Below are positions 1 to 64,000 of a stretch of DNA of 64,000 bases, piece after piece; position 1 is the stretch's first letter; each line of letters starts with the position of its first letter. The position numbers and the translations under genes were made by a program. Location of the stretch: NCBI RefSeq assembly GCF_000142905.1, contig NW_013657666.1, positions 493,937 through 557,936 of the forward strand, given 5' to 3'. The notes under the pieces are model-generated. The model had not been told where the DNA came from, searched no databases, and saw only the letters and a program-made list of their open reading frames with translations. Source of the DNA: Thecamonas trahens ATCC 50062. Its lineage: Eukaryota > Protista > Apusomonadida.

Positions 1-2230
<2,230 letters not shown>

Positions 2231-3051
2231 GGTGGTAGAGGGTGGTGGTGGCGTGGGTGGTGGTGGCGTGGGTGGGTGGAGTGCTGGTGCTGGTGCTGGT
2301 GCTGGTGCTGGTGCTGGTGGTGGTGGTGGTCGTCGTCGTGTTGTCGTCGGTCGAGTGTCGAGTGCCAGTGGTTATGGCTGAGCTGTGACCGGTGACAGAC
2401 GACACGTGACCGATGGCTTATGATGGCTGTTGCTGAGAGGAGGCGGGGGTGGAGGGGGCTGGAGGAGGGAAGGGGAGATAGAGGAAGTATGGGATTGGCT
2501 GATAGGGTGGTTGATCGGTGTTGATCGGTGTGTTATGGTTACATTGGATCGCAGGGGTGAGCATGATGATGACCCGGCCCATCGCACCACCGCATGGTTG
2601 ATTTGGTTCCCCTCCTCTCACGTCTCCGCCTACCTCTGATCCTGTCCGCCACCCTCCACTCAAACCGATTCCCACAAAGTGACCAAGACCTCTCCCCCCA
2701 CCCCAACCCCTCGATCTCCTTCCCATCCTCGTCCACGATCCTTCAATCCCCGACCCCTCCTCCCCCTCCCATCCTCGTCCACGATCCTGCGATCCCGGAC
2801 CCCTCGATCCCCCCTCCCCCCCTCTCCGCCCCCTCCCCCCTCCCATCCTCGTCCCCAATCCCTCGACCCCCCTCCCCCCTTCTCTCCCTCTCTCCCTCTC
2901 TCCACCAACTCACCAAGATCTCTCCCCCTCCCCTCCCCGTCCCAGATCGCCCTCTCCGCGTCCCCCGTCCCCCGTCCCCCGCCTCGCCCACTCAGACCGA
3001 TCCCCAACCAAGTCACCAAGACCTCTCCCCTCCCCCCCCCCCCCGTCCACC

Positions 3052-6000
3052 ATGAGCGGGCTCAGCGCAGACGACGAAGTTGAGTTTGTACTCCTTCGAC
3101 ATTCTCTGGTACTCTCTGCTTGCCAGTATGTACCTCTCGTACTTGGACTGCCTACTACCCTTGCTGCCAGTCTCTCGTACCTTCCCCATTGGTCAAGTCT
3201 CGAGTGCTGGCTTCTCCTCGCTGCTGTCCTCCTCATCCAAGCTACAGTCCTCCTCGCTGGCTACTGGTCCGTTCCTCTCAAGGCTCGCTTGACGGCAAGG
3301 CGACTGGTGTGCAACGCAGAGTCACTCGCTTGGGCTGATTCGGTCCTCGCTCTGCCTACAAAGCTTCGTGGAAAGGCCCAGATCTTGGATCTGCGCAAGA
3401 GTGAGAATCGTCAAGGTCTGGACGCTACCTTTGTCGTCTTTCAGCAGCAAGTCTATCGCTTTGGCGAGCTTGATGGTGCTGGTCGCTTTGGTTTTGGTCG
3501 TCCAGAGCTTCCGATCGGCAAGCCGCGCGAGTTCTATGCCGCTGCACGCGGGTTGGAGTCGCCCGAGAGCCTCGCCGCGGCGCATGAGATGTACGGCGGC
3601 AACTCGTTCGACGTCCCGTCGCGGACGTTCAAGGACATGTACATCGAGCACGCGCTTGCGCCGTTCTTTGTCTTTCAGATCATGTGTGTCCTTCTCTGGC
3701 TCCTCGACGAGTACTGGCACTACGCCCTGCTCACGCTCGTCATGCTTCTGTTCCTCGAGGGTGTCATGGTCAAGCAGCGGCTGCGCAACCTGGCCGCCCT
3801 TGGCTCGATGTCGCCCGAGCCGTCAAAGGTCAATGTCCTCCGTGAGGGCACGTGGTCGTCAGTCTGGTCGACCACGCTGGTGCCCGGCGACATCATTGCT
3901 CTCGCCGGCCCACGCGGCCGCAACGAGGCCGACCCGGGCGCCGTCCCCTGCGACGTCGTCCTCCTCTACGGCAAGGTCATTGTCAACGAGGCCATGCTCA
4001 CCGGCGAGTCGGTCCCGCAGGCCAAGGAGCCGCTCCTTGAGGGCGGCGACGCCTGGCCGGCCGACCGTACCCTCTCGCTCGAGTCGGACAAGCTCCACAT
4101 TGTGTTTGGTGGCACGACGGTGGTCCAGCACTCAGAGCCGACCAGTGCCGTCCCATTCCGGTCCTTCCGCTCTGGCGCTGCCCTCGGCATGGTTGTCCGC
4201 ACCGGCTTTGACACTGCCCAGGGCTCGCTCGTCCGCACCATTGTCTTTGCTGCCCAGCGCATGACCGCGGCTAACGCCGAGGCACTGGGCTTCATCTGCT
4301 TCCTCCTCGCGTTTGCCCTCCTCGCAGCGTGGCATGTGTGGACTACCGGCATCGAGCGGGCCATTCTCCCCAAGTCCAAGCTCCTGCTCGAGTGCATCCT
4401 GATTGTCACCTCGGTCGTGCCGCCCGAGCTCCCTATGGAGCTCTCGATGGCTGTCAACTCGTCCCTTGTCGCGCTCCAGTCCAAGGGCGTGTTTTGCACC
4501 GAACCGTTCCGCATTCCCTACGGCGGCAAGGTCGACGTCTGCTGCTTTGACAAGACCGGGACGCTCACCACCGAGGAGCTTGTGGTCCGTGGTGTCGCCG
4601 GCGTCGATGCCAACAACCCTGACCGCCTCGTCCGCGCCAGCTCTGCCCCGCCGGCCGCCGGCCTTGTCCTCGGCGCCTGCCACTCGCTTGTCGCCATGCG
4701 GGCCGAGGTCGTCGGCGACCCGATGGAGCGGGCCGCGCTCCACGCCTCGCGCTGGCACCTCACCTCGACCGGCGCCGAGATTGGCCGCGGCGGCATGAAG
4801 ACCTCGGCCTTCCATGTTCGGGTCTTCCACTTTAGCTCGAGCCTCAAGCGCATGTCGGTCATTGCCAAGATCCAGCACGGCGGGATGGGCGCCAAGACGC
4901 CGATGGTGCTCACTAAGGGCGCACCCGAGGTCATCGCCAACTGCGTCGCTGACCTTCCGCACTGGTACTGGTCGGCGTACTCGGGCTGGGCCCGCAAGGG
5001 CGCCCGCGTCATCGCCCTCGCCACCCGGACGCTCACCGAGGCCGAGGCTGCCAAGCCGAGCGCCGTCCCGCGTGATGTTGCCGAGTCGAACCTCGAGTTT
5101 GCCGGCTTTCTGGTCATGAACTGTCCGCTCAAGGTCGACTCGCTCGCCTCTATCGACGAGCTGCACGAGTCGTCGCACCGGACCATGATGATCACCGGCG
5201 ACGCGCTCCTGACTGGCATTTCGGTCGCCGAAAAGCTCGGCATGGCCACCCGCCAGGTCCTCACTCTTCTCGCCGACCCGGTGAGCGGCATGCCGACCGA
5301 GTGGATCGATCCCGAGCTCTCGATCCTACTCTCGACCTCTAGCGCGTCCGCCCGGCGTGTAGCCTCCGAGTTGTCGCTCACCCGTCTGCCAGTGGCAGCC
5401 TACACACCCGCCACTGTGGGCGAGCTTGTCTCGAGCTACGACGTGGCCCTTGACGGACCTGGCTTTGCCGCCCTCGCCGACCACGATCCCGCGCTTCTTG
5501 ACGCGCTCCTTCCCTACGTCCGCGTCTTTGCGCGCGTCACCCCGCAGCAAAAGGAGCTGGTGCTGGCGACGCTGCGGCGGCTCGGCCTCACCACACTCAT
5601 GTGCGGCGACGGGACCAATGATGTCGGCGCGCTCAAGCAGGCTCACGTCGGCGTAGCGCTGCTCAATGTGGACAACGGTGCGTCGCTCCGGGCCAAGATC
5701 CGGGCCGACGCTGGGCTTCCTGTCGAGCACGCTGCTGGAGATGATGATGACGACGACGAGAGCGAGGCTGCAGCGTCGTCAACGGGCGCGCGCAAGGCTG
5801 CTGAGCTCCGCAAGCGCAAGGCGGAGCGCGCAGGCCTCAGCGCCAAGGAGCTGGCGGCAGCGCGGCGCAAGGCGCGGGCCAAGGGCAAGGGCAAGAAAAA
5901 CCGCTCCGGCGGTGCCGCGCCGCAGGGCTCGTTGGCGGCGGCCATGTCGTCCGAGCCGGTCATCAAGCTCGGCGATGCGTCGATTGCCTCGCCATTCACC

Positions 6001-6744
6001 TCCAAGTCGTCGTCGATCCACGCCATTTGCCTCGTCATCCAGCAGGGTCGGTGCACGCTCGTCACCACCCACCAGATGTACCGCATTCTTGCCCTCAACT
6101 GCCTGGTCAACGCCTACGCGCTCTCGGTCCTCTACCTCGATGGCGTCAAGTTTGGCGACTTGCAGATGACGCTCATGGGCATCCTGGTCGCGGTCTGCTT
6201 CCTCTTCATCTCGCGGTCCAAGCCGCTGCCGACCCTCTCTGCCGCACGGCCGCAGCCGCGGGTCTTCACCGCCTACCTTCTCGTCTCGCTCCTCGGTCAG
6301 TTTGCGGTCCACCTCGGCGCGCTGATGTACCTCGTCGCCGCTGCCAAGGACGCCATCGGCCTCGGGCCGAACGAAGTCGTCTCGGCCGATCTCGAGGCCG
6401 ACTTTGAGCCCAACGTCGTCAACAACGTCGTCTTTATCCTCTCGGCATGGATGCAGACCGCCAACTTTGCCATCAATTACCGCGGGCACCCGTTCATGGA
6501 GGGTCTCCGTGAGAACAAGATCCTCATCTACATTCTTGCCACCATGGCCTCGCTCCTCATCCTCCTTGCGCTCGGCGTCATCCCGCCGCTTGCCTACCTT
6601 GCCGAGCTCGCACCGTGGCCCTCGTTTTCCTTCCAGCTCCTCGTCGTCGCCACGCTCGTCGCCGATGCCATCGGTGCCCTCGCCATGGAGCACATTGCCT
6701 CGGTCCTCTTCAACCGTGCCGAGCCGCGGCTTCCTGTCCAGTAG
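3052..6744 (+). CDS. ATP13A1: P5A-type ATPase (ER transmembrane-helix dislocase, Spf1/ATP13A1 family)
   Basis: PFFVFQ, LTGES, PPELPMELS (P5A signature), CCFDKTGTLT, MMITGD, MCGDGTNDVGALK, QGRCTLVTT, NYRGHPFM. Confidence 0.96.
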   Translation: MSGLSADDEVEFVLLRHSLVLSACQYVPLVLGLPTTLAASLSYLPHWSSLECWLLLAAVLLIQATVLLAGYWSVPLKARLTARRLVCNAESLAWADSVLALPTKLRGKAQILDLRKSENRQGLDATFVVFQQQVYRFGELDGAGRFGFGRPELPIGKPREFYAAARGLESPESLAAAHEMYGGNSFDVPSRTFKDMYIEHALAPFFVFQIMCVLLWLLDEYWHYALLTLVMLLFLEGVMVKQRLRNLAALGSMSPEPSKVNVLREGTWSSVWSTTLVPGDIIALAGPRGRNEADPGAVPCDVVLLYGKVIVNEAMLTGESVPQAKEPLLEGGDAWPADRTLSLESDKLHIVFGGTTVVQHSEPTSAVPFRSFRSGAALGMVVRTGFDTAQGSLVRTIVFAAQRMTAANAEALGFICFLLAFALLAAWHVWTTGIERAILPKSKLLLECILIVTSVVPPELPMELSMAVNSSLVALQSKGVFCTEPFRIPYGGKVDVCCFDKTGTLTTEELVVRGVAGVDANNPDRLVRASSAPPAAGLVLGACHSLVAMRAEVVGDPMERAALHASRWHLTSTGAEIGRGGMKTSAFHVRVFHFSSSLKRMSVIAKIQHGGMGAKTPMVLTKGAPEVIANCVADLPHWYWSAYSGWARKGARVIALATRTLTEAEAAKPSAVPRDVAESNLEFAGFLVMNCPLKVDSLASIDELHESSHRTMMITGDALLTGISVAEKLGMATRQVLTLLADPVSGMPTEWIDPELSILLSTSSASARRVASELSLTRLPVAAYTPATVGELVSSYDVALDGPGFAALADHDPALLDALLPYVRVFARVTPQQKELVLATLRRLGLTTLMCGDGTNDVGALKQAHVGVALLNVDNGASLRAKIRADAGLPVEHAAGDDDDDDESEAAASSTGARKAAELRKRKAERAGLSAKELAAARRKARAKGKGKKNRSGGAAPQGSLAAAMSSEPVIKLGDASIASPFTSKSSSIHAICLVIQQGRCTLVTTHQMYRILALNCLVNAYALSVLYLDGVKFGDLQMTLMGILVAVCFLFISRSKPLPTLSAARPQPRVFTAYLLVSLLGQFAVHLGALMYLVAAAKDAIGLGPNEVVSADLEADFEPNVVNNVVFILSAWMQTANFAINYRGHPFMEGLRENKILIYILATMASLLILLALGVIPPLAYLAELAPWPSFSFQLLVVATLVADAIGALAMEHIASVLFNRAEPRLPVQ

Positions 6745-6981
6745 TTGAGCCTGTAAAGCAGACCACCCGCCTGTATGCACTCGTACCATTAATCGTAGCA
6801 GCCATCGTTTCATTTATCGTTCGCCATGGTTGAATTTATGGTTCGCCTCTACCCTTGCTGCAGCGAGCGTTGCAGCAAACGTTCCTTTATCGTTGGCCCC
6901 GGTTCGAACTCGGTTCGTTCACCACTTCGCGCCAACCGCGGAGGAGACGTCGGGCAAGAGGCACGGCTGGGAGGGACGACC

Positions 6982-9900
6982 ATGCGGAGAACTGCGCTCC
7001 ATGTCCGCCTCAGCGACTTTCGTGGTCACTCGCTACATTGGATGGATGCACATAATCACCTGGCCGACCCATACCTTCAGGTCGCCTTTGGTGTCCCCAC
7101 CCGTCCTGGCCGACCGCTCGCTGGTGACAATGGCAGCAATGGCGCCAGCGACGCCAAGAACCTCGCCGGTGACAGCCATGGCACCTCTGCGACAGTCGAA
7201 CCTCAGAATCATATCCAAGCTCTCCATGGTGAAAGCTCCCGCTCTGGTGCCTTGATCAGCTCCCGTTCGGGTGCCTCTCTCAGCGCTCGTCCTGGATCAC
7301 TGGGAACCGTCATTCCCAAGCATCGTGTTGTGCTCGAGGGTGATAGCGGCCCGCCCGTGGCCTTGCTCCAGACAGAGCCCATCTTTGAAGAGCTCGATCC
7401 GGTGTGGCCAGACTCTGCAGAGTTTGAGTTTGAGTTCTCCCACATCGACGAGTTGGCTAACGCGTACATGGTCCTCATCTGCTACGACATGGACTTTCAA
7501 GCCGAGCACGAGGAGATCGGACATGCCCGCCTCTCGCTCCTCGATCTAGCCACAGGCGCCCCAAATCGCCTGGTTCAACTCAGGCTCCGCCATGCTGATC
7601 GCGGTCGCATCTCGTTCAACTGCGTCATCCAGGAGCTCTGCCCCGTCGAGCTGAGCCTCTCTACCGTCCGCCTCGACCGCGCTTCGGCCGAGGCCGCCCT
7701 CGTCGACCTCGAGGGTGCGTTTCTCGAGCTCGACCTTGCTGGCGAGACCATGACCACCGAACCGTGCCTCTTTCACCAGCTTCCGTCATGGGACGCGCGC
7801 ATGTTTGGCGAGCCGCTGGTCAAGACGCTGACGCTGGAGAAGATCCGCGCGCTCACGCTCTCGTTCCGGCTCTGCATGCTCGGCCACGGTGACCGCAAGG
7901 TCTGCATCGCCAGCATCGACTTTGACGTTTCTAGTCTCTTGGACAGCATCGACGTGGCTGCCGCCGAGGCTGAACTGGCTTCAGGCACCGCACCACTGGC
8001 ACTGGCGCTCCCGTTCTCCCGCGAGCTCGTCCTCAACGTTGGCACACCCATCGGCCCTTTCAGCGGCTCGCTGCACCTGACCAACTATCCACGGCTCCGG
8101 CAGGCGCCGCACGACATGGAGCGCGCCGCTGCGCTCCAGCGGCGCATTGCCGCCCACGCCGAGGTCAATCCCTACGCCGACGCTGCAGCTGAGCTTGCCT
8201 TTCTGGCGCAGCCAAGTGCGCCGGCGAGTACGTTTGTGACCCAGAGCCACGAGGCTGACGCCAACAGCGGAGACAAGGCCGAGGCTGAGGGTGATGATGG
8301 TACGGGAGCGGAAATTGACATCATGACTATTGCTCCTGACCCTGCGTCCGAGTCTGGCGAGGAGTCGGACGAGTCGGAGGATGCCGGCGGCGAGGGTTAC
8401 GGTTATGACGGGCCGAACGCTGCTGTGGCTGCTGTAGTCTCTGCGCTTGACACGGGTGCGATCGAGCCAGTTTTGGAGGCGATGGATCAGCTGCGCGGCA
8501 TGTTTCATGCTACGTCGGCTGTCAACGAGGACGAGTCGGGCTCTGACGAGCCGTTTGCAGCCGTTGCTGCCCAACTCGAGGGCCCGCCGCCGGTCCTGCT
8601 TGCTCTTCACTACGTATCAAGCAAGCCCGCGCTGGCGAGCCTCATCGAACCGCTGGTGGAAAAGGCAGGCTTTGACTTGGAGACGGTCTCGGTTGCCGGC
8701 CTCGCGCCGCTAGACGTAGCGGTCCGGAGCCAGGCGTACGAGTGCATGACGGCGTTGCTCAAACTCCTTGCGCGCCGGTCTGTCAAGCGGCAGCAAGTTG
8801 CGCGTGAGCGAGCAATTGAGCTGGTGCGCGCAGAGCGCGAGGCGCGGGCAGCCGAAGCCAAGAAGCTCGGCGGGAGCAGTACAGGAGCAACAAGTCGGCG
8901 CAAGACAACGCGCGGCCGCGGCAAGGGACGTGGTCGTGCGCGCGTTCGCGGACGGGGTCGCGGGCGGAGTAGCGGGCGGCGTGGCGGTCGTGATGGCGAG
9001 CGACGGGCGGTCGGCCGCGGATCGTCAGCGCTCAACACTTCGCTCACCTCGTTGGAGAGCTTCAGCTCGGGCAGTGTCCCGGTGGTCAATCCAAACTACA
9101 TCGAGGTAGAGAGCAATGCCTTTGCGGCGCGAGTGGAGACGCTGTTCTCTGTCTGTCGAGTGCCCAACTACCGGTATGCAGAACCGCTGATCCGGTACTA
9201 CGGACATGCGCTTGCCAGCGCGCGCGACGAGAACGGCAACACGGCACTGCACCTGGTTGCTGCGGTGAAAGAGGGTGATGAGAACTCTATTGTTGCACGT
9301 GATGTACTGTCCATCACGCGCGACCTCATTGCGGCCGGCGCTCCGCTTGATGCACAGCGCGCCGATGGGGCGACACCGCTCTCTCTCACGCTCGCTGTCG
9401 GCTCGTTTGGTATGGCGCAGATGTTGCTCGAGGCAGGGGCAGACGTGAATCTGGCGGATGCCAAGGGCCAGACTGCGCTCATCATTGCGGTCCAGATGGG
9501 GCTGGACGACATGATCGAGAACTTGCTTGCGCACAACGCGGACCCCAACGTGTGCAACACGACAAGCCAATCCGCACTCCACATTGCGGCGGCGTTCAAC
9601 AAGTACTCGGCCATACCGCGGCTGCTCAATGCAACCAAGTATGGTGCAAACCAGGACGCGTACGCTATGCGGCTCGACGCCGATGGGCGGACGGCGCTGC
9701 ATGTGGCGGCGCTAATGGGTCAGCTCGACGCGCTGGAGCAGTTGCTCAAGTATCCCGCGGTCGACATCTCAGCGCGCGACGCCAACGGACTGACTGCGCT
9801 TGAGCTGGCCAAGTCGGACGATGTGCGGCGCGAGTTGCAGGCGCACGGTGCGACCAAAGAGAACGACGCCGCGCTGTTAGCGGCGGCCGATACCGGCGAC

Positions 9901-10479
9901 CTGGCAACAGTTCAGCGACTGGTCCAGCCGATCGGGGAGGACTCGTCGCTGCAGCTCGCGTTTGCCGACGCTACCCATTCGGTCACAGCTCTGACCGCCA
10001 TGCACTATGCGGCACGGCGCGGACACACCGATGTGATGCAGGCGCTGCTGGAGGCCGGCGCCAACGCCAATGCCGTCTTTAACCTCATGGGTTGGACGGC
10101 GCTGTACGCGGCGGCCTACCATGGGCGGGAGGCCGCGGTCCAGCTGCTGCTCGAGGCTGGGGCTGATCCGCAGACCTGCGACCTCGATGGGATGACACCA
10201 CTCCATGCAGCGGCGGGCAAGGGCCATCTCTTAGTCGTCACCACGCTCCTTGGCGCAGGTGCCGACGTCGAGGGGCGGACCCACGCCGGATGGACGCCGC
10301 TGCATGTGGCGGCGTACAACGGCAAGCTTGATATCATCCGGGCGCTGCTTGAGTCTGGTGCCGAGCCGGGCGCCATTGCCGATCTTGGGCGCTCTCCACT
10401 GGACTATGCTGCTAACGCCCAGGTAGCCGAGCTGCTGCGTAGTGCCTTGCGGTCGCCGATGCCGTCTCCTCGGGTGTAG
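6982..10479 (+). CDS. C2-domain and ankyrin-repeat protein
   Basis: N-terminal C2 (MDAHNHLADPYL...LDPVW...LICYDMD..HEEIG) with a low-complexity insertion, then a probable second C2-like domain, acidic and RG-rich linkers, and >10 ankyrin repeats (GNTALHL, GATPL, GRTALHVAA, GMTPLHAAA, GWTPLHVAA). ATG 6982 is preferred; the ORF is open from 6826. Confidence 0.85.
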   Translation: MRRTALHVRLSDFRGHSLHWMDAHNHLADPYLQVAFGVPTRPGRPLAGDNGSNGASDAKNLAGDSHGTSATVEPQNHIQALHGESSRSGALISSRSGASLSARPGSLGTVIPKHRVVLEGDSGPPVALLQTEPIFEELDPVWPDSAEFEFEFSHIDELANAYMVLICYDMDFQAEHEEIGHARLSLLDLATGAPNRLVQLRLRHADRGRISFNCVIQELCPVELSLSTVRLDRASAEAALVDLEGAFLELDLAGETMTTEPCLFHQLPSWDARMFGEPLVKTLTLEKIRALTLSFRLCMLGHGDRKVCIASIDFDVSSLLDSIDVAAAEAELASGTAPLALALPFSRELVLNVGTPIGPFSGSLHLTNYPRLRQAPHDMERAAALQRRIAAHAEVNPYADAAAELAFLAQPSAPASTFVTQSHEADANSGDKAEAEGDDGTGAEIDIMTIAPDPASESGEESDESEDAGGEGYGYDGPNAAVAAVVSALDTGAIEPVLEAMDQLRGMFHATSAVNEDESGSDEPFAAVAAQLEGPPPVLLALHYVSSKPALASLIEPLVEKAGFDLETVSVAGLAPLDVAVRSQAYECMTALLKLLARRSVKRQQVARERAIELVRAEREARAAEAKKLGGSSTGATSRRKTTRGRGKGRGRARVRGRGRGRSSGRRGGRDGERRAVGRGSSALNTSLTSLESFSSGSVPVVNPNYIEVESNAFAARVETLFSVCRVPNYRYAEPLIRYYGHALASARDENGNTALHLVAAVKEGDENSIVARDVLSITRDLIAAGAPLDAQRADGATPLSLTLAVGSFGMAQMLLEAGADVNLADAKGQTALIIAVQMGLDDMIENLLAHNADPNVCNTTSQSALHIAAAFNKYSAIPRLLNATKYGANQDAYAMRLDADGRTALHVAALMGQLDALEQLLKYPAVDISARDANGLTALELAKSDDVRRELQAHGATKENDAALLAAADTGDLATVQRLVQPIGEDSSLQLAFADATHSVTALTAMHYAARRGHTDVMQALLEAGANANAVFNLMGWTALYAAAYHGREAAVQLLLEAGADPQTCDLDGMTPLHAAAGKGHLLVVTTLLGAGADVEGRTHAGWTPLHVAAYNGKLDIIRALLESGAEPGAIADLGRSPLDYAANAQVAELLRSALRSPMPSPRV

Positions 10480-10732
10480 GATGTAGCCACCGATGGGGTT
10501 TTCCTGTGTGTCTGCAAGAAAAAAGCACCTCCCATTCCCCACCGGCATCAAATCGGGCGACGATGCTTGCTGTTGCTTCATGCCCACCGTCGCGACAGTA
10601 AAAAATTGAGAGTTGCCGTGTGCTCGGCGGCCGTGTGCCCGGTCGGGTGGCCATCGCCCGGCGGCCGTCGCCCGGCGGCCGGCACTCGACCACGACCGCC
10701 TGCGGCCGGCGCCACACACGACTCTAAACGAC

Positions 10733-12796
10733 ATGTCGGCCAAGCCAAGCCGACGCATACGACGACGAGTGCATGGAGTTCCAAGGAGTAGCAGCAAGAT
10801 ACCAAGTGTGACGCCAAAGGCGTCGACGACGCCGACATTTACCTGTAGCAGTAGTCCAAGCAGTCCGCGAGGTCATGACGATGATGATGACGACGATGAT
10901 GATGATGATCACGATCACGATCACGATCACGATCACGATCACAATGATGATGATGATGATGATCACGATCACGATCACGATCATGATGATGATCATGATG
11001 ACAATGACAATGATGATGACAATGATGACAATGATGATGACAATGATGATGATGATCCTGTCTCGGACCTCCTCTCCTCCGCTCTTGGTGCCTGGACCCC
11101 GTCTGATAATGGCTTCTCGCTCATCCGCTTGTCATGGACACCGTCTATGCCTCGCTCTGGCGGCTCTCATCTCGGACCTGGTGGGGATGGTGGAGACGGT
11201 GAGGGCGAGGATCGTGATCGATTGCGGTTGATTGCAGGGAGGGACGTGGTCCTGGGCTCGGATAGCTCGGCGGCTGTGGCCGGTGCAATGCCCCTGGACG
11301 GCATCGCGGACGGCGTGGCGACGACGGCTCCCACGTCTGCCGGGACTGCAGACGTGAGATGGCTGGCCTCCCTCCACGGACCGTCGCTTGTGAGCCTGGT
11401 TGTGGCGCTGCTGACCGAGGCCTCAGTTGTCGTGTGCTCGGCGTCGCCTGTCGTTGCTTCGCGGACGCCCGCGCTGTTGCGGACGCTGCTAGCACCGTTT
11501 GTCTGGCCGCACGCCTTTGCGTCGCTTGTTCCGCGCCGCGCCCTGCTGCAGCTCGCCGATGGCTCTGCGCCGTTTCTGCTTGGCCTGCATGCATCCAATG
11601 AGGAGGCTGCCGCGCTTGGCGCAACGATGGCGCGCACGCCGGGCGTCCTTGTCTACGACGCTGACCTTGATCTCGTGTACGGTGCCTGTCCGCACCCGCG
11701 CTTTCCGCAGACGGTCCTGCTGGTGATGGAGGATGCAGCGGCTACCACACTCCGCAGCCTGCGCTTTGCCGAGCTCGCCGACAGGCAGCCGACCGAGGCC
11801 GTCGCTGCTTCCGCTCTTGCCGCGGCTCTCGCCCCGCATCTGGCCTGGACCGTCGACGGCATCAATGACTTTCTTGGCGGCGATGCGGGCTCGTCGACGG
11901 CCAGTCCAGATCCGTATGCGCGAGTCTTTGACGTTGGCGGCTGGGTGGCGGCGCGTTGTGGCACGGCCAACGATGCCCAGTGCAGCGCCAAAGCGGCGTT
12001 TCTGGCGGTCCTTGCTGAGACCGAGGCCTTCCGTGCACACGTGGTCGACGTGGCGGCACGGGCCAGGCTGCTGGCGAGCCTTCCGCCGGCGCGCACGCTC
12101 TATGTCCTCAACACCATTCCCAAGGAGTCTCTGGCTGGAGCATCCGAGGACTCGGGATGGGTCGACTTTGGCGCACCAGATCTCGGAACGCTCTCGGAGA
12201 TGCTGCTGGCCCGGATCGCGGCGTTGGTTGAGCCGGCCGGCGGCGTCGAGGTGAGCGCGGAAAAGGCGGCAGAGATCCGAGTCCTCCCGACGTACCGCTC
12301 GTTTGTACTGGCGACGCTCAAGCTGCGGTCTGTGGCGCTACACGCTGCGTCGCGGCTCGAGATCATGGTCCTTGCGCTCAATTTGTTCAACACGCTCGCA
12401 CTCCACGCCGCGGTTGAGTTTGCAGGCAACGAGCTGGTGACGCCCGGCGAGGTGGCGCGATTTGTGTGCTACGACGTTGGTGGCCTGCACCTCTCGATGC
12501 ATGCGCTCGAGCATGGCATCCTGCGATCGAGCGGCGGACATGGGACGCCGCTGGCGGCGGCGCCGTGGATGATGGCTGCAGGACGGCCGCTGGTCGCGCT
12601 GCCGGGCTCTGAGCTCTTTGACGTCCTCACGCTGCGATCGGCGGTGCCTGGCCTCGGCGCGGCGCTGCAGCGACGCGGTCGGACGGTTCGGACCGCACTC
12701 ACGGTCTTTACCGTCGACCGAGTGTCAAGCCAGCTGCGGCGACTTGCTCAGGCATTGCGGCGCGGGCGGCGGCGAAGCACGGTTGGCGGAGTGTAA
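10733..12796 (+). CDS. DENN-domain (cDENN/dDENN) protein with a C-terminal DUF547-like domain
   Basis: cDENN ALLTEASVVVCS..LLAPFVWPHAFASLVP..SAPFLLGL; dDENN AFLAVLAETEAFRAHV; DUF547-like ALNLFNTLALHA..YDVGGLHLSMHALEHGILR..VFTVDRVSSQL. The start codon is uncertain. Confidence 0.75.
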   Translation: MSAKPSRRIRRRVHGVPRSSSKIPSVTPKASTTPTFTCSSSPSSPRGHDDDDDDDDDDDHDHDHDHDHDHNDDDDDDHDHDHDHDDDHDDNDNDDDNDDNDDDNDDDDPVSDLLSSALGAWTPSDNGFSLIRLSWTPSMPRSGGSHLGPGGDGGDGEGEDRDRLRLIAGRDVVLGSDSSAAVAGAMPLDGIADGVATTAPTSAGTADVRWLASLHGPSLVSLVVALLTEASVVVCSASPVVASRTPALLRTLLAPFVWPHAFASLVPRRALLQLADGSAPFLLGLHASNEEAAALGATMARTPGVLVYDADLDLVYGACPHPRFPQTVLLVMEDAAATTLRSLRFAELADRQPTEAVAASALAAALAPHLAWTVDGINDFLGGDAGSSTASPDPYARVFDVGGWVAARCGTANDAQCSAKAAFLAVLAETEAFRAHVVDVAARARLLASLPPARTLYVLNTIPKESLAGASEDSGWVDFGAPDLGTLSEMLLARIAALVEPAGGVEVSAEKAAEIRVLPTYRSFVLATLKLRSVALHAASRLEIMVLALNLFNTLALHAAVEFAGNELVTPGEVARFVCYDVGGLHLSMHALEHGILRSSGGHGTPLAAAPWMMAAGRPLVALPGSELFDVLTLRSAVPGLGAALQRRGRTVRTALTVFTVDRVSSQLRRLAQALRRGRRRSTVGGV
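10874..11056 (+). repeat. In-frame (GAT/GAC/CAC/AAT)n microsatellite encoding an Asp/His/Asn tract
   Basis: Visible trinucleotide and hexanucleotide repeats. Confidence 0.9.
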
Positions 12797-12843
12797 AAGG
12801 CTGTGCACGTTTACGAGCGCGATCCACCAGCGGGGAGGAGAGG

Positions 12844-13590
12844 TTAAGCGAGCGAGTCGATGAGCGCACCGCGCATCTCCTCGATCATGGACGACGGGGC
12901 AGTGCCCTGGAGCTTGAAGATGTCGTCGATGACGGAGATCTCAGGAGCGGTGGTGTCGATGCCGGCAAAGGCAATCCAGTCGTTGACGACGACGCCGGCG
13001 CCGATCATGTCGGAACCGCGGTTGACGGTACCGGCGGTGATGGGAACCTGGAAGAGCGAGGCGAGCTGGTCCATCTCCTCAACGGTGACGTGCGGGTGGA
13101 CAAGACCACCGTTGTTGGAAAAGGTGGCGTAGGTGCCGACGAGGGCCGAGCCGGCGACGGTCTCCCGGAAGATGTCGACGCCAAGGACGTCATGGATGAT
13201 CTCCTCGGTCTCGCGATCCATCTCGGGGTGAACGAGAGCAACATAATCGTTGCAGGCGACACAGTTACCCAGAGCCGAGAGACGCTCCTCAACGCGCTGG
13301 ACGACGACCTTGTCAGGAAGGGAGTTCCTCAGATGCTGAAGCTCTTGATCGGTAGTGGTGGAGGGAACGAGCAGACCACGCGAGTTGCCGACAGCCAGCG
13401 AGCCAAGAACTCTGCAACCAGCGATGGAAGCATGGATGACAGGCACTTCAGGCTCTGTATCCACAAGCTCAGCCTCAAAGGTGGAGTAAAAGTTCTCTGA
13501 TCCTCCGATGGGCACCACACAGTACGAGTTTGTGAGAATGGAGAAGACGCCCACGTCCGACGAGTTTTCAAACTGAGTACGAATGGCCAT
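12844..13590 (-). CDS. EIF6: Eukaryotic translation initiation factor 6 (60S anti-association factor)
   Basis: [65 protein letters not shown]. Confidence 0.98.
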
Positions 13591-14205
13591 GATGAGATGA
13601 AAGTACGCTACTGATCAATAACAGTAGTATTAGTAGTAGTGGTAGTGGTGGTGGTGGTGGTGGTGGTGGTGGTGGTGGTGGTGGTGATGGGGTGGTGGTG
13701 ATGGGGTGGGGTGAAGTTGGTCTTGGTCTTGGTCTGTGGTCGTGGTCGTGGTCTTGGGCGTAGGCACCGGCCACAGGCGGGAGCGTTGGCGCCACTCAAG
13801 AGAGAGAACGAACGGTTGTCACTCGGTCAACTGTCAGCTGCCAGCAAACAATGATCACGGCCAACGAATAATAATCGATGGGAAGGGGGGGGGGGGGAGT
13901 GCCTTGATTGTTGTTGATATCGAATGATAAAATGATGAATGACCTTGGCAACGAGTGAGTGATCGTGAGTGGCAATGAGTCTGAGTCACACGATGAGACT
14001 CTCTTCACAACCGTCACGCACTCCCTCCCCCCCCCCTTGTGACAGACCGTACACCAACAACTAGAGCAAGCAGCACCCGTAACACACCTGCACAACAATT
14101 GCTACACTTGACTCACCACACCCATCCTCCTTGACCCTCAGCCCACTCTCCACTCCCTCCCACTCTTCCACTCCCTTTCGCATGGTACGCATACCCCCCT
14201 CCCTC

Positions 14206-14305
14206 NNNNNNNNNNNNNNNNNNNNNNNNNNNNNNNNNNNNNNNNNNNNNNNNNNNNNNNNNNNNNNNNNNNNNNNNNNNNNNNNNNNNNNNNNNNNNNN
14301 NNNNN
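14206..14305. other. Assembly gap (100 N)
   Basis: Run of N. Confidence 1.
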
Positions 14306-14553
14306 GGGGGGGGGGGTTGGTGTGGGTCGGCAGGGAGGGGTAAGGGGGTGGGGGGGGGGGTAGGGGGAAGGGGAAGGGAGAGGGGCGGGTGTATGGTATG
14401 ATGGTGTGGGGCGTACTCACGGGGAAAGACCGGTGTGCGGGTTAGTGGGGTGTTAGGGGTTGTCTCCGAGGCGGCGTGTGATGGCAATCGAATGATGGAG
14501 GCGACCTGGGTTGGGGTTTGGGGTGGAGGCGGTTCGGAAGGGGCGGGTGGTGG

Positions 14554-14828
14554 GGGTGACGATTATTTAACGAGAGTTAATTGATGGGTGTGTGTGTGGT
14601 GTGTGTGGGTGACGATTATTTTAACGAGAGTTTATTGATGGGTGGGGGGTGGGGGGTGGGTGACGATTATTTTAACGAGAGTTTATTGATGGGTGTGTGG
14701 TGCGGGTGGTGGGGCTGGCGCGGGGTGACGATTATTCTAACGAGAGCTTATTGATGGGTGGGTGGTGCGGGTGGGTGGGTGGGTGGGGCTGGGTGACGAT
14801 TATTCTAACGAGAGTTTATTGATGGGTG
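14554..14828. repeat. Five copies of a ~38-bp direct repeat GGGTGACGATTATTYTAACGAGAGYTTATTGATGGGTG separated by 13-30 bp G/T-rich linkers
   Basis: Copies start at ~14554, 14607, 14658, 14723 and 14791. Confidence 0.95.
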
Positions 14829-14937
14829 TGTGGCTGACGATGTTGGTGGGTAATGGCAAAGTGTACGATTATTGAATGATGGATTAATCGATGAGGTGTG
14901 AGCCAACGGGCAGAGGACGGGAAGGAACACTTTGGCG

Positions 14938-16266
14938 ATGTTCGCGGAAGACAGCTTCAGCCAGATCCAGACCGCCACCTCACGCCATTCCGACACACAA
15001 CTCGCTGGATCAAGAAGAGCAGAGGAAAACAAGGAGAACATGTCTGCTATGACTAGCACAAGCAGCATGGAAGAAGGGAGCAGCGGAGGTGGACCCAGCA
15101 GTCATGGCGGGAGTGGTCAAGTCGGGCAAATCGGTGGTGGTGGCGGGCAAGTCGGTGGTGGCGGGCAAGTCGCATTGGGTGATGATGATGATGGTGATGA
15201 CGGTCACACTATTGTGGGACTGTCATTCAATCAAGATGCCACCATGTTTGCTATTGGTACCCGCAAGGGCTACGCCGCCTTCAAGGCATGTCCGTTTGAA
15301 GGTGCTCTGGCTCTGGCTTCCAGTGGTGGTATCCGCATTGCCGAGATGCTCTTCTCCACCTCGCTCATCGTTCTGGTCGGTATGGGTGGCCCGTCGTCAG
15401 ATGATTCGCCAAGGAGGCTCCGCGTGTTCAACACAAGGCGACTGAGTCTGGCAAAGGACGTCATCTATCCCTCGGCCGTTCTCGCTGTAAGGACAAACCG
15501 CCGTCGCTTGGTTGTCGTCCTCCACGACGCCATCCATGTTCATGAGCTGGGTGGCAATCTCAAGCTTTTGGCAAAGATCTCAAAGCTCGACAACCCGCGC
15601 GGCGTTGTGGCGCTTACCGCCTCGCCCGGGCCGGACGATCCGGCGTACATGGCGTACCCAAAATCCCCGACTCGCGGCGAGCCAGCCCGGTCGATTGTCC
15701 TCGTCGACGCCATCAACATCCTCGACCACATTGTCATCGACGCGCACAAGTCGGCCGCCGTCGCTGCCATGGCCTTTTCGTACGACGGTACTCTCCTGGC
15801 GTCGGCGTCGGAGCACGGGACCGTCATCCGGGTCTTTGCTATCCCGTCGGCCGATCTGCTCTTTGAGTTCCGCCGCGGCTCCCAGGTCGCCACCATCTAC
15901 TCGCTTGCCTTTGACGCGTCCAACACGTACCTAGCGGTGGCCTCGTCGCGCGGAACGGTCCACGTGTTCAAGCTCGAGAGACCTGAGCCATCGCTCGCCG
16001 ACTCGTTCTTTGCCGTCCTGCCCTCGGTCGTGGCCTCGGCTTGGGAGCCGCTCCGCGCCTTTGCCACTGCGCCCGGCGAGCCCGACGTCGAAGCCCGTGT
16101 CTCGTTTGGTGCCGCCGACCTGGCTACCAACGACGGGCTCGGCCTCCAGATCATCTCAGCCAACGGCTGGTATCGCCGCTTTGCTGTCGACGAGGCCTCG
16201 GGCGGCGAGTGCGCCTTGCTGGAGCAGTACAACCTCGCCGAGCACACCGAGTGGACCTCGCCGTGA
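14938..16266 (+). CDS. ATG18: PROPPIN / autophagy protein ATG18 (WIPI1/2-like WD40 propeller)
   Basis: LSFNQD, IAEMLFSTSLIVLVG, SPRRLRVFN, LASASEHGTVIRVF, EFRRG phosphoinositide-binding motif, TVHVFKL. The start is uncertain: ATG 14938, ATG 15040, or an ATG-only exon at 14182. Confidence 0.95.
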   Translation: MFAEDSFSQIQTATSRHSDTQLAGSRRAEENKENMSAMTSTSSMEEGSSGGGPSSHGGSGQVGQIGGGGGQVGGGGQVALGDDDDGDDGHTIVGLSFNQDATMFAIGTRKGYAAFKACPFEGALALASSGGIRIAEMLFSTSLIVLVGMGGPSSDDSPRRLRVFNTRRLSLAKDVIYPSAVLAVRTNRRRLVVVLHDAIHVHELGGNLKLLAKISKLDNPRGVVALTASPGPDDPAYMAYPKSPTRGEPARSIVLVDAINILDHIVIDAHKSAAVAAMAFSYDGTLLASASEHGTVIRVFAIPSADLLFEFRRGSQVATIYSLAFDASNTYLAVASSRGTVHVFKLERPEPSLADSFFAVLPSVVASAWEPLRAFATAPGEPDVEARVSFGAADLATNDGLGLQIISANGWYRRFAVDEASGGECALLEQYNLAEHTEWTSP

Positions 16267-16326
16267 CCGGTGCTGCCGGGCATGAGCAGGACGTGGTGTT
16301 GAGCGCATCCCTCGTGTTCTTTTACA

Positions 16327-19300
16327 TCATCCTTGCACAGGCATTGCGTCCAGGATCCGCGCCGCGAGGCCGGCCACCCGGGTGTCGGACGCGTTGGCGG
16401 CCGTCACCAGCAGCGCACCCGCGGGCGCAATGTGCTGGCTCACCGCCGCCGCCGCGGCGCTGCGGCTCTCTGTCGAGCCGTTGGCAAGCTCGACGAGGGT
16501 GAGGACGGCGCGTAGTGCGTTCTTCTGCACCGCCGCGCTGGCGCTCCCGACGCCGAGCGCCGAGACCAGGACGGCGGCGGCGCTGCCGTCGGCGCCGAGT
16601 GCAGCCGTAAACGCCTCCTTTGTCTTTGCTCGCGACAAGCCCACGCTCACCGCTCGCATCAGCACCGTCGCCACCTCAGGCTCCACCCGGATGGTGGCCC
16701 GGCTCGCCTCGGCCGCCACCTTGTCCAGCACCGCCGCCACCAGTGCGCCTGCAGCCTCGGGCGTGCAGGCAAACAGGTCTGCACCGCTCACAGCAGACGT
16801 CACCGCTTTCGACGCCGTGACCAGCGCTTGCGGGTTCTTGTCAAGCGCGAGGAACGCCGCACGCACATCACCCGGCATCGCCACCACCGCCGATGCCTTG
16901 GCCAGCGCCGGCGACGCCGCGGCATCCATGGTCGAGAACAACGCTGCGATCGATGCCTTGGGTTTGGCTGGCGAGGGCTTGGCTGGCGAGGGCTTGGCGG
17001 CCGTGGGCTTGGCGGCCGTGGGCTTGACGGCCTTGGACTTGGAGGACTTGGACTTGGAAGACTTGGACTTGGAGGACTTGGACTTGGCGGCCTCCGGCGA
17101 CGGCTCCGGGAAGACCTCCAGTTGGTCGGCAATGCCTAGCTCGGCGGCAACCGCGGCGTGCACCTGGTACACGCCGATACCGGGACGGCCTGCGACCTTC
17201 TTGCGGGCGGCCATGCCCTTGGCCTCGGCCTCAGTCGCACGCTTGGTGAGGCCCCACTCGGTGTGTGCGTCAGCAAAGGCGTCGGCGAGCTTGAGGAGCG
17301 AGCTCTCCCAACCGTGGACCATCTTGGCGAGTGCAGCGCGGGCGCCGTCGACGTTGTCAAAGGTCGGGCGCTCGGGCGCGGGCGCCGGCTCCGGGACCTC
17401 GCTCGCAAGCGCGGCCAGCTGCGCCTCCAGCTCGTCGGCGATGCCGAGTTCGGCAGCCACGGCCGGGAGGACCTGGTACACGCCGATGCCGGGGCGGCCG
17501 GCGAGCTTCTTTCGGGCGGCCATGGCCTTGGCCTCGATCTCCGTCGCGCGCTTAGAAATGCCCCACTCGGCGTGCGCATCGGTAAAGGCCTCGGCGAGCT
17601 TGGGCAGCGAGCCCTCCCAGCCCTGGACCATCCTGGCGAGCGCGGCGCGGGCGCCGCTCACGTTGTCAAACGTCGGGCGCGGCGGCGCGGGCGCCGCCGT
17701 CGACTCGGTGTTCTCCGACGCCAGGAGCGAGCGCCCGGTGTCGACAACGTCCGACTCGACGCTGGTGACGCCGAGGAGCTGGCCGCATAGCGCGTCAAAG
17801 ACAGGCGCGCCGGCGACATGAACCACCGGGACCAGCCGCGCTGACTTGGCCGCCAGCTTGCGGGCGCGACGGAGCTGGGCTCGGAGATCTGCGCCGGACC
17901 GCACCTCGTGGCCGGTGGCTCTGCTCCGCGATGCCTTGCTCCGCTTTGGCGCAGCGGCGGCGGCGTGGCTCGCCGTTGAGCCGTCGTCCGAGCCGTCGTC
18001 GTCGCTCACGCTGGCCGAGCCACTGTGGCCGGCGCTCGAGTAGCCGTCGTCGTCGCCGTCAGAGAGGTCCGAGGCGGCCTCGGGATCAAAGTCCTCGTCG
18101 GGCCCGGACGAGAGATCCATCCACTTTTCGCCCGGCGAAAGATAGCCATCAGGGACGACCCAGCCGTCGGCCTCATCGCCGGCCTCGTCGTCGCCAGCTT
18201 CGTCCGACTCGTCGCCGGAGAGCAGCAGCTCACCGGGCTCCTCCTCAAACCACTCCTCGTCCGACTCAAACTCATAGTCAAAGAGCTCGTCGTCGCGGCC
18301 AAACGGCTTGCGGCCCGTAATGGCCGGTGTGGGCGGCTTGGAGAACGAGCCAAAGTACGGTGGCCGCGGCGAGGTTGAGAAGCCGATGACCTTGAGACGG
18401 CGGCCGTCAGCCTCCCAACCCTTGCGGACCGCCATCTGCTTCGGGCGTGCCTCAAACGCGCCCTCCAGCGTCGGCGCCGGGAGCGAGGTAGAGCCAGCTC
18501 CCGCCGCCGCCAGCGCAGCCTCGACGCTGCACTTCATCCGGGCACGGAGCTCGGCTGAAAGCTTGGGTCCATAGCTACCGACGCGGGCGCCGCGCGGGGC
18601 GCACCACGGGCCGTGTGCGGCCACAAACGAGCGCGGTGCCGACGACTTTGCCTTGGCCGGCTCGGCGGCGGCCGGCTTGGCGGCCGGGCTCATACTGAAG
18701 AACGAGGTGATGGGTGCCACGTTCGGCGGCGGCCGCGCCGCCTTGACCGGCGACGACTTGGCCTTGGCCTTGGCCGCCGCCAGTTTAGCTGCCTTGCGCG
18801 CCGCCGCGCGGCACTTCTTGGCCGCCTCCTTGTTGGCGTCACGGACGGCGGCGATGGCCTTGCGCTCGGCCTCGGCACGCGCCTTTGCGGCGGCCTTTGC
18901 GGCGGCCTCGGCGGCACGGGCCTTGTCCTTGGCAGCCTTTGCAGCGGCCTTTGCGGCGGCCTTTGCGGCGCGAGCTTCCTCGCGGGCCTTGTCCTTCGCG
19001 GCCTTTGCGGCGGCCTTTGCGGCGGCCTTTGCGGCGCGGGCCTCCTCGCGGGCCTTGTTCTTGGCAGCCTGGGCGGCAGCACGCTCTTCGGTGCTCGCCT
19101 TGGACTTGGACGACTTGGACGACTTGGACGACTTGGCTTGCGGTGTGCCGTCGAGCGCCTTAGTCTTCTTGGCCGGACATATCGCGACGTTGTCGACGGT
19201 GAGGTCAATGGCCTCGCCAGACGTCGAGTGCTTGCGCTTCTTGGGGGCTGAGACAGGTGCCGGCGGACGCGCTGGTGCAGCATCGACTGGATGCAGAGTG

Positions 19301-20355
19301 TCAACCCAAGCGTCGATGAGGGCGGCCCACTGGGCATAGACCGGCGAGGTCCACGCCGGCGAGAGGGTGTTGGCGGCAGGCGGCAGCGGGTTAAAGCTGC
19401 ACCCGGCCTTGTTGAAGACGGGCTTGGGGAGGCGGCCGTTGCGCTCCTTGAGCGTCCAGCCAGGCGGCGGAGCCAGGTCGCCCTCGATGAGGAGCTTGCG
19501 GAAGTGGGCGGCGCACGAGGCACCGGTCCGGGCCGGGATGGCCTTGGAGAGAAGCCCCCAGTCCTCGCCGATGCACAGGCCTCGGGCCAGGTAGTCGGCG
19601 ATGCACTCCTTGAGCTCGAGTTCCTCCTCGTCATCCCACTCGCCGGTGGCCGGCGGGACAGCAAGATCTGTCAGGCGATGGTAGTAGCCCGACGGCATGG
19701 TGTACCGCGCCCGCCATGCCCGAACCTTGGACGGCGACCACTTGGCGATGTCCAGTGGCGCAAACTTGGCCGCCGCAAGCTCGGCCGGCACCTCGACGTC
19801 AGCCAGGCCACCCGCTAGCGACGATGCCCCGCCAGCAGGCAGCGTAGCGGCGGTCGCCGAAACAACGTCCATGGGCGCAACAGTCGAGGCAGCCGAGGCA
19901 GCAAAGGCCGAGGTTGGATGAAGAGCAGCAAGAGTCGAATCGTGGTCATTGTTGGACGCAGCGGCAGCATTAATTGATGCCACCCCATCATCAGCATCAA
20001 CATCATCGGCATTATTAACGTTGTCATTGACGATGGACGACGAGTCGGCCGTCGTGAGTAGAATCTTAGCACGCTCGGCTTGGGCATCGAGTTCGGTGTT
20101 GAGAGAACGTATGCGCTTGGAAGAAGGCATAGAAGTAGACATGGTGGATGTAGTACTCTTTGGAGTAGTGACAGTTGTGCAAGTAGTAGTGCTTGGCTCG
20201 TCAGAGCTCGCGTAGCTGAGCCCCTTGCTCCGCTTGGTGGCAACAGGCGAGTCGGCGACAGCGCCCGACTTTGCCACACGCCGCTTGCCACTGCCGCTAC
20301 CCACCGGTGTCGGCGAGAAGAAGTCACTCACAGAGGTAGGCTGAAGCTTGGACAT
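16327..20355 (-). CDS. CHAF1A: Chromatin assembly factor 1 large subunit (p150/Cac1/FAS1-like) with an additional Myb-like domain and a duplicated C-terminal winged helix
   Basis: CAF1A signature RPPYFGSF..GRKPFGRDDELFDYEFESDEEWFEEEPGE..DGWVVPDGYLS; Lys/Ala/Glu helical region upstream; PIP-like QPTSVSDFF and PITSFF. ATG 20355 is preferred over the ORF-track start. Confidence 0.85.
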   Translation of the reverse strand: MSKLQPTSVSDFFSPTPVGSGSGKRRVAKSGAVADSPVATKRSKGLSYASSDEPSTTTCTTVTTPKSTTSTMSTSMPSSKRIRSLNTELDAQAERAKILLTTADSSSIVNDNVNNADDVDADDGVASINAAAASNNDHDSTLAALHPTSAFAASAASTVAPMDVVSATAATLPAGGASSLAGGLADVEVPAELAAAKFAPLDIAKWSPSKVRAWRARYTMPSGYYHRLTDLAVPPATGEWDDEEELELKECIADYLARGLCIGEDWGLLSKAIPARTGASCAAHFRKLLIEGDLAPPPGWTLKERNGRLPKPVFNKAGCSFNPLPPAANTLSPAWTSPVYAQWAALIDAWVDTLHPVDAAPARPPAPVSAPKKRKHSTSGEAIDLTVDNVAICPAKKTKALDGTPQAKSSKSSKSSKSKASTEERAAAQAAKNKAREEARAAKAAAKAAAKAAKDKAREEARAAKAAAKAAAKAAKDKARAAEAAAKAAAKARAEAERKAIAAVRDANKEAAKKCRAAARKAAKLAAAKAKAKSSPVKAARPPPNVAPITSFFSMSPAAKPAAAEPAKAKSSAPRSFVAAHGPWCAPRGARVGSYGPKLSAELRARMKCSVEAALAAAGAGSTSLPAPTLEGAFEARPKQMAVRKGWEADGRRLKVIGFSTSPRPPYFGSFSKPPTPAITGRKPFGRDDELFDYEFESDEEWFEEEPGELLLSGDESDEAGDDEAGDEADGWVVPDGYLSPGEKWMDLSSGPDEDFDPEAASDLSDGDDDGYSSAGHSGSASVSDDDGSDDGSTASHAAAAAPKRSKASRSRATGHEVRSGADLRAQLRRARKLAAKSARLVPVVHVAGAPVFDALCGQLLGVTSVESDVVDTGRSLLASENTESTAAPAPPRPTFDNVSGARAALARMVQGWEGSLPKLAEAFTDAHAEWGISKRATEIEAKAMAARKKLAGRPGIGVYQVLPAVAAELGIADELEAQLAALASEVPEPAPAPERPTFDNVDGARAALAKMVHGWESSLLKLADAFADAHTEWGLTKRATEAEAKGMAARKKVAGRPGIGVYQVHAAVAAELGIADQLEVFPEPSPEAAKSKSSKSKSSKSKSSKSKAVKPTAAKPTAAKPSPAKPSPAKPKASIAALFSTMDAAASPALAKASAVVAMPGDVRAAFLALDKNPQALVTASKAVTSAVSGADLFACTPEAAGALVAAVLDKVAAEASRATIRVEPEVATVLMRAVSVGLSRAKTKEAFTAALGADGSAAAVLVSALGVGSASAAVQKNALRAVLTLVELANGSTESRSAAAAAVSQHIAPAGALLVTAANASDTRVAGLAARILDAMPVQG

Positions 20356-20596
20356 ACAACAACTGCAACACTTGTCCTCTACGCTACGCAACTCGCTCAG
20401 AGTCTGCGGTCCTCAAGGGCGTCAAGTGTACCGTCTTGTCCTTGTCCCCCCTGCCCATGGCTCGCTCGCTCGATCCTATCTTACGACCTTTTTCCAGAGG
20501 CTGGCCAAAAGGCCGCAGTATGCCCTGCGTTCCTCTTCCCCCTTTTCGCCCGTCGACGGCGGCACTTGCCTCACACACATATCGTCAGTGCTGGCC

Positions 20597-21913
20597 ATGA
20601 CCATCATGACCATCATGACATTTAGCGCTTCTGTTGACATCAAACAACTCGCGCTGTGCTTTCTTGCGGCACAATGGGCTTGGGAGACGTTGCTCGACCT
20701 GTTGCAGCTGCATCGGCTGTCTTCGAGATCATGTGGAGGTGATGGTGATGAGCTGGAGGCAGAGGCCGTTGCCTACAACACCGCCAAGCTGAAGCTCTCG
20801 CTGGTAGCGCGGAGCGTGGAGACAGGTGCAACGGCCATGGCCATTGCCTTTGATGTGCTGGCGAGCGTCTGGGCGATGGTATCGGAGATGGAGGTTGTCG
20901 GCGATTCGCCTCGGCTCACCCTGATGGTGTATGTGGCCCTGCTCGGCGCAGTGGTGCTGGTCACCAGCTTACCCAGTGCTGCCTGGTCGACCTTTGTCAT
21001 CGAGAAGCGATTCGGGTTCTTCACCGGATCGATCTGGCTCTGGCTGGGCGATACGGCCAAGTCTGCGGTGGTGGCTGGTGTCATCGGGCTCCCGCTGGCG
21101 CTCGCGCTGGACGCTGCGCTTGCATGGGGCAGCACGTCTGGCAGTGCGTACCTCTACGCATGGGCTGTGCTTGTCAGCGCCTCGGTCGTCCTTCTCTTTG
21201 CCCACCCGCGGCTCATTGCGCCGTGCTTCAACACCTTTACACCGGCGTCGGACGCCCTACTTGCCCGCATCACCACGGTGGCCAACAAGGCCGGCTTTCC
21301 GCTCGGCGAGGTAATGGTCATGGACGGCTCGCGAATGAGCAACCACTCGAACGCGTACATGTACGGCATGTGCTCGGCTAAGCGCATCGTGCTCTTTGAC
21401 ACTCTCCTCGACCAGGTCGACCAGGACGGCGTTGTCGCCATCCTCGGTCACGAGATGGGCCACTACGTGCTCGGCCACACGTGGTGGAACCTCATCATCG
21501 TCCAGGCCTATGCTCTGGGCTTCCTCTATGCCTTTTCACAGGCGATGGCCTGGCCTGGCCTTGTTGAGGCCTTTGGCTTTGGCTTTGGCTTTGGCGCTGA
21601 CGGCAGCGCCGGCGATCTCCCACCGCACCTCATCCGGCTCGTCGTCTTCTCGTTCCTTGCGGTCCCTGTCGATGCCGCAGTCTCGCTTGGCATGCACATG
21701 CTCTCGCGCAAGTTTGAGTACGATGCCGATGCCTATGCGGTGGACCTCGGGCTCGACCTGGTTCCGCCGCTGCAGGCCCTCCATCGCGAGAACAAGTCCA
21801 TGTCTGATCCGCACCCACTCTACTCGGCCTACCACTACACCCATCCGCCGGTCACCGAGCGCGTTGCCGCCATCAAAGCGCGGATGGAGGCTCGTGGCCG
21901 AAAGACACAGTAG
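20597..21913 (+). CDS. STE24: CAAX prenyl protease 1 (peptidase M48A)
   Basis: TFVIEKRFGF, DGSRMSNHSNAYMYG, KRIVLFDTL, HEMGH zinc motif, SRKFEYDAD, HYTHPP. The start is approximate. Confidence 0.95.
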   Translation: MTIMTIMTFSASVDIKQLALCFLAAQWAWETLLDLLQLHRLSSRSCGGDGDELEAEAVAYNTAKLKLSLVARSVETGATAMAIAFDVLASVWAMVSEMEVVGDSPRLTLMVYVALLGAVVLVTSLPSAAWSTFVIEKRFGFFTGSIWLWLGDTAKSAVVAGVIGLPLALALDAALAWGSTSGSAYLYAWAVLVSASVVLLFAHPRLIAPCFNTFTPASDALLARITTVANKAGFPLGEVMVMDGSRMSNHSNAYMYGMCSAKRIVLFDTLLDQVDQDGVVAILGHEMGHYVLGHTWWNLIIVQAYALGFLYAFSQAMAWPGLVEAFGFGFGFGADGSAGDLPPHLIRLVVFSFLAVPVDAAVSLGMHMLSRKFEYDADAYAVDLGLDLVPPLQALHRENKSMSDPHPLYSAYHYTHPPVTERVAAIKARMEARGRKTQ

Positions 21914-22251
21914 TGCCGGCCGGCGTTGCTCGTGAAGCGCGCCACGCGATGCGTGCAACAGCACAAATCTCGCAGCCATGATCAAGTACGTGAGGCTTCC
22001 AATGATTGAGCATTGTGACTGTGAGCTGCCAGAGCAACCCCCCCCCCCTCCCCCCACACCACACCACACACTGGTGTGGTGATCGGATGGTCTCGAGTCG
22101 AGTTGGACGGGGCGCCGAATCCAATCGTGTGGTGTCGGATCGTGTCGGTCGCCGAGTGCCACGCCGTCGCGAGTATGCGAGCAGAAGATAGGGAGGACTT
22201 TAGAGAGGTGGGGCGAGGGGAGCACGAGAGATACACCACTCTCATTACAGT

Positions 22252-24114
22252 ATGAGCAGGATAGTGATGTGCTCTCGGAGTGCATGGCTTTTTCTAGCGC
22301 TTTCACTTCTTCTATTCTGTGTTACAGCTGTCTATGGTGCTGGTCACCTCGGCGGCGGTGGTGAGCCGGCGCCCAACGTGGTCGTCCTCGTGGCGGCAGA
22401 CATGGGCATGGAAGACGTCAGGGCGACCCGCTCTGTGCTCTTCTCACAAGGTGGAGATGATGGGAAGGTGGTCCACGGCCAGGGTACTGATGAGGGTAAT
22501 GATGATGATGACGGCATCCATGATGATGATGATGGTCGTCATGTCAATGATCCTCGTCGTGATCATGTTCGTGATGATGGGCATGATGGCGGTGAATCGG
22601 AAGGTCATGGCCAAGTTGGAGGTATCGACAAGCTCGCGCGGCGGGGACGGGTGCTGGAGCACATGGTGGCGGCAGGAGCGCTGGCTACGCCGGCACGGGC
22701 CGGACTGCTCACTGGTAGCTACCCGGTGCGGCTGGGCATGGCGTCGTCAGCGGACACCTTCCGCACGTTCTACTCGCCTGGTCAAGTGGGAGGCCTCCCA
22801 CACGGCACGGTGACGCTTGCAGATGAGCTGCTTGCGCTTGGATACGCCACAGCGGCGGTGGGGACGTGGCATCTGGGGATGTCGGACGCGTCGGCTTGGT
22901 CGCCGAACGGGGCGCATCTTCCACTGGCGCACGGCTTTGAGTCGTACTACGGCATGCCGGTCTCGCACGCGCTGACGTGTGCCGGTGACGGGCTGGGGCG
23001 TGATGCGCCGCGCGATGCGGTCTATATCCTCTTTCTTACCTATCATGTGTGGATCTCGCTGGTCTGCCTCCTCGGTGCGGCCTACACGCTTGGCGCCATC
23101 GGAAGCGTCGGCTTCAAGTTTGGGCTCATGTACGTAGCGGCGGCGATGGGTGGGGTGTACTTGTACGCGGTCTCGTTTTCGGTTCTCAATCCTGCAGCAT
23201 GTGTCCTGTTCCGCGACAACGAGCTTGTGGAGCAGCCTGTGGTGCTGGCGAACCTCACGTCGAGGCTTGTGCAGGAGGCGACGCAGTTTATCGGCGGCGC
23301 TGCGGCGTCGCCGCAACCTTTTTTCCTCTACTTTGCGCTGCCCGAGGCTGACCTGGCGTCGGTGGACGGGGCAGTAGCGGCAGTGGTGGATGCGCTCGAC
23401 GCCGCAGGCGTCTTCGACAACACACTTGTGATCTTTACCTCGGACAACGGGCCCCATCTCGAGCGCGCCACTGCACACGGCCGCGCCCAGGACGGACGCC
23501 AGCTGCGTGGCGGCAAGGGCCAAGTCTGGGACGGTGGTTTCCGGGTGCCTGGCATCATTTCCTGGCCGCACCACATCGAAGGAGGCACGGTGTCGACGCA
23601 CCCAGCGTCACACCTCGACATTGTACCGACGGTTCTTGATGCGGTGCACGGAGTCGGCCGCGGACTGGCAGCTCGGATTGGTCGGAGCCAGCTTGACGGC
23701 GTCTCGCTCGTCGATGCGGCTACCACAAGCCCCGACCGTCCTCTCTTCCACTATTGCGGCGACCAGCTTGCCGCTGTCCGGCTCGGCCGGCGCCATAAGG
23801 TCGTCTACGAGTCGCCGGTGCCCGACGCAGGGACCCAGGCGTGCGCATCGACCTTTGTGTGTGGTTGCCACGGAACGGTCCACGATCCGCCGCTTGTTTT
23901 TGACCTTGCTGCCGATCCATCCGAGAGCGCACCGCTCGCCCCAAGCGACGTTGCAGTTGCCGCAGTCCTTGCTTCTGCTGCTGATGCCGTCCACACACAC
24001 CAGGCTACAGTAAGCAACGTCCCGAACCAGCTCGAGACCATTGCTCGGCCGTGGCTCTTTCCCTGCTGTGACTGGCCCAAATGCCACTGTCTGGAGGCTC
24101 GGACTGCGACATAA
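22252..24114 (+). CDS. Steryl-sulfatase/arylsulfatase-like membrane protein, probably catalytically inactive
   Basis: Signal peptide, PNVVVLVAADMG, TPARAGLLTGSYP, WHLG, HGFESYYGMP, two-TM hairpin, FTSDNG, LRGGKG..WDGGFRVPGI..WP, LFHYC, HDPPLVFDL..DPSE, Cys-rich C-terminus (PCCDWPKCHC). Confidence 0.9.
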   Translation: MSRIVMCSRSAWLFLALSLLLFCVTAVYGAGHLGGGGEPAPNVVVLVAADMGMEDVRATRSVLFSQGGDDGKVVHGQGTDEGNDDDDGIHDDDDGRHVNDPRRDHVRDDGHDGGESEGHGQVGGIDKLARRGRVLEHMVAAGALATPARAGLLTGSYPVRLGMASSADTFRTFYSPGQVGGLPHGTVTLADELLALGYATAAVGTWHLGMSDASAWSPNGAHLPLAHGFESYYGMPVSHALTCAGDGLGRDAPRDAVYILFLTYHVWISLVCLLGAAYTLGAIGSVGFKFGLMYVAAAMGGVYLYAVSFSVLNPAACVLFRDNELVEQPVVLANLTSRLVQEATQFIGGAAASPQPFFLYFALPEADLASVDGAVAAVVDALDAAGVFDNTLVIFTSDNGPHLERATAHGRAQDGRQLRGGKGQVWDGGFRVPGIISWPHHIEGGTVSTHPASHLDIVPTVLDAVHGVGRGLAARIGRSQLDGVSLVDAATTSPDRPLFHYCGDQLAAVRLGRRHKVVYESPVPDAGTQACASTFVCGCHGTVHDPPLVFDLAADPSESAPLAPSDVAVAAVLASAADAVHTHQATVSNVPNQLETIARPWLFPCCDWPKCHCLEARTAT

Positions 24115-24303
24115 ATGATGCATACCCGTGCAGATTACTGTGGATGACCAGAGCCATCATCGCAAGCAGCGTGTGTTGACCGTGAGCAGGAACATGGCGA
24201 TATGCCGAGCTTCGGCCTCTGTCCGAGTCAGTGCCGGCGCGCGGCCTTTGCTGCCGCTCGCGCAAACTCGACGGCCACCTCACTTTGTGCCGTTCTCGAC
24301 GCC

Positions 24304-25935
24304 ATGAGTGCCAACTTTCGTGAACAGGGCATAGCCATTGTGAAGCGGGCAGTAGAGATGGATCATGCCGAGCGCTATGCGGTAGGTGGCTCTTCGCATC
24401 TGGTTAGCCGAGTCAGCGGCATGCTCTGGTCATGTCTCAGCAAGTTGTTCGACGCGCTATTCCATTCTCTCGTCACTATCCATACTTCCGCACATGCGAG
24501 TTTTGATTGGCCTCCATACACGCAGCGTTTTTTCTTGGTTGCTTTCGTCGCGGCGAGAGAGATAACCATGCTCTAGATGGCTACAAGTGCGGTCAATTGT
24601 GATCCAGATGTGTGCGAGGCAAACTCACGAGTGAAAGTTGGATGGAGGTGAATGTAGGAGGCGTATTCGTTGTACACGCGGGCGCTCGAGTACTTTACCA
24701 CCTATCTCAAGTACGAAAAGTCGCCGTCGATGCGGGATGCTGTCCGTGGCAAGGTCATCGAGTACCTGGAGCGTGCGGAGCAGCTGAAGACACATCTGGA
24801 TGACGAGGGCAGAGCAGGTGTGGCGGTCGCAGGTGGCGGAGAGAGCAGCGGAGATGCTGGCGGCAGTGGTGCGACGGGCGCGTCGTCGTCGGCGGGGCCG
24901 GCAGCGTGCAGCGGCGTATCCCGGCGGCGGAGCCGCGACGAGCTGCTCGAGTATTTGGGTGGCGAGACGCTGGCAAACGTGTTGCATCGGCGGGTGGTGG
25001 GCCAGGACACAGCGGTTGACGGGGTGGCTCGCGGCATCATGCGGTACTACGAGGGCTGGCGGATGGGCGAATCGCCTATGGTGTTTCTGTTTGTGGGCCC
25101 GTCGGGGGTGGGCAAGACCGAGCTAGCCAAGGCGATTGCCGAGGCTTGTCTCGGCGACGCCTCGGCGGTACTGCGGGTCGACATGGGCGAGTATCAGGAG
25201 CGGCACTCGGTTGCCAAGCTGCTTGGCGCACCGTCGGGTTATGTCGGCAGCTCGGAAGGCACGTATTTTGCAGAGGAGTTGCGGGCGAATCCGGCGACAG
25301 TGGTGCTCCTCGACGAGGTGGAGAAGGCGCACCCAGACGTTCTGACCGTCATGCTCTCTGTCTTTGACGAGGGCCGGTTCACGCCGTCAAAGGGCGGGAC
25401 GGTGTACGCGTCGGACGCGATCTTCATCATGACGTCCAACCTCGGCGCCGACGTCATCACGGGCATGGCCGACGGCTCGCCGAGCCTCGCGACGTACAAC
25501 AGGGCACTCGAGCCGATTCTCAAGGCGCACTTTAAGCGCGACGAGTTTCTGGGACGCATCGACGACATTCTGCCGTTTGAGCCGTTTACGCCGCAGGACC
25601 TGGCATCGGTCATCAACCTCTTCCTCGCCAAGTGGGTCCACCTCGCCGCAAGCCGGCACGGGCTGGACCTCACGTTTGACGCTGCGGTGGTAGATGCGGT
25701 GATGGCGCAGTACAATCCCAAGTACGGGGTGCGGTCGGTCAAGCACATCATCGAGCGCGAGGTCGGCAACACGCTCGCCGACGCCTCGAGCGCAGGCCTC
25801 CTTACCCGTGGGGTGGCGGCGCAGGTGACGGTGGGCGACGCAGGCAACCTGGTGGTTGAACTCATCGACACACCGCGCCGCGAGTCGGGCAGCGAGCCGG
25901 TGAGCCAGAGCGCGGCGGCGATTCTTGCTGTGTAG
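24304..25935 (+). CDS. MIT domain (Vps4-like) fused to a Skd3/CLPB-type AAA+ ATPase domain; two exons, 24304..24381 and 24658..25935
   Basis: The GT-AG intron 24382..24657 joins MSANFREQGIAIVKRAVEMDHAERYA to EAYSLYTRALEYF..KYEK..EYLERAEQLK. AAA motifs: VVGQ, GPSGVGKTELAK, GYVG, LLDEVEKAHPDV, IFIMTSN, PILKAHFKRDEFLGRID, YGVRSVKH. Confidence 0.9.
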
Positions 25936-25950
25936 CGACCGACGAGGAAG

Positions 25951-26784
25951 CTACAGGGCAAGGATGTCGTCCGAGGTGGCGACGATGGAGAACATGGCGT
26001 CCGAGACCCGGGCCTGCGGGAGGGCGCGGACAACGGCAAGCTGCAGAAAAGTGACGAGGGTAGCAGCCATGTAGTAGATGCCGACCGAGACCGGATCGGT
26101 CACCCACATGTTCGAGGGGACCATGTCAAAGGCCAGACCCATGGCGAAGAAGAACGAGATGATAAAGACCATGCGGGTGTAGTGCTGGGCGAGGAGGCCT
26201 TCATCGTCGGCATGCAGCCGATCGCCGTAGAGATAGAGGACGTAGCCGATGCCAGAGTTGGCAACCAGTAGGGCGAGGAGCAAGATCGAGTTGACCACTA
26301 CTGTTGCGGTCTCTAGCCTGGACCTTGCAGCAGCAAGAGAGCCGGCGGGCATGACCACAAAGACCAAGATGATATGCAAGGTAGCGACAAGAATGACGCC
26401 CAGAACAGCGATCATGCTCGAAGCGGAACGAGAGAGTAGAGCCACCGGAGTAGCAGCAGCAGCTTGAAACACAGCAGCCCATTGAGCCACAAGCATGACG
26501 AGAGCAGCAGCCGATGCAGCGGCGAGTAGAGCGGTGACGACGATGAGACCAGGATTTCCAAGACCATGACCAGCAGGATGATCATCATCATAACCAGTGG
26601 CACCAAAAGACAACATAAAGGTCCGAGTCAAAGATGCAAAGACAATGGTGAGCAAGTACGACTTGATGGTACTCCACCTCCTTCCACGGACAAAGGCAAA
26701 GTAGAGCCAAGAGAGTCCGCCGAGGAACAACAAGCCATTGCAGATGCAGAGGGCAATGACCACGTAATAGAAGGTAAACTCCAT
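25951..26784 (-). CDS. Seven-transmembrane protein, possibly THH1/TOM1/TOM3 (GPR137-like) family
   Basis: Seven hydrophobic segments; TM2 Arg (LTRTF), TM3 end LVAQWAAVF and TM5 end LYLYGDRL resemble that family. Confidence 0.6.
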   Translation of the reverse strand: MEFTFYYVVIALCICNGLLFLGGLSWLYFAFVRGRRWSTIKSYLLTIVFASLTRTFMLSFGATGYDDDHPAGHGLGNPGLIVVTALLAAASAAALVMLVAQWAAVFQAAAATPVALLSRSASSMIAVLGVILVATLHIILVFVVMPAGSLAAARSRLETATVVVNSILLLALLVANSGIGYVLYLYGDRLHADDEGLLAQHYTRMVFIISFFFAMGLAFDMVPSNMWVTDPVSVGIYYMAATLVTFLQLAVVRALPQARVSDAMFSIVATSDDILAL

Positions 26785-27505
26785 GAGTGGGTGGGAGGGA
26801 TGTGTGCGTGTGTGTGTGTGTGTGAGGGGTGTGTGTGTGTGTGTGGTGGTGTGTGTGGTGGTGGTGTGTGTGGTGGTGGTGGTGGTGGGTGGGTGGGTGG
26901 GTGGAAGGCGGGGTCAGTGGGCGGAGTCAGTCGGTGGGCGGAGTCGGTCGGTGGGCGGAGTCGGTGAGCGGGTGGGTTTGGGCTGTGGGTGGAGTCGGTC
27001 GGTGGGCGGAGTCGAACGGGTTCGGTGGCTGGTTGGCTGGTTGGTTGGTTGGGGGGTATTGCCTGAGATGCGATAGGTATCGGGTTGGTGTTGGTCTTTG
27101 CCATCGTGTTGAATGGGGTGAAGGGGGGAGATGGGATCGGTTGTGATAGAGGCGACCAGGGGAGGGAGGGGGGGGGGCGGATGAGGTACGCGAGGAGGTC
27201 AGAATATTGATAGTTGATGAGATGGCTGGCTTTGGAAGCGATAGAGAAGATTAAAGCGACTGTGATGGTAAACTCAGCCGAGGGCCATGTGGTGGTGTGG
27301 CCATGACTTTGCTCAGGTCTCCTCCACCCGCCACGCAGTCACCCCGTGGTCCTGACCCGATCCCTGCCACCTCACCCTCCTCCCCTCCTCAGTGTCGAGT
27401 GGTGGGCGGCGTTGCTTTCATGAAACCCCACCCCATATTGAGCGGGCTCTGCTCTCTCCTTATAGAGAGAAGATTGCGGGCCCTCTTTCCCTACCCCCCC
27501 CCCCC

Positions 27506-27605
27506 NNNNNNNNNNNNNNNNNNNNNNNNNNNNNNNNNNNNNNNNNNNNNNNNNNNNNNNNNNNNNNNNNNNNNNNNNNNNNNNNNNNNNNNNNNNNNNN
27601 NNNNN
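27506..27605. other. Assembly gap (100 N)
   Basis: Run of N flanked by poly-C. Confidence 1.
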
Positions 27606-27638
27606 CCCCCCCCTCCCACACACAGTCCAGCTATTGAC

Positions 27639-30600
27639 ATGCTGGGTTCACTAGCGTCCTCGCTCTTCACCCGAGCACTTGGGGAGTACTTTGAATCCCA
27701 CTCACTGGCATCTGTTGGCCTCCGCGACTCTTCTGTCCACTTTACCGATGTGGTCCTCGCACCTGCTGTCATTGACTCGCTCGGCCTGCCTTTGGCGCTC
27801 TTTCACGGCACAGCCAAATCGCTCACCTTTACCGCTCCGCTAAAGAAGCTCAACTCGTCGCCGGCTTCGCTTGTCATGTCAGACATTGCTATTGTTCTCG
27901 TTCCGCCGGGTTGGGATCTTGCTCGCGCCCATGCCGCAAAGATCAGAGCTTTAGAGTCGCTAGAGGCTCGCAAGGCTGCCATCGCCTCGCGCCCGGATTC
28001 GCCTTCATCAGACTCGCCCGCAGCCGCCGCGTCGCCAACTGCCGCCGCCTCCTCATCGGCGCCCGAGACCGAGTCCAAGTCGTCACGCCTCCTCGCCTCT
28101 GTTGTCTCGAACATGTCGCTCGAGCTGAACAATGTCCACGTCCGCATCGAGCTTGATTCCGCTTCCGCAGCCGCCGCACCCGTCGCACTCGGCTTTACCT
28201 GTGAGCGCCTCACTGTCGACACCACCGACGCCGACTTTCAGACCGCCTTTGTCAAGGCCGTCCTTCCCTTTGTCTACCGCTCTGCGGCTCTTGCCGGCTT
28301 CTCCATCTACGCCGGCGTCGTCGCCCCGGCGTCCCTCGTCTCCCGCCATCCCGTTCCTCACTTTGCCAAGCACATGGCTGCCGCCGCTGAGGCCGCGCCA
28401 CGTGATGTTCTCCTCCTCCCTACGTCAGCATCTGCCCGGCTCCAGCAGCCGCGCTCACCAACCGACCTTCTCACCCTCGCCCTCGACCTCGATGCCCTCT
28501 CTGCTTCGGTCTCGCCACACGCCCTCGCGGCGCTCTCCCGCTTGCGCGACGCGCTCCTTGCCCCGCGGGCCCCAGCGCCACACCTCGCCCACCGCCCGCG
28601 CGTCCCCGTCCTCGCAGACCCGCTTGCCTGGTTTCGCTACGCCGCCACCGCCGTCCTCGCTCAGGTCCACGACCGCGCCTCACGTCGCACCCCGCGCTAC
28701 CTCGCCGCCCGCCGCAAGGCGCGTCTCGCTTACATGAATCTTTGGCAGGAGATCCTCACCTCCAAGGATGGCAAGCTCAAGCGCAAGGCCGACGCCGCAG
28801 CTCTCGACACCCTAGAGCACGAGCTCTCCTTTGACGACATCCGCCTCTTCCGCATCATGGCTGAAATATCCCTGGCAAAGTCCAATGCCCTCGCCCTTCG
28901 CTTCCCCAACGCGCCCGCTGCCCTCCGTCTCGCAGGCAAGCGCTCCCGCAAGACCTCAGTTGCCTCCCGCATGATGCGCGTCTTCCGCAAGCCACCGCCT
29001 GCCCCGGCTGTCGCCCCGCCGCCTGCTTCCGGAAAGGCGACCATCTCGCAGCAGCCCAAGTCGCTCGGCTCGCTCGACGACTGGCTCACAGAAGACCAGT
29101 GGGCCGAGTTGTATGCTGCCCTCGCCTGTGACGCTGCGTCTGACCTGACCGAGTCTTCACCGGCATCCACCCCGCGTACATCTGCCACAGCCACGCCCGA
29201 CGACGCCGCCCTATCCACCCGTCTCTCGCTCTCGGTCGGCCTCCTTCGCGTCGCCGTTATCGACGCCGCCGGTTCTCGCCTTGCCACCCTCGCCTCGGGC
29301 GCCCTCTCTACCTCGTACACCTCCACCCTTGGTGGCTCGTTTCACGTAGATGCCGCCCTCTCGCGCCTCAAAGCCTTTGACCACACCCAAACCGACGGCA
29401 AGCGCAAGCTCGTTCTTGGCCCGCGATTTGCCTCTCGCGGCGCAGCTGCAGATACCCCAGACTTTGCTCTCACCTACGCCGGGCATGCGTCCGACAGCGG
29501 GACCGCCTCCGGAGACGTCGCCACCTCGATCGCCATCCGTGCAGCCCCGCTCCTCGCCCATGCCTCGCTCCCGCTCGCCCACGCCGTCACTCACGCCTTT
29601 GCGCATCCGGCAGACACTCGCGCCGCAGACTCGTGGGAGCATCTTTACGCCCGCTACGGTGACTCGTGGCACCTCTTTGCGCGCGAGATCACGGCGCAGC
29701 TCAACCAAGCGCTTGCCCCGGCCTCCTCTCCGCGCGACCTCAGCCTCGACGTCGGCGACTCGCGCCTCGTCTTTGATCTGCCCGGCTCCGGCGAGGCGCT
29801 CGTCCTCGATTTTGGCTCGGTCACCTGCGTCCGCCCATCAACGACATCGGTTTTGCCACCGCCCCCTCCCTGCCTTCCCGCCTCTTGCGCACCGGCAGAT
29901 GGAGAGCCGCCCTCAGGCGCCGCAGTCGAGTCCATGGTCGCTGCATCTGCCTCGGCCTACGACCACTTTGCGCTCGCCCTCTCCGGCGCCACCATCTGGA
30001 TGTCGACCGGCTCGCTCGCGTCGGGGGCGAGACAGCTCCGCCGCCGGACGCGCACATCCTCCTGCCGGCCCTCACGCTCCCATTCACGCTCCACTGGGCT
30101 CGCGCCAAGCCGGACCCGTCTCTCCCAAGCCTCTTCCTGGCCGGCCACTTTACATCGCCCATCACGCTCCACATCTCCGACGCCTCGCTCGGCCAGCTCA
30201 TCCGGCTCGGCACCGCATGGGCAGACGTGGGCTCGGCAGCGCCGCCGCCACCGCCAACTGCGCCGCCGTCGCCGGCCGCGCTCGCCCAAGCTTCGTCTGA
30301 AGCCGAGCTCTTGCCGACCGCTGTCCGCTCACTCTCGTCCGATACTCTTGCACTCCTTGTTCCGTCCACTCTGCTGGCTGCCCGCGTCACCTTCGCATCA
30401 CTTGCTGTCGAGCTTCACTCTGCCCGCGAGGATGCGCCGCCGCTACTTGTCCTCACCGCCAACGGCATCGATCTTCAGCGGACCGGCCGCATGTTCGACA
30501 CCAGGACTTCGGCGAGTCTCACCAGCGGCGTCGCGCTCCACTTTGCCGATCGTCGCAAGCCCGTCATCCATATTTCATCTCTGGCCTACTCTGCCCTCGC

Positions 30601-33600
30601 CGTCTCGCCGCTCTCGCCCCTGCACGCCTCGCCACGCTCCGGCCCGCTTTTCACCAAATCTGTCCACGTCGGTGACATTGCTCTCGACCTGCTACCGCCG
30701 GCTGTCGATGCCGTCCTCCTATGGCTATCGCACGTCGTCGCTGGCTCTGGTCCGCCAGGAAGCTCGGGTCCGCCCCTTGCCCAGGGCTCGCTGTCTGCCA
30801 CCGCCTCGTCCTCGCTAGCCCAGGTTCACGGCAGGTACTCACTCGCCCTCTACGGCGCCGCAATCACCGTCGTCACCGCAGCAGCAGACGATAGGCCACT
30901 GGCGACTGCTTCTGTGCCGGCCTGGCGCATCACCAGCATGACTACCCGTGACTTGTCCGAGCTCCTTGTCGAGCTTGACGACCTGGCTCTTACCGACGCC
31001 ACTACCCCACACGCCCGCTACGCCACCATTCTTGCCGCGCCGGAGCAAGACTCCAAGCTCGTATCTATATCGGTGCACGAGTCGACCACCGCTGCCGTCG
31101 TGGACGTCGCCATTGCCCCACTCGAGCTGATTGTGCTCGGCTCCTCGCTAGCGATGCTGGGCAAGGTTGCCGAGTATGCCGCCACTGCCGGCGCTGAACT
31201 TGCCCTCTGTGCCGACGGCTTTGGACGCGGCCGTCTTGACCGTCTCACCCCATCTGCCCTCGAGGAGTGGTCCGCCCGTCTGCAGGCTCTCGACCTCAGC
31301 TACGCCCTCTCGACCGGCGCCGCAAGGATCGTCGTCCCAGCTGCTGCCGCCGGCCCGCACGTCTTTATCGCTTCCGCCACCCGTATCAAAGCAAGATCTG
31401 GCGCGGTAGGCGCTCCTGGCTTTCAACTCACTGTTGCCGACGCCAGCATCAGTACGGGCCGCCACGGCGCGCTCTCTGGCCTTGCTGACAGGCTCATCGT
31501 CCTACCGGTCGACATTGTGGTCTTGCAGCAGGAGAAGCTCAAGCTGTGGGAGCTGGCCTGGGCCCACTCTGTCACTGCCCAGCTTGGCCCCGACGACATC
31601 GAACTCCTCACAACTCTTCTCACCGCCGAGAGCGGCAACATGCGCGACATCGGGCCGTTGCTCGACCTCGCCTCGCCGACCGCACACCCGCCGGCACCTG
31701 CACTGGAAGCTACTCCTTCTTACCGGGATGGCCCTGTGAGCTTGGCCTTTGAGCTCGCATTGCGGCTTCCAGGCGCATCGCTGCACCTTGCTGACGCTGC
31801 CGGTATCGAGCTTTTCCGCGTCAAAGCTGGCGAGCTGTCCCTAGATCTCTCCCGATACTCGGACGGTCTCGTTTCTGCGAACGCTGCTCTAGCCGCAGCC
31901 TCGCTCGGCGACACCACCACTCCGTCGCATCGCTTGCATCCGGCACACGCCCAGGCTGCCGGTGTGTGTGCTGTCAGAGTGCAACTCACCACAGGCGGGC
32001 CTGACCTCGCGCTCAGCGTAGTGCTCAGCCTCGATGGGCTCACGGTGTACCCACTCCACCCCGTCTGGGAGCAGGTGGCGACGCTGGTGCCGACTAGCAC
32101 GTCGTCGTCGCCGGCTGACTGCCCTGGCTCACCATCGCGCGCCTCACTTCTCGAGGCCATTGAGGCCCGCGCCGCGCGGATGAGCATCAGTGCCACACTC
32201 TGTGATCTACAGCTGCTCTTTCTCGGCCAGCCGGCGTCGCATGTCTCTGACACCGTTGCAGTCCTCCTCGACGTACTCGACACTAGCTACGCGCACAACG
32301 CGCGGCGGGCACAGACAAGTGCGTTTGCTTCGTTCAAGCACTGTCAAGTTGTTCGGTGTGTAGCTGCGGCTGCCAAGCGAAGCACCATCCTTGCGCCCGC
32401 CACGCTCGAGTTGCACCTGGCATCGGCAGGCACAGAGCCGCTTGACCTCGACGTCGACATCTCTGCGCTGAGCATCGACATCTCTGCGCGAGACCTTGTC
32501 CTCGTTCGCGCTATTCTGGAACAATTGCCACCGTCAGATGATGTAGGCGCCATTGCTGTCGAGGAGACACCGGCTCTGACAGGACCAGCGCGGCTCCAGG
32601 CGCAGCTGCGGCGGTCGCTGCATTTGCTGAGCCGACTCGCCCGCGGGCGCGCGGGAAGCGAGCAGCTGTCGGTGACTGCCAAGGCGATACAGGTCCTTGT
32701 GGTCGATGATCGAGGGGAATGTCTTGCGACGCCAGTCGGTCGAAGCGGGCTCTCCGCCGTCGAGCTGCAGCTGGCTGGCTGGAGCGATGATGCGACTGCA
32801 AACGGTGTCGTCACTTTTGAGCTCAGCGCCGATGTGTACAACACCGAGACGGTGGCGTGGGAGCCACTCGTCGAACCCTGGACTGCGTTTGCCAAGCTCG
32901 TGACGGGATGCGTCGTCGAGGCCGGCTCGACCCGGTGCCTCAACATCAACGCCACCCCACGCGCTGTCGGTGTACTCCTGTCCGGAGTGGCACTGATCGA
33001 GGCCCGGTCAGCGGGCGGCCGCAAGGTGGGATGGGCGGCAGCAGCGGCGGCCGCTGCCGCGGCCGATGTCGACTCGCCGTCGCTCAATGCCATGCCATAT
33101 CGGTTGGTTAACGAGACTGGCGAGCCGCTCACGCTCTCGTACGCCATCGATGCCGAGGAGTCGCTACCGGTGGAGACGACTTCAGTTCGCCGCGGCGATG
33201 TGGTCGGCTTTGCGCTGGAGACACCCGGCCGGGCCGCGCGGCGCGACGGCGACGCGCACCACGACGTCCACATTCAAATCCGCGGCTACCAGCCGGGTAT
33301 CCATGTCGACGTCGACGCAGTCGGCGCGGCAGCCTACGCTGTGGTGTGCACCGAGACCGGCGCTGCACGACAGGTTGTTGTCGCAGTTGCCATGGCTCAT
33401 CGGTGCAAGGTTCTCCGCATCGGCTCGGGCCTCGCGGTTGCCAATAACTGCACCGAGCCGCTAGCGATTCGCGAGGCTGGCACTGAGGGTGACGGGTGGC
33501 AGTTGCCGGCTGGTGACCGCATCCCAATCCCACTCGCTGCGGCACAGTCGGCGTTTGAGGTGGCACTCCCGCATTGCGCGTGGTCGACCTCGGTCATCGA

Positions 33601-36600
33601 TGCGCGGTCGGCAAGCTCGCCCAGGACTGTGGTCTGCCACAAGGCAAGCGGCAAAGGGCACGCTGTGTTGACCGCCACCGCCAAGACTGAGCATCTGGAC
33701 TCGCTCGGCGCGTACCTCCTTGTCCTCCGCCCGCCACTCACCCTTATCAACGCGCTTCCGGTTCCGATGAACATTCGTGTGAGCAAAGGCAAGCGCGTGG
33801 TGTTTGAGAGCGGCATGCGGTGTGGCGAGAGCCTCCCGATCCATATCGACTATGCGGGACCAGAGAGCGTCAATCTCTCGGTCTGCCCCAAGCTGTTTGG
33901 CTGGTCGGCAGCAACTCCGCTGACGACGTCGCGGATTGTGGTCCGCGACCTGGCAGGCGCCGAGCTGCGGCTTGGCCTCCACTGCGAAGGCGAACAGGCG
34001 TTCACACTTTACGCTCCGTACTGGATGGTCAACGCCACGCGGGAGCCGCTGGTGTTCCGGCAGGCAGAGACCGTGCTGGCGCGCGACGCCAAGTCGGCCG
34101 GCCAGCACGCGCCGCGTTCGGCGATGAGCGCGCCATCACCGGTCATGTTCTCGCTCGTCCACATGGCGATGGGGAGGACAGCCCAGGTAGGCATGGCTGT
34201 GAGCGCGCGGCGGCGCGAGATGGCATGGTCAAAGCCGTTTGGCATCGACAGCGTCGGGACAACCGGGTCGGTCACAGTTGTGGCCGGCGCGCTCGCACTT
34301 GAGCTCGGGCTGGACATCAAGCTAGGACCAGGCGTGTTTCAACTCACAAAGGTGGTGACTGTCAGCTACCGAGTCGTGGTCCGCAACACACTCGAGGTCC
34401 CGATCCGGCTCCGACTCTCGACCGACCAGACAAGCAAGTCGGGAAAGGACGCCCGGATGAAACTTGAGCCCGGCGAGGCGCGGCACGTGGTGTGGCCGAT
34501 CGGCAGCGCCAGCTCGCGTCGGATGGCGATGCGGCCGCGAGGTACTGGCCATGGCTGGTCGACCGAGTTTGCGGTTGACTCCATCGGTGAGTTTGCGCTC
34601 AAGTGCACCGGCGACGGTGTGTCCATGTTCCTCTCGTGGATCCATGTGGCGCTCTCAGCGGCGACGCTGATTGTGACGATGGCGCCCGCGGCCGGCGCAC
34701 CGCCGTTTGTGGTGAGCAACGAGACACCGTTTGCAGTCTCGCTCCGCCAACTTCCAGACGGCGTGCCGGAGGTCTTTGAGCCGTGGTGCATGGCCGCGCC
34801 ATACGCGTGGGATGCGCCCCAAGGCGCGCTTCTCGCCGAGCTCGCGGTCGACGATCCGACTGCTACCGGCGCGGTCCGACTTGCACTCGCTGAAATCGGA
34901 AGCCACCACTCACATCTAGTGCTGGAGCCATCGGGCGCAGTTGTGAAGGTCAAGGTGGCGACGTCCGGGCGGACACTGCTGGTCGAGCTCTCTCCCGCCG
35001 ACGATGGCGATGAGGAGAGCGAGGGCGATGATGTCGGCGAAGACGGAGCCGAAGCCAAAGTCGGCGCCGATCGAGCGGTGTTTATCTCATTGGCGAGGCT
35101 TGCCCTCTCTCTTGTCTGTCGCCAAGGCGTGGACTCGACGGGCTCGGTGCGCGAGGTGGCACTTTTGACCGCCGAGGGTGTGTTTGCCGAAGTCAGCGTC
35201 GACGGCAGCGACCGCACGCTGTACGAACTGGCACTGCGAGAGGTCCAGATTGACAACCAGCTGCTAGACGCACAGTATCCTGTGATGTTGGCATTTGATC
35301 GGGCGCCGAACGACGACGGCGGGCGTGGAGCGTGGAAGACCAAGCCGGCAGTCCACGTCACAGCGGTGGAGCGGAGCTCGCCAGACGAAGCCGTTGTGGT
35401 CTTTGAGCATTTGGAGGTGCTTGTGCAAGCGATGCGACTCGAGCTCGACGAGGCCGCGCTGTTTGCCATCCTCGACTACATGTTCCAGTGCGCGGAGGCT
35501 TTGCCAGACGCTGCGAGTGGAGCAATGCAAGAGCGCGACGACGGCGCTGGCGCGTCGCACACCGAGGCGCTGTGCGCGCTGGAGGGTCTGTCCACCAGCG
35601 AGTTTGTAGATGCCGCCGGCCACTCGAGTGTGGTGGGGGCACTTGCGCGCGAGATTGTGCCACGGTCGCAGGTGGCGCGCAAGGGCTGTGGCAGGCAGAG
35701 CCATGACGTGCTCGCCGGGACAATGGTGTACTTTAAGGTCCTGTTCCTCTCGCCGATCTCAGTGATGCTGACCTACACCGGCAGCGGCAGCGGAGCCGGG
35801 GCACAGTACGGACAGAGCTCACAGATCTCGCGGGCGCTGGTCTCACTCGGCGTAACGATGGTCGAGGTGGAGCAAGTGGCGATTGCGCTCAACGCACTGG
35901 TTCTGGAACATGTATTCACCTCACAAGACCTCGCCGGTTGTGTGGGCCAGCACTACAGCTCGCAGTTGTACTACCAGCTGTACAAGGTCGTGGGCTCGTT
36001 TGCGGTCCTTGGCGATCCGGCTACGCTGCTCGGCGGGCTTGGCTCGGGGGTGCGCGACTTTTTCTTTGAGCCTGCGCGCGGACTCATCCGATCGCCGGCC
36101 GAGTTTGCCCGGGGTCTGGGCGCCGGCTCTGCGTCGCTTGTCAAGAACGTTGTGTATGGCGTGTTCAACACAACGTCCAAGGTGACTGGAGCGGTCGGCT
36201 CCGGCCTCGGCATGCTCTCGCTCGACGACGAGTGGCGGCGGAATCGCGAGCGATCACAGCGGGCGCGGCCGGCGCACGTGGTGGCCGGCCTGACGTCGGG
36301 CGTTCGCGACATGTCGCGCGGCGTGGCGTCGGGCATTGCCGGTCTGGTGGTCCACCCGGTGCAGGGTGCACGGAGCGGTGGCGCACTCGGCCTGCTTCGT
36401 GGGCTGGGCAAGGGCGTGGTCGGCGCAGCGGTCAAGCCGGTGACCGGCGTGCTTGACCTTGCAGCGCAGACCTCTCGAGGGATCAAGAACACAACGCGGC
36501 TGCTTGAGCGGTCTGTGACGCGCAAGCGGCGACCGCGGCTGGTAGGCATCGACAATGTGGTTCATCGGTACAATGTCGAGGGTGCACGAGTGCAGCTCCT

Positions 36601-36958
36601 GCTCCATCAACTTGCTCCTGGTGATCGGTATGCGTTCCACGTCCTCATTCGAATTGCCAGCACAAGCAGCGCCGGCGACGGCGAGACGGTTGCCGACGAT
36701 GCATACTACTGGCTCCTCGCTTCGGAGCACTGGGTCTTTCTCCTCCATCTCCGACGGAACAGGCGACGTAAGCTGCAGAGCAAGGTGGTGTGGCGGATGG
36801 CGGTGGCTAAGCTTGGATCGGTCGACGTTGACGATGACGGCGTCTCGTTGGTGGCGCGGTCGGGCAAGGTCCAGCGCGTGGCGTTGCCCGACGAAGCGCA
36901 GCGGGCGTCGGTGGTGTCGCGGCTGGTGCGTCTGGTGCCTGTGCGCGGTCTGGCGTAG
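27639..36958 (+). CDS. VPS13: VPS13-family bridge-like lipid transfer protein (~3100 aa), with one apparent frameshift at ~30023-30027
   Basis: Chorein-N (LFTRALGEYF..LGLPL..G), LELNNVHVRIE, AWFRYA, FDDIRLFR, WEPLVEPW, VAB repeats (LYAPYWMVN, WSKPFGID), VQIDNQL..YPV, GSFAVLGDP, ATG_C-like GLGKGVVGAAVKPVTGVLD and a C-terminal PH-like region. Split across ORFs 27297..30818 and 29885..36958. Confidence 0.93.
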
Positions 36959-37007
36959 CAATGAAACACAGCTCAACCGGGGGTACTACGTATACTACAA
37001 CACAAGT

Positions 37008-40000
37008 TTACATGCGCGAGAGGTCATCACAGGTCTGTAGCAGGCGATCGAGCTCTTCAAAGACCGACTGGCGCTGGCCATCGAGAACGGAGAGCTCAGC
37101 GTTGCGGGCGTCTAGCTCCTCAAGGACCATCGAGTTCTGGGCAGCCAGAGCCTGTGACTCTGCGAGGATCTGTGAGCGCGAATGGCCGGCGAGCTCGACG
37201 GAAGACCGGGCCTCGCGGAGTCAGAGAGGATGGCGTCGTTGTCGGCCGAGGTCTGGGTGAGAGCGGAGCGCGAGGAGGCGGCGGCTAGGGTGAGGTCGGC
37301 GACGACGGTCTTGGACTCTGCGAGCTGCTTGGAGAGGCGGTCGACAGCGTCGTTCGCCTGGGTCAGGTTGTATGACGCCGACTCGGCAGCAATGGAGAGC
37401 GAAGAGAGAAGGCGCTGGATGCCGCCTGTGCGGAGCGCGAGCTCGGCCTGTGCCGGCACTGGGTCAGGCAGAACGGCGTCTGGAGCGAGGAGGGCGAGGA
37501 CGCGTGGGAGCGCGGCCTCGGTTGCCTCGACGGCGAGGAGAGCGGCACCTGCCTGAGCCTCAGCGGCTCGGGTGCGCTCCTGGGCATCGTGGAGCGAGGA
37601 GACGAGGCCCATCTTTTCGGACGAGAGCGTGTCTGCCCAGCGGGTGAGGCGCTCGACCTCGGCCTCGAGCTCGGGAACACGAGCGGCGGTTGCTTGTGTG
37701 TCTGCGAGCATCTCCTGCAGCGAGGCGATGCGATCGTTGGCAGCGTCAAGGAGCGAGGAGTGTGCCGAGGCCGAGGCCGAGGTCGAGGCCGCAGTTCTCG
37801 GCGAGGGCGAGGGCGGGCGGGCGACGCGGCGCTCGAGTGACTCGACGCGGGCCTTCCAGGCGTCAGCAGCCGGCGAGTCGGGCGGGTGCGAAGGGGCGGC
37901 CCGGAGCGCGTTGCGGAGAGCGGTGCAGTCGGCCTGGAGCGCGGCAAGCTCCGCGTCCTTTGCGGCGGCGGCATCGTCTGCAGAGGCAAGACGGGCGCGG
38001 AGGAGGGCATGCTTCTTGGTGAGAGCGGCGAGCTCGGCGTGGACGTCATCGAGAGCAGTGGCAGGGACAGAGGGCCGCGCCGCCGAGCTGGCACGGAGAG
38101 CGGCGAGCTCAGCCTCGGCCGAGGTAGCGCGCATGATGGCCGACTCTAGCTGTGTGCGGAGCGGCGAGAGGTCGGCGACCTGTGACGAGAGCGAGGATTG
38201 CCCGGCTTCGGCGACCGAGAGCGCGGCTTCTGCGCGGGCAAGCGCGGCGTGTGCCGAGGCTGCATCGGCGGCCTTTGCGGCAGCGTCGGCCTTTGCGGCA
38301 TCGAGCTCTGCGCGTAGCGAGGCAGCATCGTCCTTTGCGGCGCGGAGGGCGGCGGTGGCGAGGGCAACCTCATTTTTCTCGGCAGCCAGCGCCGACTGCT
38401 CTGCGCGAAGATCGGCTGAAAGCTGAGCATTGAGGGCACCGAGCTTGGTCTTGTCGTCCTCCACGGAGGCAAGGGAGTGCTTGGCAGCGGCAAGGTCGGC
38501 ACGGATGGTGGCGAGGTCCCGCTCGTGGGCGGCGGTGGCGGCAACGGCGGCGGCGGCGGCGGCCTCTAGCTGGGCGTTGGCGTCGAGTGCGTCCTCGAGG
38601 GCAGCAGCGGCCGACTTGCGCTCAGCAAGGAGGTGCGCGACTCGTGAAGAGGCGGCGGCCTGGGCCGTGTGGGCGGTGGCGAGCTGCGACTTGAGGGTGT
38701 GGACGGCGTCATCCATGGGTGAAGCGAGCTGGAGGCACTGCGACTCGAGCGTGGTGAGGGCGGCGAGGGCGGCGGCGAGCTGGTCGTTGGAGGCTTCCAG
38801 CTGGTCGCGGAGGTCATCGTTGGCGGCGGATGCGGCGGCGGCGCGGACTGCGGCCGCATCTGCGGCGCCCTGTAGCGCGGTGGTGCGGTCCTTGAACTCG
38901 GCGGTGGCGTCGTCGAGCACCGAGGTGAGCTGGGCGGAGAGGTCTGCGATCTTTGCGTCTGCGGCGGCGACGGCGTCTGCGGCAGCGGCATCGCGGGCGG
39001 CGGCGGTCTCTTGGGCTTCGGCGAGCTGGAGCTTGGTGGCGGAGAGCTCGTTCTTGATGGACGAGTAGAGGAGCTCAAGCGAGTGGTTGGCCTTCTCCAG
39101 CTCAAGGATGGCAAGCTCACGCTTTGCGGCGTCCGAGTCGAGGGCAGCGATGCGAGCGTCCGCGACGGCAAGCGCTTCGTTTGCGGCGGCAAGATCCTTG
39201 GCGCGGGAGTCGAGCGCGGCTTGGAGCGGACCGTACATGCGCTTCATCTCTGCAGCATCGGCCACAAGGACAGCGTCGCGGTCTGCGGCGGAGCGGGCGG
39301 CCGAGGCGACAGCATCGGCGTCACCGAGCTCGGCTTCAAGGTGGGCGAGTCGGGTCCTTGCGGCCTTGAGCTCTGCAACGAGCGAGTCGTTGGCAGCTCT
39401 GGACTCTTTGAGGGCTGCCGAGACCTTGCGTTTGCCACCGGCATACTTGCGGGCGATGGCGATGACCGAGGCGAGCTCTTCGCGGAGCGAGGCGAGCTCG
39501 GCCTGGCTGGACTCGAGCTGCGCGACAGCGTCGGCGTGGGCGGTGCCGAGCTGAGCGAGCTGCTGGGTGGTCTCTGCCAGCTCAGCCGAGAGGATAGAGG
39601 TTAGTTCGGTACCCGACGCAGTCTCCTCAGCGAGCTCAGCCTGGAGCTGGACCTGGGAAGCGTTGAGCTCGTCGAGCGCCTCCTCGGCGGCCCCGAGCTC
39701 GTGGCGGATGTAAGAGTTCCAGGATGCGGTAGCGGTCGAGAGCTTGAGAGCGAGCTCCGCCGACTCGGCGCGGGCCTGGGCAAGCTCGGCCTGCGAGTCT
39801 TTGAGCAGAGCGCGGAGCTCGGCAACGACGACATGGTCTGGTGTGGACGGTGCTTGCGCTTGCGCCTGCGGCGGTGGCGGCACAGTAGGCGAGTCTGCGG
39901 CGGCCGTGCCGGCGGCGGTTGCAGCGTTGACGCTGGCGGTGGCGTAAGCGAGCTTGACCCGCTCAGTCTCGAGGACCTGGCGCTCCTTGAAGAGATCAGC

Positions 40001-40822
40001 CTCCGTAGCGGCGAGCTTTGCCTGGAGCTCCTCGTTTGCGGACCACGCCCTTGCCAGCTGCTTGCGCAGGCGATGAAGAGTGGCCTCGTCAGCGACGACA
40101 CCAGGCGCGGCAGACTCACGGAGCTTGGAGAGTCTCAAAGACGCCGCAGGGCCGACATCTTGCGCATCCTGAGGCAAAGCAGCAAGCTCATCCGAGCGGA
40201 GCGAAGCGGAGACACTCACTGCCACAGGAATGTCGATATGATGCTTGCGAAGGAGGCTCTCCAGCAAGTCGATCTTCTCATTGAGCGCATTGACGATGCC
40301 GACACCACCATCAAGACCACTGCTGTGGCCTGACATAACCGTCTCTGCATTTGGCGAAGCACTATTTCCAGCCGCGGTCGCTGCTGTAGCCTTTGCCGTT
40401 GTTGTTGTTGATGATGACGTTGTTGATGAGGACATGATCAAGTTGTTGTGATTCTCTTTGATCAGCTTCTCGTTCTCCAAAACCAACCGTTGATTCTCTG
40501 CCGAGAGCCTTGCATTCTCTTCCTCCAACTCTGCATTCTGAGCCTCCAACAGAGCCACTCTTCCCGCATAACCATCTCTGGCAGACAATGCCACACGAAG
40601 CTGTCGTTTGACAACCTCACAATCATGATTATGACAATCACCACCAATACCAGAGCCATTTCCAGAGCCATTTCCGGAGCCATTGCCAGAGCCAGAGCCA
40701 GGGCCATTGCCAGAGCCATTGCCAGAGCCAAAGCCATTGCCAGAGCCACCGGTGCTTGCTTTGCCAATGGCCATACGGGAAGATGAAGTCGACGCAAGTC
40801 GTTCCAGGACAGACGCCGACAT
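37008..40822 (-). CDS. Long Ala/Glu/Leu-rich coiled-coil protein (~1270 aa), with an apparent frameshift at ~37220
   Basis: Extensive heptad-like sequence. Adding one base at ~37220 extends the coiled coil to ...EELDRLLQTCDDLSRM* (stop 37008-37010). ATG 40822 follows the simple-repeat leader. Confidence 0.75.
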
Positions 40823-41215
40823 GCCCTCTCCCCTTAGAGTACGTCTATATGTGTGTGTGTCTCTCTGTGTGTGTATGTGTATGTAGAGAGTTGGTGGTGG
40901 TGGTGGTAATGGTGGTGATGTGTGTGTGAGGGGAGGGAGGGGGGGAGTGGTGGGGTGGTGACGGTTGGCGCGCACTGTGGTCGGTGGCCACTCGGCGGAT
41001 TTGGCGCGTCGGGTGGCGACTCGTCGGTTTGGTGTGATTTCAATCCGTGTGTATGTGTGTGTGTGTGTGGGGGGGGGATACTTATGATGGCTGCGATGTG
41101 GTGGTCGCTGCCTTCCTCTTTCTCTTTGTCTTAGTCTCTTTGTCTCGGGTTGAACATATCATCTTCTTCTCTCTCTTGTTGCTGCATTTTTGTCTGTTTA
41201 CACTCGCGGGTGGTA

Positions 41216-44200
41216 TCAGAGCTCCTCGACGTCGATGACCGCATTGAGCATGTCGTGGATGTGACCGGTCTTGGAGTAGAGGCTGTCGAGGAGACGGATC
41301 ATCGGTTCGCGCTCGCGGAAAAAGGCGCGGAGCCGCGACTGCGAGTCTGAGAGGCAGCGAGCGAGCGCGTCCGGCGCGACGTGGACCCGCCAGGTCTCAA
41401 CGACAGCCATCAGCGCCTTTTCGATCTCTGTCGCGTACCGCTCCATCTCGACCTGGACCCGAACCACCATCAGCTGGAGCTCGGCGTTCTCCTCGCGGAC
41501 GTTGACAAAGGCCGCGGCGCGCTCGGCGTTGGCCGATGCAGACTCGGCCTCGCGATGCTGTGATTGGGCGACAGCCGAGTCGGCGGCGGCCCGCGCGGCG
41601 TCCAGCTCGTCAAACACTGCCGCGAGCCGGCTCTGCGCCGCATCGAGGGCCTGCTCCAAGGCCTGCACCTCAACCTTGCTGTCGGCCTGGACCCGCGCGA
41701 GGTTGACGTGGGCGATGTCGAGGCTCTGCCGCGTCGACTCGAGCTCGGCCCGGGTCTGCGCGAGCTCTTCCTGCAGCGCCACGAATTTGCTTCCGCGGTG
41801 GCTGCGCTCGGCGCCAGAGACTTCGGCGGTGTAGGAGAGGTTGGGCGAGTCGGGATCAGCCTCGCTCTCGCTGCCGGTCTCGCTGCTGAGCGGCGGACCC
41901 CGGGCAGCCTGCCGCTCCTTGGCCCGGCGCAGCATGTCGCGGACATGATCGAGGTCGTCGCGCAGTTCTGCGTTGAGGACCTTGGCCTCTCGCAGCTCGG
42001 CGCGGAGTTGCTCCGTCACCGCAAGCGACTGCGGTGAGTCTGTCGAGGCGGCCAGCGCCTCCCGCAGCTCCACGATGACCGCCTCGAGCTGATTCACGCG
42101 GCTCGACTCGTTGGTGGCGAGGGAAGGCGGGTGCAACTCGAGCTCTGCGCGCAGGCTCTCAACAGTTGCCTCCAGCTCGGCCACGTATGTTCCGGCATCC
42201 GAGGTCTGCGGCGACTGCTGCGGCTGCAACACAAGCTTTGCGCGCAGGCTCTCGACGGTGGCCTCTAGCTCAGCCACCCGCGCACTACTATCACGGTCGC
42301 CATTGTCCTGGACAACGCGGGCAGTGCGGGCTTGGGTGCGGTTCTCGGCACGCAGGATGTCGACCGTCGCCTCGAGGTCGGCCACATATGCTGCGGTCTC
42401 CGCGTCGACCGAGGCGTCCAACGCAGCGGCACGGTTCTTGGCGCGGAGCTGAGTGCGGAGCTCGTCGAGCTCGGCTTCGAGTGCAGTTACTTCCTGATCG
42501 TGAGCGTCGCGGAGGCGGGCGAGGCGGTCGTCCGAGGCGCGACGGAGCTCAGTCAGCTCGCGGCGGAGCGCGGCGTTGGCTTCGGCGTCATAACTGTCGC
42601 CGACAGCCGCAGCTTCCTTGACCCGGCGCAGCTCCTTGGACTTGGACGCCAGCTCGCCGCACGCGGCCTCGTAGTCGAGCGAGAGCGCATCAAGCTCGCG
42701 CTGCAGTCGGTCTGCGCGGCGGGAGCTGGCGACCTCGGGCGTGGTCGGCGAGCGGGCAGCCAGATTAGCCTCTACAACATGCTGCGCGGCCGAGAGCGAG
42801 GCCTGTTCGGCGGCTACGAGCGCAGCGTTGAGCCGCGCAATCTCGCGATCGCGAGCTGCAAGCTCCGCCTCCATCTCGGTTACCAGTCCGGAAAGGTCCT
42901 CGGACGCTGTCGCGGCATCCAGGCGCGCGGTCAGATCAGCAATGCGCCGCTGAGCCGATCGCTCGGCGGCCGCAGCAGCCTCACGGTGCAGCGCCGCATC
43001 GGTTTCGACGCTCCGCAGCCGCTCACGGAGCGCCTCGAGGTCGGCGACAGCCTCGGCAGCATCGCGCTGGGCGCGGGCTTTGGCCGCCACCACCTTGGCC
43101 TCTGCGGCAGCACAGTCTTCCGATGCAGCAGCAGCGGCAGCGGCCGACTTGCGTGCATCTGACGCCGCATCCAGTGCCTCCTGCTCGGCAGCATCGGCGC
43201 GGGCACTGGCCTGGTTGAGCCGCTTGCGTGCAGTGGCGAGGGCGTGGCGGAGGGCATCGGCCTCGTCGCTCGCCGTCTGTGCCTCGTGCTGGGCGTTGGC
43301 CAGCCGCTTGGCGTTGGCGGCGGCGTCGCCACGGGCAGTCTCCAGCGCAGCCTGCAGGTCGGCCTGGGTGTCGCGACCGTGGGCCTCGGTGTCGCGCAGC
43401 AGTCGCTGCAGCGTGGCAACCTTGCGCTCGAGCTCCTCGGCGGTGGCGCGGAGCGTGGCGTTGTCGACGCCAAGCGTTGCCAGCTTGTCCGCCAGCTCGT
43501 CCTTGTCGGCCAGCGCCGCGGCAAGCTCCTTGGCGCCCGGCGGGTCGGCCATCATGGCGTCGAGAATCTCCTGGTTCGAGTTGGCCCGGTCCTTGTAGTC
43601 TTGGACCGCCGACCGGAGGGTGAGGCACTCGGACTCGAGCGCGGCAAGGGCGGCGTCGACGTCGGCCTTGGCCTCGGCTGCAGCGCGGGCCTTGGCCTCA
43701 GCCTCGTCAGCGGCTTCCCGGAGCGTGTTGTTCTCTGCTAGGAGCGTCGCTTCCATCTTGCCCTGCACCGCACGTGCACTCTCCAGCGCCTTGATCTGAG
43801 CGCGCAGCTGCTCCTCAAGCACGCTGTTTTCGTCCTCGAGGTTGGTGAGTGTGCGACCGAGCTCGTTGATCCGGTCTTCGAGCTGCTCGTTTTCAGCAGC
43901 GAGCTCGGCGGTCTTGGTCGCGCCCCGCTCAGCGGCGCGGACCTTGCCCTCGAGCACGTCGATGGTCTTGCGCGCAAGATCAAGCTCGTCGCGGAGTGAG
44001 CTCACGAGCGCAGCCTGGTTTGCCGACGCCGACGCCTCGACCGATGCGCGCTGGCTCGTGGCCTGCGCAGACTCTGAGAGCGCCGCGTGGGTTGCTGCCA
44101 GCTTTCCGCAAGGTCATTGACCGACTCTTGCAGCGACGCGTTACGCCTGGCCTCTTCTGAGAGCTCGACCTCGAGCTCTACGGCTCGGGCAGCAGCAGCC

Positions 44201-47200
44201 TCGAGACGAGCAGCGCGGGCGTCGGCCTCAGCGGCAGCGGCGGCGGCCGATGCCATCTCGGCCTCGGCCGACGCCAGCGAGGCAAGGGCAGCATCGCGCT
44301 CGGCAGCAGCCTCGGCAACGGCGGCACTGTCGGCGAGCGCAGCGTCGCGCTCGGCCCGAAGCCCGAGAACCTGCTCTTCGAGCGCAAGCGCCTTGGCCTC
44401 GAGGAGGCGGATCTGATTGGCTGACGCCGACTCGAGCGAGTCCTTGTCGGCTGCGATCTGGCGCAGCTCCGACTCTATGTGGCCGATGAGGTTGGCAGGC
44501 GCGGACTGTTGAGTCGCCGCCTCGGGCCCCGAGGCGCGGAGCGCGTCCTTGAGCGACTCGGAGAGCATGGCGTTGGCGGTTCGGACTTCTGAGACAACCG
44601 CTTGCGCAACCGCATGCTCGCGGTGTGCGTGTGCGGCGTCGGCCTCGAGCTGCGCGACCTTGACCTCAAGCTCGACGACGCGGCGGGAAGCCTTTTCACG
44701 CTCTGCGTGGATGTTGTCGATCTTGGCGGTGACTGTGTCGAGCCGCTTGGCAGCCTGCTGGGCTTGGCTCTCCTCGTGGGCCGCGGCCTGCTCAGCAGCC
44801 TGGCGAGCGGCGCGCTCGGCGGCAAGGTCAGCCTGCAGCGAGGCCACTTGCTCCGCCAGCAAATCCTTGGCAGCGCGCGAGCCCGAGTTGGAGCCTTGCT
44901 CGAGCGCGAGCTCGCGGTAGGCCTCAACCAACTTTTCCTGCAGCGCCGACGCCTCCGAGCCCGGTGGGAGGGTCGTCGACCGGAGCTGGGTCTCGAGCGC
45001 AGACATGGCGTCGCCAAGCTGCGCCACTCGCGCCTCGGTAGCGATGAGCTCAGTCTTGAGACGGGAGTTCTCGTTCTTGAGAGCCGCGGTCGATTCTGTC
45101 TCTCGGGCAAACTCGTCTTGGATCTGCTGGGCGTAGGCCTCGACCTGGTCCTGGTACGCGGTGAGTGAGGCTTCGAGCTCGGTGTTCTGATCGGTAAGCC
45201 ACTGGACTTGCTCCTGAAGCGAAGCAATGGTCTGTGCGGTCTCGGCCGAGTGGGAAGAGGCGTCATGGGCTGCCGACGCCGCATCGGTCTGAAGGGCGGC
45301 GACCTGGTCGCGAAGCCCGCGCTCCGACGCCCTGGCGGTGATGAGCTCAGTTTGCAGGTCGGCAGCGCGGGAGGTCTCGGCGCGGACCTTTTCCTCGAGC
45401 TCGGCGATGCGCGTCGAGAGCGCGTCGACGGTGGTGCCCGCAGTAGTGACGGCATCGGCGACGGCGGCCATTTGCTGCTCGGCGGCGGCCTCGGCGGCCT
45501 CGGCAGCAGCAGTGTTTGCAGCGACCGACGCGAGCTGAGCGTTGGTTTCGACCAGCTGAGCGTGCTCGGCCTCGAGAGACACGTGGTCTGCCTGTAGAGC
45601 CTTGAGATCCTCGGCCAGCACCTCGTACTCTTCCAGCGTTGGCCCAGCGCGGGCCGCCGCCAGCTCGCGATGGAGCTCGGCGAGCTCGTTGCGGAGCTGC
45701 GAGATCTGCTCCGAGTACTGGAGGGTTTCGGCGATGTGATCTTCCGACTGCTCGCGGAGACGGGCTCGGAGCTTGGCGACCTCGGTTGCATGAGCATCTG
45801 CTTCGGGCGACTTGGAGCTTTTGCGTGGCGGATCGGTGACAACCATAGTGATGGGCGCGTCGTTGCGCGGTGCGAGCATGCGGTGCTCAGGGCGGGCAAG
45901 AAGATCCTCTGCGGCGGCGGCGCGGTCCTGGGCGGCACGGAGCCGGCGGCGGAGGTCATCAACCTCGTCACGCGACACAGCATAGGCCGCATCGCGCTCT
46001 GCAAGCTCTGCGGCTATGGCAGCGAGCTTGCTCGAGTCGCGTGATGCAGCGTCGCGCTCAGCGACGGCAGCGTCGCGCTCGGCAATGGCAGCGTCGCGCT
46101 CAGCGGTGAGGGTCTGGATTTCGTCAAGGAGACTCTCGATGGTGGCATGTGTCTCCTCCAGTCGAGTTGAACGAGCCGATGCAGAGCCGGTGTCTGGGGA
46201 GAAAGAAGCGGCGGGTGCGGTTGCGGCCGAATCGGTGGGCACAGCAGGTAGCGGCTCAAAGACGGAACCCTTGTCCTCGGACTCGTGGGCCGTGGCGTGG
46301 ATGGCAGGTCCTCCATCGACGCCAGCGACTCGAGTGAAGAGCGGGCCTGAAGCACGGCTGGTGGCGACACACGCTCGCGGAGAAGAGACTGGTTGCGGGC
46401 GACGAGCGCGTCGTGGTCAGCCTTGAGCGCATCGTACTCGGCAATGACCACGGCATCGGCGCTGACCAGAGCATTGTGCTCGGTAACAAGCTCGACGTAC
46501 CGAAGCTCAAGCTCTTTGAGAGTGCGCTGGGTGTCAGTGAGCGAAGTGACGAGCGAGGCGTGGTCCGGGATGGAGCATGCCGGGGCAGAGACTGGCGACG
46601 GCGTCGCAGACGACGCGCGGGCCAGAGCGTCCTCGGCGCGAACGGTCTCGCGAACAAGCGCCTCCTGATCACGGAGCGACATAGTCTCGAGTGCATTGTT
46701 TCGGGCGGTGAGCTCGGAGACTTCGTCTTCGAGGGCACGGACGCGGACAGCAAGCTCGGCCTTTTCGGTGAGCGCTGACTCGAGGGTGGCGAGGAGTGCC
46801 GACGACGACTCTGGCGCGACCTTGGCGCTCACGAGTGCATCGCGCTCGGCGGCAAGCACAGCGGCCTGCTCCTTGGTCTGGCGGAGCTCGTCGCGGAGCT
46901 GCGAGGTAGTCGGCGACGCTGGGCGGTCGGAGTCGCTGTTGTCCGCGCGGGTGGCGGCAATGATGGCGCGGAGCTCGGCAATCTCGACCCGCTGCGAGTC
47001 GACCATCTCTTGGAGCGTGTCCTCGCGGGCGCGACCGGCCTGGCGAGTCTCTTCGAGCTTGGAGGTCACAAGCTCGAGATCGGCCTCAAGGTTGTCCATT
47101 TGCGACAGCGCGTGGTCAAGCTTAGTTTTGGCTTGCTCGCCTTCGAGCACAAACACCGTGAGCTGCGAGTTGTCGCGTGTGAGCTCCTCGTTGAGAGTGG

Positions 47201-48284
47201 TGAGTTGGGAGATCTCGTTCTCGAGCGCGGCGAGTGTTGCTGCAGTCGACGATGCCTCGGCGGCCGCGTCGGTAAGTGCCGTCTCATAGCGGGCACGGGT
47301 GGCATCCCGGTCGGCGGTAGCCTGGGCGACAGCGGCGGAGGCGGCGTCGAGTTTGGCCGCAAGTGTGTCCCGCTCGCGCAGCTGCTCGGTCTGCCGCTTG
47401 ATCTCGGCGGCCAACTCGGCGCGCTCGGCCAGGGCGACGGCCAGCTGGTCCTCGAGAGACGCCACATGGTCCTGCAGGGCTGACGCCTGACCCACGCTGG
47501 ACGCCCGGGTCTGTTCAAGCGTGGCCTGCAGCGTGGCCAGGTCGGCCTCGAGGCTCTCGCGCTCTGCTTCGGACGCGGCGAGCTTAGCGCCGACGTCGGC
47601 GAGAGCGGCGTCGTCGGCCTCGACCCGGGCCGAGGCCTCGGAGCCGGCCGAACGGGCGGCCGCCAGCTCGGCACGGAGCGTCTGAGCCTCGGTCTTCAGC
47701 GCGGCAGCCTCGTCACGGAGCTGGAAGACCTCGTCGTCGGCCTTGGCCAGGAGCTCCTCCAGAACCTGGACCTTTCGGGCATGCGCATAGCCCGGAGCTG
47801 ACTCTGGGCCGTCGTTGGCCGGCGGCTGCGACGCGGGGGGCAGTGCGTCAATCGACTCTTCTGCCGAGCGAAGCACGTCCTCGCCGTGCTTGCTGGCGAG
47901 CCGCGAGCGCTCTTCGGCGGACGACACGTACTCGTCGACAACCTCTGCCAGCATGATGCGGGTCTTTGTCAACTCGACCTGCAGCAGCTTTGCGCGAGTG
48001 GCCTCGTACCGCGCAGCCTCTTGAGCCTCGAGCACTTGACACTGAGCCTCCTTGCGACGATCGACCTCTGCAGCATACTGAGCGATGACCTGCTCCAGCG
48101 AGCGGTTAGCACGGACGAGTTCATCACGGACGTTGCGCTGAGTGGTCGAGGCAGAGGCAGAGGCAGATGAGTTCAAAGATAGATGCTGACGAGGCATTGA
48201 CGACGAGTAAGCTGCAGATGAAGCATGTGGCAACGTAGCCGAAGCCTCCATCGAGTCTGACCATAGTTGACGAGAGAGGTCCAT
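41216..48284 (-). CDS. Giant coiled-coil protein (~2350 aa) split by two apparent frameshifts (~46290 and ~44104)
   Basis: Three overlapping same-strand ORFs (46014..48284, 44002..46242, 41216..44005) with the same composition. Single-base additions give continuous sequence, e.g. NDLAE[K]LAATHAALSES. Confidence 0.75.
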
Positions 48285-48426
48285 ACCTCCACTGTGACCA
48301 TGACCACGACCATGATCTCGTTCTGTCTTGTTGTCTGACTAGAGTCTGGCCATGGTTGCGGAGGCTGTGGAGAGGCGTGAGTGGAGAGGTCGAAGCGGGA
48401 CGTCCGTCCAGAATGTGACATAGCAA

Positions 48427-48427
<1 letters not shown>

Positions 48428-48480
<53 letters not shown>

Positions 48481-48552
48481 TGGTGGTAGTGGTGGTGGTA
48501 GTGGTGGTGGTGAGGTGTGTGTGGTTGTGGTTGTGGGTGTGGTTGTGGTTGG
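48428..48552. repeat. (GT)n / (GGT)n microsatellite block
   Basis: Visible. Similar blocks occur at 2232-2335, 13630-13700, 26800-26900 and 40850-40960. Confidence 0.95.
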
Positions 48553-49154
48553 CGTGGCGGGTGTCTGTGGTGGCGCCAAACGGCGGCATGCGCTTTCAGT
48601 TGGGAGGATGACCGACATGACGGGAGTCTTGCATCGGAGGCGTGGTGATGGTAGCCATGGCATAGGGGAGGGATGATATGGGGAAGGAGGGGGAGGGGAA
48701 TGTTATCGACATGATATAGTGGTGGGATCTGGGACAAGGAGTGGGATAGGGGGAGGGGGTGGGGTGGGCTTGCCATCATCGTTTTGCCGTGGCGTAGATA
48801 GTCGGTGTTACCCACGTGGACATTAGACCAAGCTGCGAAGCCGGCAGGATTCAAGGATACTCATCAAGACATAAGTGGCCCAGCGTTTCTGTCTCGTGGT
48901 ACCCCCCTGCTATCCCTCATATCGAGATCACAGTCATATTGACTGGCAATCATACTTATCGATTGTTCGAGGTCTCCTCCCACGCGCACACCAACGAGGA
49001 ACCACCGACCGAGCTGCTCCTGTATCCGCAGCTACCGACTTTGAACACCATCTCACTCTCATCCAACCCACACCACGACCAGCTTATCTCTCTATCACCA
49101 AGCCCATCATTCGTCCCTCTTGTTCAGAAACGGTCTCTCTTGTTACGCGAGTCT

Positions 49155-52100
49155 ATGGCTAGGAGTATCGGCCGAGTGCAAATGCGGGAGATGGGCGGCA
49201 GTTCGTCGGCGTGGGTCATTAAGAACGTTCCACTGATGATGGTGATGACGAGCAGTATGATGATGACTATGATGGTGATGTTGATGATGATGGGCAATGA
49301 TGTTGCAAGAGTATCTGCTGCTACTTGCTCAACGTATAATGTGCCAGACTCGGATGTTGTGGTGGATGTGGGTGATCATCATGATGGCCATTTGCTCGCG
49401 GTGGGCGACTTCAATGATGATTCCTACATGGACATTGTGTGGTGCAATTCGAATACCTCCATGCCCTTGCTGGGCGAACTCTACATCGGTGGCCCGGGCT
49501 TGTCTTTTACCCGGTCTATGCTCATGTCGTCACCCTGCTTGCTTCCAGTCTCGGCTGACTTTAATGGTGATGGTGTGCTGGACGTCGTCATCTCATCGCC
49601 CGGCGTCATTTCGGTCTTCCTCGCTCCAGGATCGGTCGGAAGCTGGGATCCGCCGCTGGGCAGTACGTCAGGGCATATTGCTGGCGCGGCAACTGCCTCA
49701 GAGTCTATTCTGACGGTCGACATGGACCTCGACGGGGATCTGGACCTGATTGTGGCCGACCCGACCGACGCCCTGGTGATTTGGTACGCAAACGATGCGG
49801 GAGACGGCACGACGTGGTCGCCCAACGTCATTGTGCCGCCGATTCTGGGTGTTGCACCGCTAGGCATGGCATGGGCAGACCTCAACAATGACGGGTTTCC
49901 GGACGTGGTGGCCTCGCTGGCACTCTCGCAGGTTGTGGCCATTGTGCTAAGCCCGGGCTCTACGTCATACACCGCCGCCGACGTGCGGATGTTTCCGACA
50001 GCGTACGCAGCACGCGGGCTGGCGCTCATCGACTTGGATGCCGACGGTGATCTGGATCTGGTGGTAGCGCCCGGCTCGATCAAGACCGAGTTGGCCATTG
50101 CATACCACGAGAACACCGGCAACGGCGTGTTTTCGTCGGTCATCCTCACCTCGCCGGCCAACGGCCGCCAGGTTGGCATGGTCCTGCCGTTTGACGCCGA
50201 CGGCAACGGCGTTGACGACGTCATTTCGTGCGAGGTCGACGCCTTTCCTGTTCTCTACTCCAAAATCTCCCTTGTTGAGGGCACTCCGGTCACGGGGCCT
50301 TTCCTGCGCGAAGCGTTTTACACAGCGCGGCGCGCCGAGAACGTGGCCGCGGGCGATGCCAACTCGGACGGCTTCACGGACCTCATATTTGCGGCGTTTG
50401 GCGTCAGCGGCGAGCCAACGATCCGAGTTGTCGAACTCCTGCCTGTCGCTCCGTTCTCGCAGCTGCCGGTTGAGGTTGCGCTTGACAATGCCGTCTCGCG
50501 TGTCTCGATGTGGGCACTAGGCGATTTGGACGGCGACGGCGATGTTGACGTTGTTGTTGGTGACGCAGTCGCCGGCGTGATCACCTGGGCTGTTGCCGAC
50601 GCGTCGGGCGGCTTGGCAGCAGCAGCAGCGCCTCTGGCTACGTTTGTGCCGGGCACGATTGTGAGCGTTGCAGTGGCAGACATGACCGGCGACGCAGCGC
50701 TCGACATTGTGGCTTGCCTCGCCGATGGCAACGTCACGTTTGTGGTCTCAGAAGGCCGCGGGCAGTTTGGCGCTGCAGCGCGCGCCGCGAGCGATGTCCT
50801 TGGCTCGGGCGCTGTGCCGAACGCCATGATCCTCGCCAACCTCAACGGTGACGACATGGTGGACGTGCTCGCGTGGAACGCGGCTCGCATCGGCGTGGCA
50901 CTCAACGATGGGAGCGGCAACTTGCTTACGCCGCAGCTGCTGCCGGCGGCCACCGGCACCATCGCACACGTCTGTGTCGCCGACGTTGACAGTGACGGCG
51001 ACGACGACGTTGTCTTTGCCGATGCAGCAGGAGGTACTATTTACGCTGCGGCACAGACGAGCCCTGGCGTGTTTGCGGCGACGGCATCAGCTCTGGTCAC
51101 CGGCGAAGCTGGTGTGGCGTTTGTGGCGCTCGCTCACATCAATGGCGACGACGCGCTCGACCTGGTGTGGCACGCCGCGGGCGCGAGCTTTTCCTGGTCG
51201 GCCAACGTAGCCGGAGCGTTCCCCGGCCCTGTTTCGAGTCACGCGACGCCGAGCCCTGTGGTCTCACTCGCACTCCACGACGAGACCGGCGAACGGCGGA
51301 GTCATGTGGTTGTCTCGCTAGCGACGGCAGCGTACTGGTGGATCAACGCGCCGCGAACAGGGCTTGGTGCCAGCATCCATGTCGTGGCGCAGGGCCTGAC
51401 GAGTGTCCACAGTGGACGGGCGCACGATGTCAACGGCGATGGCGTGAGCGATGTCATGTTTGTGGACGACAACACGCTGTACCACGTGAGCGTAGCACGG
51501 CTGGAGGTGGGCGCCGGGCGCAACGCGGCGAACGTGCTCTCGTTTGACCACGCCGAGTGCGGCGGCGTGGTCTCGAGTGTCGCTTGCCTCTCTGCGGCGC
51601 TGGCGCGGACGTCTGGGTGTGTGGGAGTGACTCGGCGCTGGCTCCAGGTCCCGGCGCGGGTGACGGCGCCGTTTACCCGATGCCACACGACGCACGGACC
51701 GCTGCGGGTCCGCGGCTCGTTCAATATGAGGCTTGCACCGGGCCATCCCGGCGGAATGGCGATCGACTGCGGCCAGAGCGGCGGGCAACTGTTTGTCATC
51801 AGCGCCGGCGTCCGGGCTGTGGTGGCCGGCATTGACATCCGCGGCATGCGATCGTCGACCTTGCCCGACATCAAGGAAGGGTCGACCGGGATTCGAGTCG
51901 AGGGCTTGGGCGCCCACCTCGAGTTGCACAATCTTGAGGTGAGAGGGTGCTCGTCTGCAGACGCGTTGACCTTTCACGCGCACTCTGGGATCGGCGGCGC
52001 TGTGGCGGTTGTCGATGGTGGCTCGTTTGTGGCCTCGGGTGTTGTCTTTCGCGACAACACCGCCGGCGCGGCCGGCGGAGCTGTTGGGGCCCAGGGTGGC

Positions 52101-55100
52101 AGCGTCAAGCTCACGTTTACAGACGTGCTCTTTGCGAGCAACGTCGTGGCCGACACAGTCGGCGTTCAAGAGGGCGGCGGCGCAGTGTCGATCTTGGACG
52201 GCTCGTCGATGGTTGTGGCCATGACCAACGTCACCTTTTCCGGTAACTCGGTGGCTACCGGCTCGGGAGGGTGCCTTGAAGTGGCGGCGCTGACGACACG
52301 TGTGGTCATGCACAACGTCGAGTTTGATGGCTGCAGCGCGAGCAATGGTGGCGGCGGAGCAGTGTCGATTGTGGGCCCATCGACGCTGGTGGTGACACTG
52401 TCGGGCACCTTGTCGCGGATTGTCAACTCGACGGCAGCGTACGGCGGCGGAGTGGCGGTGGCGACCAAGGACGTGCTGCCACAGACTCTGGGCGGGTCCG
52501 GCATCGCCACCGAGGTCGGCACGCTTGGGGCGTCGTTCACCATGAGCGACGGTACGTTTGGCGACAGGCTCTCGGCCATGTACGGCGGTGCAGCGTTTGT
52601 GTGCAACGGAGTGCTCGACTTGCAGCAGGCGATCCTGACGGGGGCATCGAGGGCGGAAAACGCAGGCGGGTTTTGTTTCTTTTGCTCGATCTACGAGTCT
52701 AGGTGGCTGGTTGTCGGCAGCGAGGCCGGGCACACAGCGACTGTGACGCGGGGGTTCAACGCGCGGCTGGCGACGCCGCCGACCGCGGCGCACTGGATAA
52801 CTGCGCTGCCGAGCAGTGCGATGTCCGGACTGGCGTTTGGCAGTGGAGCCGTGGCGTTCACCGACAGCTTTGGTAACCCGGTGCTCGATCCGCTAACCAA
52901 GGCATCACTGTCTGTGACCAACGGCGGCTCGTTTGTGGTCAACGAGCTCCTGGCCGGGAGCGCGTTTTCGGCGGCGCTTGGCGGCATGTCGCTGGCCGAC
53001 GGCGCGGTGGCGGCACGGAGCGCAGCCGATCTGGGAACAGACGCAATGTTGCGGGTCGGGGTCTTTCTCGGCACCAACCCGAGTGTGTATGTGGACGGAA
53101 GGGTGCGGATTGGGGCATGTGAGGCGGGCTATGGCGCGACGGCAACGTTCCCTGACCCGCTGGTGTGCTCGATCTGCCTCGGCCTTACGTTTTCGAACGA
53201 GACTTCGGCGGCGGCATGCCAGCCCGAGGTGACCTGTGGTGGCGACGCGGTGGCAATCAATGGAGTGTGTCAGGTGTGTCCGGCCGGGACCGACCGGTTG
53301 TACGACGAAGCGCGCGTGCCGGGAGCATGCGAGTGCCGTGACGGATATTGGACGCCGCTACAGCGCCAGGACGTGGCGTGCGCGGCGTGTCCGGACGGGG
53401 CAAGTTGCCCAGGTGGGGTGGAACTGCCTGTGGCGCGTGAAGGCTGGTTCCCGACGGGCGCTGTGACGGACGGGGCGTTCCACAAGTGTGTGATCAAGGA
53501 AGCGTGTTTGGCCGGCGGCGTGTGCAGCGGCGGGTATCTGGATGGCAGCTACATGTGCAAGGACTGCGCAGAGGGATACTTTCGCAACTCACTTGGCGGG
53601 TGCTCGAGCTGCCCGACCGGCTCGTCGAACCTTGTTTTTGTCCTCTTTGGCAGTGTGGTTGCTGGCGCGGTGGCTGCTGTCCTGCTCGCGTGGTGGACGT
53701 ATCGGCAGTTTGTGGCGAGCGAGAGCACGATGGCGTCGACGCTCGAGGGCGATGGCGCGGGCGAAGCGACGACGTTTGGCAAGCGGACCAAGGTTGTTCC
53801 GCACTCGCTCTCTGTCCTCCTTATCTACCTGCAGATCATCAACATTGTGGGCTCTGCACCGTTCAACTGGCCGCCGCTTCTGGAGAAGACGATGCTGTAC
53901 TCGCGAGTTGCCAACGTGGACATGTCGCTGTTTGCGACCGGATGCAGCATTTCCTCGTTCTACTCGCGGTATGTGATGGGCGTTCTGCTCCCACTGCTGT
54001 TTTTTGTGGTGACGGTTGTGCTTGTGGTCATGTTCCGGATCTGCGGGTGTCTCGCGACGCCGGTGACAATGGAGCCTATCTCGACGTGGGCAGTGGTGGG
54101 CCGGCTGGTGTTTACGGTTGGCCCGCTCTTCTACATCCCGCTCTGCTCGTCGACACTGATCTTCTTTGACTGCACGCTCCTCCCAAACGGCGGGTGGTAC
54201 CTAGACGCCGATCTGGAGACGGCTTGCTTTGACGCCGAGTGGTGGCAGTATATGCCGGTAGCGGCCGGGGCGGTGGTGGCGTATGTGGTGGCGATGCCGA
54301 CACTGTTTGCGGTGACGCTTGTGCGGCATCGGGCGGAGCTCGACGACCCGCGGACGATTCTCAAGCTCGGGCCGATTTACAACCTGTACCGGCGACACTA
54401 CTACTACTACGAGCTTGTGCTGCTGGGAAAGCGGCTGGCGATTGTCTCTGCCGCACTGTTCTTCTCGAATCTGGAGGTGTGGCTCTTCCTCGCGCTGGCG
54501 AGCATTTTCCTCTCCTCGCTCATGTTCCAGATCCGGCACGATCCGTTCTACCAGCCGCTGCACAACCGGGTCGAGTCGTTCCTCAACGCTACAGTAACGA
54601 CGCTCATCTTTTTGGGCATGATGTTCTGGGCGGACGACTTTCCGAACCACGAGTCGTACAGTGTGGTGCTTGTGATCTCGATGGTGATGCTTGTGGCGTC
54701 GGTGGTGTTTGTGGCGACGATGGCGGTGCAGGAGGTGATCAACACGCACCACGTGTCGGCGGCCGTCCGCGACCGCGACTCGGCGGTGCTTGGAACTCAA
54801 GATGCGGTCTTTGTCGATCTTGTCAAGCGGTACGCGCCGGATCTCGAGAACGTGCAGCTTGCAGCGGCAGTCAGTGAGGCCGTCGACAGTCGTAGTCTGA
54901 CACGCGGCGGCTCGTCCTCGATTTACGGCGGATGGGGCCCGCCCACAACTTCGCCCACAACTGCGCCAGGTGAGCGGGGGGCAATGCCGACATCCGAACC
55001 AGGCGCAGCAGTAGCCGCGCGCAGTGGAGGCGGACTCAAGCGCCGATCGCAAGCCGCCAGCACTACCCGCAGCAACAACGCCAGTCATCGTGGACGTGCA

Positions 55101-55238
55101 TCGCAGACCTGGACTGGCACCAGTCGGTTTGGCGCGTTCTCGTCTTCATCGCCTGTATCAAGCAGTGACGATGAGTATGACGACGATGATGCTAGTGGCT
55201 CGCGATCGGGAGGCATTGCACTGTCTACGTTGAATTGA
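49155..55238 (+). CDS. Large cell-surface receptor-like protein: signal peptide, 14 FG-GAP/VCBS-like repeats, Pmp-like beta-helix, Cys-rich repeats, multi-pass TM domain
   Basis: Repeated D-x-[DN]-x-D-G-x-x-D motifs; GGA(V)/FxxN repeats; CxxCP motifs; TM module with YLQI..WP, FDC..YLDAD..C, LGPIYNLY..YYELVLLGKR, PF..HNRVE. The start is approximate. Confidence 0.85.
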   Translation: MARSIGRVQMREMGGSSSAWVIKNVPLMMVMTSSMMMTMMVMLMMMGNDVARVSAATCSTYNVPDSDVVVDVGDHHDGHLLAVGDFNDDSYMDIVWCNSNTSMPLLGELYIGGPGLSFTRSMLMSSPCLLPVSADFNGDGVLDVVISSPGVISVFLAPGSVGSWDPPLGSTSGHIAGAATASESILTVDMDLDGDLDLIVADPTDALVIWYANDAGDGTTWSPNVIVPPILGVAPLGMAWADLNNDGFPDVVASLALSQVVAIVLSPGSTSYTAADVRMFPTAYAARGLALIDLDADGDLDLVVAPGSIKTELAIAYHENTGNGVFSSVILTSPANGRQVGMVLPFDADGNGVDDVISCEVDAFPVLYSKISLVEGTPVTGPFLREAFYTARRAENVAAGDANSDGFTDLIFAAFGVSGEPTIRVVELLPVAPFSQLPVEVALDNAVSRVSMWALGDLDGDGDVDVVVGDAVAGVITWAVADASGGLAAAAAPLATFVPGTIVSVAVADMTGDAALDIVACLADGNVTFVVSEGRGQFGAAARAASDVLGSGAVPNAMILANLNGDDMVDVLAWNAARIGVALNDGSGNLLTPQLLPAATGTIAHVCVADVDSDGDDDVVFADAAGGTIYAAAQTSPGVFAATASALVTGEAGVAFVALAHINGDDALDLVWHAAGASFSWSANVAGAFPGPVSSHATPSPVVSLALHDETGERRSHVVVSLATAAYWWINAPRTGLGASIHVVAQGLTSVHSGRAHDVNGDGVSDVMFVDDNTLYHVSVARLEVGAGRNAANVLSFDHAECGGVVSSVACLSAALARTSGCVGVTRRWLQVPARVTAPFTRCHTTHGPLRVRGSFNMRLAPGHPGGMAIDCGQSGGQLFVISAGVRAVVAGIDIRGMRSSTLPDIKEGSTGIRVEGLGAHLELHNLEVRGCSSADALTFHAHSGIGGAVAVVDGGSFVASGVVFRDNTAGAAGGAVGAQGGSVKLTFTDVLFASNVVADTVGVQEGGGAVSILDGSSMVVAMTNVTFSGNSVATGSGGCLEVAALTTRVVMHNVEFDGCSASNGGGGAVSIVGPSTLVVTLSGTLSRIVNSTAAYGGGVAVATKDVLPQTLGGSGIATEVGTLGASFTMSDGTFGDRLSAMYGGAAFVCNGVLDLQQAILTGASRAENAGGFCFFCSIYESRWLVVGSEAGHTATVTRGFNARLATPPTAAHWITALPSSAMSGLAFGSGAVAFTDSFGNPVLDPLTKASLSVTNGGSFVVNELLAGSAFSAALGGMSLADGAVAARSAADLGTDAMLRVGVFLGTNPSVYVDGRVRIGACEAGYGATATFPDPLVCSICLGLTFSNETSAAACQPEVTCGGDAVAINGVCQVCPAGTDRLYDEARVPGACECRDGYWTPLQRQDVACAACPDGASCPGGVELPVAREGWFPTGAVTDGAFHKCVIKEACLAGGVCSGGYLDGSYMCKDCAEGYFRNSLGGCSSCPTGSSNLVFVLFGSVVAGAVAAVLLAWWTYRQFVASESTMASTLEGDGAGEATTFGKRTKVVPHSLSVLLIYLQIINIVGSAPFNWPPLLEKTMLYSRVANVDMSLFATGCSISSFYSRYVMGVLLPLLFFVVTVVLVVMFRICGCLATPVTMEPISTWAVVGRLVFTVGPLFYIPLCSSTLIFFDCTLLPNGGWYLDADLETACFDAEWWQYMPVAAGAVVAYVVAMPTLFAVTLVRHRAELDDPRTILKLGPIYNLYRRHYYYYELVLLGKRLAIVSAALFFSNLEVWLFLALASIFLSSLMFQIRHDPFYQPLHNRVESFLNATVTTLIFLGMMFWADDFPNHESYSVVLVISMVMLVASVVFVATMAVQEVINTHHVSAAVRDRDSAVLGTQDAVFVDLVKRYAPDLENVQLAAAVSEAVDSRSLTRGGSSSIYGGWGPPTTSPTTAPGERGAMPTSEPGAAVAARSGGGLKRRSQAASTTRSNNASHRGRASQTWTGTSRFGAFSSSSPVSSSDDEYDDDDASGSRSGGIALSTLN

Positions 55239-55392
55239 TTGAACACAATCGTCACAATGGAGAGTTGGCTTGGGTCGCGGTCTTGTCCCGCCGGCGTGCC
55301 GTCGCTCGACTGTACTGCGGCCGCGCCACACGCGACTCGCGCAACAGCGGCGAGATTGCGAGGGTGGCCGACTTGGAGCCAGATTCGAGGTC

Positions 55393-57350
55393 ATGGGCAG
55401 AGTGCGGCATGTATGTAGCGTAGCGTGGGTAGTGTGGGTTGCTCTGAGTGTGATGACCTTGGCGGTGTGTTGGCGGGGAGCGAGGCAGCAAGGACGGGCA
55501 AGGTGATGAAGAGGCAGAACGATGACATGAGCGGGATTGTGGCTGATCAAAGCAGTCGAGGTGGTGGAATGGGTCATGGTCTGGCCGGAGATGAAAGAGG
55601 AGGTGGCGATGCGAGGCGGCAAGTGCTAGCAGCAGAGGCAACTGAAGCTGGGGCGGCGTTGGCAAAGGCAGTGGCGGATGGGAAGGAGTGGAACCATCAC
55701 ACGATTGGGTGCGGCAAGGTGCGGACGGGGCTGTTTGATGCCGTGGTGTGCTTTGAAAAGAGATATGCGGAGCTGTCGCGCGATGTGGCAAGTCCGATCG
55801 AGCTGGCGTTTACCGTTGTCGAGCGAGTGTTTGCCAAGAGCGAAGACGTGCCGCATGTAGAGAAGGATCAGCCGGGAAGCAAGCCGTACACATGCGGCGA
55901 TTCGTGGGCGATGCGGTGGGAGCATGCCGGAACTGGAGCGTCGTTTGCGCCAGTCTCGATCACGGCCGACGCAAAGAACTGCGATCGGTACGTGGTGAAG
56001 ATGTACTTGCCGCCGCTCGCCGGGTCGTACGGACTCGACATGCGGCTGCTTCACGTCGACGGGAGCGGGATGGCAGATCCACGGCCGGATGAGATGGAGC
56101 GGCTCGCGTTTCCGAATCCCGAGGCGCTGCCCGAGGCCGGGCCGTTTGGCTTTAACGTGAAGCTGGAGACGATTGACGACGATTCGCCGCTGGGGCTTCT
56201 CCATGTGATGGCGTGGGAGGGATGGGAGGCGCGGAGCCGCGACGACCCGGTCTGCACGGGCGCGCGTGGCTTTCGCGAGAACGAGCGGTTCGGATGGTGG
56301 CTGCCGCCAATCGACGGCGAGACGCCGGACTTTCCGCGGCTCGGGCTGCAGTACTATCACGTGAATGGCTGTCCCGTAGGGCGGACAGCATCGACTGAGT
56401 TTAGCAAGTGCATGGCGGACACGGCGCTTGATGTACTCGGCGAGTCGATTGGTGGGCATGTGGCGAACCTGGCGCTCCAGCACGTGGTCTCGCTCGAGGT
56501 GGACAAGCTAGAGCGTGGCGAGCAGCGCGGAGTCGGGATCGGACGGTACCACCAGCATCCGTCGATGATGACGCGGGCGGATCCGCTGTTTGCCGGGCGA
56601 AACCCGCCGCCCGGTGAGGCTGGCGGGTGCCGGCGGTTCTCTGGGCATGGGCTGATGGTGACGGAGCCGATGGTGCTCCGGGGCCAAGTCCCGCGCGACG
56701 AGGCCGAGTTTTTGGCTGTGATCATGGGCGCGAACGACGCGATGCGAGAGACGCTCGAGATCTGGGAGCAACGGTGGACGACGCTGCTCGACAAGCTGGA
56801 GGAGCGCGGATGGGGAGGGACGCTGGTGCTGTTCACGACGCCGGTGCGGCGGTACAAGGCGACAGCCGAGGGCGACGCGTCAATCCGAGCCGGCAAGAAG
56901 GACAAGTACGATGTGGAGATATTTGGTGGCCGGCTCCTCGGTGCCGACGCCGAGATGCAGCACGAGGAGCGGCCACTTGGCAGGGTGGCGGCTGAGTCTG
57001 CGGTCGGGAGTGGATTCCGCGTCCGCGACCGGGCGCGGCACACGTCGAGCTCGCCGCGGTCTTCCACGCCGCGGTTTTACAACACATATCCGCGGGTCAA
57101 GGCCTTTTCCCAGCGGGCGATCGATATTGTCAGCAGTCGGTTGCCCGAGTCGAGACGGGCACTCGTCGACTTTGAGGCGATCACTGATGGCCTCCATCCT
57201 GACTACTGCCGCGATGGTGTCCACTACTGCGCGTTTTCCGAGTCGCTCTGGCCGTATCTCGCCAACAATCAGCACTGGCCACACTGTGGACCGACACATG
57301 CTGCCGCCGATTTGCTCTTTACTCGTGTTTGTGGCCTGCGATCGAAGTAA
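55393..57350 (+). CDS. Secreted SGNH-hydrolase/acyltransferase-like protein (NXPE/PC-esterase-like), with an apparent frameshift at ~55467
   Basis: C.....LDVLGES (block I Ser), MGAND (block III), RDGVHY (DxxH) and an upstream Ig/filamin-like segment (YVVKMYLPPLAGSYGLDMRL). A hydrophobic leader from ATG 55393 lies in the neighbouring frame. Confidence 0.65.
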
Positions 57351-57453
57351 ATGGGCCAGGAGACGCTTGTCGTAGGGGTGGGGAGGGCACTCGCATGTGC
57401 GAGTTGAGCCCAGACTGACCGATGACGGGTGAGGCATCGCACTCTTCTCTCAC

Positions 57454-58314
57454 ATGTCGATCAACGCAGGAGTCGAGGGAGAGGACGGATACTACAAGGG
57501 CGCGGGAGGCAAGGATGAGGGTTACGCAGGGGTTGATGGTGGCGGCGTTGGTGGGGACGGTCGATTGGGCTCGGGACGGAATGCAAGGCGCGGGAGCGGT
57601 GGACGTCGGTGGTTGAGCAACTGCTTCCGATCGGTGCCGTATGCGTCGTTGCTTGCGGTGATGATGGCAGCTTCGGGGTTGTCTGCGGCATGGCATGGAT
57701 GGAAGCGGTTTCATGATCAGCTGGATGAGTATCTGACTGTTGATGAGATCCACAAGTACGAGCATTGGTTCTACGTTGCGGTCACGATCCCGTTCCTCTT
57801 TGATCTTCTGGCGCTGGTGGTAGCTCTCTCGGGAACAGGCGCCATCCAAGAGGCATGCTGCGCCAAGCGAGGCTGCTGTACCCGAATGGTGGGCAAGGTC
57901 TTGGCGGCGCTCATGTCGCTGGTCTCGTATGGGCTCGTCTTTTGCTTTGTGGCGCTCTTTTCGGCCTTTGTCTCGCTGTGGGGCTTCAAGAAGCTCTTCG
58001 ACTACGCCTGCGACGAAGTCGACTCGTTCTCCGAGTCCACCTGCATCGATCTCTCGCAGTTTGGGCTCGGCAACAAGATGTGTGGACCTAACTTTCGCGC
58101 CTTTTGTGTCGACTTGCGCGAGATGAACCCGAATCTGGTCTCGATCTTCTCGGGCCTGCTCCTCATCATCGCGGCGCAAGTCAACGTTGTCGTCATTCAC
58201 TGCGTCAACTACAACCGCATCCGCGATCGAGTGAACCGGTCGCGGTCAGCGCGAGTGTGGCGTGAAGAGTACTACGCCATGGCGCCAGAGGATCGGCCGC
58301 TGCTGCGGCGGTAA
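57454..58314 (+). CDS. Myelin proteolipid protein family (PLP/DM20/M6, lipophilin) tetraspan homolog
   Basis: CFRSVPYASLLA (TM1), TGAI after TM2, four Cys in the second extracellular loop with CIDLSQFG..KMC..NFRAFC, NYNRIRD after TM4; four TM segments. Confidence 0.85.
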   Translation: MSINAGVEGEDGYYKGAGGKDEGYAGVDGGGVGGDGRLGSGRNARRGSGGRRWLSNCFRSVPYASLLAVMMAASGLSAAWHGWKRFHDQLDEYLTVDEIHKYEHWFYVAVTIPFLFDLLALVVALSGTGAIQEACCAKRGCCTRMVGKVLAALMSLVSYGLVFCFVALFSAFVSLWGFKKLFDYACDEVDSFSESTCIDLSQFGLGNKMCGPNFRAFCVDLREMNPNLVSIFSGLLLIIAAQVNVVVIHCVNYNRIRDRVNRSRSARVWREEYYAMAPEDRPLLRR

Positions 58315-58319
58315 AGGCG

Positions 58320-59735
58320 TCAACCCATGACGTTGAGGCTGGTGGAGACACCGCGGTCGGACGAGACCGGCGAGGCCGAGCGCTCGCGGATGCGGACACG
58401 GACCTTTTTCTTGGAGCGGCGGCGCTGCGGTGAGGCTGCCGACGGCGGGGCACGACCGCCACCCTGCTGCGGTGCTGTCGGGCGGGCTGCGGGCTGAGAG
58501 GCCGGCTGTGGGTCGGGCGGGAGTGGGCGGCTCGGCGACAAGCTCGAGCGGCGGGTACGGCGGCGGTCGCGGTGGCGGTGGCGGTCGCGAACAGGCTCGT
58601 CGTGACGGGCAGACGATGTGGGCGACGCAACCGGGGAGCGCATGGCATGCGGGCGTGTGGTGGGGCCGCGGCGCGACGACGACGCATGGCGCATGGGCGA
58701 GAACGGGGCGGCGCGGAGGCCGGTGCCCAGCGCGGGGGTAAAGCTGACAGAGGAGCCGAGCGATGACGGCTCAGGGACCCGCGGCGCCGAGTGCGGGGCA
58801 CGGAGCGGTGACGGCCGCAGTGACGGCGCAATGGGCGGCGAGGTCAGCCCCTGCGAGGGCAGCGAGTCGTGGTGGAGCGAGACGTGGAAGGCAGTGGCGC
58901 GCTGCAGCTCCTGCTGCTGGAGCCAGGCGCGTTGCGGCGCGCGGGCGGCGGCAAGCTCAGCACGCAGCTTTTCGATGAGCATTTGCTGCTGCTCGACAAT
59001 GGCGACGAGGGCCTCAACGTCGGCGGTGTGGACGTCGATGCCACGGGCGGCCGGCGAGTCGTCGGTTGTTTCCCGCGGGCGCGGCGAGGCATCAGCGACC
59101 TGCGCAGCGAGCGCCTCCATTCGAAGGAGCATGGCGGCGTGCTCGCTACGAAGGCGGGCGACCTCGTTGCCTAGGCTGTTGTTCTCCGGAGCAGCAGTGC
59201 TCTGTGAGGACGCGAGGCGCGGGGTGGAGCGGGCGTGGCGCGACGGTGACGGCGGGTGCTGAGCTGGCGACGGTGCATGGAGCCAGCCATCGTCGTCCTG
59301 CTCCAGCATGGGCGAGTGTGGGTCGAGGAGCGGGCGAGCAGCCTGGTTGAGGCTCCCATCGTGGGCACGGACGTCAGCCATGGACGGCGGCGGGGTGGAT
59401 GCGTGGCCGAGCAGCGCACTGCGTCGGGCACGAGCATCGGCGGCGTCCTCCGGCGACGCATGGCGACGATCATCTCTTGGAACCGAGGCCAGAAGTGAGC
59501 GTGCGCGAGCAACCACATCATCCACGTCCGTCCTAGAGTCTGATGAGCGAGTTGATTGCGGACGCTGCGCGGCGAGAGGCTGGGCTTGCGGTTGGTTGCG
59601 AGGAGGCGTGGCTGTGCTTGAGCTGGGCGAGCTGGCAGCAAAGTGAAGAGAGGGGACGACCGAGTTGGATGACGGCGAGTACGACCCGTACCGCTGCATG
59701 GCGGTCTGAATGCGTTGTGAGAGGGAGTGTGGCAT
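58320..59735 (-). CDS. Hypothetical Ser/Pro/Arg-rich disordered protein with short coiled coils
   Basis: ~470-codon ORF with coding-like codon use; coiled segments EVARLRSEHAAMLLRMEAL and IVEQQQMLIEKLRAEL. Confidence 0.65.
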   Translation of the reverse strand: MPHSLSQRIQTAMQRYGSYSPSSNSVVPSLHFAASSPSSSTATPPRNQPQAQPLAAQRPQSTRSSDSRTDVDDVVARARSLLASVPRDDRRHASPEDAADARARRSALLGHASTPPPSMADVRAHDGSLNQAARPLLDPHSPMLEQDDDGWLHAPSPAQHPPSPSRHARSTPRLASSQSTAAPENNSLGNEVARLRSEHAAMLLRMEALAAQVADASPRPRETTDDSPAARGIDVHTADVEALVAIVEQQQMLIEKLRAELAAARAPQRAWLQQQELQRATAFHVSLHHDSLPSQGLTSPPIAPSLRPSPLRAPHSAPRVPEPSSLGSSVSFTPALGTGLRAAPFSPMRHASSSRRGPTTRPHAMRSPVASPTSSARHDEPVRDRHRHRDRRRTRRSSLSPSRPLPPDPQPASQPAARPTAPQQGGGRAPPSAASPQRRRSKKKVRVRIRERSASPVSSDRGVSTSLNVMG

Positions 59736-60026
59736 GGTCGCGGAGGGGAGGTGGAGTGGTGGGGGGGGGCGAGCGAACATTCTCGCGCGGAACAACGATT
59801 TCCAACGAATGATAATTGATGGTCAAAATGTGTGATTGTTGGCATGCGTAGCATGGTCAGTCGGTCGGGCTGTCGGGGGCGAGGGGTGGGCGGGCGGGCA
59901 GGGCGGGCGGGCGGCTCCTGGTAGGGCGGCAGAGAAGAAGGGCAGGAACAGTCACCCTCTCTCGCACTCGCAGGTGTGTGGAACGTGACCAAGACAGACT
60001 TGACTAGGGCCAGAGTAGGAGTAGCA

Positions 60027-61604
60027 ATGGCAGCACTGTCGTGGTTCCGGCGTGGGAGCAAGTTGCCTGCGGTGAAGGACGTAGTCAAGGCATGGGGAGA
60101 GTACATGGAGGTCCGTGGGAGTGGGGCTGGTGAGGCGACGGAAGAAGACGAGGAAGGTCCCGAGGCTGTGCTGGAGAAGGTCCTCAATGGTCTCCGTGCT
60201 CTGGCTTGTGGCGGTATTGAAGACTTGGTCCCTTCGGACGAGGTCGCTCTGGAAATGGCTGAGGAGGTGGTCAAGCACGACATGATGGTGGCCATCATGC
60301 GCGACCTGCCCGAGGTCTCCATCGAGAACAAAAGAGATTCACCTTTGTCTTCAACAACATGCTCTCGTCGGCGCTTGTCGGTCCGCTCATGCAATCGTAC
60401 ATCAACGCGCTCTCCAAGGACGACAAGAACGAGCTGCTGGACCTCGCTGTGACTGGCTACGGCCACTCGCCGCAGATGGCCGTTCTCTCCGGCTCGATGC
60501 TCCGCACCGCCATCACCACCCGCGAGTTTGCCGCCTACCTCCTCAACAACGCGCTCAACGACATCTTTGCCCACCTCCAGTCGCGCAACTTTGAGGTCTC
60601 GTCCGACGCGTGGGCCACGTTTAAGATGATGCTCACCCAGCACAAGGAGCTGACGGACGAGTACCTTAACGTCCACTACGACGAGTTTTTCCCGGCCTTT
60701 ATGACGCTGCTCAACCCAGACGGCGATGGGTACACCGCGTGCCGTGAGGCGCTCTCGCTCCTCGCCGACCTCATCTGCTACTCGGGCCCGGCCGAGTACC
60801 GCGTCCGCTTTATTTCCGAAGCCAAGCACCTCATTTGCATGCTCAACCTCCTCAACCACGAGTCGCGCATCATCAAGCTCCTCACCTTCCACGTCTTCAA
60901 GGTCTTTGTCGCCGCCCCGGCCAAGTCGCGCCAGGTCCACAAGGTCCTCGTCCGCAACCGCGACGAGCTGCTCAAGTTCTTTGAGAACTTTTTCCCGGAC
61001 TCGGACTCGGCCGAGTTCACCAAGGACAAGGCGTACGTCATCGAGCAGATCGCGTCAGTCGACAACGACGCCGGCATGCTCTCCACCTCGGACCCATCGG
61101 TCAACACCGCCGCCGCCGCCGCTGCCGCTGGCCGCCGGACGCCGCCCCGCGACGCCGGTTCAGGCGGCGACGACGCCGGCGCAGGCTCGGCTTCGGCCTC
61201 GGCCTCGACCTCGGCCTCGGCTGGCTCGTCGTCGGGCAAGGAGCAAGTCGCGCCGCAAGCGCCGCCGCCGCAGAGTCGTCGCCGGCGCTGACCTCTCGGC
61301 TGGCGGCTCCGAGGCCTCGCTCCCAGCGACATCGGCGTCGGGCGACGAGACCGGCGGCAGGGTCCGGCGCCGCACACGCTCGCGGTCCAAGGCCAAGACC
61401 AAGGCCAAGGACGACGCCGCCGGTGATGACGCCGCCGCCACCAAGCCGCGCTCAAAGTCCAAGTCCCAGCTCAAGGTCAAGAGCAAGACTCGCTCCGACT
61501 CCAAGTCCAAGGCCAAGACGACCGCGGCCGATGGAGGTGGCGACGACGACGACGACGGCGAGTCGGACTCGTTCTCGTTCTACTCGTCGTCGTTTGACTC
61601 GTAG
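60027..61604 (+). CDS. CAB39: MO25/CAB39/Hym1-family scaffold with a low-complexity basic/acidic tail; apparent frameshifts at ~60338 and ~61240
   Basis: ENKRD[F]TFVFNNML, GYGHSPQMAVLSGSMLR, NFEVSSDAWATFK..LTQHK, NVHYDEFF, SLLADL, FHVFKVFVAAPAK, LVRNRDELLKF, FTKDKAYVIEQI. Confidence 0.88.
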
Positions 61605-64000
61605 TTGCTCGTAAAGAAAAACAGCATGTACAGCGATTGTGGACGGTGAGAATTGGAGATCAGAAACGTGCGCGAAGCTGGCTATCGGTCACGGGGGCTG
61701 ACCCTCGCCACGGACAAGATCACGACGGACAGCATCCACTCTCCTCCCACCCGCATAGAGTGGTTGCTATGCCCGGACCTGTCGAGCTCGGCAAAGACAC
61801 CAAGGGCAGCTTCTGGCTCCACGATGCCTTCAACCACGTTGTGGCCTATGCTAGCTCACCCGGCTCGTTCACAGCGTCCCGGGCCTGGTCTTGTAGTCAT
61901 CATCAGCAACCATCGCAACCAAGTTCGAGTTCAGCCGTCTCCCTTGCTCAGCCGCTGCGTATTGAGAACGAGTCCGGAAGTATACCGGCGCTGCGTAGTG
62001 AGGTTGGGCAACGACCGAGGGAGTTGCGACCAAGCGAAGCGAGGTCTTGCTATCGAGCGGAGCGAGGTCTGGGAAGATGAGAGACGACGACAGGCGACCA
62101 ACAATCAACGGGGGCAGATGACGATGAAGACAACACCTCGCACCGGGCCAACAGTAACTGCGTCATTGTACTCGCTATCGCTCTTCCGCTTCCCCTTCTG
62201 ATTTCGATCTTGCGCCCTCATCCTCGACCGTAGCCTCGACATCGGCCTGCCCGCTCGCTCGCTTGGGCTGTCGCTCGCTAAGGCCCGCCCGGCAGCGATC
62301 CGGTGCCGATGGTAATCCACAGCAGCTGGCTTGCTCGCGATGTATGGTTCGTTCATCCCTCCCCCTTGTTACATCCCTCTCTTCCACCCTTTCTCTCCTC
62401 AGCAGTCGCAGCTTCGGCCTCAGCCACGGTCACCGCCTCGGGTCTTCATCCGCCATCGCAACCATGAACGCCGCCGCCTCAATCATCACTCCCATCGCCA
62501 GCCATTGCCATCCCCCATCCCCATCACTATCCTCAGCATCAGCATCAGCCTTACTACCAACCTGGTCATCGCTGCCTCGGGCTTGGGCTTCCTCTTCTCC
62601 CGCAGCAGCAGCATCAGCACGGCCCTCATGCCGGCGAGTGGCTGAGCGACGAGTGGCTGGCCGTGACTCGATCGCTCGCTGCTCGCCTCGGCCTCGGCCA
62701 CAGCAGCAGCGCTAGCTGTGGCAGCCGCCACACTCATCCCACTCCAGCCATCTATAACCCCTCACCTCCATTCCCTGTGATCACACCAGCCAGTCCCCCT
62801 GTATAGCCAGCTGCAGGTTGTGCTGAGCTTGATCTGGCTTGATCTGGCTTGGCTGCGGGTGGTTGAGCGGACGGGAGAGCGAGCGGCGAGTTGCTGGCCA
62901 GTGAGCAGTCGACACGAGACGACGACACGGGCATCAGGACACAAGATCGGGCGGCAGACCAGTGTAGTCTTGTCAATTACCTCACCTTCTATCCCTTCTC
63001 CCTCGCCTTCCCTCCCTCTTCTTCGCTCTGACCAGCCCACTGGCCTCGTCGGTCCCGTCGGTCCTCTCGCCACCAGCTGTGTTGGTTGACAGGTGGGCTG
63101 GGGCAGGATGGGCAAGGCGGGGAGAAGAAGGGGAGGTGGTGGTGGGGGAAGGGACTGATAGCCATTGCCACTTGTCTCACTATTCACGGGTAGATCATAC
63201 TAATCTCGTGCTCTGCCTAGCCTGATCGGGGTTGTGCCGGCGGTGGGCGGGTTGGCTCGGGCGGCGATCGGTGGTGAGCAGCAGGCGGTCGGCAGTGATG
63301 CTGATGACGGGATGCTGTCGGCTGATGTGTGTATCGGGGCTAGTGGAGTGGGTGGATATGTTTTCAGGGGTAGTGAGTACGTGTGGTGTGCGTGTGGTGG
63401 CTATGGGTGGGGATGGTCGGGAGCGGGGGTCGGAGATGGGCCCGGGGAGGGGGGGTCAGCACCGTCGAAACGACACCAGGCCAACAAGTTGGGCCTCGGG
63501 TGGCAGAACTCGGATTCTGGAATACTGCAGCTGTGGATTGGAGACTGTACATGGGGGAAGTGTGTGTATGGAGTAGGGTAGTAGTGAAGTCAGATTGGGA
63601 ATGTCTTGCAATGAGGTTGGTGGGGGGCGTGTGCGGAGTCGGGCGGTCGAGGGCGTGCTCAACCACCTAGGCAAAACAAGCCGACGCGGAAATGAGCCGA
63701 GGAAGATGGGTGTCGATGACAGCGATATTTGTACTGGTGATAGTGTGAGGTGAGTGATGACCAGTAGTGTGGTCGCGGGTTGTGTAGCTGGCAGTGGGAA
63801 GGAGCTAGGTGGTAGTGAAGGTGGGCCGATCGGGCGAGCGGGCGGCGGCTGGCGGCTGGTGGTCGGCGAGGCAGGGGCAGCAGAGGGGGCTGGGTCGGGG
63901 ATGGGTGGTTTGAGAATGCTGTTGGTTGGTAGTGGGCAGTATGGCATGTGATGGTTGAGGGGTATGGGTGTCGAGGTCGGGAATGAGGATGAGGGTGAGA

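What the first reader, a model, noticed from the sequence alone, without database searches (positions are those of the whole stretch)
24304..25935. MIT-Skd3 chimera: Vps4-type ESCRT-III-binding domain on a CLPB/Skd3-type disaggregase motor
Seen: a hidden first exon completes a Vps4-like MIT three-helix domain, followed by a Gly/Ser linker and one HCLR-clade AAA+ domain. Walker A/B, the GYVG pore loop, sensor-1, the Arg finger and sensor-2 (YGVR) are intact. Segments YQERHSVAK, KAHPDVLTVML, DAIFIMTSN, PILKAHFKRDEFLGRI and YNPKYGVRSVKH resemble human mitochondrial CLPB/Skd3 rather than Vps4 or bacterial ClpB. Established: Skd3 normally has a mitochondrial presequence plus ankyrin repeats, and MIT domains normally sit on meiotic-clade AAAs (Vps4, spastin, katanin) and bind ESCRT-III MIMs. 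Inference: this is a cytosolic unfoldase targeted to ESCRT-III or MIM-bearing substrates, either a convergent Vps4 analogue or a membrane-repair-coupled disaggregase. I do not know this architecture from the literature.
Basis: partly seen in the sequence, partly recalled or inferred. Interest (0 to 1): 0.88.

Follow-up and report, generated by a model that had tools for sequence, protein, structure and literature searches.

The report
MIT domain fused to Skd3-type unfoldase
A protist (Thecamonas trahens) expresses a real two-exon gene that joins a Vps4-type MIT targeting domain to a single motor domain related to the human mitochondrial disaggregase Skd3/CLPB; the combination is rare, conserved and not described in the papers searched, and its cellular role is still only inferred.

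Summary
The window is Thecamonas trahens ATCC 50062 and the gene is AMSG_03857. Exon 1 (24304-24381) and exon 2 (24658-25935) are joined at a GT..AG intron, and a cDNA contig crosses that junction. [quoted passage not shown] All catalytic motifs are intact.

The NBD is closest to human Skd3 by sequence (E 1e-75) and by fold (Foldseek E 1.5e-31). In a maximum-likelihood tree it falls in a clade with ankyrin-Skd3 (support 100/100), apart from bacterial ClpB/ClpC D2 domains and from Thecamonas's own two-ring Clp proteins.

The exon is not hidden. The public gene model uses the same junction but starts 34 codons upstream. The cDNA 5' end at about 24277 and the relatives argue for a start at the MIT domain, so probably no mitochondrial presequence.

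Searches of 5.8 and 1.8 billion proteins found this architecture in only five lineages: Thecamonas, a close relative with the same intron position, the amoebozoan Echinamoeba, and two environmental sequences. No paper describing it was found.

Targeting to ESCRT-III is inferred. It rests on conserved MIM-contact positions and on MIM1-bearing ESCRT-III genes in the genome. I class it as a new variant of a known kind.

The parts
24202..24303 (+). In-frame upstream stretch that the public model (485 aa) translates as a 34-residue N-terminal extension. It is probably not translated; 24277-24303 is 5' UTR.
   Evidence: P0001 begins MPSFGLCPSQCRRAAF.... The cDNA contig of run X2 begins at 24277, preceded by non-templated ATCAACGCAGAGTACGGGG, the tail of a template-switch oligo. 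AF2 pLDDT is 36-60 for residues 1-27. Relatives P0004, P0008 and L018 start at the MIT domain.
24304..24381 (+). Coding exon 1: start codon and MIT helix 1 (26 codons).
   Evidence: Translation. Matches MIT profile positions 3-21. The only PDB matches are helix 1 of MIT domains, at weak E of 0.7-1.3 for 26 residues. Present in the cDNA contig.
24382..24657 (+). Intron, 276 bases, GT..AG, phase 0.
   Evidence: The joint skips 276 bases in the X2 contig. The same intron position occurs in the relative's contig L018, where exon 1 (5-79) ends at ...ERFQ and a gt...ag intron precedes EAYTVYMRALEY.
24658..24792 (+). MIT helices 2 and 3 (exon 2, residues 1-45).
   Evidence: Pfam MIT 46.5 bits, profile positions 22-65. 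Aligns without gaps to yeast Vps4 residues 28-77, 27/50 identical, E 2e-12. AF2 helices have pLDDT 88-97.
24793..24942 (+). Low-complexity Gly/Ser/Ala linker.
   Evidence: Sequence. AF2 pLDDT below 50 for P0001 residues 119-145. Variable in length and sequence among family members.
24943..25569 (+). NBD large subdomain (AAA_2). Walker A 25096-25119, pore loop GYVG 25237-25248, Walker B DE 25312-25317, sensor-1 Asn 25438-25440, Arg finger 25555-25557.
   Evidence: AAA_2 E 3e-44. Human Skd3 E 1e-75. Key motif residues invariant across 36 proteins (motif blocks). Foldseek top 12 hits are all Skd3 NBD.
25591..25812 (+). ClpB D2-small (C-terminal alpha/beta subdomain) with the sensor-2 Arg at 25732-25734 (YGVRS).
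   Evidence: PF10431 E 5e-10. Second HMMER stretch to Skd3 residues 420-544. Motif alignment.
25813..25935 (+). Poorly conserved C-terminal tail and stop codon (25933-25935).
   Evidence: AF2 pLDDT below 50 at the end.

Best explanation
AMSG_03857 of Thecamonas trahens encodes a protein of about 451 residues that starts directly with a Vps4-type MIT three-helix domain. A disordered linker of about 50 residues follows, and then a single Skd3/CLPB-type AAA+ module (NBD plus D2-small). It has no first ATPase ring, no M-domain, no ankyrin repeats and probably no mitochondrial presequence.

Shown: the gene structure, the transcript, the domain identities, the intact catalytic and pore-loop residues, the grouping of the NBD with Skd3, and conservation of the whole architecture in apusomonad and amoebozoan lineages.

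Inferred from what is known of Skd3 and Vps4: the NBD assembles into a ring that threads polypeptides through its central pore using the GYVG tyrosine loops and ATP hydrolysis, without Hsp70, as Skd3 does. The six flexibly tethered MIT domains take the place of Skd3's ankyrin domain as the client- or adaptor-binding module. They would recruit the ring in the cytosol to proteins that carry MIT-interacting motifs. The most obvious candidates are the C-terminal tails of ESCRT-III subunits, which would then be unfolded, or would serve as a membrane-bound docking platform.
For: Gene and transcript:
- A cDNA contig spans exon 1, the splice and 454 bases of exon 2, reaching the Walker A motif, with its 5' end at 24277.
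- The public model has the same junction.
- A relative with 61-68% identity has the same intron position on a single contig.
- Full-length transcripts P0004 (Echinamoeba exundans) and P0008 carry the same domains.

Domains:
- Pfam MIT, AAA_2 and D2-small.
- AF2 model with mean pLDDT 84.9, three confident MIT helices and a disordered linker.

NBD affinity:
- Skd3 258 bits against 219 bits for the best ClpB.
- Foldseek top 12 hits are Skd3, TM-score 0.87-0.89.
- The careful ML tree gives MIT-Clp + ANK-Skd3 100/100, with bacterial D2 domains and Thecamonas's own ClpB-like D2 domains on the other side.
- Motifs shared with Skd3 but not with the one bacterial ClpB-type row in that alignment block (P0005): F(K/R)RDEF(L/I)GRI and YG(A/V)RS.
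- This is the only Skd3-type NBD in the genome.

MIT competence:
- Closest to Vps4 MIT domains.
- The yeast Vps4 MIM1-site residue L64 is Leu here, and the MIM2-site residue I18 is Val (roles of the residues from PMC3987140).

Ligands are available: 8 Snf7-family loci, two of which end in canonical MIM1 motifs, DSDLQDRLNNLRR and EDDLTARLAALR.
Against: - No binding, ATPase, disaggregase or localisation data exist for any member.
- MIT domains also bind partners other than ESCRT-III, so the client is not defined.
- Thecamonas keeps a canonical Vps4, so a second ESCRT-III disassembly enzyme is not obviously needed.
- The transcript 5' end rests on one contig from one run of a slightly different strain (3 substitutions). 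The upstream 34 codons are in frame and have a presequence-like composition (Ala/Arg/Ser-rich, one acidic residue). A longer, possibly mitochondrial, isoform is therefore not excluded.
- The family is very rare (five lineages), which suits a specialised or dispensable role.
Confidence: 0.6

Rival explanations
1. General cytosolic stand-alone disaggregase. The MIT domain serves as a generic client, adaptor or oligomerisation module, as the ankyrin domain does in Skd3, with partners unrelated to ESCRT-III. The Vps4 likeness of the MIT reflects its origin, not its present ligand.
For: Skd3's N-terminal domain is needed for activity but is not ESCRT-related (PMC7343390 and PMC9934407, abstracts listed). 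Canonical Vps4 is retained. The MIT is no closer to Thecamonas's own Vps4 MIT (45-56% over two segments) than to yeast Vps4's (54%), so it has diverged independently for a long time.
Against: The MIM1-site Leu and the MIM2-site hydrophobic residue are kept. The RAExLK and YEK signature residues are invariant in the four aligned family members and recur in the fragment P0221, across apusomonads and Amoebozoa. This indicates purifying selection on a Vps4-like ligand groove.
Confidence: 0.25
2. Mitochondrial Skd3 orthologue. Translation starts at the annotated ATG at 24202, the 34-residue extension acts as a presequence, and the protein works inside mitochondria as Skd3 does.
For: The public model uses this start. 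The extension is in frame, rich in Ala, Arg and Ser, and has a single acidic residue at position 33. This is the only Skd3-type NBD in the genome.
Against: The cDNA 5' end with template-switch oligo is at 24277, downstream of that ATG. P0008 has an in-frame stop upstream of its MIT-domain start. P0004 and L018 also begin at the MIT domain. AF2 gives the extension low confidence. Any translated 5' leader in a genome of about 62% GC would be Ala/Arg-rich. No MIM-bearing partner is known inside mitochondria (my own knowledge).
Confidence: 0.1
3. Artefact: two neighbouring genes (a small MIT gene and an AAA gene) merged by annotation or by misassembly.
For: The run that covers the locus contiguously through the intron (X11) may be the assembly's own data.
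Against: One cDNA contig links exon 1 to the start of the NBD. There is one uninterrupted frame from MIT helix 2 to the stop. The same architecture occurs in four other organisms, two of them as full-length transcript-like contigs.
Confidence: 0.02

Closest known systems
Skd3 / CLPB / ANKCLP (human mitochondrial intermembrane-space disaggregase; PDB 7ttr, 7us2, 7xbk)
   Same: A single HCLR-clade NBD homologous to ClpB NBD2, plus a D2-small domain. 43-47% identity. Shared motifs F(K/R)RDEF(L/I)GRI and YG(A/V)RS. Sister clade in the tree (100/100). Best structural match. No NBD1 and no M-domain, so probably independent of Hsp70.
   Different: The N-terminus is a Vps4-type MIT domain plus a disordered linker, in place of a presequence, hydrophobic stretch and ankyrin repeats. 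Probably cytosolic. Lacks the insertion of about 40 residues that human Skd3 has between the two matched stretches. Walker A reads GPSG rather than GSSG, and sensor-2 reads GVR rather than GAR.
Vps4 (ESCRT-III disassembly ATPase, meiotic/classic AAA clade)
   Same: The same overall plan: N-terminal MIT, flexible linker, single-ring AAA+ unfoldase. MIT helices 2-3 are 54% identical to yeast Vps4. The hydrophobic positions of the MIM1 and MIM2 sites are conserved.
   Different: The motor belongs to a different AAA+ clade (AAA_2 / ClpB D2, with sensor-2 and D2-small). There is no Vps4_C, no beta-domain for Vta1, and a GYVG pore loop in place of the Vps4 pore loop. Thecamonas has a separate canonical Vps4 on contig C24, whose MIT intron sits at a different position.
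ClpB / Hsp104 / Hsp78 (two-ring disaggregases)
   Same: The NBD is homologous to their second ring (38-46% identity to bacterial D2 domains). Same catalytic motifs.
   Different: One ring only. No Clp_N, NBD1 or M-domain. Separated from them in the phylogeny. Thecamonas has two such two-ring proteins of its own (L001, L002).

Membership tests
Skd3/CLPB (ANKCLP) | Single NBD homologous to ClpB NBD2, followed by a D2-small C-terminal domain | tested here: met
   AAA_2 E 3e-44 and ClpB_D2-small E 5e-10, with only one NBD. Skd3 is the best PDB hit by sequence and by fold.
Skd3/CLPB (ANKCLP) | NBD groups with Skd3 rather than with ClpB/Hsp78/Hsp104/ClpC D2 domains | tested here: met
   Careful ML tree: MIT-Clp + ANK-Skd3 100/100. 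The MIT-Clp sequences form a sister group (97/79) beside, not inside, the ANK-Skd3 clade (100/99). Limits: no root, no fungal Hsp104, and the bacteria were picked by similarity to the query.
Skd3/CLPB (ANKCLP) | N-terminal ankyrin-repeat domain | tested here: not met
   No ankyrin family among the 27 Pfam matches; MIT instead. Thecamonas has no ANK-linked Skd3 NBD anywhere in its genome.
Skd3/CLPB (ANKCLP) | Mitochondrial presequence and intermembrane-space location | tested here: inconclusive
   The cDNA 5' end at 24277 excludes the upstream ATG in that transcript. Relatives start at the MIT domain. A minor longer isoform is not excluded, and location was not measured.
Skd3/CLPB (ANKCLP) | Hsp70-independent protein disaggregase activity | not testable with these tools
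   Needs recombinant protein and a luciferase or casein assay.
Vps4 / meiotic-clade AAA | N-terminal MIT domain of the Vps4 type | tested here: met
   PF04212 46.5 bits from exon 2 alone, with exon 1 supplying profile positions 3-21. PDB hits with E below 1e-4 are all Vps4. Three confident helices in the AF2 model.
Vps4 / meiotic-clade AAA | Classic-clade AAA domain (PF00004 as best match) with the Vps4_C helix and beta-domain | tested here: not met
   Best family is AAA_2 (151 bits) against AAA PF00004 (35.8 bits). No Vps4_C match. The Vps4_C matches in the genome lie elsewhere.
ClpB/Hsp104/Hsp78 | Two NBDs with a coiled-coil M-domain and a Clp_N domain | tested here: not met
   Only one NBD. 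No Clp_N, and no AAA_lid_9 or M-domain match. Protein length is about 451 residues.
MIT domain (functional MIM binder) | Hydrophobic groove residues that contact MIM1 and MIM2 (yeast Vps4 L64 and I18) | tested here: met
   The equivalent of L64 is Leu and of I18 is Val. Residue roles are from PMC3987140. Actual binding was not tested.

The most novel reading that the evidence does not exclude
The Skd3-type single-ring motor did not arise in holozoans as an ankyrin fusion. It is older, dating at least to the common ancestor of Amoebozoa, apusomonads and opisthokonts, and first worked as a cytosolic, MIT-targeted unfoldase coupled to ESCRT-III. In that case the animal mitochondrial disaggregase Skd3 would derive from an ESCRT-linked enzyme through an N-terminal domain swap (MIT to presequence plus ankyrin) and relocation into mitochondria. 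The Thecamonas protein would be a living representative of the ancestral state, and a second, mechanistically distinct ESCRT-III remodelling ATPase.
Probability: 0.2. Interest if true: 0.85.

Novelty: new variant of a known kind. Interest (0 to 1): 0.6.

Why it matters
1. It is a natural experiment in AAA+ modularity. A Vps4-type targeting domain sits on a motor from a different AAA+ clade and has been conserved across two eukaryotic supergroup-level lineages. This tests directly whether the MIT domain alone specifies ESCRT-III as a client.

2. It changes the history of Skd3/CLPB, a human disease gene (3-methylglutaconic aciduria type VII, severe congenital neutropenia). The papers read here place Skd3's origin in choanoflagellates or stem holozoans (PMC7343390, PMC4339202). 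Here a sister lineage of the NBD occurs in apusomonads and Amoebozoa. Ankyrin-Skd3 itself also turns up in nucleariids, an aphelid and several fungi.

3. The protein is small, single-ring and probably soluble, so it could serve as a tractable model for Skd3-type motors.

Tried and rejected
- Misassembly or merged genes: rejected by the cDNA contig across the junction and by four other organisms with the same architecture.
- NBD derived from the organism's own Hsp78/Hsp104-like genes or from a bacterial ClpB: rejected. Those sequences fall on the other side of a 100/100 branch.
- Recent exon shuffling from the resident Vps4 gene: unlikely. Thecamonas Vps4 MIT is 45-56% identical over two segments, no closer than yeast Vps4, and its MIT intron is at a different position.
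- Search for further family members: a profile of four members run against 5.8 billion clusters, and exhaustively against 1.84 billion representatives, added only the fragment P0221. Matches that seemed to cover the MIT region in 740-880-residue proteins look like ClpB/Hsp104-type proteins aligned through their helical middle region (not checked individually).
- Literature: 'MIT domain' with Skd3 gave 0 papers. 'MIT domain' with ClpB and 'domain architecture' gave 2 unrelated papers. 'MIT domain' with disaggregase gave 7 papers, and none of the six listed is about such a fusion by title or abstract.
- Exon 1 on its own is too short for significance (E 0.02 in Pfam, 0.7-1.3 in PDB). Its support comes from exact continuity with the profile, the cDNA and the homologues.
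- I did not submit my own joined exon 1 + exon 2 model to any search or fold. Searches were made exon by exon, by reference. Full-length steps used the public database protein P0001, which carries the same junction plus the 34-residue extension.
Full report
**Identity of the locus.** The exon-2 translation is 100% identical to 'uncharacterized protein AMSG_03857 [Thecamonas trahens ATCC 50062]' (P0001; KNC47424.1, XP_013759760.1; UniRef A0A0L0D515, auto-named 'vesicle-fusing ATPase'). The window is contig C14:493937-557936 of that 28.7-Mb assembly. Thecamonas is an apusomonad, a free-living flagellate lineage that, by established phylogeny, is sister to animals plus fungi.

**The observation.** The ATG at 24304 opens 26 codons (MSANFREQGIAIVKRAVEMDHAERYA). 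GT follows at 24382. AG at 24656-24657 precedes exon 2, which runs from 24658 to the stop at 25933-25935 (425 codons).
- Pfam places exon 1 on MIT profile positions 3-21. Exon 2 continues at positions 22-65 (46.5 bits, cut-off 30), so the splice reconstitutes the domain to the residue.
- AAA_2 (residues 141-304 of exon 2, E 3e-44) and ClpB_D2-small (312-385, E 5e-10) follow.

**Transcript evidence.** I laid four public runs on 24000-26100.
- Run X2 is on record as probable RNA and carries SMART adaptor sequence. Its 578-base contig lies on 24277-24380 and then on 24657-25111. This is a 276-base skip with GT..AG ends and 104 bases on the short side. MIT helix 1, helices 2-3, the linker and the NBD up to the Walker A motif are therefore on one cDNA.
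- The contig's 5' loose end, ATCAACGCAGAGTACGGGG, does not match the genome (24273-24276 read GGCC). From my own knowledge it is the tail of a template-switch oligo followed by non-templated G's, which marks a cDNA 5' end at about 24277.
- Two subsurface metatranscriptomes (X1, X3) hold contigs of 99-100% identity in exon 2 only.
- X11 holds an unspliced contig that looks genomic.
- X2 differs from the window at three positions, so it comes from a slightly different strain.

**Start codon.**
- The public model (485 aa) uses the same junction but starts at the ATG at 24202. That adds MPSFGLCPSQCRRAAFAAARANSTATSLCAVLDA.
- That ATG lies upstream of the observed cDNA 5' end.
- Among the relatives, P0008 has an in-frame stop (L019:28-30) ahead of its MIT-domain start. 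P0004 is a complete transcript ORF that begins at the MIT domain. The close relative's contig L018 has its ATG at the equivalent position.
- AlphaFold2 gives residues 1-27 of P0001 a pLDDT of 36-60.
- I therefore read the protein as about 451 residues, starting at the MIT domain, without a presequence. This rests on one contig, and the extension has a presequence-like composition, so I keep a mitochondrial isoform as a 0.1 rival.

**The motor.**
- By sequence, the best solved structures are human CLPB/Skd3 (7ttr E 1.1e-75, 258 bits). Next come Thermus ClpB NBD2 (219 bits), ClpC, Hsp104 (about 160-180 bits) and ClpA.
- The AF2 model of P0001 was built on a 36-sequence alignment (mean pLDDT 84.9, NBD above 90). 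Its twelve best Foldseek matches are all Skd3 NBD chains (E 1.5e-31, target TM-score 0.87-0.89, 41-46% identity). ClpC and ClpB D2 domains follow.
- In the genome, the Skd3 of Salpingoeca matches this gene best (262 bits, 51% identity). It then matches two two-ring ClpB/Hsp104-type genes (171 and 157 bits). No ankyrin-linked Skd3 NBD exists.
- The careful IQ-TREE analysis (LG+C20+F+G4, 56 rows, 355 columns) contained six MIT-bearing sequences, 20 ankyrin-Skd3 sequences from animals, a choanoflagellate, Corallochytrium, Nuclearia, Paraphelidium, four fungi and Reticulomyxa, 28 prokaryotic ClpB/ClpC-type sequences (27 D2 domains from genome loci plus the partial protein P0005), and Thecamonas's own two D2 domains.
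- That tree puts MIT-bearing plus ankyrin-Skd3 sequences on one side of a 100/100 branch. Ankyrin-Skd3 forms one group (100/99) and the MIT-bearing sequences another (97/79).
- Limits of the tree: it is unrooted, the prokaryotes were chosen by similarity to the query, no fungal Hsp104 or ClpA/ClpX outgroup was included, and P0008 has a long branch.
- The key residues of Walker A, Walker B, pore loop GY(V/I/L)G, sensor-1 Asn and the Arg finger are invariant across the 36-protein alignment, and the sensor-2 Arg is at least 90% conserved (motif blocks). The motifs F(K/R)RDEF(L/I)GRI and YG(A/V)RS are shared with Skd3 but not with the one bacterial ClpB-type row in that block, P0005.

**The MIT domain.**
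- Helices 2-3 align without gaps to yeast Vps4 residues 28-77 (E 2e-12, 27 of 50 identical by my count). Human VPS4A and VPS4B follow. MITD1 is marginal, and no spastin or katanin MIT appears.
- Exon 1 alone finds only helix 1 of MIT domains, at insignificant E-values.
- In yeast Vps4, L64D interferes with MIM1 binding and I18D with MIM2 binding (PMC3987140). The aligned residues here are Leu and Val. In the other members the L64-equivalent is Met or Ile.
- AF2 predicts three long helices with pLDDT 88-97, followed by a linker with pLDDT below 50.

**Context in the genome.**
- Thecamonas has a canonical Vps4 on contig C24. Its MIT lies at 170410-170529 and 169736-169813, and its Vps4_C at 168647-168829 (89.8 bits).
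- The MIT of that Vps4 is 45-56% identical to the one studied here and is split by an intron at a different profile position. A recent copy from the resident Vps4 is therefore unlikely.
- There are eight Snf7-family (ESCRT-III) loci. Two open frames end in canonical MIM1 motifs, DSDLQDRLNNLRR and EDDLTARLAALR. Potential ligands exist.

**How widespread it is.**
- A single-sequence search and a four-member profile search of about 5.8 billion clusters were run. An exhaustive HMMER pass over 1.84 billion representatives followed.
- Together they found MIT + AAA_2 in only five lineages:
  - Thecamonas trahens.
  - An environmental relative, P0002/P0194/P0195 (ENA ERZ17175005). It is 61-68% identical, GC-rich, and has the same phase-0 intron at the same codon.
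  - Echinamoeba exundans, an amoebozoan (EukProt EP01122).
  - P0008, a full-length transcript-like contig from JGI sample 3300016894. It is sister to Echinamoeba in the tree.
  - P0221, an AT-rich fragment from JGI sample 3300030743.
- Profile scores drop from at least 666 bits for members to about 410 bits for the best ordinary single-NBD ankyrin-Skd3. In between lie only the repeat-containing P0003 (511 bits) and tandem-NBD proteins that score through several stretches.
- The architecture is thus rare but conserved at 38-68% identity across two deep eukaryotic lineages. That argues for function rather than accident.

**Literature.** No held paper combines 'MIT domain' with Skd3. Searches with ClpB or 'disaggregase' returned only Vps4, spastin and general AAA+ papers, judged by title and abstract. 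Cupo and Shorter 2020 state that Skd3 first appears in choanoflagellates (PMC7343390). Erives and Fassler 2015 state that the ANKCLP fusion arose in stem holozoans (PMC4339202). Neither mentions Thecamonas or a MIT form.

**Mechanism.** The steps shown are the architecture, expression, intact catalytic residues and family relationships. The inferred steps are these:
- Ring assembly and ATP-driven threading through GYVG loops, without Hsp70. This follows from homology with Skd3, which lacks the M-domain that couples ClpB and Hsp104 to Hsp70.
- Recruitment through six tethered MIT domains to proteins bearing MIT-interacting motifs, by analogy with Vps4.
- ESCRT-III tails as the most likely partners, because the MIT is of the Vps4 type, keeps the groove residues, and the ligands are encoded in the genome.

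I put about 0.6 on this package as a whole. The architecture itself is above 0.95, unfoldase activity about 0.8, and ESCRT-III as the physiological partner about 0.45. The main rival is a general cytosolic disaggregase whose MIT binds something else (0.25).

**Evolutionary reading.** If the root lies among the prokaryotic sequences, the Skd3-type single-ring motor predates opisthokonts. The gene tree groups apusomonad and amoebozoan MIT forms together against the opisthokont ankyrin forms. That fits either ancient paralogy with differential loss, or orthology with a rate shift on the ankyrin-Skd3 stem. The present sampling cannot decide between them.

**Verdict.** The gene is already annotated, though uncharacterised. 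I class it as a new variant of a known kind and score interest at 0.6.

Noticed in passing
window 24202-24303: The public gene model AMSG_03857 (485 aa) probably starts 34 codons too early. The cDNA 5' end is at about 24277 and the relatives start at the MIT domain. The extension has a presequence-like composition, so it could mislead localisation predictors.
   Followed up: partly
proteins P0112, P0068, P0111, P0128, P0153, P0137, P0088, P0167: Ankyrin-Skd3 proteins are on record from Nuclearia, Paraphelidium, Choanephora, three zoopagomycete fungi (Dispira, Tieghemiomyces, Dimargaris), Corallochytrium and the foraminifer Reticulomyxa. Published statements place Skd3's first appearance in choanoflagellates or stem holozoans. 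In the tree they sit inside the ANK-Skd3 clade. The Reticulomyxa sequence pairs with a fungus, which may mean transfer or contamination.
   Followed up: partly
proteins P0196-P0201 and P0222, P0225, P0226, P0253: Proteins of 700-1120 residues carry two or three tandem AAA_2 + D2-small modules. Giant proteins of 4000-7800 residues carry three such stretches. Both kinds score among the top matches to the MIT-Clp profile. Their origin and function are unknown.
   Followed up: no
protein P0224: A 459-residue protein has an Skd3-like NBD and about 130 N-terminal residues with no Pfam match (neither MIT nor ankyrin). It may be a third kind of N-terminal module on this motor.
   Followed up: no
runs X1, X3, X4: Subsurface metatranscriptomes from 2023 hold contigs 99-100% identical to Thecamonas trahens exon 2. 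This suggests the species, or a very close strain, is active in that habitat.
   Followed up: no
G000:C24:168647-170529 (L104, L106): This is the canonical Thecamonas Vps4. Its MIT domain is split by an intron at profile position 40, not at position 21/22 as in AMSG_03857.
   Followed up: partly
G000:C21:371273-371470 (L101); G000:C12:94196-94693 (L103, L107); G000:C25:232249-232413 (L105): Further MIT-domain loci in the genome. C21 has the best-scoring MIT (63.9 bits). C12 has two MIT matches in one 976-residue frame. C25 has a MIT near a Vps4_C-like match, so it may be another meiotic-clade AAA.
   Followed up: no
window about 27400-27620: A run of N (an assembly gap) lies inside the long open frame at 27297-30818. 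Just upstream, at 26780-27100, there is a GT/GGT-rich low-complexity stretch.
   Followed up: no
L100:1035-1213: The fragment P0221 ends at a stop inside the D2-small region, and a second short frame follows 40 bases later. This looks like an unrecognised intron in an AT-rich organism.
   Followed up: no

Follow-up and report, generated by a model that had tools for sequence, protein, structure and literature searches.

The window analysed here is a stretch of 64,000 nucleotides from Thecamonas trahens ATCC 50062, a free-living marine flagellate that belongs to the apusomonads and is a gliding cell with ventral pseudopodia. At 57454-58314 of its forward strand, the list of open reading frames and their translations gives an uninterrupted frame from ATG to TAA, the 286 codons of which encode a protein of 286 amino acids. 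The gene, which resembles those of the animal myelin proteolipids (PLP/DM20/M6), found in the membranes of myelin and of neuronal protrusions, occupies positions 551390-552250 of a 557,936-bp (~558-kb) contig in an assembly of 28.7 Mb. It has no introns and is the sole copy in the genome; a six-frame, genome-wide search with the Pfam profile PF01275 (Myelin_PLP) returned this same locus with 53.2 bits. An open reading frame of 293 amino acids on the opposite strand (57319-58200) was rejected, as it has no comparable support and is a usual by-product of GC-rich coding DNA.

The neighbours of the PLP-like gene encode a P-type ATPase, an ankyrin protein, a PROPPIN, a sulfatase, an AAA ATPase and a 2,140-aa FG-GAP protein, all of which are ordinary eukaryotic genes. 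The local DNA is 63% GC; the GC content at third codon positions (GC3) is 0.725, within the range of 0.66-0.81 found in the neighbours, and relative synonymous codon usage (RSCU) correlates with that of seven neighbouring genes at r 0.82. The first-pass annotation of this locus had described the gene as intronless, matched to the composition of its host and situated among protist housekeeping genes, and each of these descriptions agrees with the uninterrupted frame, the codon statistics within the 558-kb contig and the six annotated neighbours, respectively.

Table 1. Coordinates of the PLP-like gene, the segments of its product and the matching environmental RNA contigs (positions are those of the window)
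Feature	Position	Strand	Basis or remark
Complete single-exon CDS of a PLP/M6-family tetraspan (assignment by sequence)	57454..58314	+	286 codons plus TAA; Pfam PF01275 over residues 55-259
Gly-rich low-complexity cytosolic N-tail, aa 1-55	57454..57618	+	unconserved; pLDDT <50 for residues 1-46; column conservation 0.35
Juxtamembrane motif C57-x3-V-P-Y-A-S-L, leading into TM1	57622..57651	+	P62 nearly invariant in 14 family members
TM1, ~aa 64-83	57643..57702	+	hydropathy; AF2 helix 63-91
TM2, ~aa 105-127	57766..57834	+	hydropathy peak 2.35; AF2 helix 97-127
Basic cytosolic loop with T128-G129 and C135, C136, C141, C142	57835..57897	+	4 K/R vs 1 D/E
TM3, ~aa 149-178	57898..57987	+	hydropathy; AF2 helix 140-188, predicted to extend into outer loop
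Large extracellular loop 2, aa 179-227, with C186/C197/C210/C218	57988..58134	+	net acidic; conservation 0.71
TM4, ~aa 228-251	58135..58206	+	hydropathy; AF2 helix 225-275
Basic cytosolic C-tail, opening with the family N-Y motif (N252-Y253)	58207..58311	+	10 K/R vs 5 D/E
Part of ORF, 164-nt contig, 1 mismatch	57456..57619	+	marine metatranscriptome run X1; DNA carry-over possible
Part of ORF, 158-nt contig, 0 mismatches	57982..58139	+	second independent marine metatranscriptome, run X2

A hydropathy scan with a 19-residue window yields four membrane segments, which the four helices of the AF2 model match. The N-terminal juxtamembrane stretch, the middle loop and the C-tail are basic, while the two outer loops are acidic, and a tetraspan layout with both the N- and the C-terminus inside the cell follows from the positive-inside rule as the predicted orientation. 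The segments carry a series of short motifs. The juxtamembrane motif before TM1 contains a single cysteine, C57, to which P0003 and P0004, two of the three closest relatives, have no counterpart at that place. In the cytosolic loop, T128-G-A-I is followed by the cysteine cluster C135/C136/C141/C142, a candidate S-acylation site, C136 of which is invariant in 8/8 non-animal sequences. In loop 2, C197 lies within C-I-D-L-S-Q-F-G and C218 within N-F-R-A-F-C, and N252-Y-N-R-I-R-D stands directly after TM4. The four-TM reading of the first-pass annotation and every motif that it quoted, from CxxxVPYASL and TGAI through the cysteine cluster and the four loop-2 cysteines to NYxxIxD, are found where it had placed them. 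In an alignment of 14 sequences, which includes animals and non-animals, T128, C186 and C218 are invariant, and conservation reaches 90% or more at P62, G129, C197, C210 and N252.

The AF2 model, computed from a small alignment, has a pLDDT of 77 and a pTM of 0.69, with the four long helices at pLDDT 80-97. In the model, the part of loop 2 from C197 to C210 folds into a short hairpin, with TM3 and TM4 continuing as helices on either side of it. This arrangement would fit two nested disulfides, in which C186-C218 would lie outside C197-C210.

The two RNA contigs listed in Table 1 are suggestive of transcription in nature, DNA carry-over being a possible source of such pieces; on the 1-kb flanks of the ORF, runs X1 and X2 gave nothing specific. 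In two other runs, X3 and X4 ("organism A"), the gene and its flanks are patchily covered at ~0.3-0.4x, and because this coverage resembles random genomic reads, these runs were not counted as RNA evidence. A pile-up at 58548-58589 corresponds to a simple repeat common to other organisms.

Conservation among the closest relatives is 0.72 in the motif before TM1, 0.71 in loop 2 and 0.69 in the cytosolic loop, and is lowest (0.35) in the N-tail, to which the N-termini of these relatives are unrelated; the pattern points to purifying selection on the protein. That the ORF is a silent relic without protein expression, a reading to which the resemblance of the "organism A" runs to low-coverage DNA lends some colour, is in our opinion very improbable, given that the frame is intact across the whole Pfam profile, that the selection pattern holds against relatives just 39-46% identical, and that pieces of the ORF occur in two RNA libraries.

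Membership in the PLP/DM20/M6 family

The identity of the protein was examined by sequence and profile comparisons. PF01275 matches residues 55-259 with 55.7 bits (E 7.7e-15), well over the curated gathering cut-off of 23.8 bits, and the alignment runs from position 5 to position 229 of the 231 positions in the profile. Since an E-value of this size is reached over nearly the full profile length, the set of motifs is far above chance. An exhaustive phmmer search of 1.84 billion representative proteins produced 14 matches with E-values no higher than 0.001. All named proteins among them are animal M6/PLP proteins, namely nematode entries called "Neuronal membrane glycoprotein M6-b" or "myelin proteolipid protein" and one crinoid protein, a relative of which carries the name "proteolipid protein DM beta-like". 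Animal members are 18-28% identical to the Thecamonas protein overall, and the best animal match is 23-28% identical. When an alignment of the Thecamonas protein and its three closest relatives (A3) was compared by hhalign with one of seven animal proteins (A4), a probability of 99.6% and an E-value of 9.8e-24 were obtained over 210 columns.

Predicted structures agree with these results. PF01275 accounts for 18 of the 30 nearest clusters in the ESM Atlas, and the Atlas model matches the "Glycoprotein M6B" cluster with a TM score of 0.72 over 259 residues, a comparison of one predicted structure with another. Searches of the PDB by sequence, with both single sequences and profiles, found no PLP/M6 chain, and for this reason the identity of the fold rests on predicted models. 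The absence of the family from solved structures also explains why fold searches of the PDB led to generic bundles only: Foldseek had no match with an E-value of 0.001 or lower, and a wide VIA-align search gave generic helical bundles within the noise expected of helical proteins, the best being TTYH1 with a Z-score of 13.1.

Could the protein instead be an unrelated four-helix membrane protein, similar to tetraspanins, claudins or MARVEL proteins, that came to look like PLP/M6 by convergence? The fold matches in the PDB do include many generic four-helix proteins (CD81, claudins, synaptogyrin), and Tetraspanin (PF00335), second to Myelin_PLP in the Pfam search, gives a weak match (E 4e-4). 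The latter, however, is confined to residues 155-261 and reaches 20.5 bits against a cut-off of 32.1, for which reason tetraspanin membership was rejected, whereas the PF01275 score lies 32 bits over its own cut-off. Moreover, the profile-profile E-value of 1e-23 extends across 210 columns, and the motifs shared with animal proteins, among them C-[IL]-D-L..F and C-G..F..F-C of loop 2, follow one another in identical order. We regard convergence as refuted by the profile statistics and leave it only a trace of probability.

The homology to PLP/DM20/M6 proposed in the first-pass annotation is thus borne out by the Pfam score, the matches to animal M6 proteins, the profile-profile comparison and the model match to the GPM6B cluster; of the checks it had named, that against the Pfam profile came out in its favour, and the comparison of structures gave a match between predicted models. 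Judged by its sequence, the Thecamonas protein is a divergent but true tetraspan of the PLP/DM20/M6 (lipophilin, Myelin_PLP) family. It should be noted that the protein is already present in public databases with a precomputed PF01275 label, so that the Pfam match itself can be retrieved from them.

Non-animal relatives and the origin of the family

The family is usually described as animal, as the first-pass annotation had remarked, and the literature concurs. A survey that included Capsaspora and Monosiga lists PF01275 as a "novel metazoan" cluster present in neither species (PMC5620054), and the family is said elsewhere to be conserved "from arthropods to mammals" (PMC3438117). A full-text literature search that included the terms Thecamonas, apusomonad, choanoflagellate, Capsaspora and holozoan found no paper on a non-animal PLP/M6 member.

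The closest relatives of the Thecamonas protein are environmental. P0003, P0002 and P0004, recovered from ENA and Logan assemblies, are 39-46% identical to it (E 1e-48 to 1e-67) and lie above the Pfam cut-off. The contigs of P0002 and P0003 are ~60% GC, compact and gene-dense. The gene beside P0002, which has no Pfam domain, is 64% identical to a Thecamonas gene that shares a contig with the PLP-like gene and lies 74 kb upstream of the latter; for this reason, P0002 very probably derives from a relative of Thecamonas. The linkage is a loose one, the homolog of the neighbour being 74 kb away, and the sequences flanking the homologs on the P0002 and P0003 contigs gave no alignment to the flanks of the gene in the window. 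In all, no fewer than four genomes or transcriptomes, divergent from one another, contain the PLP-like gene of the Thecamonas type.

A second set of sequences, envB (P0005, P0032, P0033 and P0034), matches the Thecamonas group in profile comparison at 98.9% and the animal proteins at 97.6%. Together with P0011, these proteins share with the Thecamonas protein an equal length, the four-helix layout and the four loop-2 cysteines, but unlike the rest of the family they have A-T-K-Y-Y in place of T-G, and most fall below the Pfam cut-off (17-32 bits). The Atlas match of the envB/P0011 set to the DM-beta cluster has a TM score of 0.71. The envB contigs are 52-53% GC, and of two neighbouring genes compared with the Thecamonas genome, one found nothing and the other a weak partial match; envB therefore comes from a eukaryote other than Thecamonas. 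On this evidence, envB is a second non-animal clade belonging to the PLP/M6 family, and the family, as far as sequence comparison can tell, also occurs outside animals. Two word-indexed profile searches of proteins added P0032-P0035 only. Scans of JGI metagenomes found nothing with the Thecamonas-type profile and two short contigs, which carry no taxonomic information, with the envB profile. Scans of IMG/VR with both profiles found no viral relatives, and a sign of a viral carrier is accordingly absent. A diagnostic leader was looked for at the transcript ends of the environmental homologs and was not found.

A tree of 18 sequences was computed under LG+C20, with animals represented by nematodes and crinoids only, since the word-indexed searches had turned up none from vertebrates, insects, cnidarians or sponges. 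The tree separates the proteins of nematodes and crinoids, together with the Tara Oceans transcript P0012 (support 87/86), from the Thecamonas group, envB and P0011. Constraining the Thecamonas group to join the nematodes or the crinoids costs 10.7 and 12.8 log-likelihood units, and the AU p-values for these groupings, 0.023 and 0.034, are barely below 0.05. Nesting inside animals, which the first-pass annotation had named as a point to check, is thus disfavoured for both animal groups sampled. Because the animals in the tree are nematodes and crinoids, it cannot establish a clade of all animals that excludes the Thecamonas protein.

The conclusion that the gene is native to a unicellular eukaryote, also drawn in the first-pass annotation, is upheld by the host codon usage, the 558-kb contig and the position outside the sampled animals. 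The related suggestion that the family may predate animals fares less simply: the tree position speaks for it, but with two animal phyla sampled and ancient transfer still carrying some weight, a pre-animal origin of the family is the best-supported reading and is unproven. Apusomonads and opisthokonts would then have inherited the family from their common ancestor, and several lineages would have lost it subsequently.

The main alternative is an ancient horizontal transfer to apusomonads from an early animal or an animal relative, or a transfer in the reverse direction, in which case the gene would be uninformative on the common ancestor. Several observations fit such a transfer. The named relatives are all animal, the non-animal distribution is patchy, which an ancient transfer would account for just as well as repeated loss, the JGI metagenome and IMG/VR scans yielded no further relatives of the Thecamonas type, and the survey cited above, with Capsaspora and Monosiga included, lists PF01275 as new in Metazoa (PMC5620054). 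Against it stands the depth of the divergence: the best animal match is merely 23-28% identical, and PF01275 scores are 37-56 bits for the Thecamonas protein (55.7) and its closest relatives (37-44) versus 114-159 bits for animals, with envB at 17-32. Host codon usage, the sharing of the gene by the divergent Thecamonas-type sources, the position of envB and P0011 on the non-animal side of the tree, the cost of grouping with either sampled animal phylum and the failure of the IMG/VR scans to find viral relatives as a vehicle also argue against transfer. In our opinion, an ancient transfer is unlikely, and what probability it retains is owed in part to the sampling of only two animal phyla. Animal contamination, a recent transfer from an animal or a mis-assembled fragment, to which the otherwise animal-only record of the family might point, is scarcely credible: the gene has no intron, lies inside a 558-kb contig flanked by genes of equal composition and occurs also in low-coverage runs of the same organism and in marine samples, and contamination and recent transfer are excluded by the tree position outside animals together with the 28% identity ceiling to animal relatives among the 1.84 billion representative proteins.

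The presence of a native homolog in Thecamonas means either that a "myelin" family is older than animals or that a gene was transferred long ago. If the family did originate before the split of apusomonads and opisthokonts, then envB, P0011 and P0014 would be further surviving non-animal branches of it.

Proposed function at curved membranes

The functional proposal rests on analogy with M6a, Drosophila M6 and PLP, and the same holds for the possible role in filopodia, pseudopodia or membrane apposition that the first-pass annotation had put forward. PLP/M6 members have no clear molecular function despite their roles in Pelizaeus-Merzbacher disease, neurite outgrowth and the sealing of epithelial vertices (PMC3230579). 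M6a gives rise to membrane tubules that lack actin, and it glides along the curved edges of cells (PMC3230579); its loop-2 cysteines form two disulfides that are essential for its function (PMC3438117). In the fly, M6 self-associates and builds up at cell vertices more readily when its juxtamembrane cysteines are palmitoylated (PMC11698045). Complexes of PLP/DM20 with integrins are reported in work that PMC3438117 cites.

By this analogy, the Thecamonas protein would reside in the plasma membrane with both termini in the cytosol, its loop 2 stapled by the two nested disulfides, C186-C218 outside C197-C210, and its cytosolic cluster C135/136/141/142 S-acylated. It might self-associate into microdomains rich in sterol that seek out strongly curved membrane or generate it, and could in this way contribute to the formation or stability of the gliding cell's ventral pseudopodia and adhesive contacts, possibly with the integrin machinery. 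Our best guess is thus a disulfide-stapled, acylated tetraspan that may organise curved or protruding membrane. Apusomonads keep the integrin adhesome and "animal" adhesion genes that other lineages have lost, and the present finding fits this pattern of retention.

Considering all results jointly, we hold it probable that the locus is a real, native, single-copy gene for a true PLP/M6 member, and that the family pre-dates the apusomonad/opisthokont split; the role of the protein at curved membranes is proposed by analogy. A fuller history can be offered only tentatively, as one that is less likely than not: the family arose before the split and had its first job in crawling or gliding cells, where a curvature-seeking, self-clustering tetraspan served pseudopodia and adhesion, possibly with the integrin adhesome; animals then reused it in growth cones, in tricellular junctions and finally in myelin, and it was lost in fungi, Capsaspora and Monosiga. 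To our knowledge, Thecamonas has no myelin, neurons or epithelial junctions. Its PLP-like gene offers a minimal, single-copy system, free of neurons and junctions, for studying the conserved core of the family, made up of loop 2, the TG loop and the NY tail.

Comparison with animal M6/PLP proteins and tetraspanins

The animal PLP/DM20/M6 proteins (GPM6A, GPM6B, PLP1, Drosophila M6 and nematode M6-b) likewise have four TM helices and cytosolic ends. They share with the Thecamonas protein P-[YF]-A-S before TM1, T-G after TM2 and N-[YF] after TM4, as well as four outer-loop cysteines at aligned positions, set in C-[IL]-D-L..F and C-G..F..F-C. The differences are also clear. The Pfam score of the Thecamonas protein is about one third that of animal members (55.7 vs 114-159 bits), its N-tail is a Gly-rich extension of 55 residues, no N-glycosylation sequon was found in its outer loops, and its gene is intronless and present in one copy.

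A further difference concerns the cysteines on the cytosolic side. Two N-terminal cysteines are described as conserved in all members (PMC3438117), and the N-terminal juxtamembrane cysteines of GPM6a and fly M6 are palmitoylated (PMC11698045). Whereas the palmitoylated N-terminal cluster of animal M6 proteins comprises 2-3 cysteines, the Thecamonas protein lacks such a cluster, having one cysteine that is unconserved in its closest relatives, and has a four-cysteine cluster in the cytosolic loop instead. Since a Trichinella member also lacks the N-terminal cluster, we consider this cluster a trait of most animal members and no condition of membership. The cluster C135/136/141/142 may replace the N-terminal acylation cluster. 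The Thecamonas homolog therefore keeps the loop-2 cysteine scaffold of the family and dispenses with its N-terminal acylation cluster.

An analogy with tetraspanins has been drawn within the M6 literature itself (PMC11698045). Although the Thecamonas protein falls outside PF00335, tetraspanins are alike in having four helices, a large second outer loop stapled by disulfides and juxtamembrane acylation, and in acting as lateral organisers of membrane microdomains.

PLP/M6-like proteins from environmental data

Environmental sequences in ENA, JGI and Logan yielded a second non-animal clade of PLP/M6-like tetraspans, 263-275 aa in length. Most of these proteins score below the Pfam cut-off; profile-profile comparison, together with the predicted fold, clearly identifies them as members of the PLP/M6 family. 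They differ from the rest of the family in that A-T-K-Y-Y replaces the T-G motif. This clade stems from an organism not closely related to the one, Thecamonas, whose genome carries the window.

P0012 is a PLP-like protein translated from a transcript in run ERR1719230, presumably from Tara Oceans; in the alignment its outer loop 1 contains a large insert, roughly 25 residues long. In the tree it occupies a very long branch and groups weakly with crinoid sequences. Either an animal or a single-celled holozoan may be its source.

Coordinates of features in the window and at other loci
Feature	Location	Strand	Remarks
MIT/AAA_2 ORF, 421 aa	window 24670-25935	+	partial MIT, AAA_2, ClpB_D2-small
FG-GAP ORF, 2,140 aa	window 48816-55238	+	FG-GAP/FG-GAP_3 repeats, DUF7630
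Ser/Pro/Ala-rich ORF, 491 aa	window 58320-59795	-	convergent with PLP-like gene
Short simple GC-rich stretch	window 58548-58589		inside the 491-aa ORF
L014	G000:C14:476494-477858		about 17 kb before window start
P0012	L008:146-949		transcript
Second clade	L009:5001-5813		
Second clade	L010:984-1796		
Second clade	L011:2793-3605		
Second clade	L003:23-814		
Second clade	L015		
Second clade	L016		

The PLP-like gene and its 3' flank

At window position 57547, a contig from a marine metatranscriptome and one of the "organism A" runs share a G>A difference. Probably a natural polymorphism, it alters the first base of codon 32 (Val to Ile or Met), within the Gly-rich tail, which is not conserved.

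Only 5 bp separate the PLP-like gene's stop codon from the end of the 491-aa ORF, a candidate gene that contains one short coiled-coil-like stretch. Should both be genuine genes, the 3' UTRs of the two must overlap. The summed depth of 568 over the GC-rich stretch comes from dozens of unrelated contigs of one marine metatranscriptome; the stretch is a low-complexity repeat common to different organisms, and this pile-up was rejected as evidence of expression.

Linked and neighbouring genes

L014, which lies inside a 1,155-aa open frame on the host contig, shares 64% identity with the 447-aa protein, itself lacking any Pfam domain, that adjoins the PLP-like gene on environmental contig L012. 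This gene is lineage-restricted and, in each of the two genomes, shows loose linkage to the PLP-like gene.

Domain annotation of the 421-aa ORF, whose real start may lie further upstream, indicates the end of an MIT domain fused to a Clp/Hsp100-type AAA_2 module with its ClpB_D2-small domain. This combination looks unusual, since MIT normally accompanies AAA domains of the Vps4/spastin type.

The 2,140-aa ORF, located two genes upstream of the PLP-like gene, is annotated with at least six FG-GAP/FG-GAP_3 repeats and one DUF7630. Near the PLP/M6 homolog there is a predicted giant surface protein, integrin-alpha-like or VCBS-like; a complex of integrins with PLP/DM20 has been reported, in work cited in PMC3438117.
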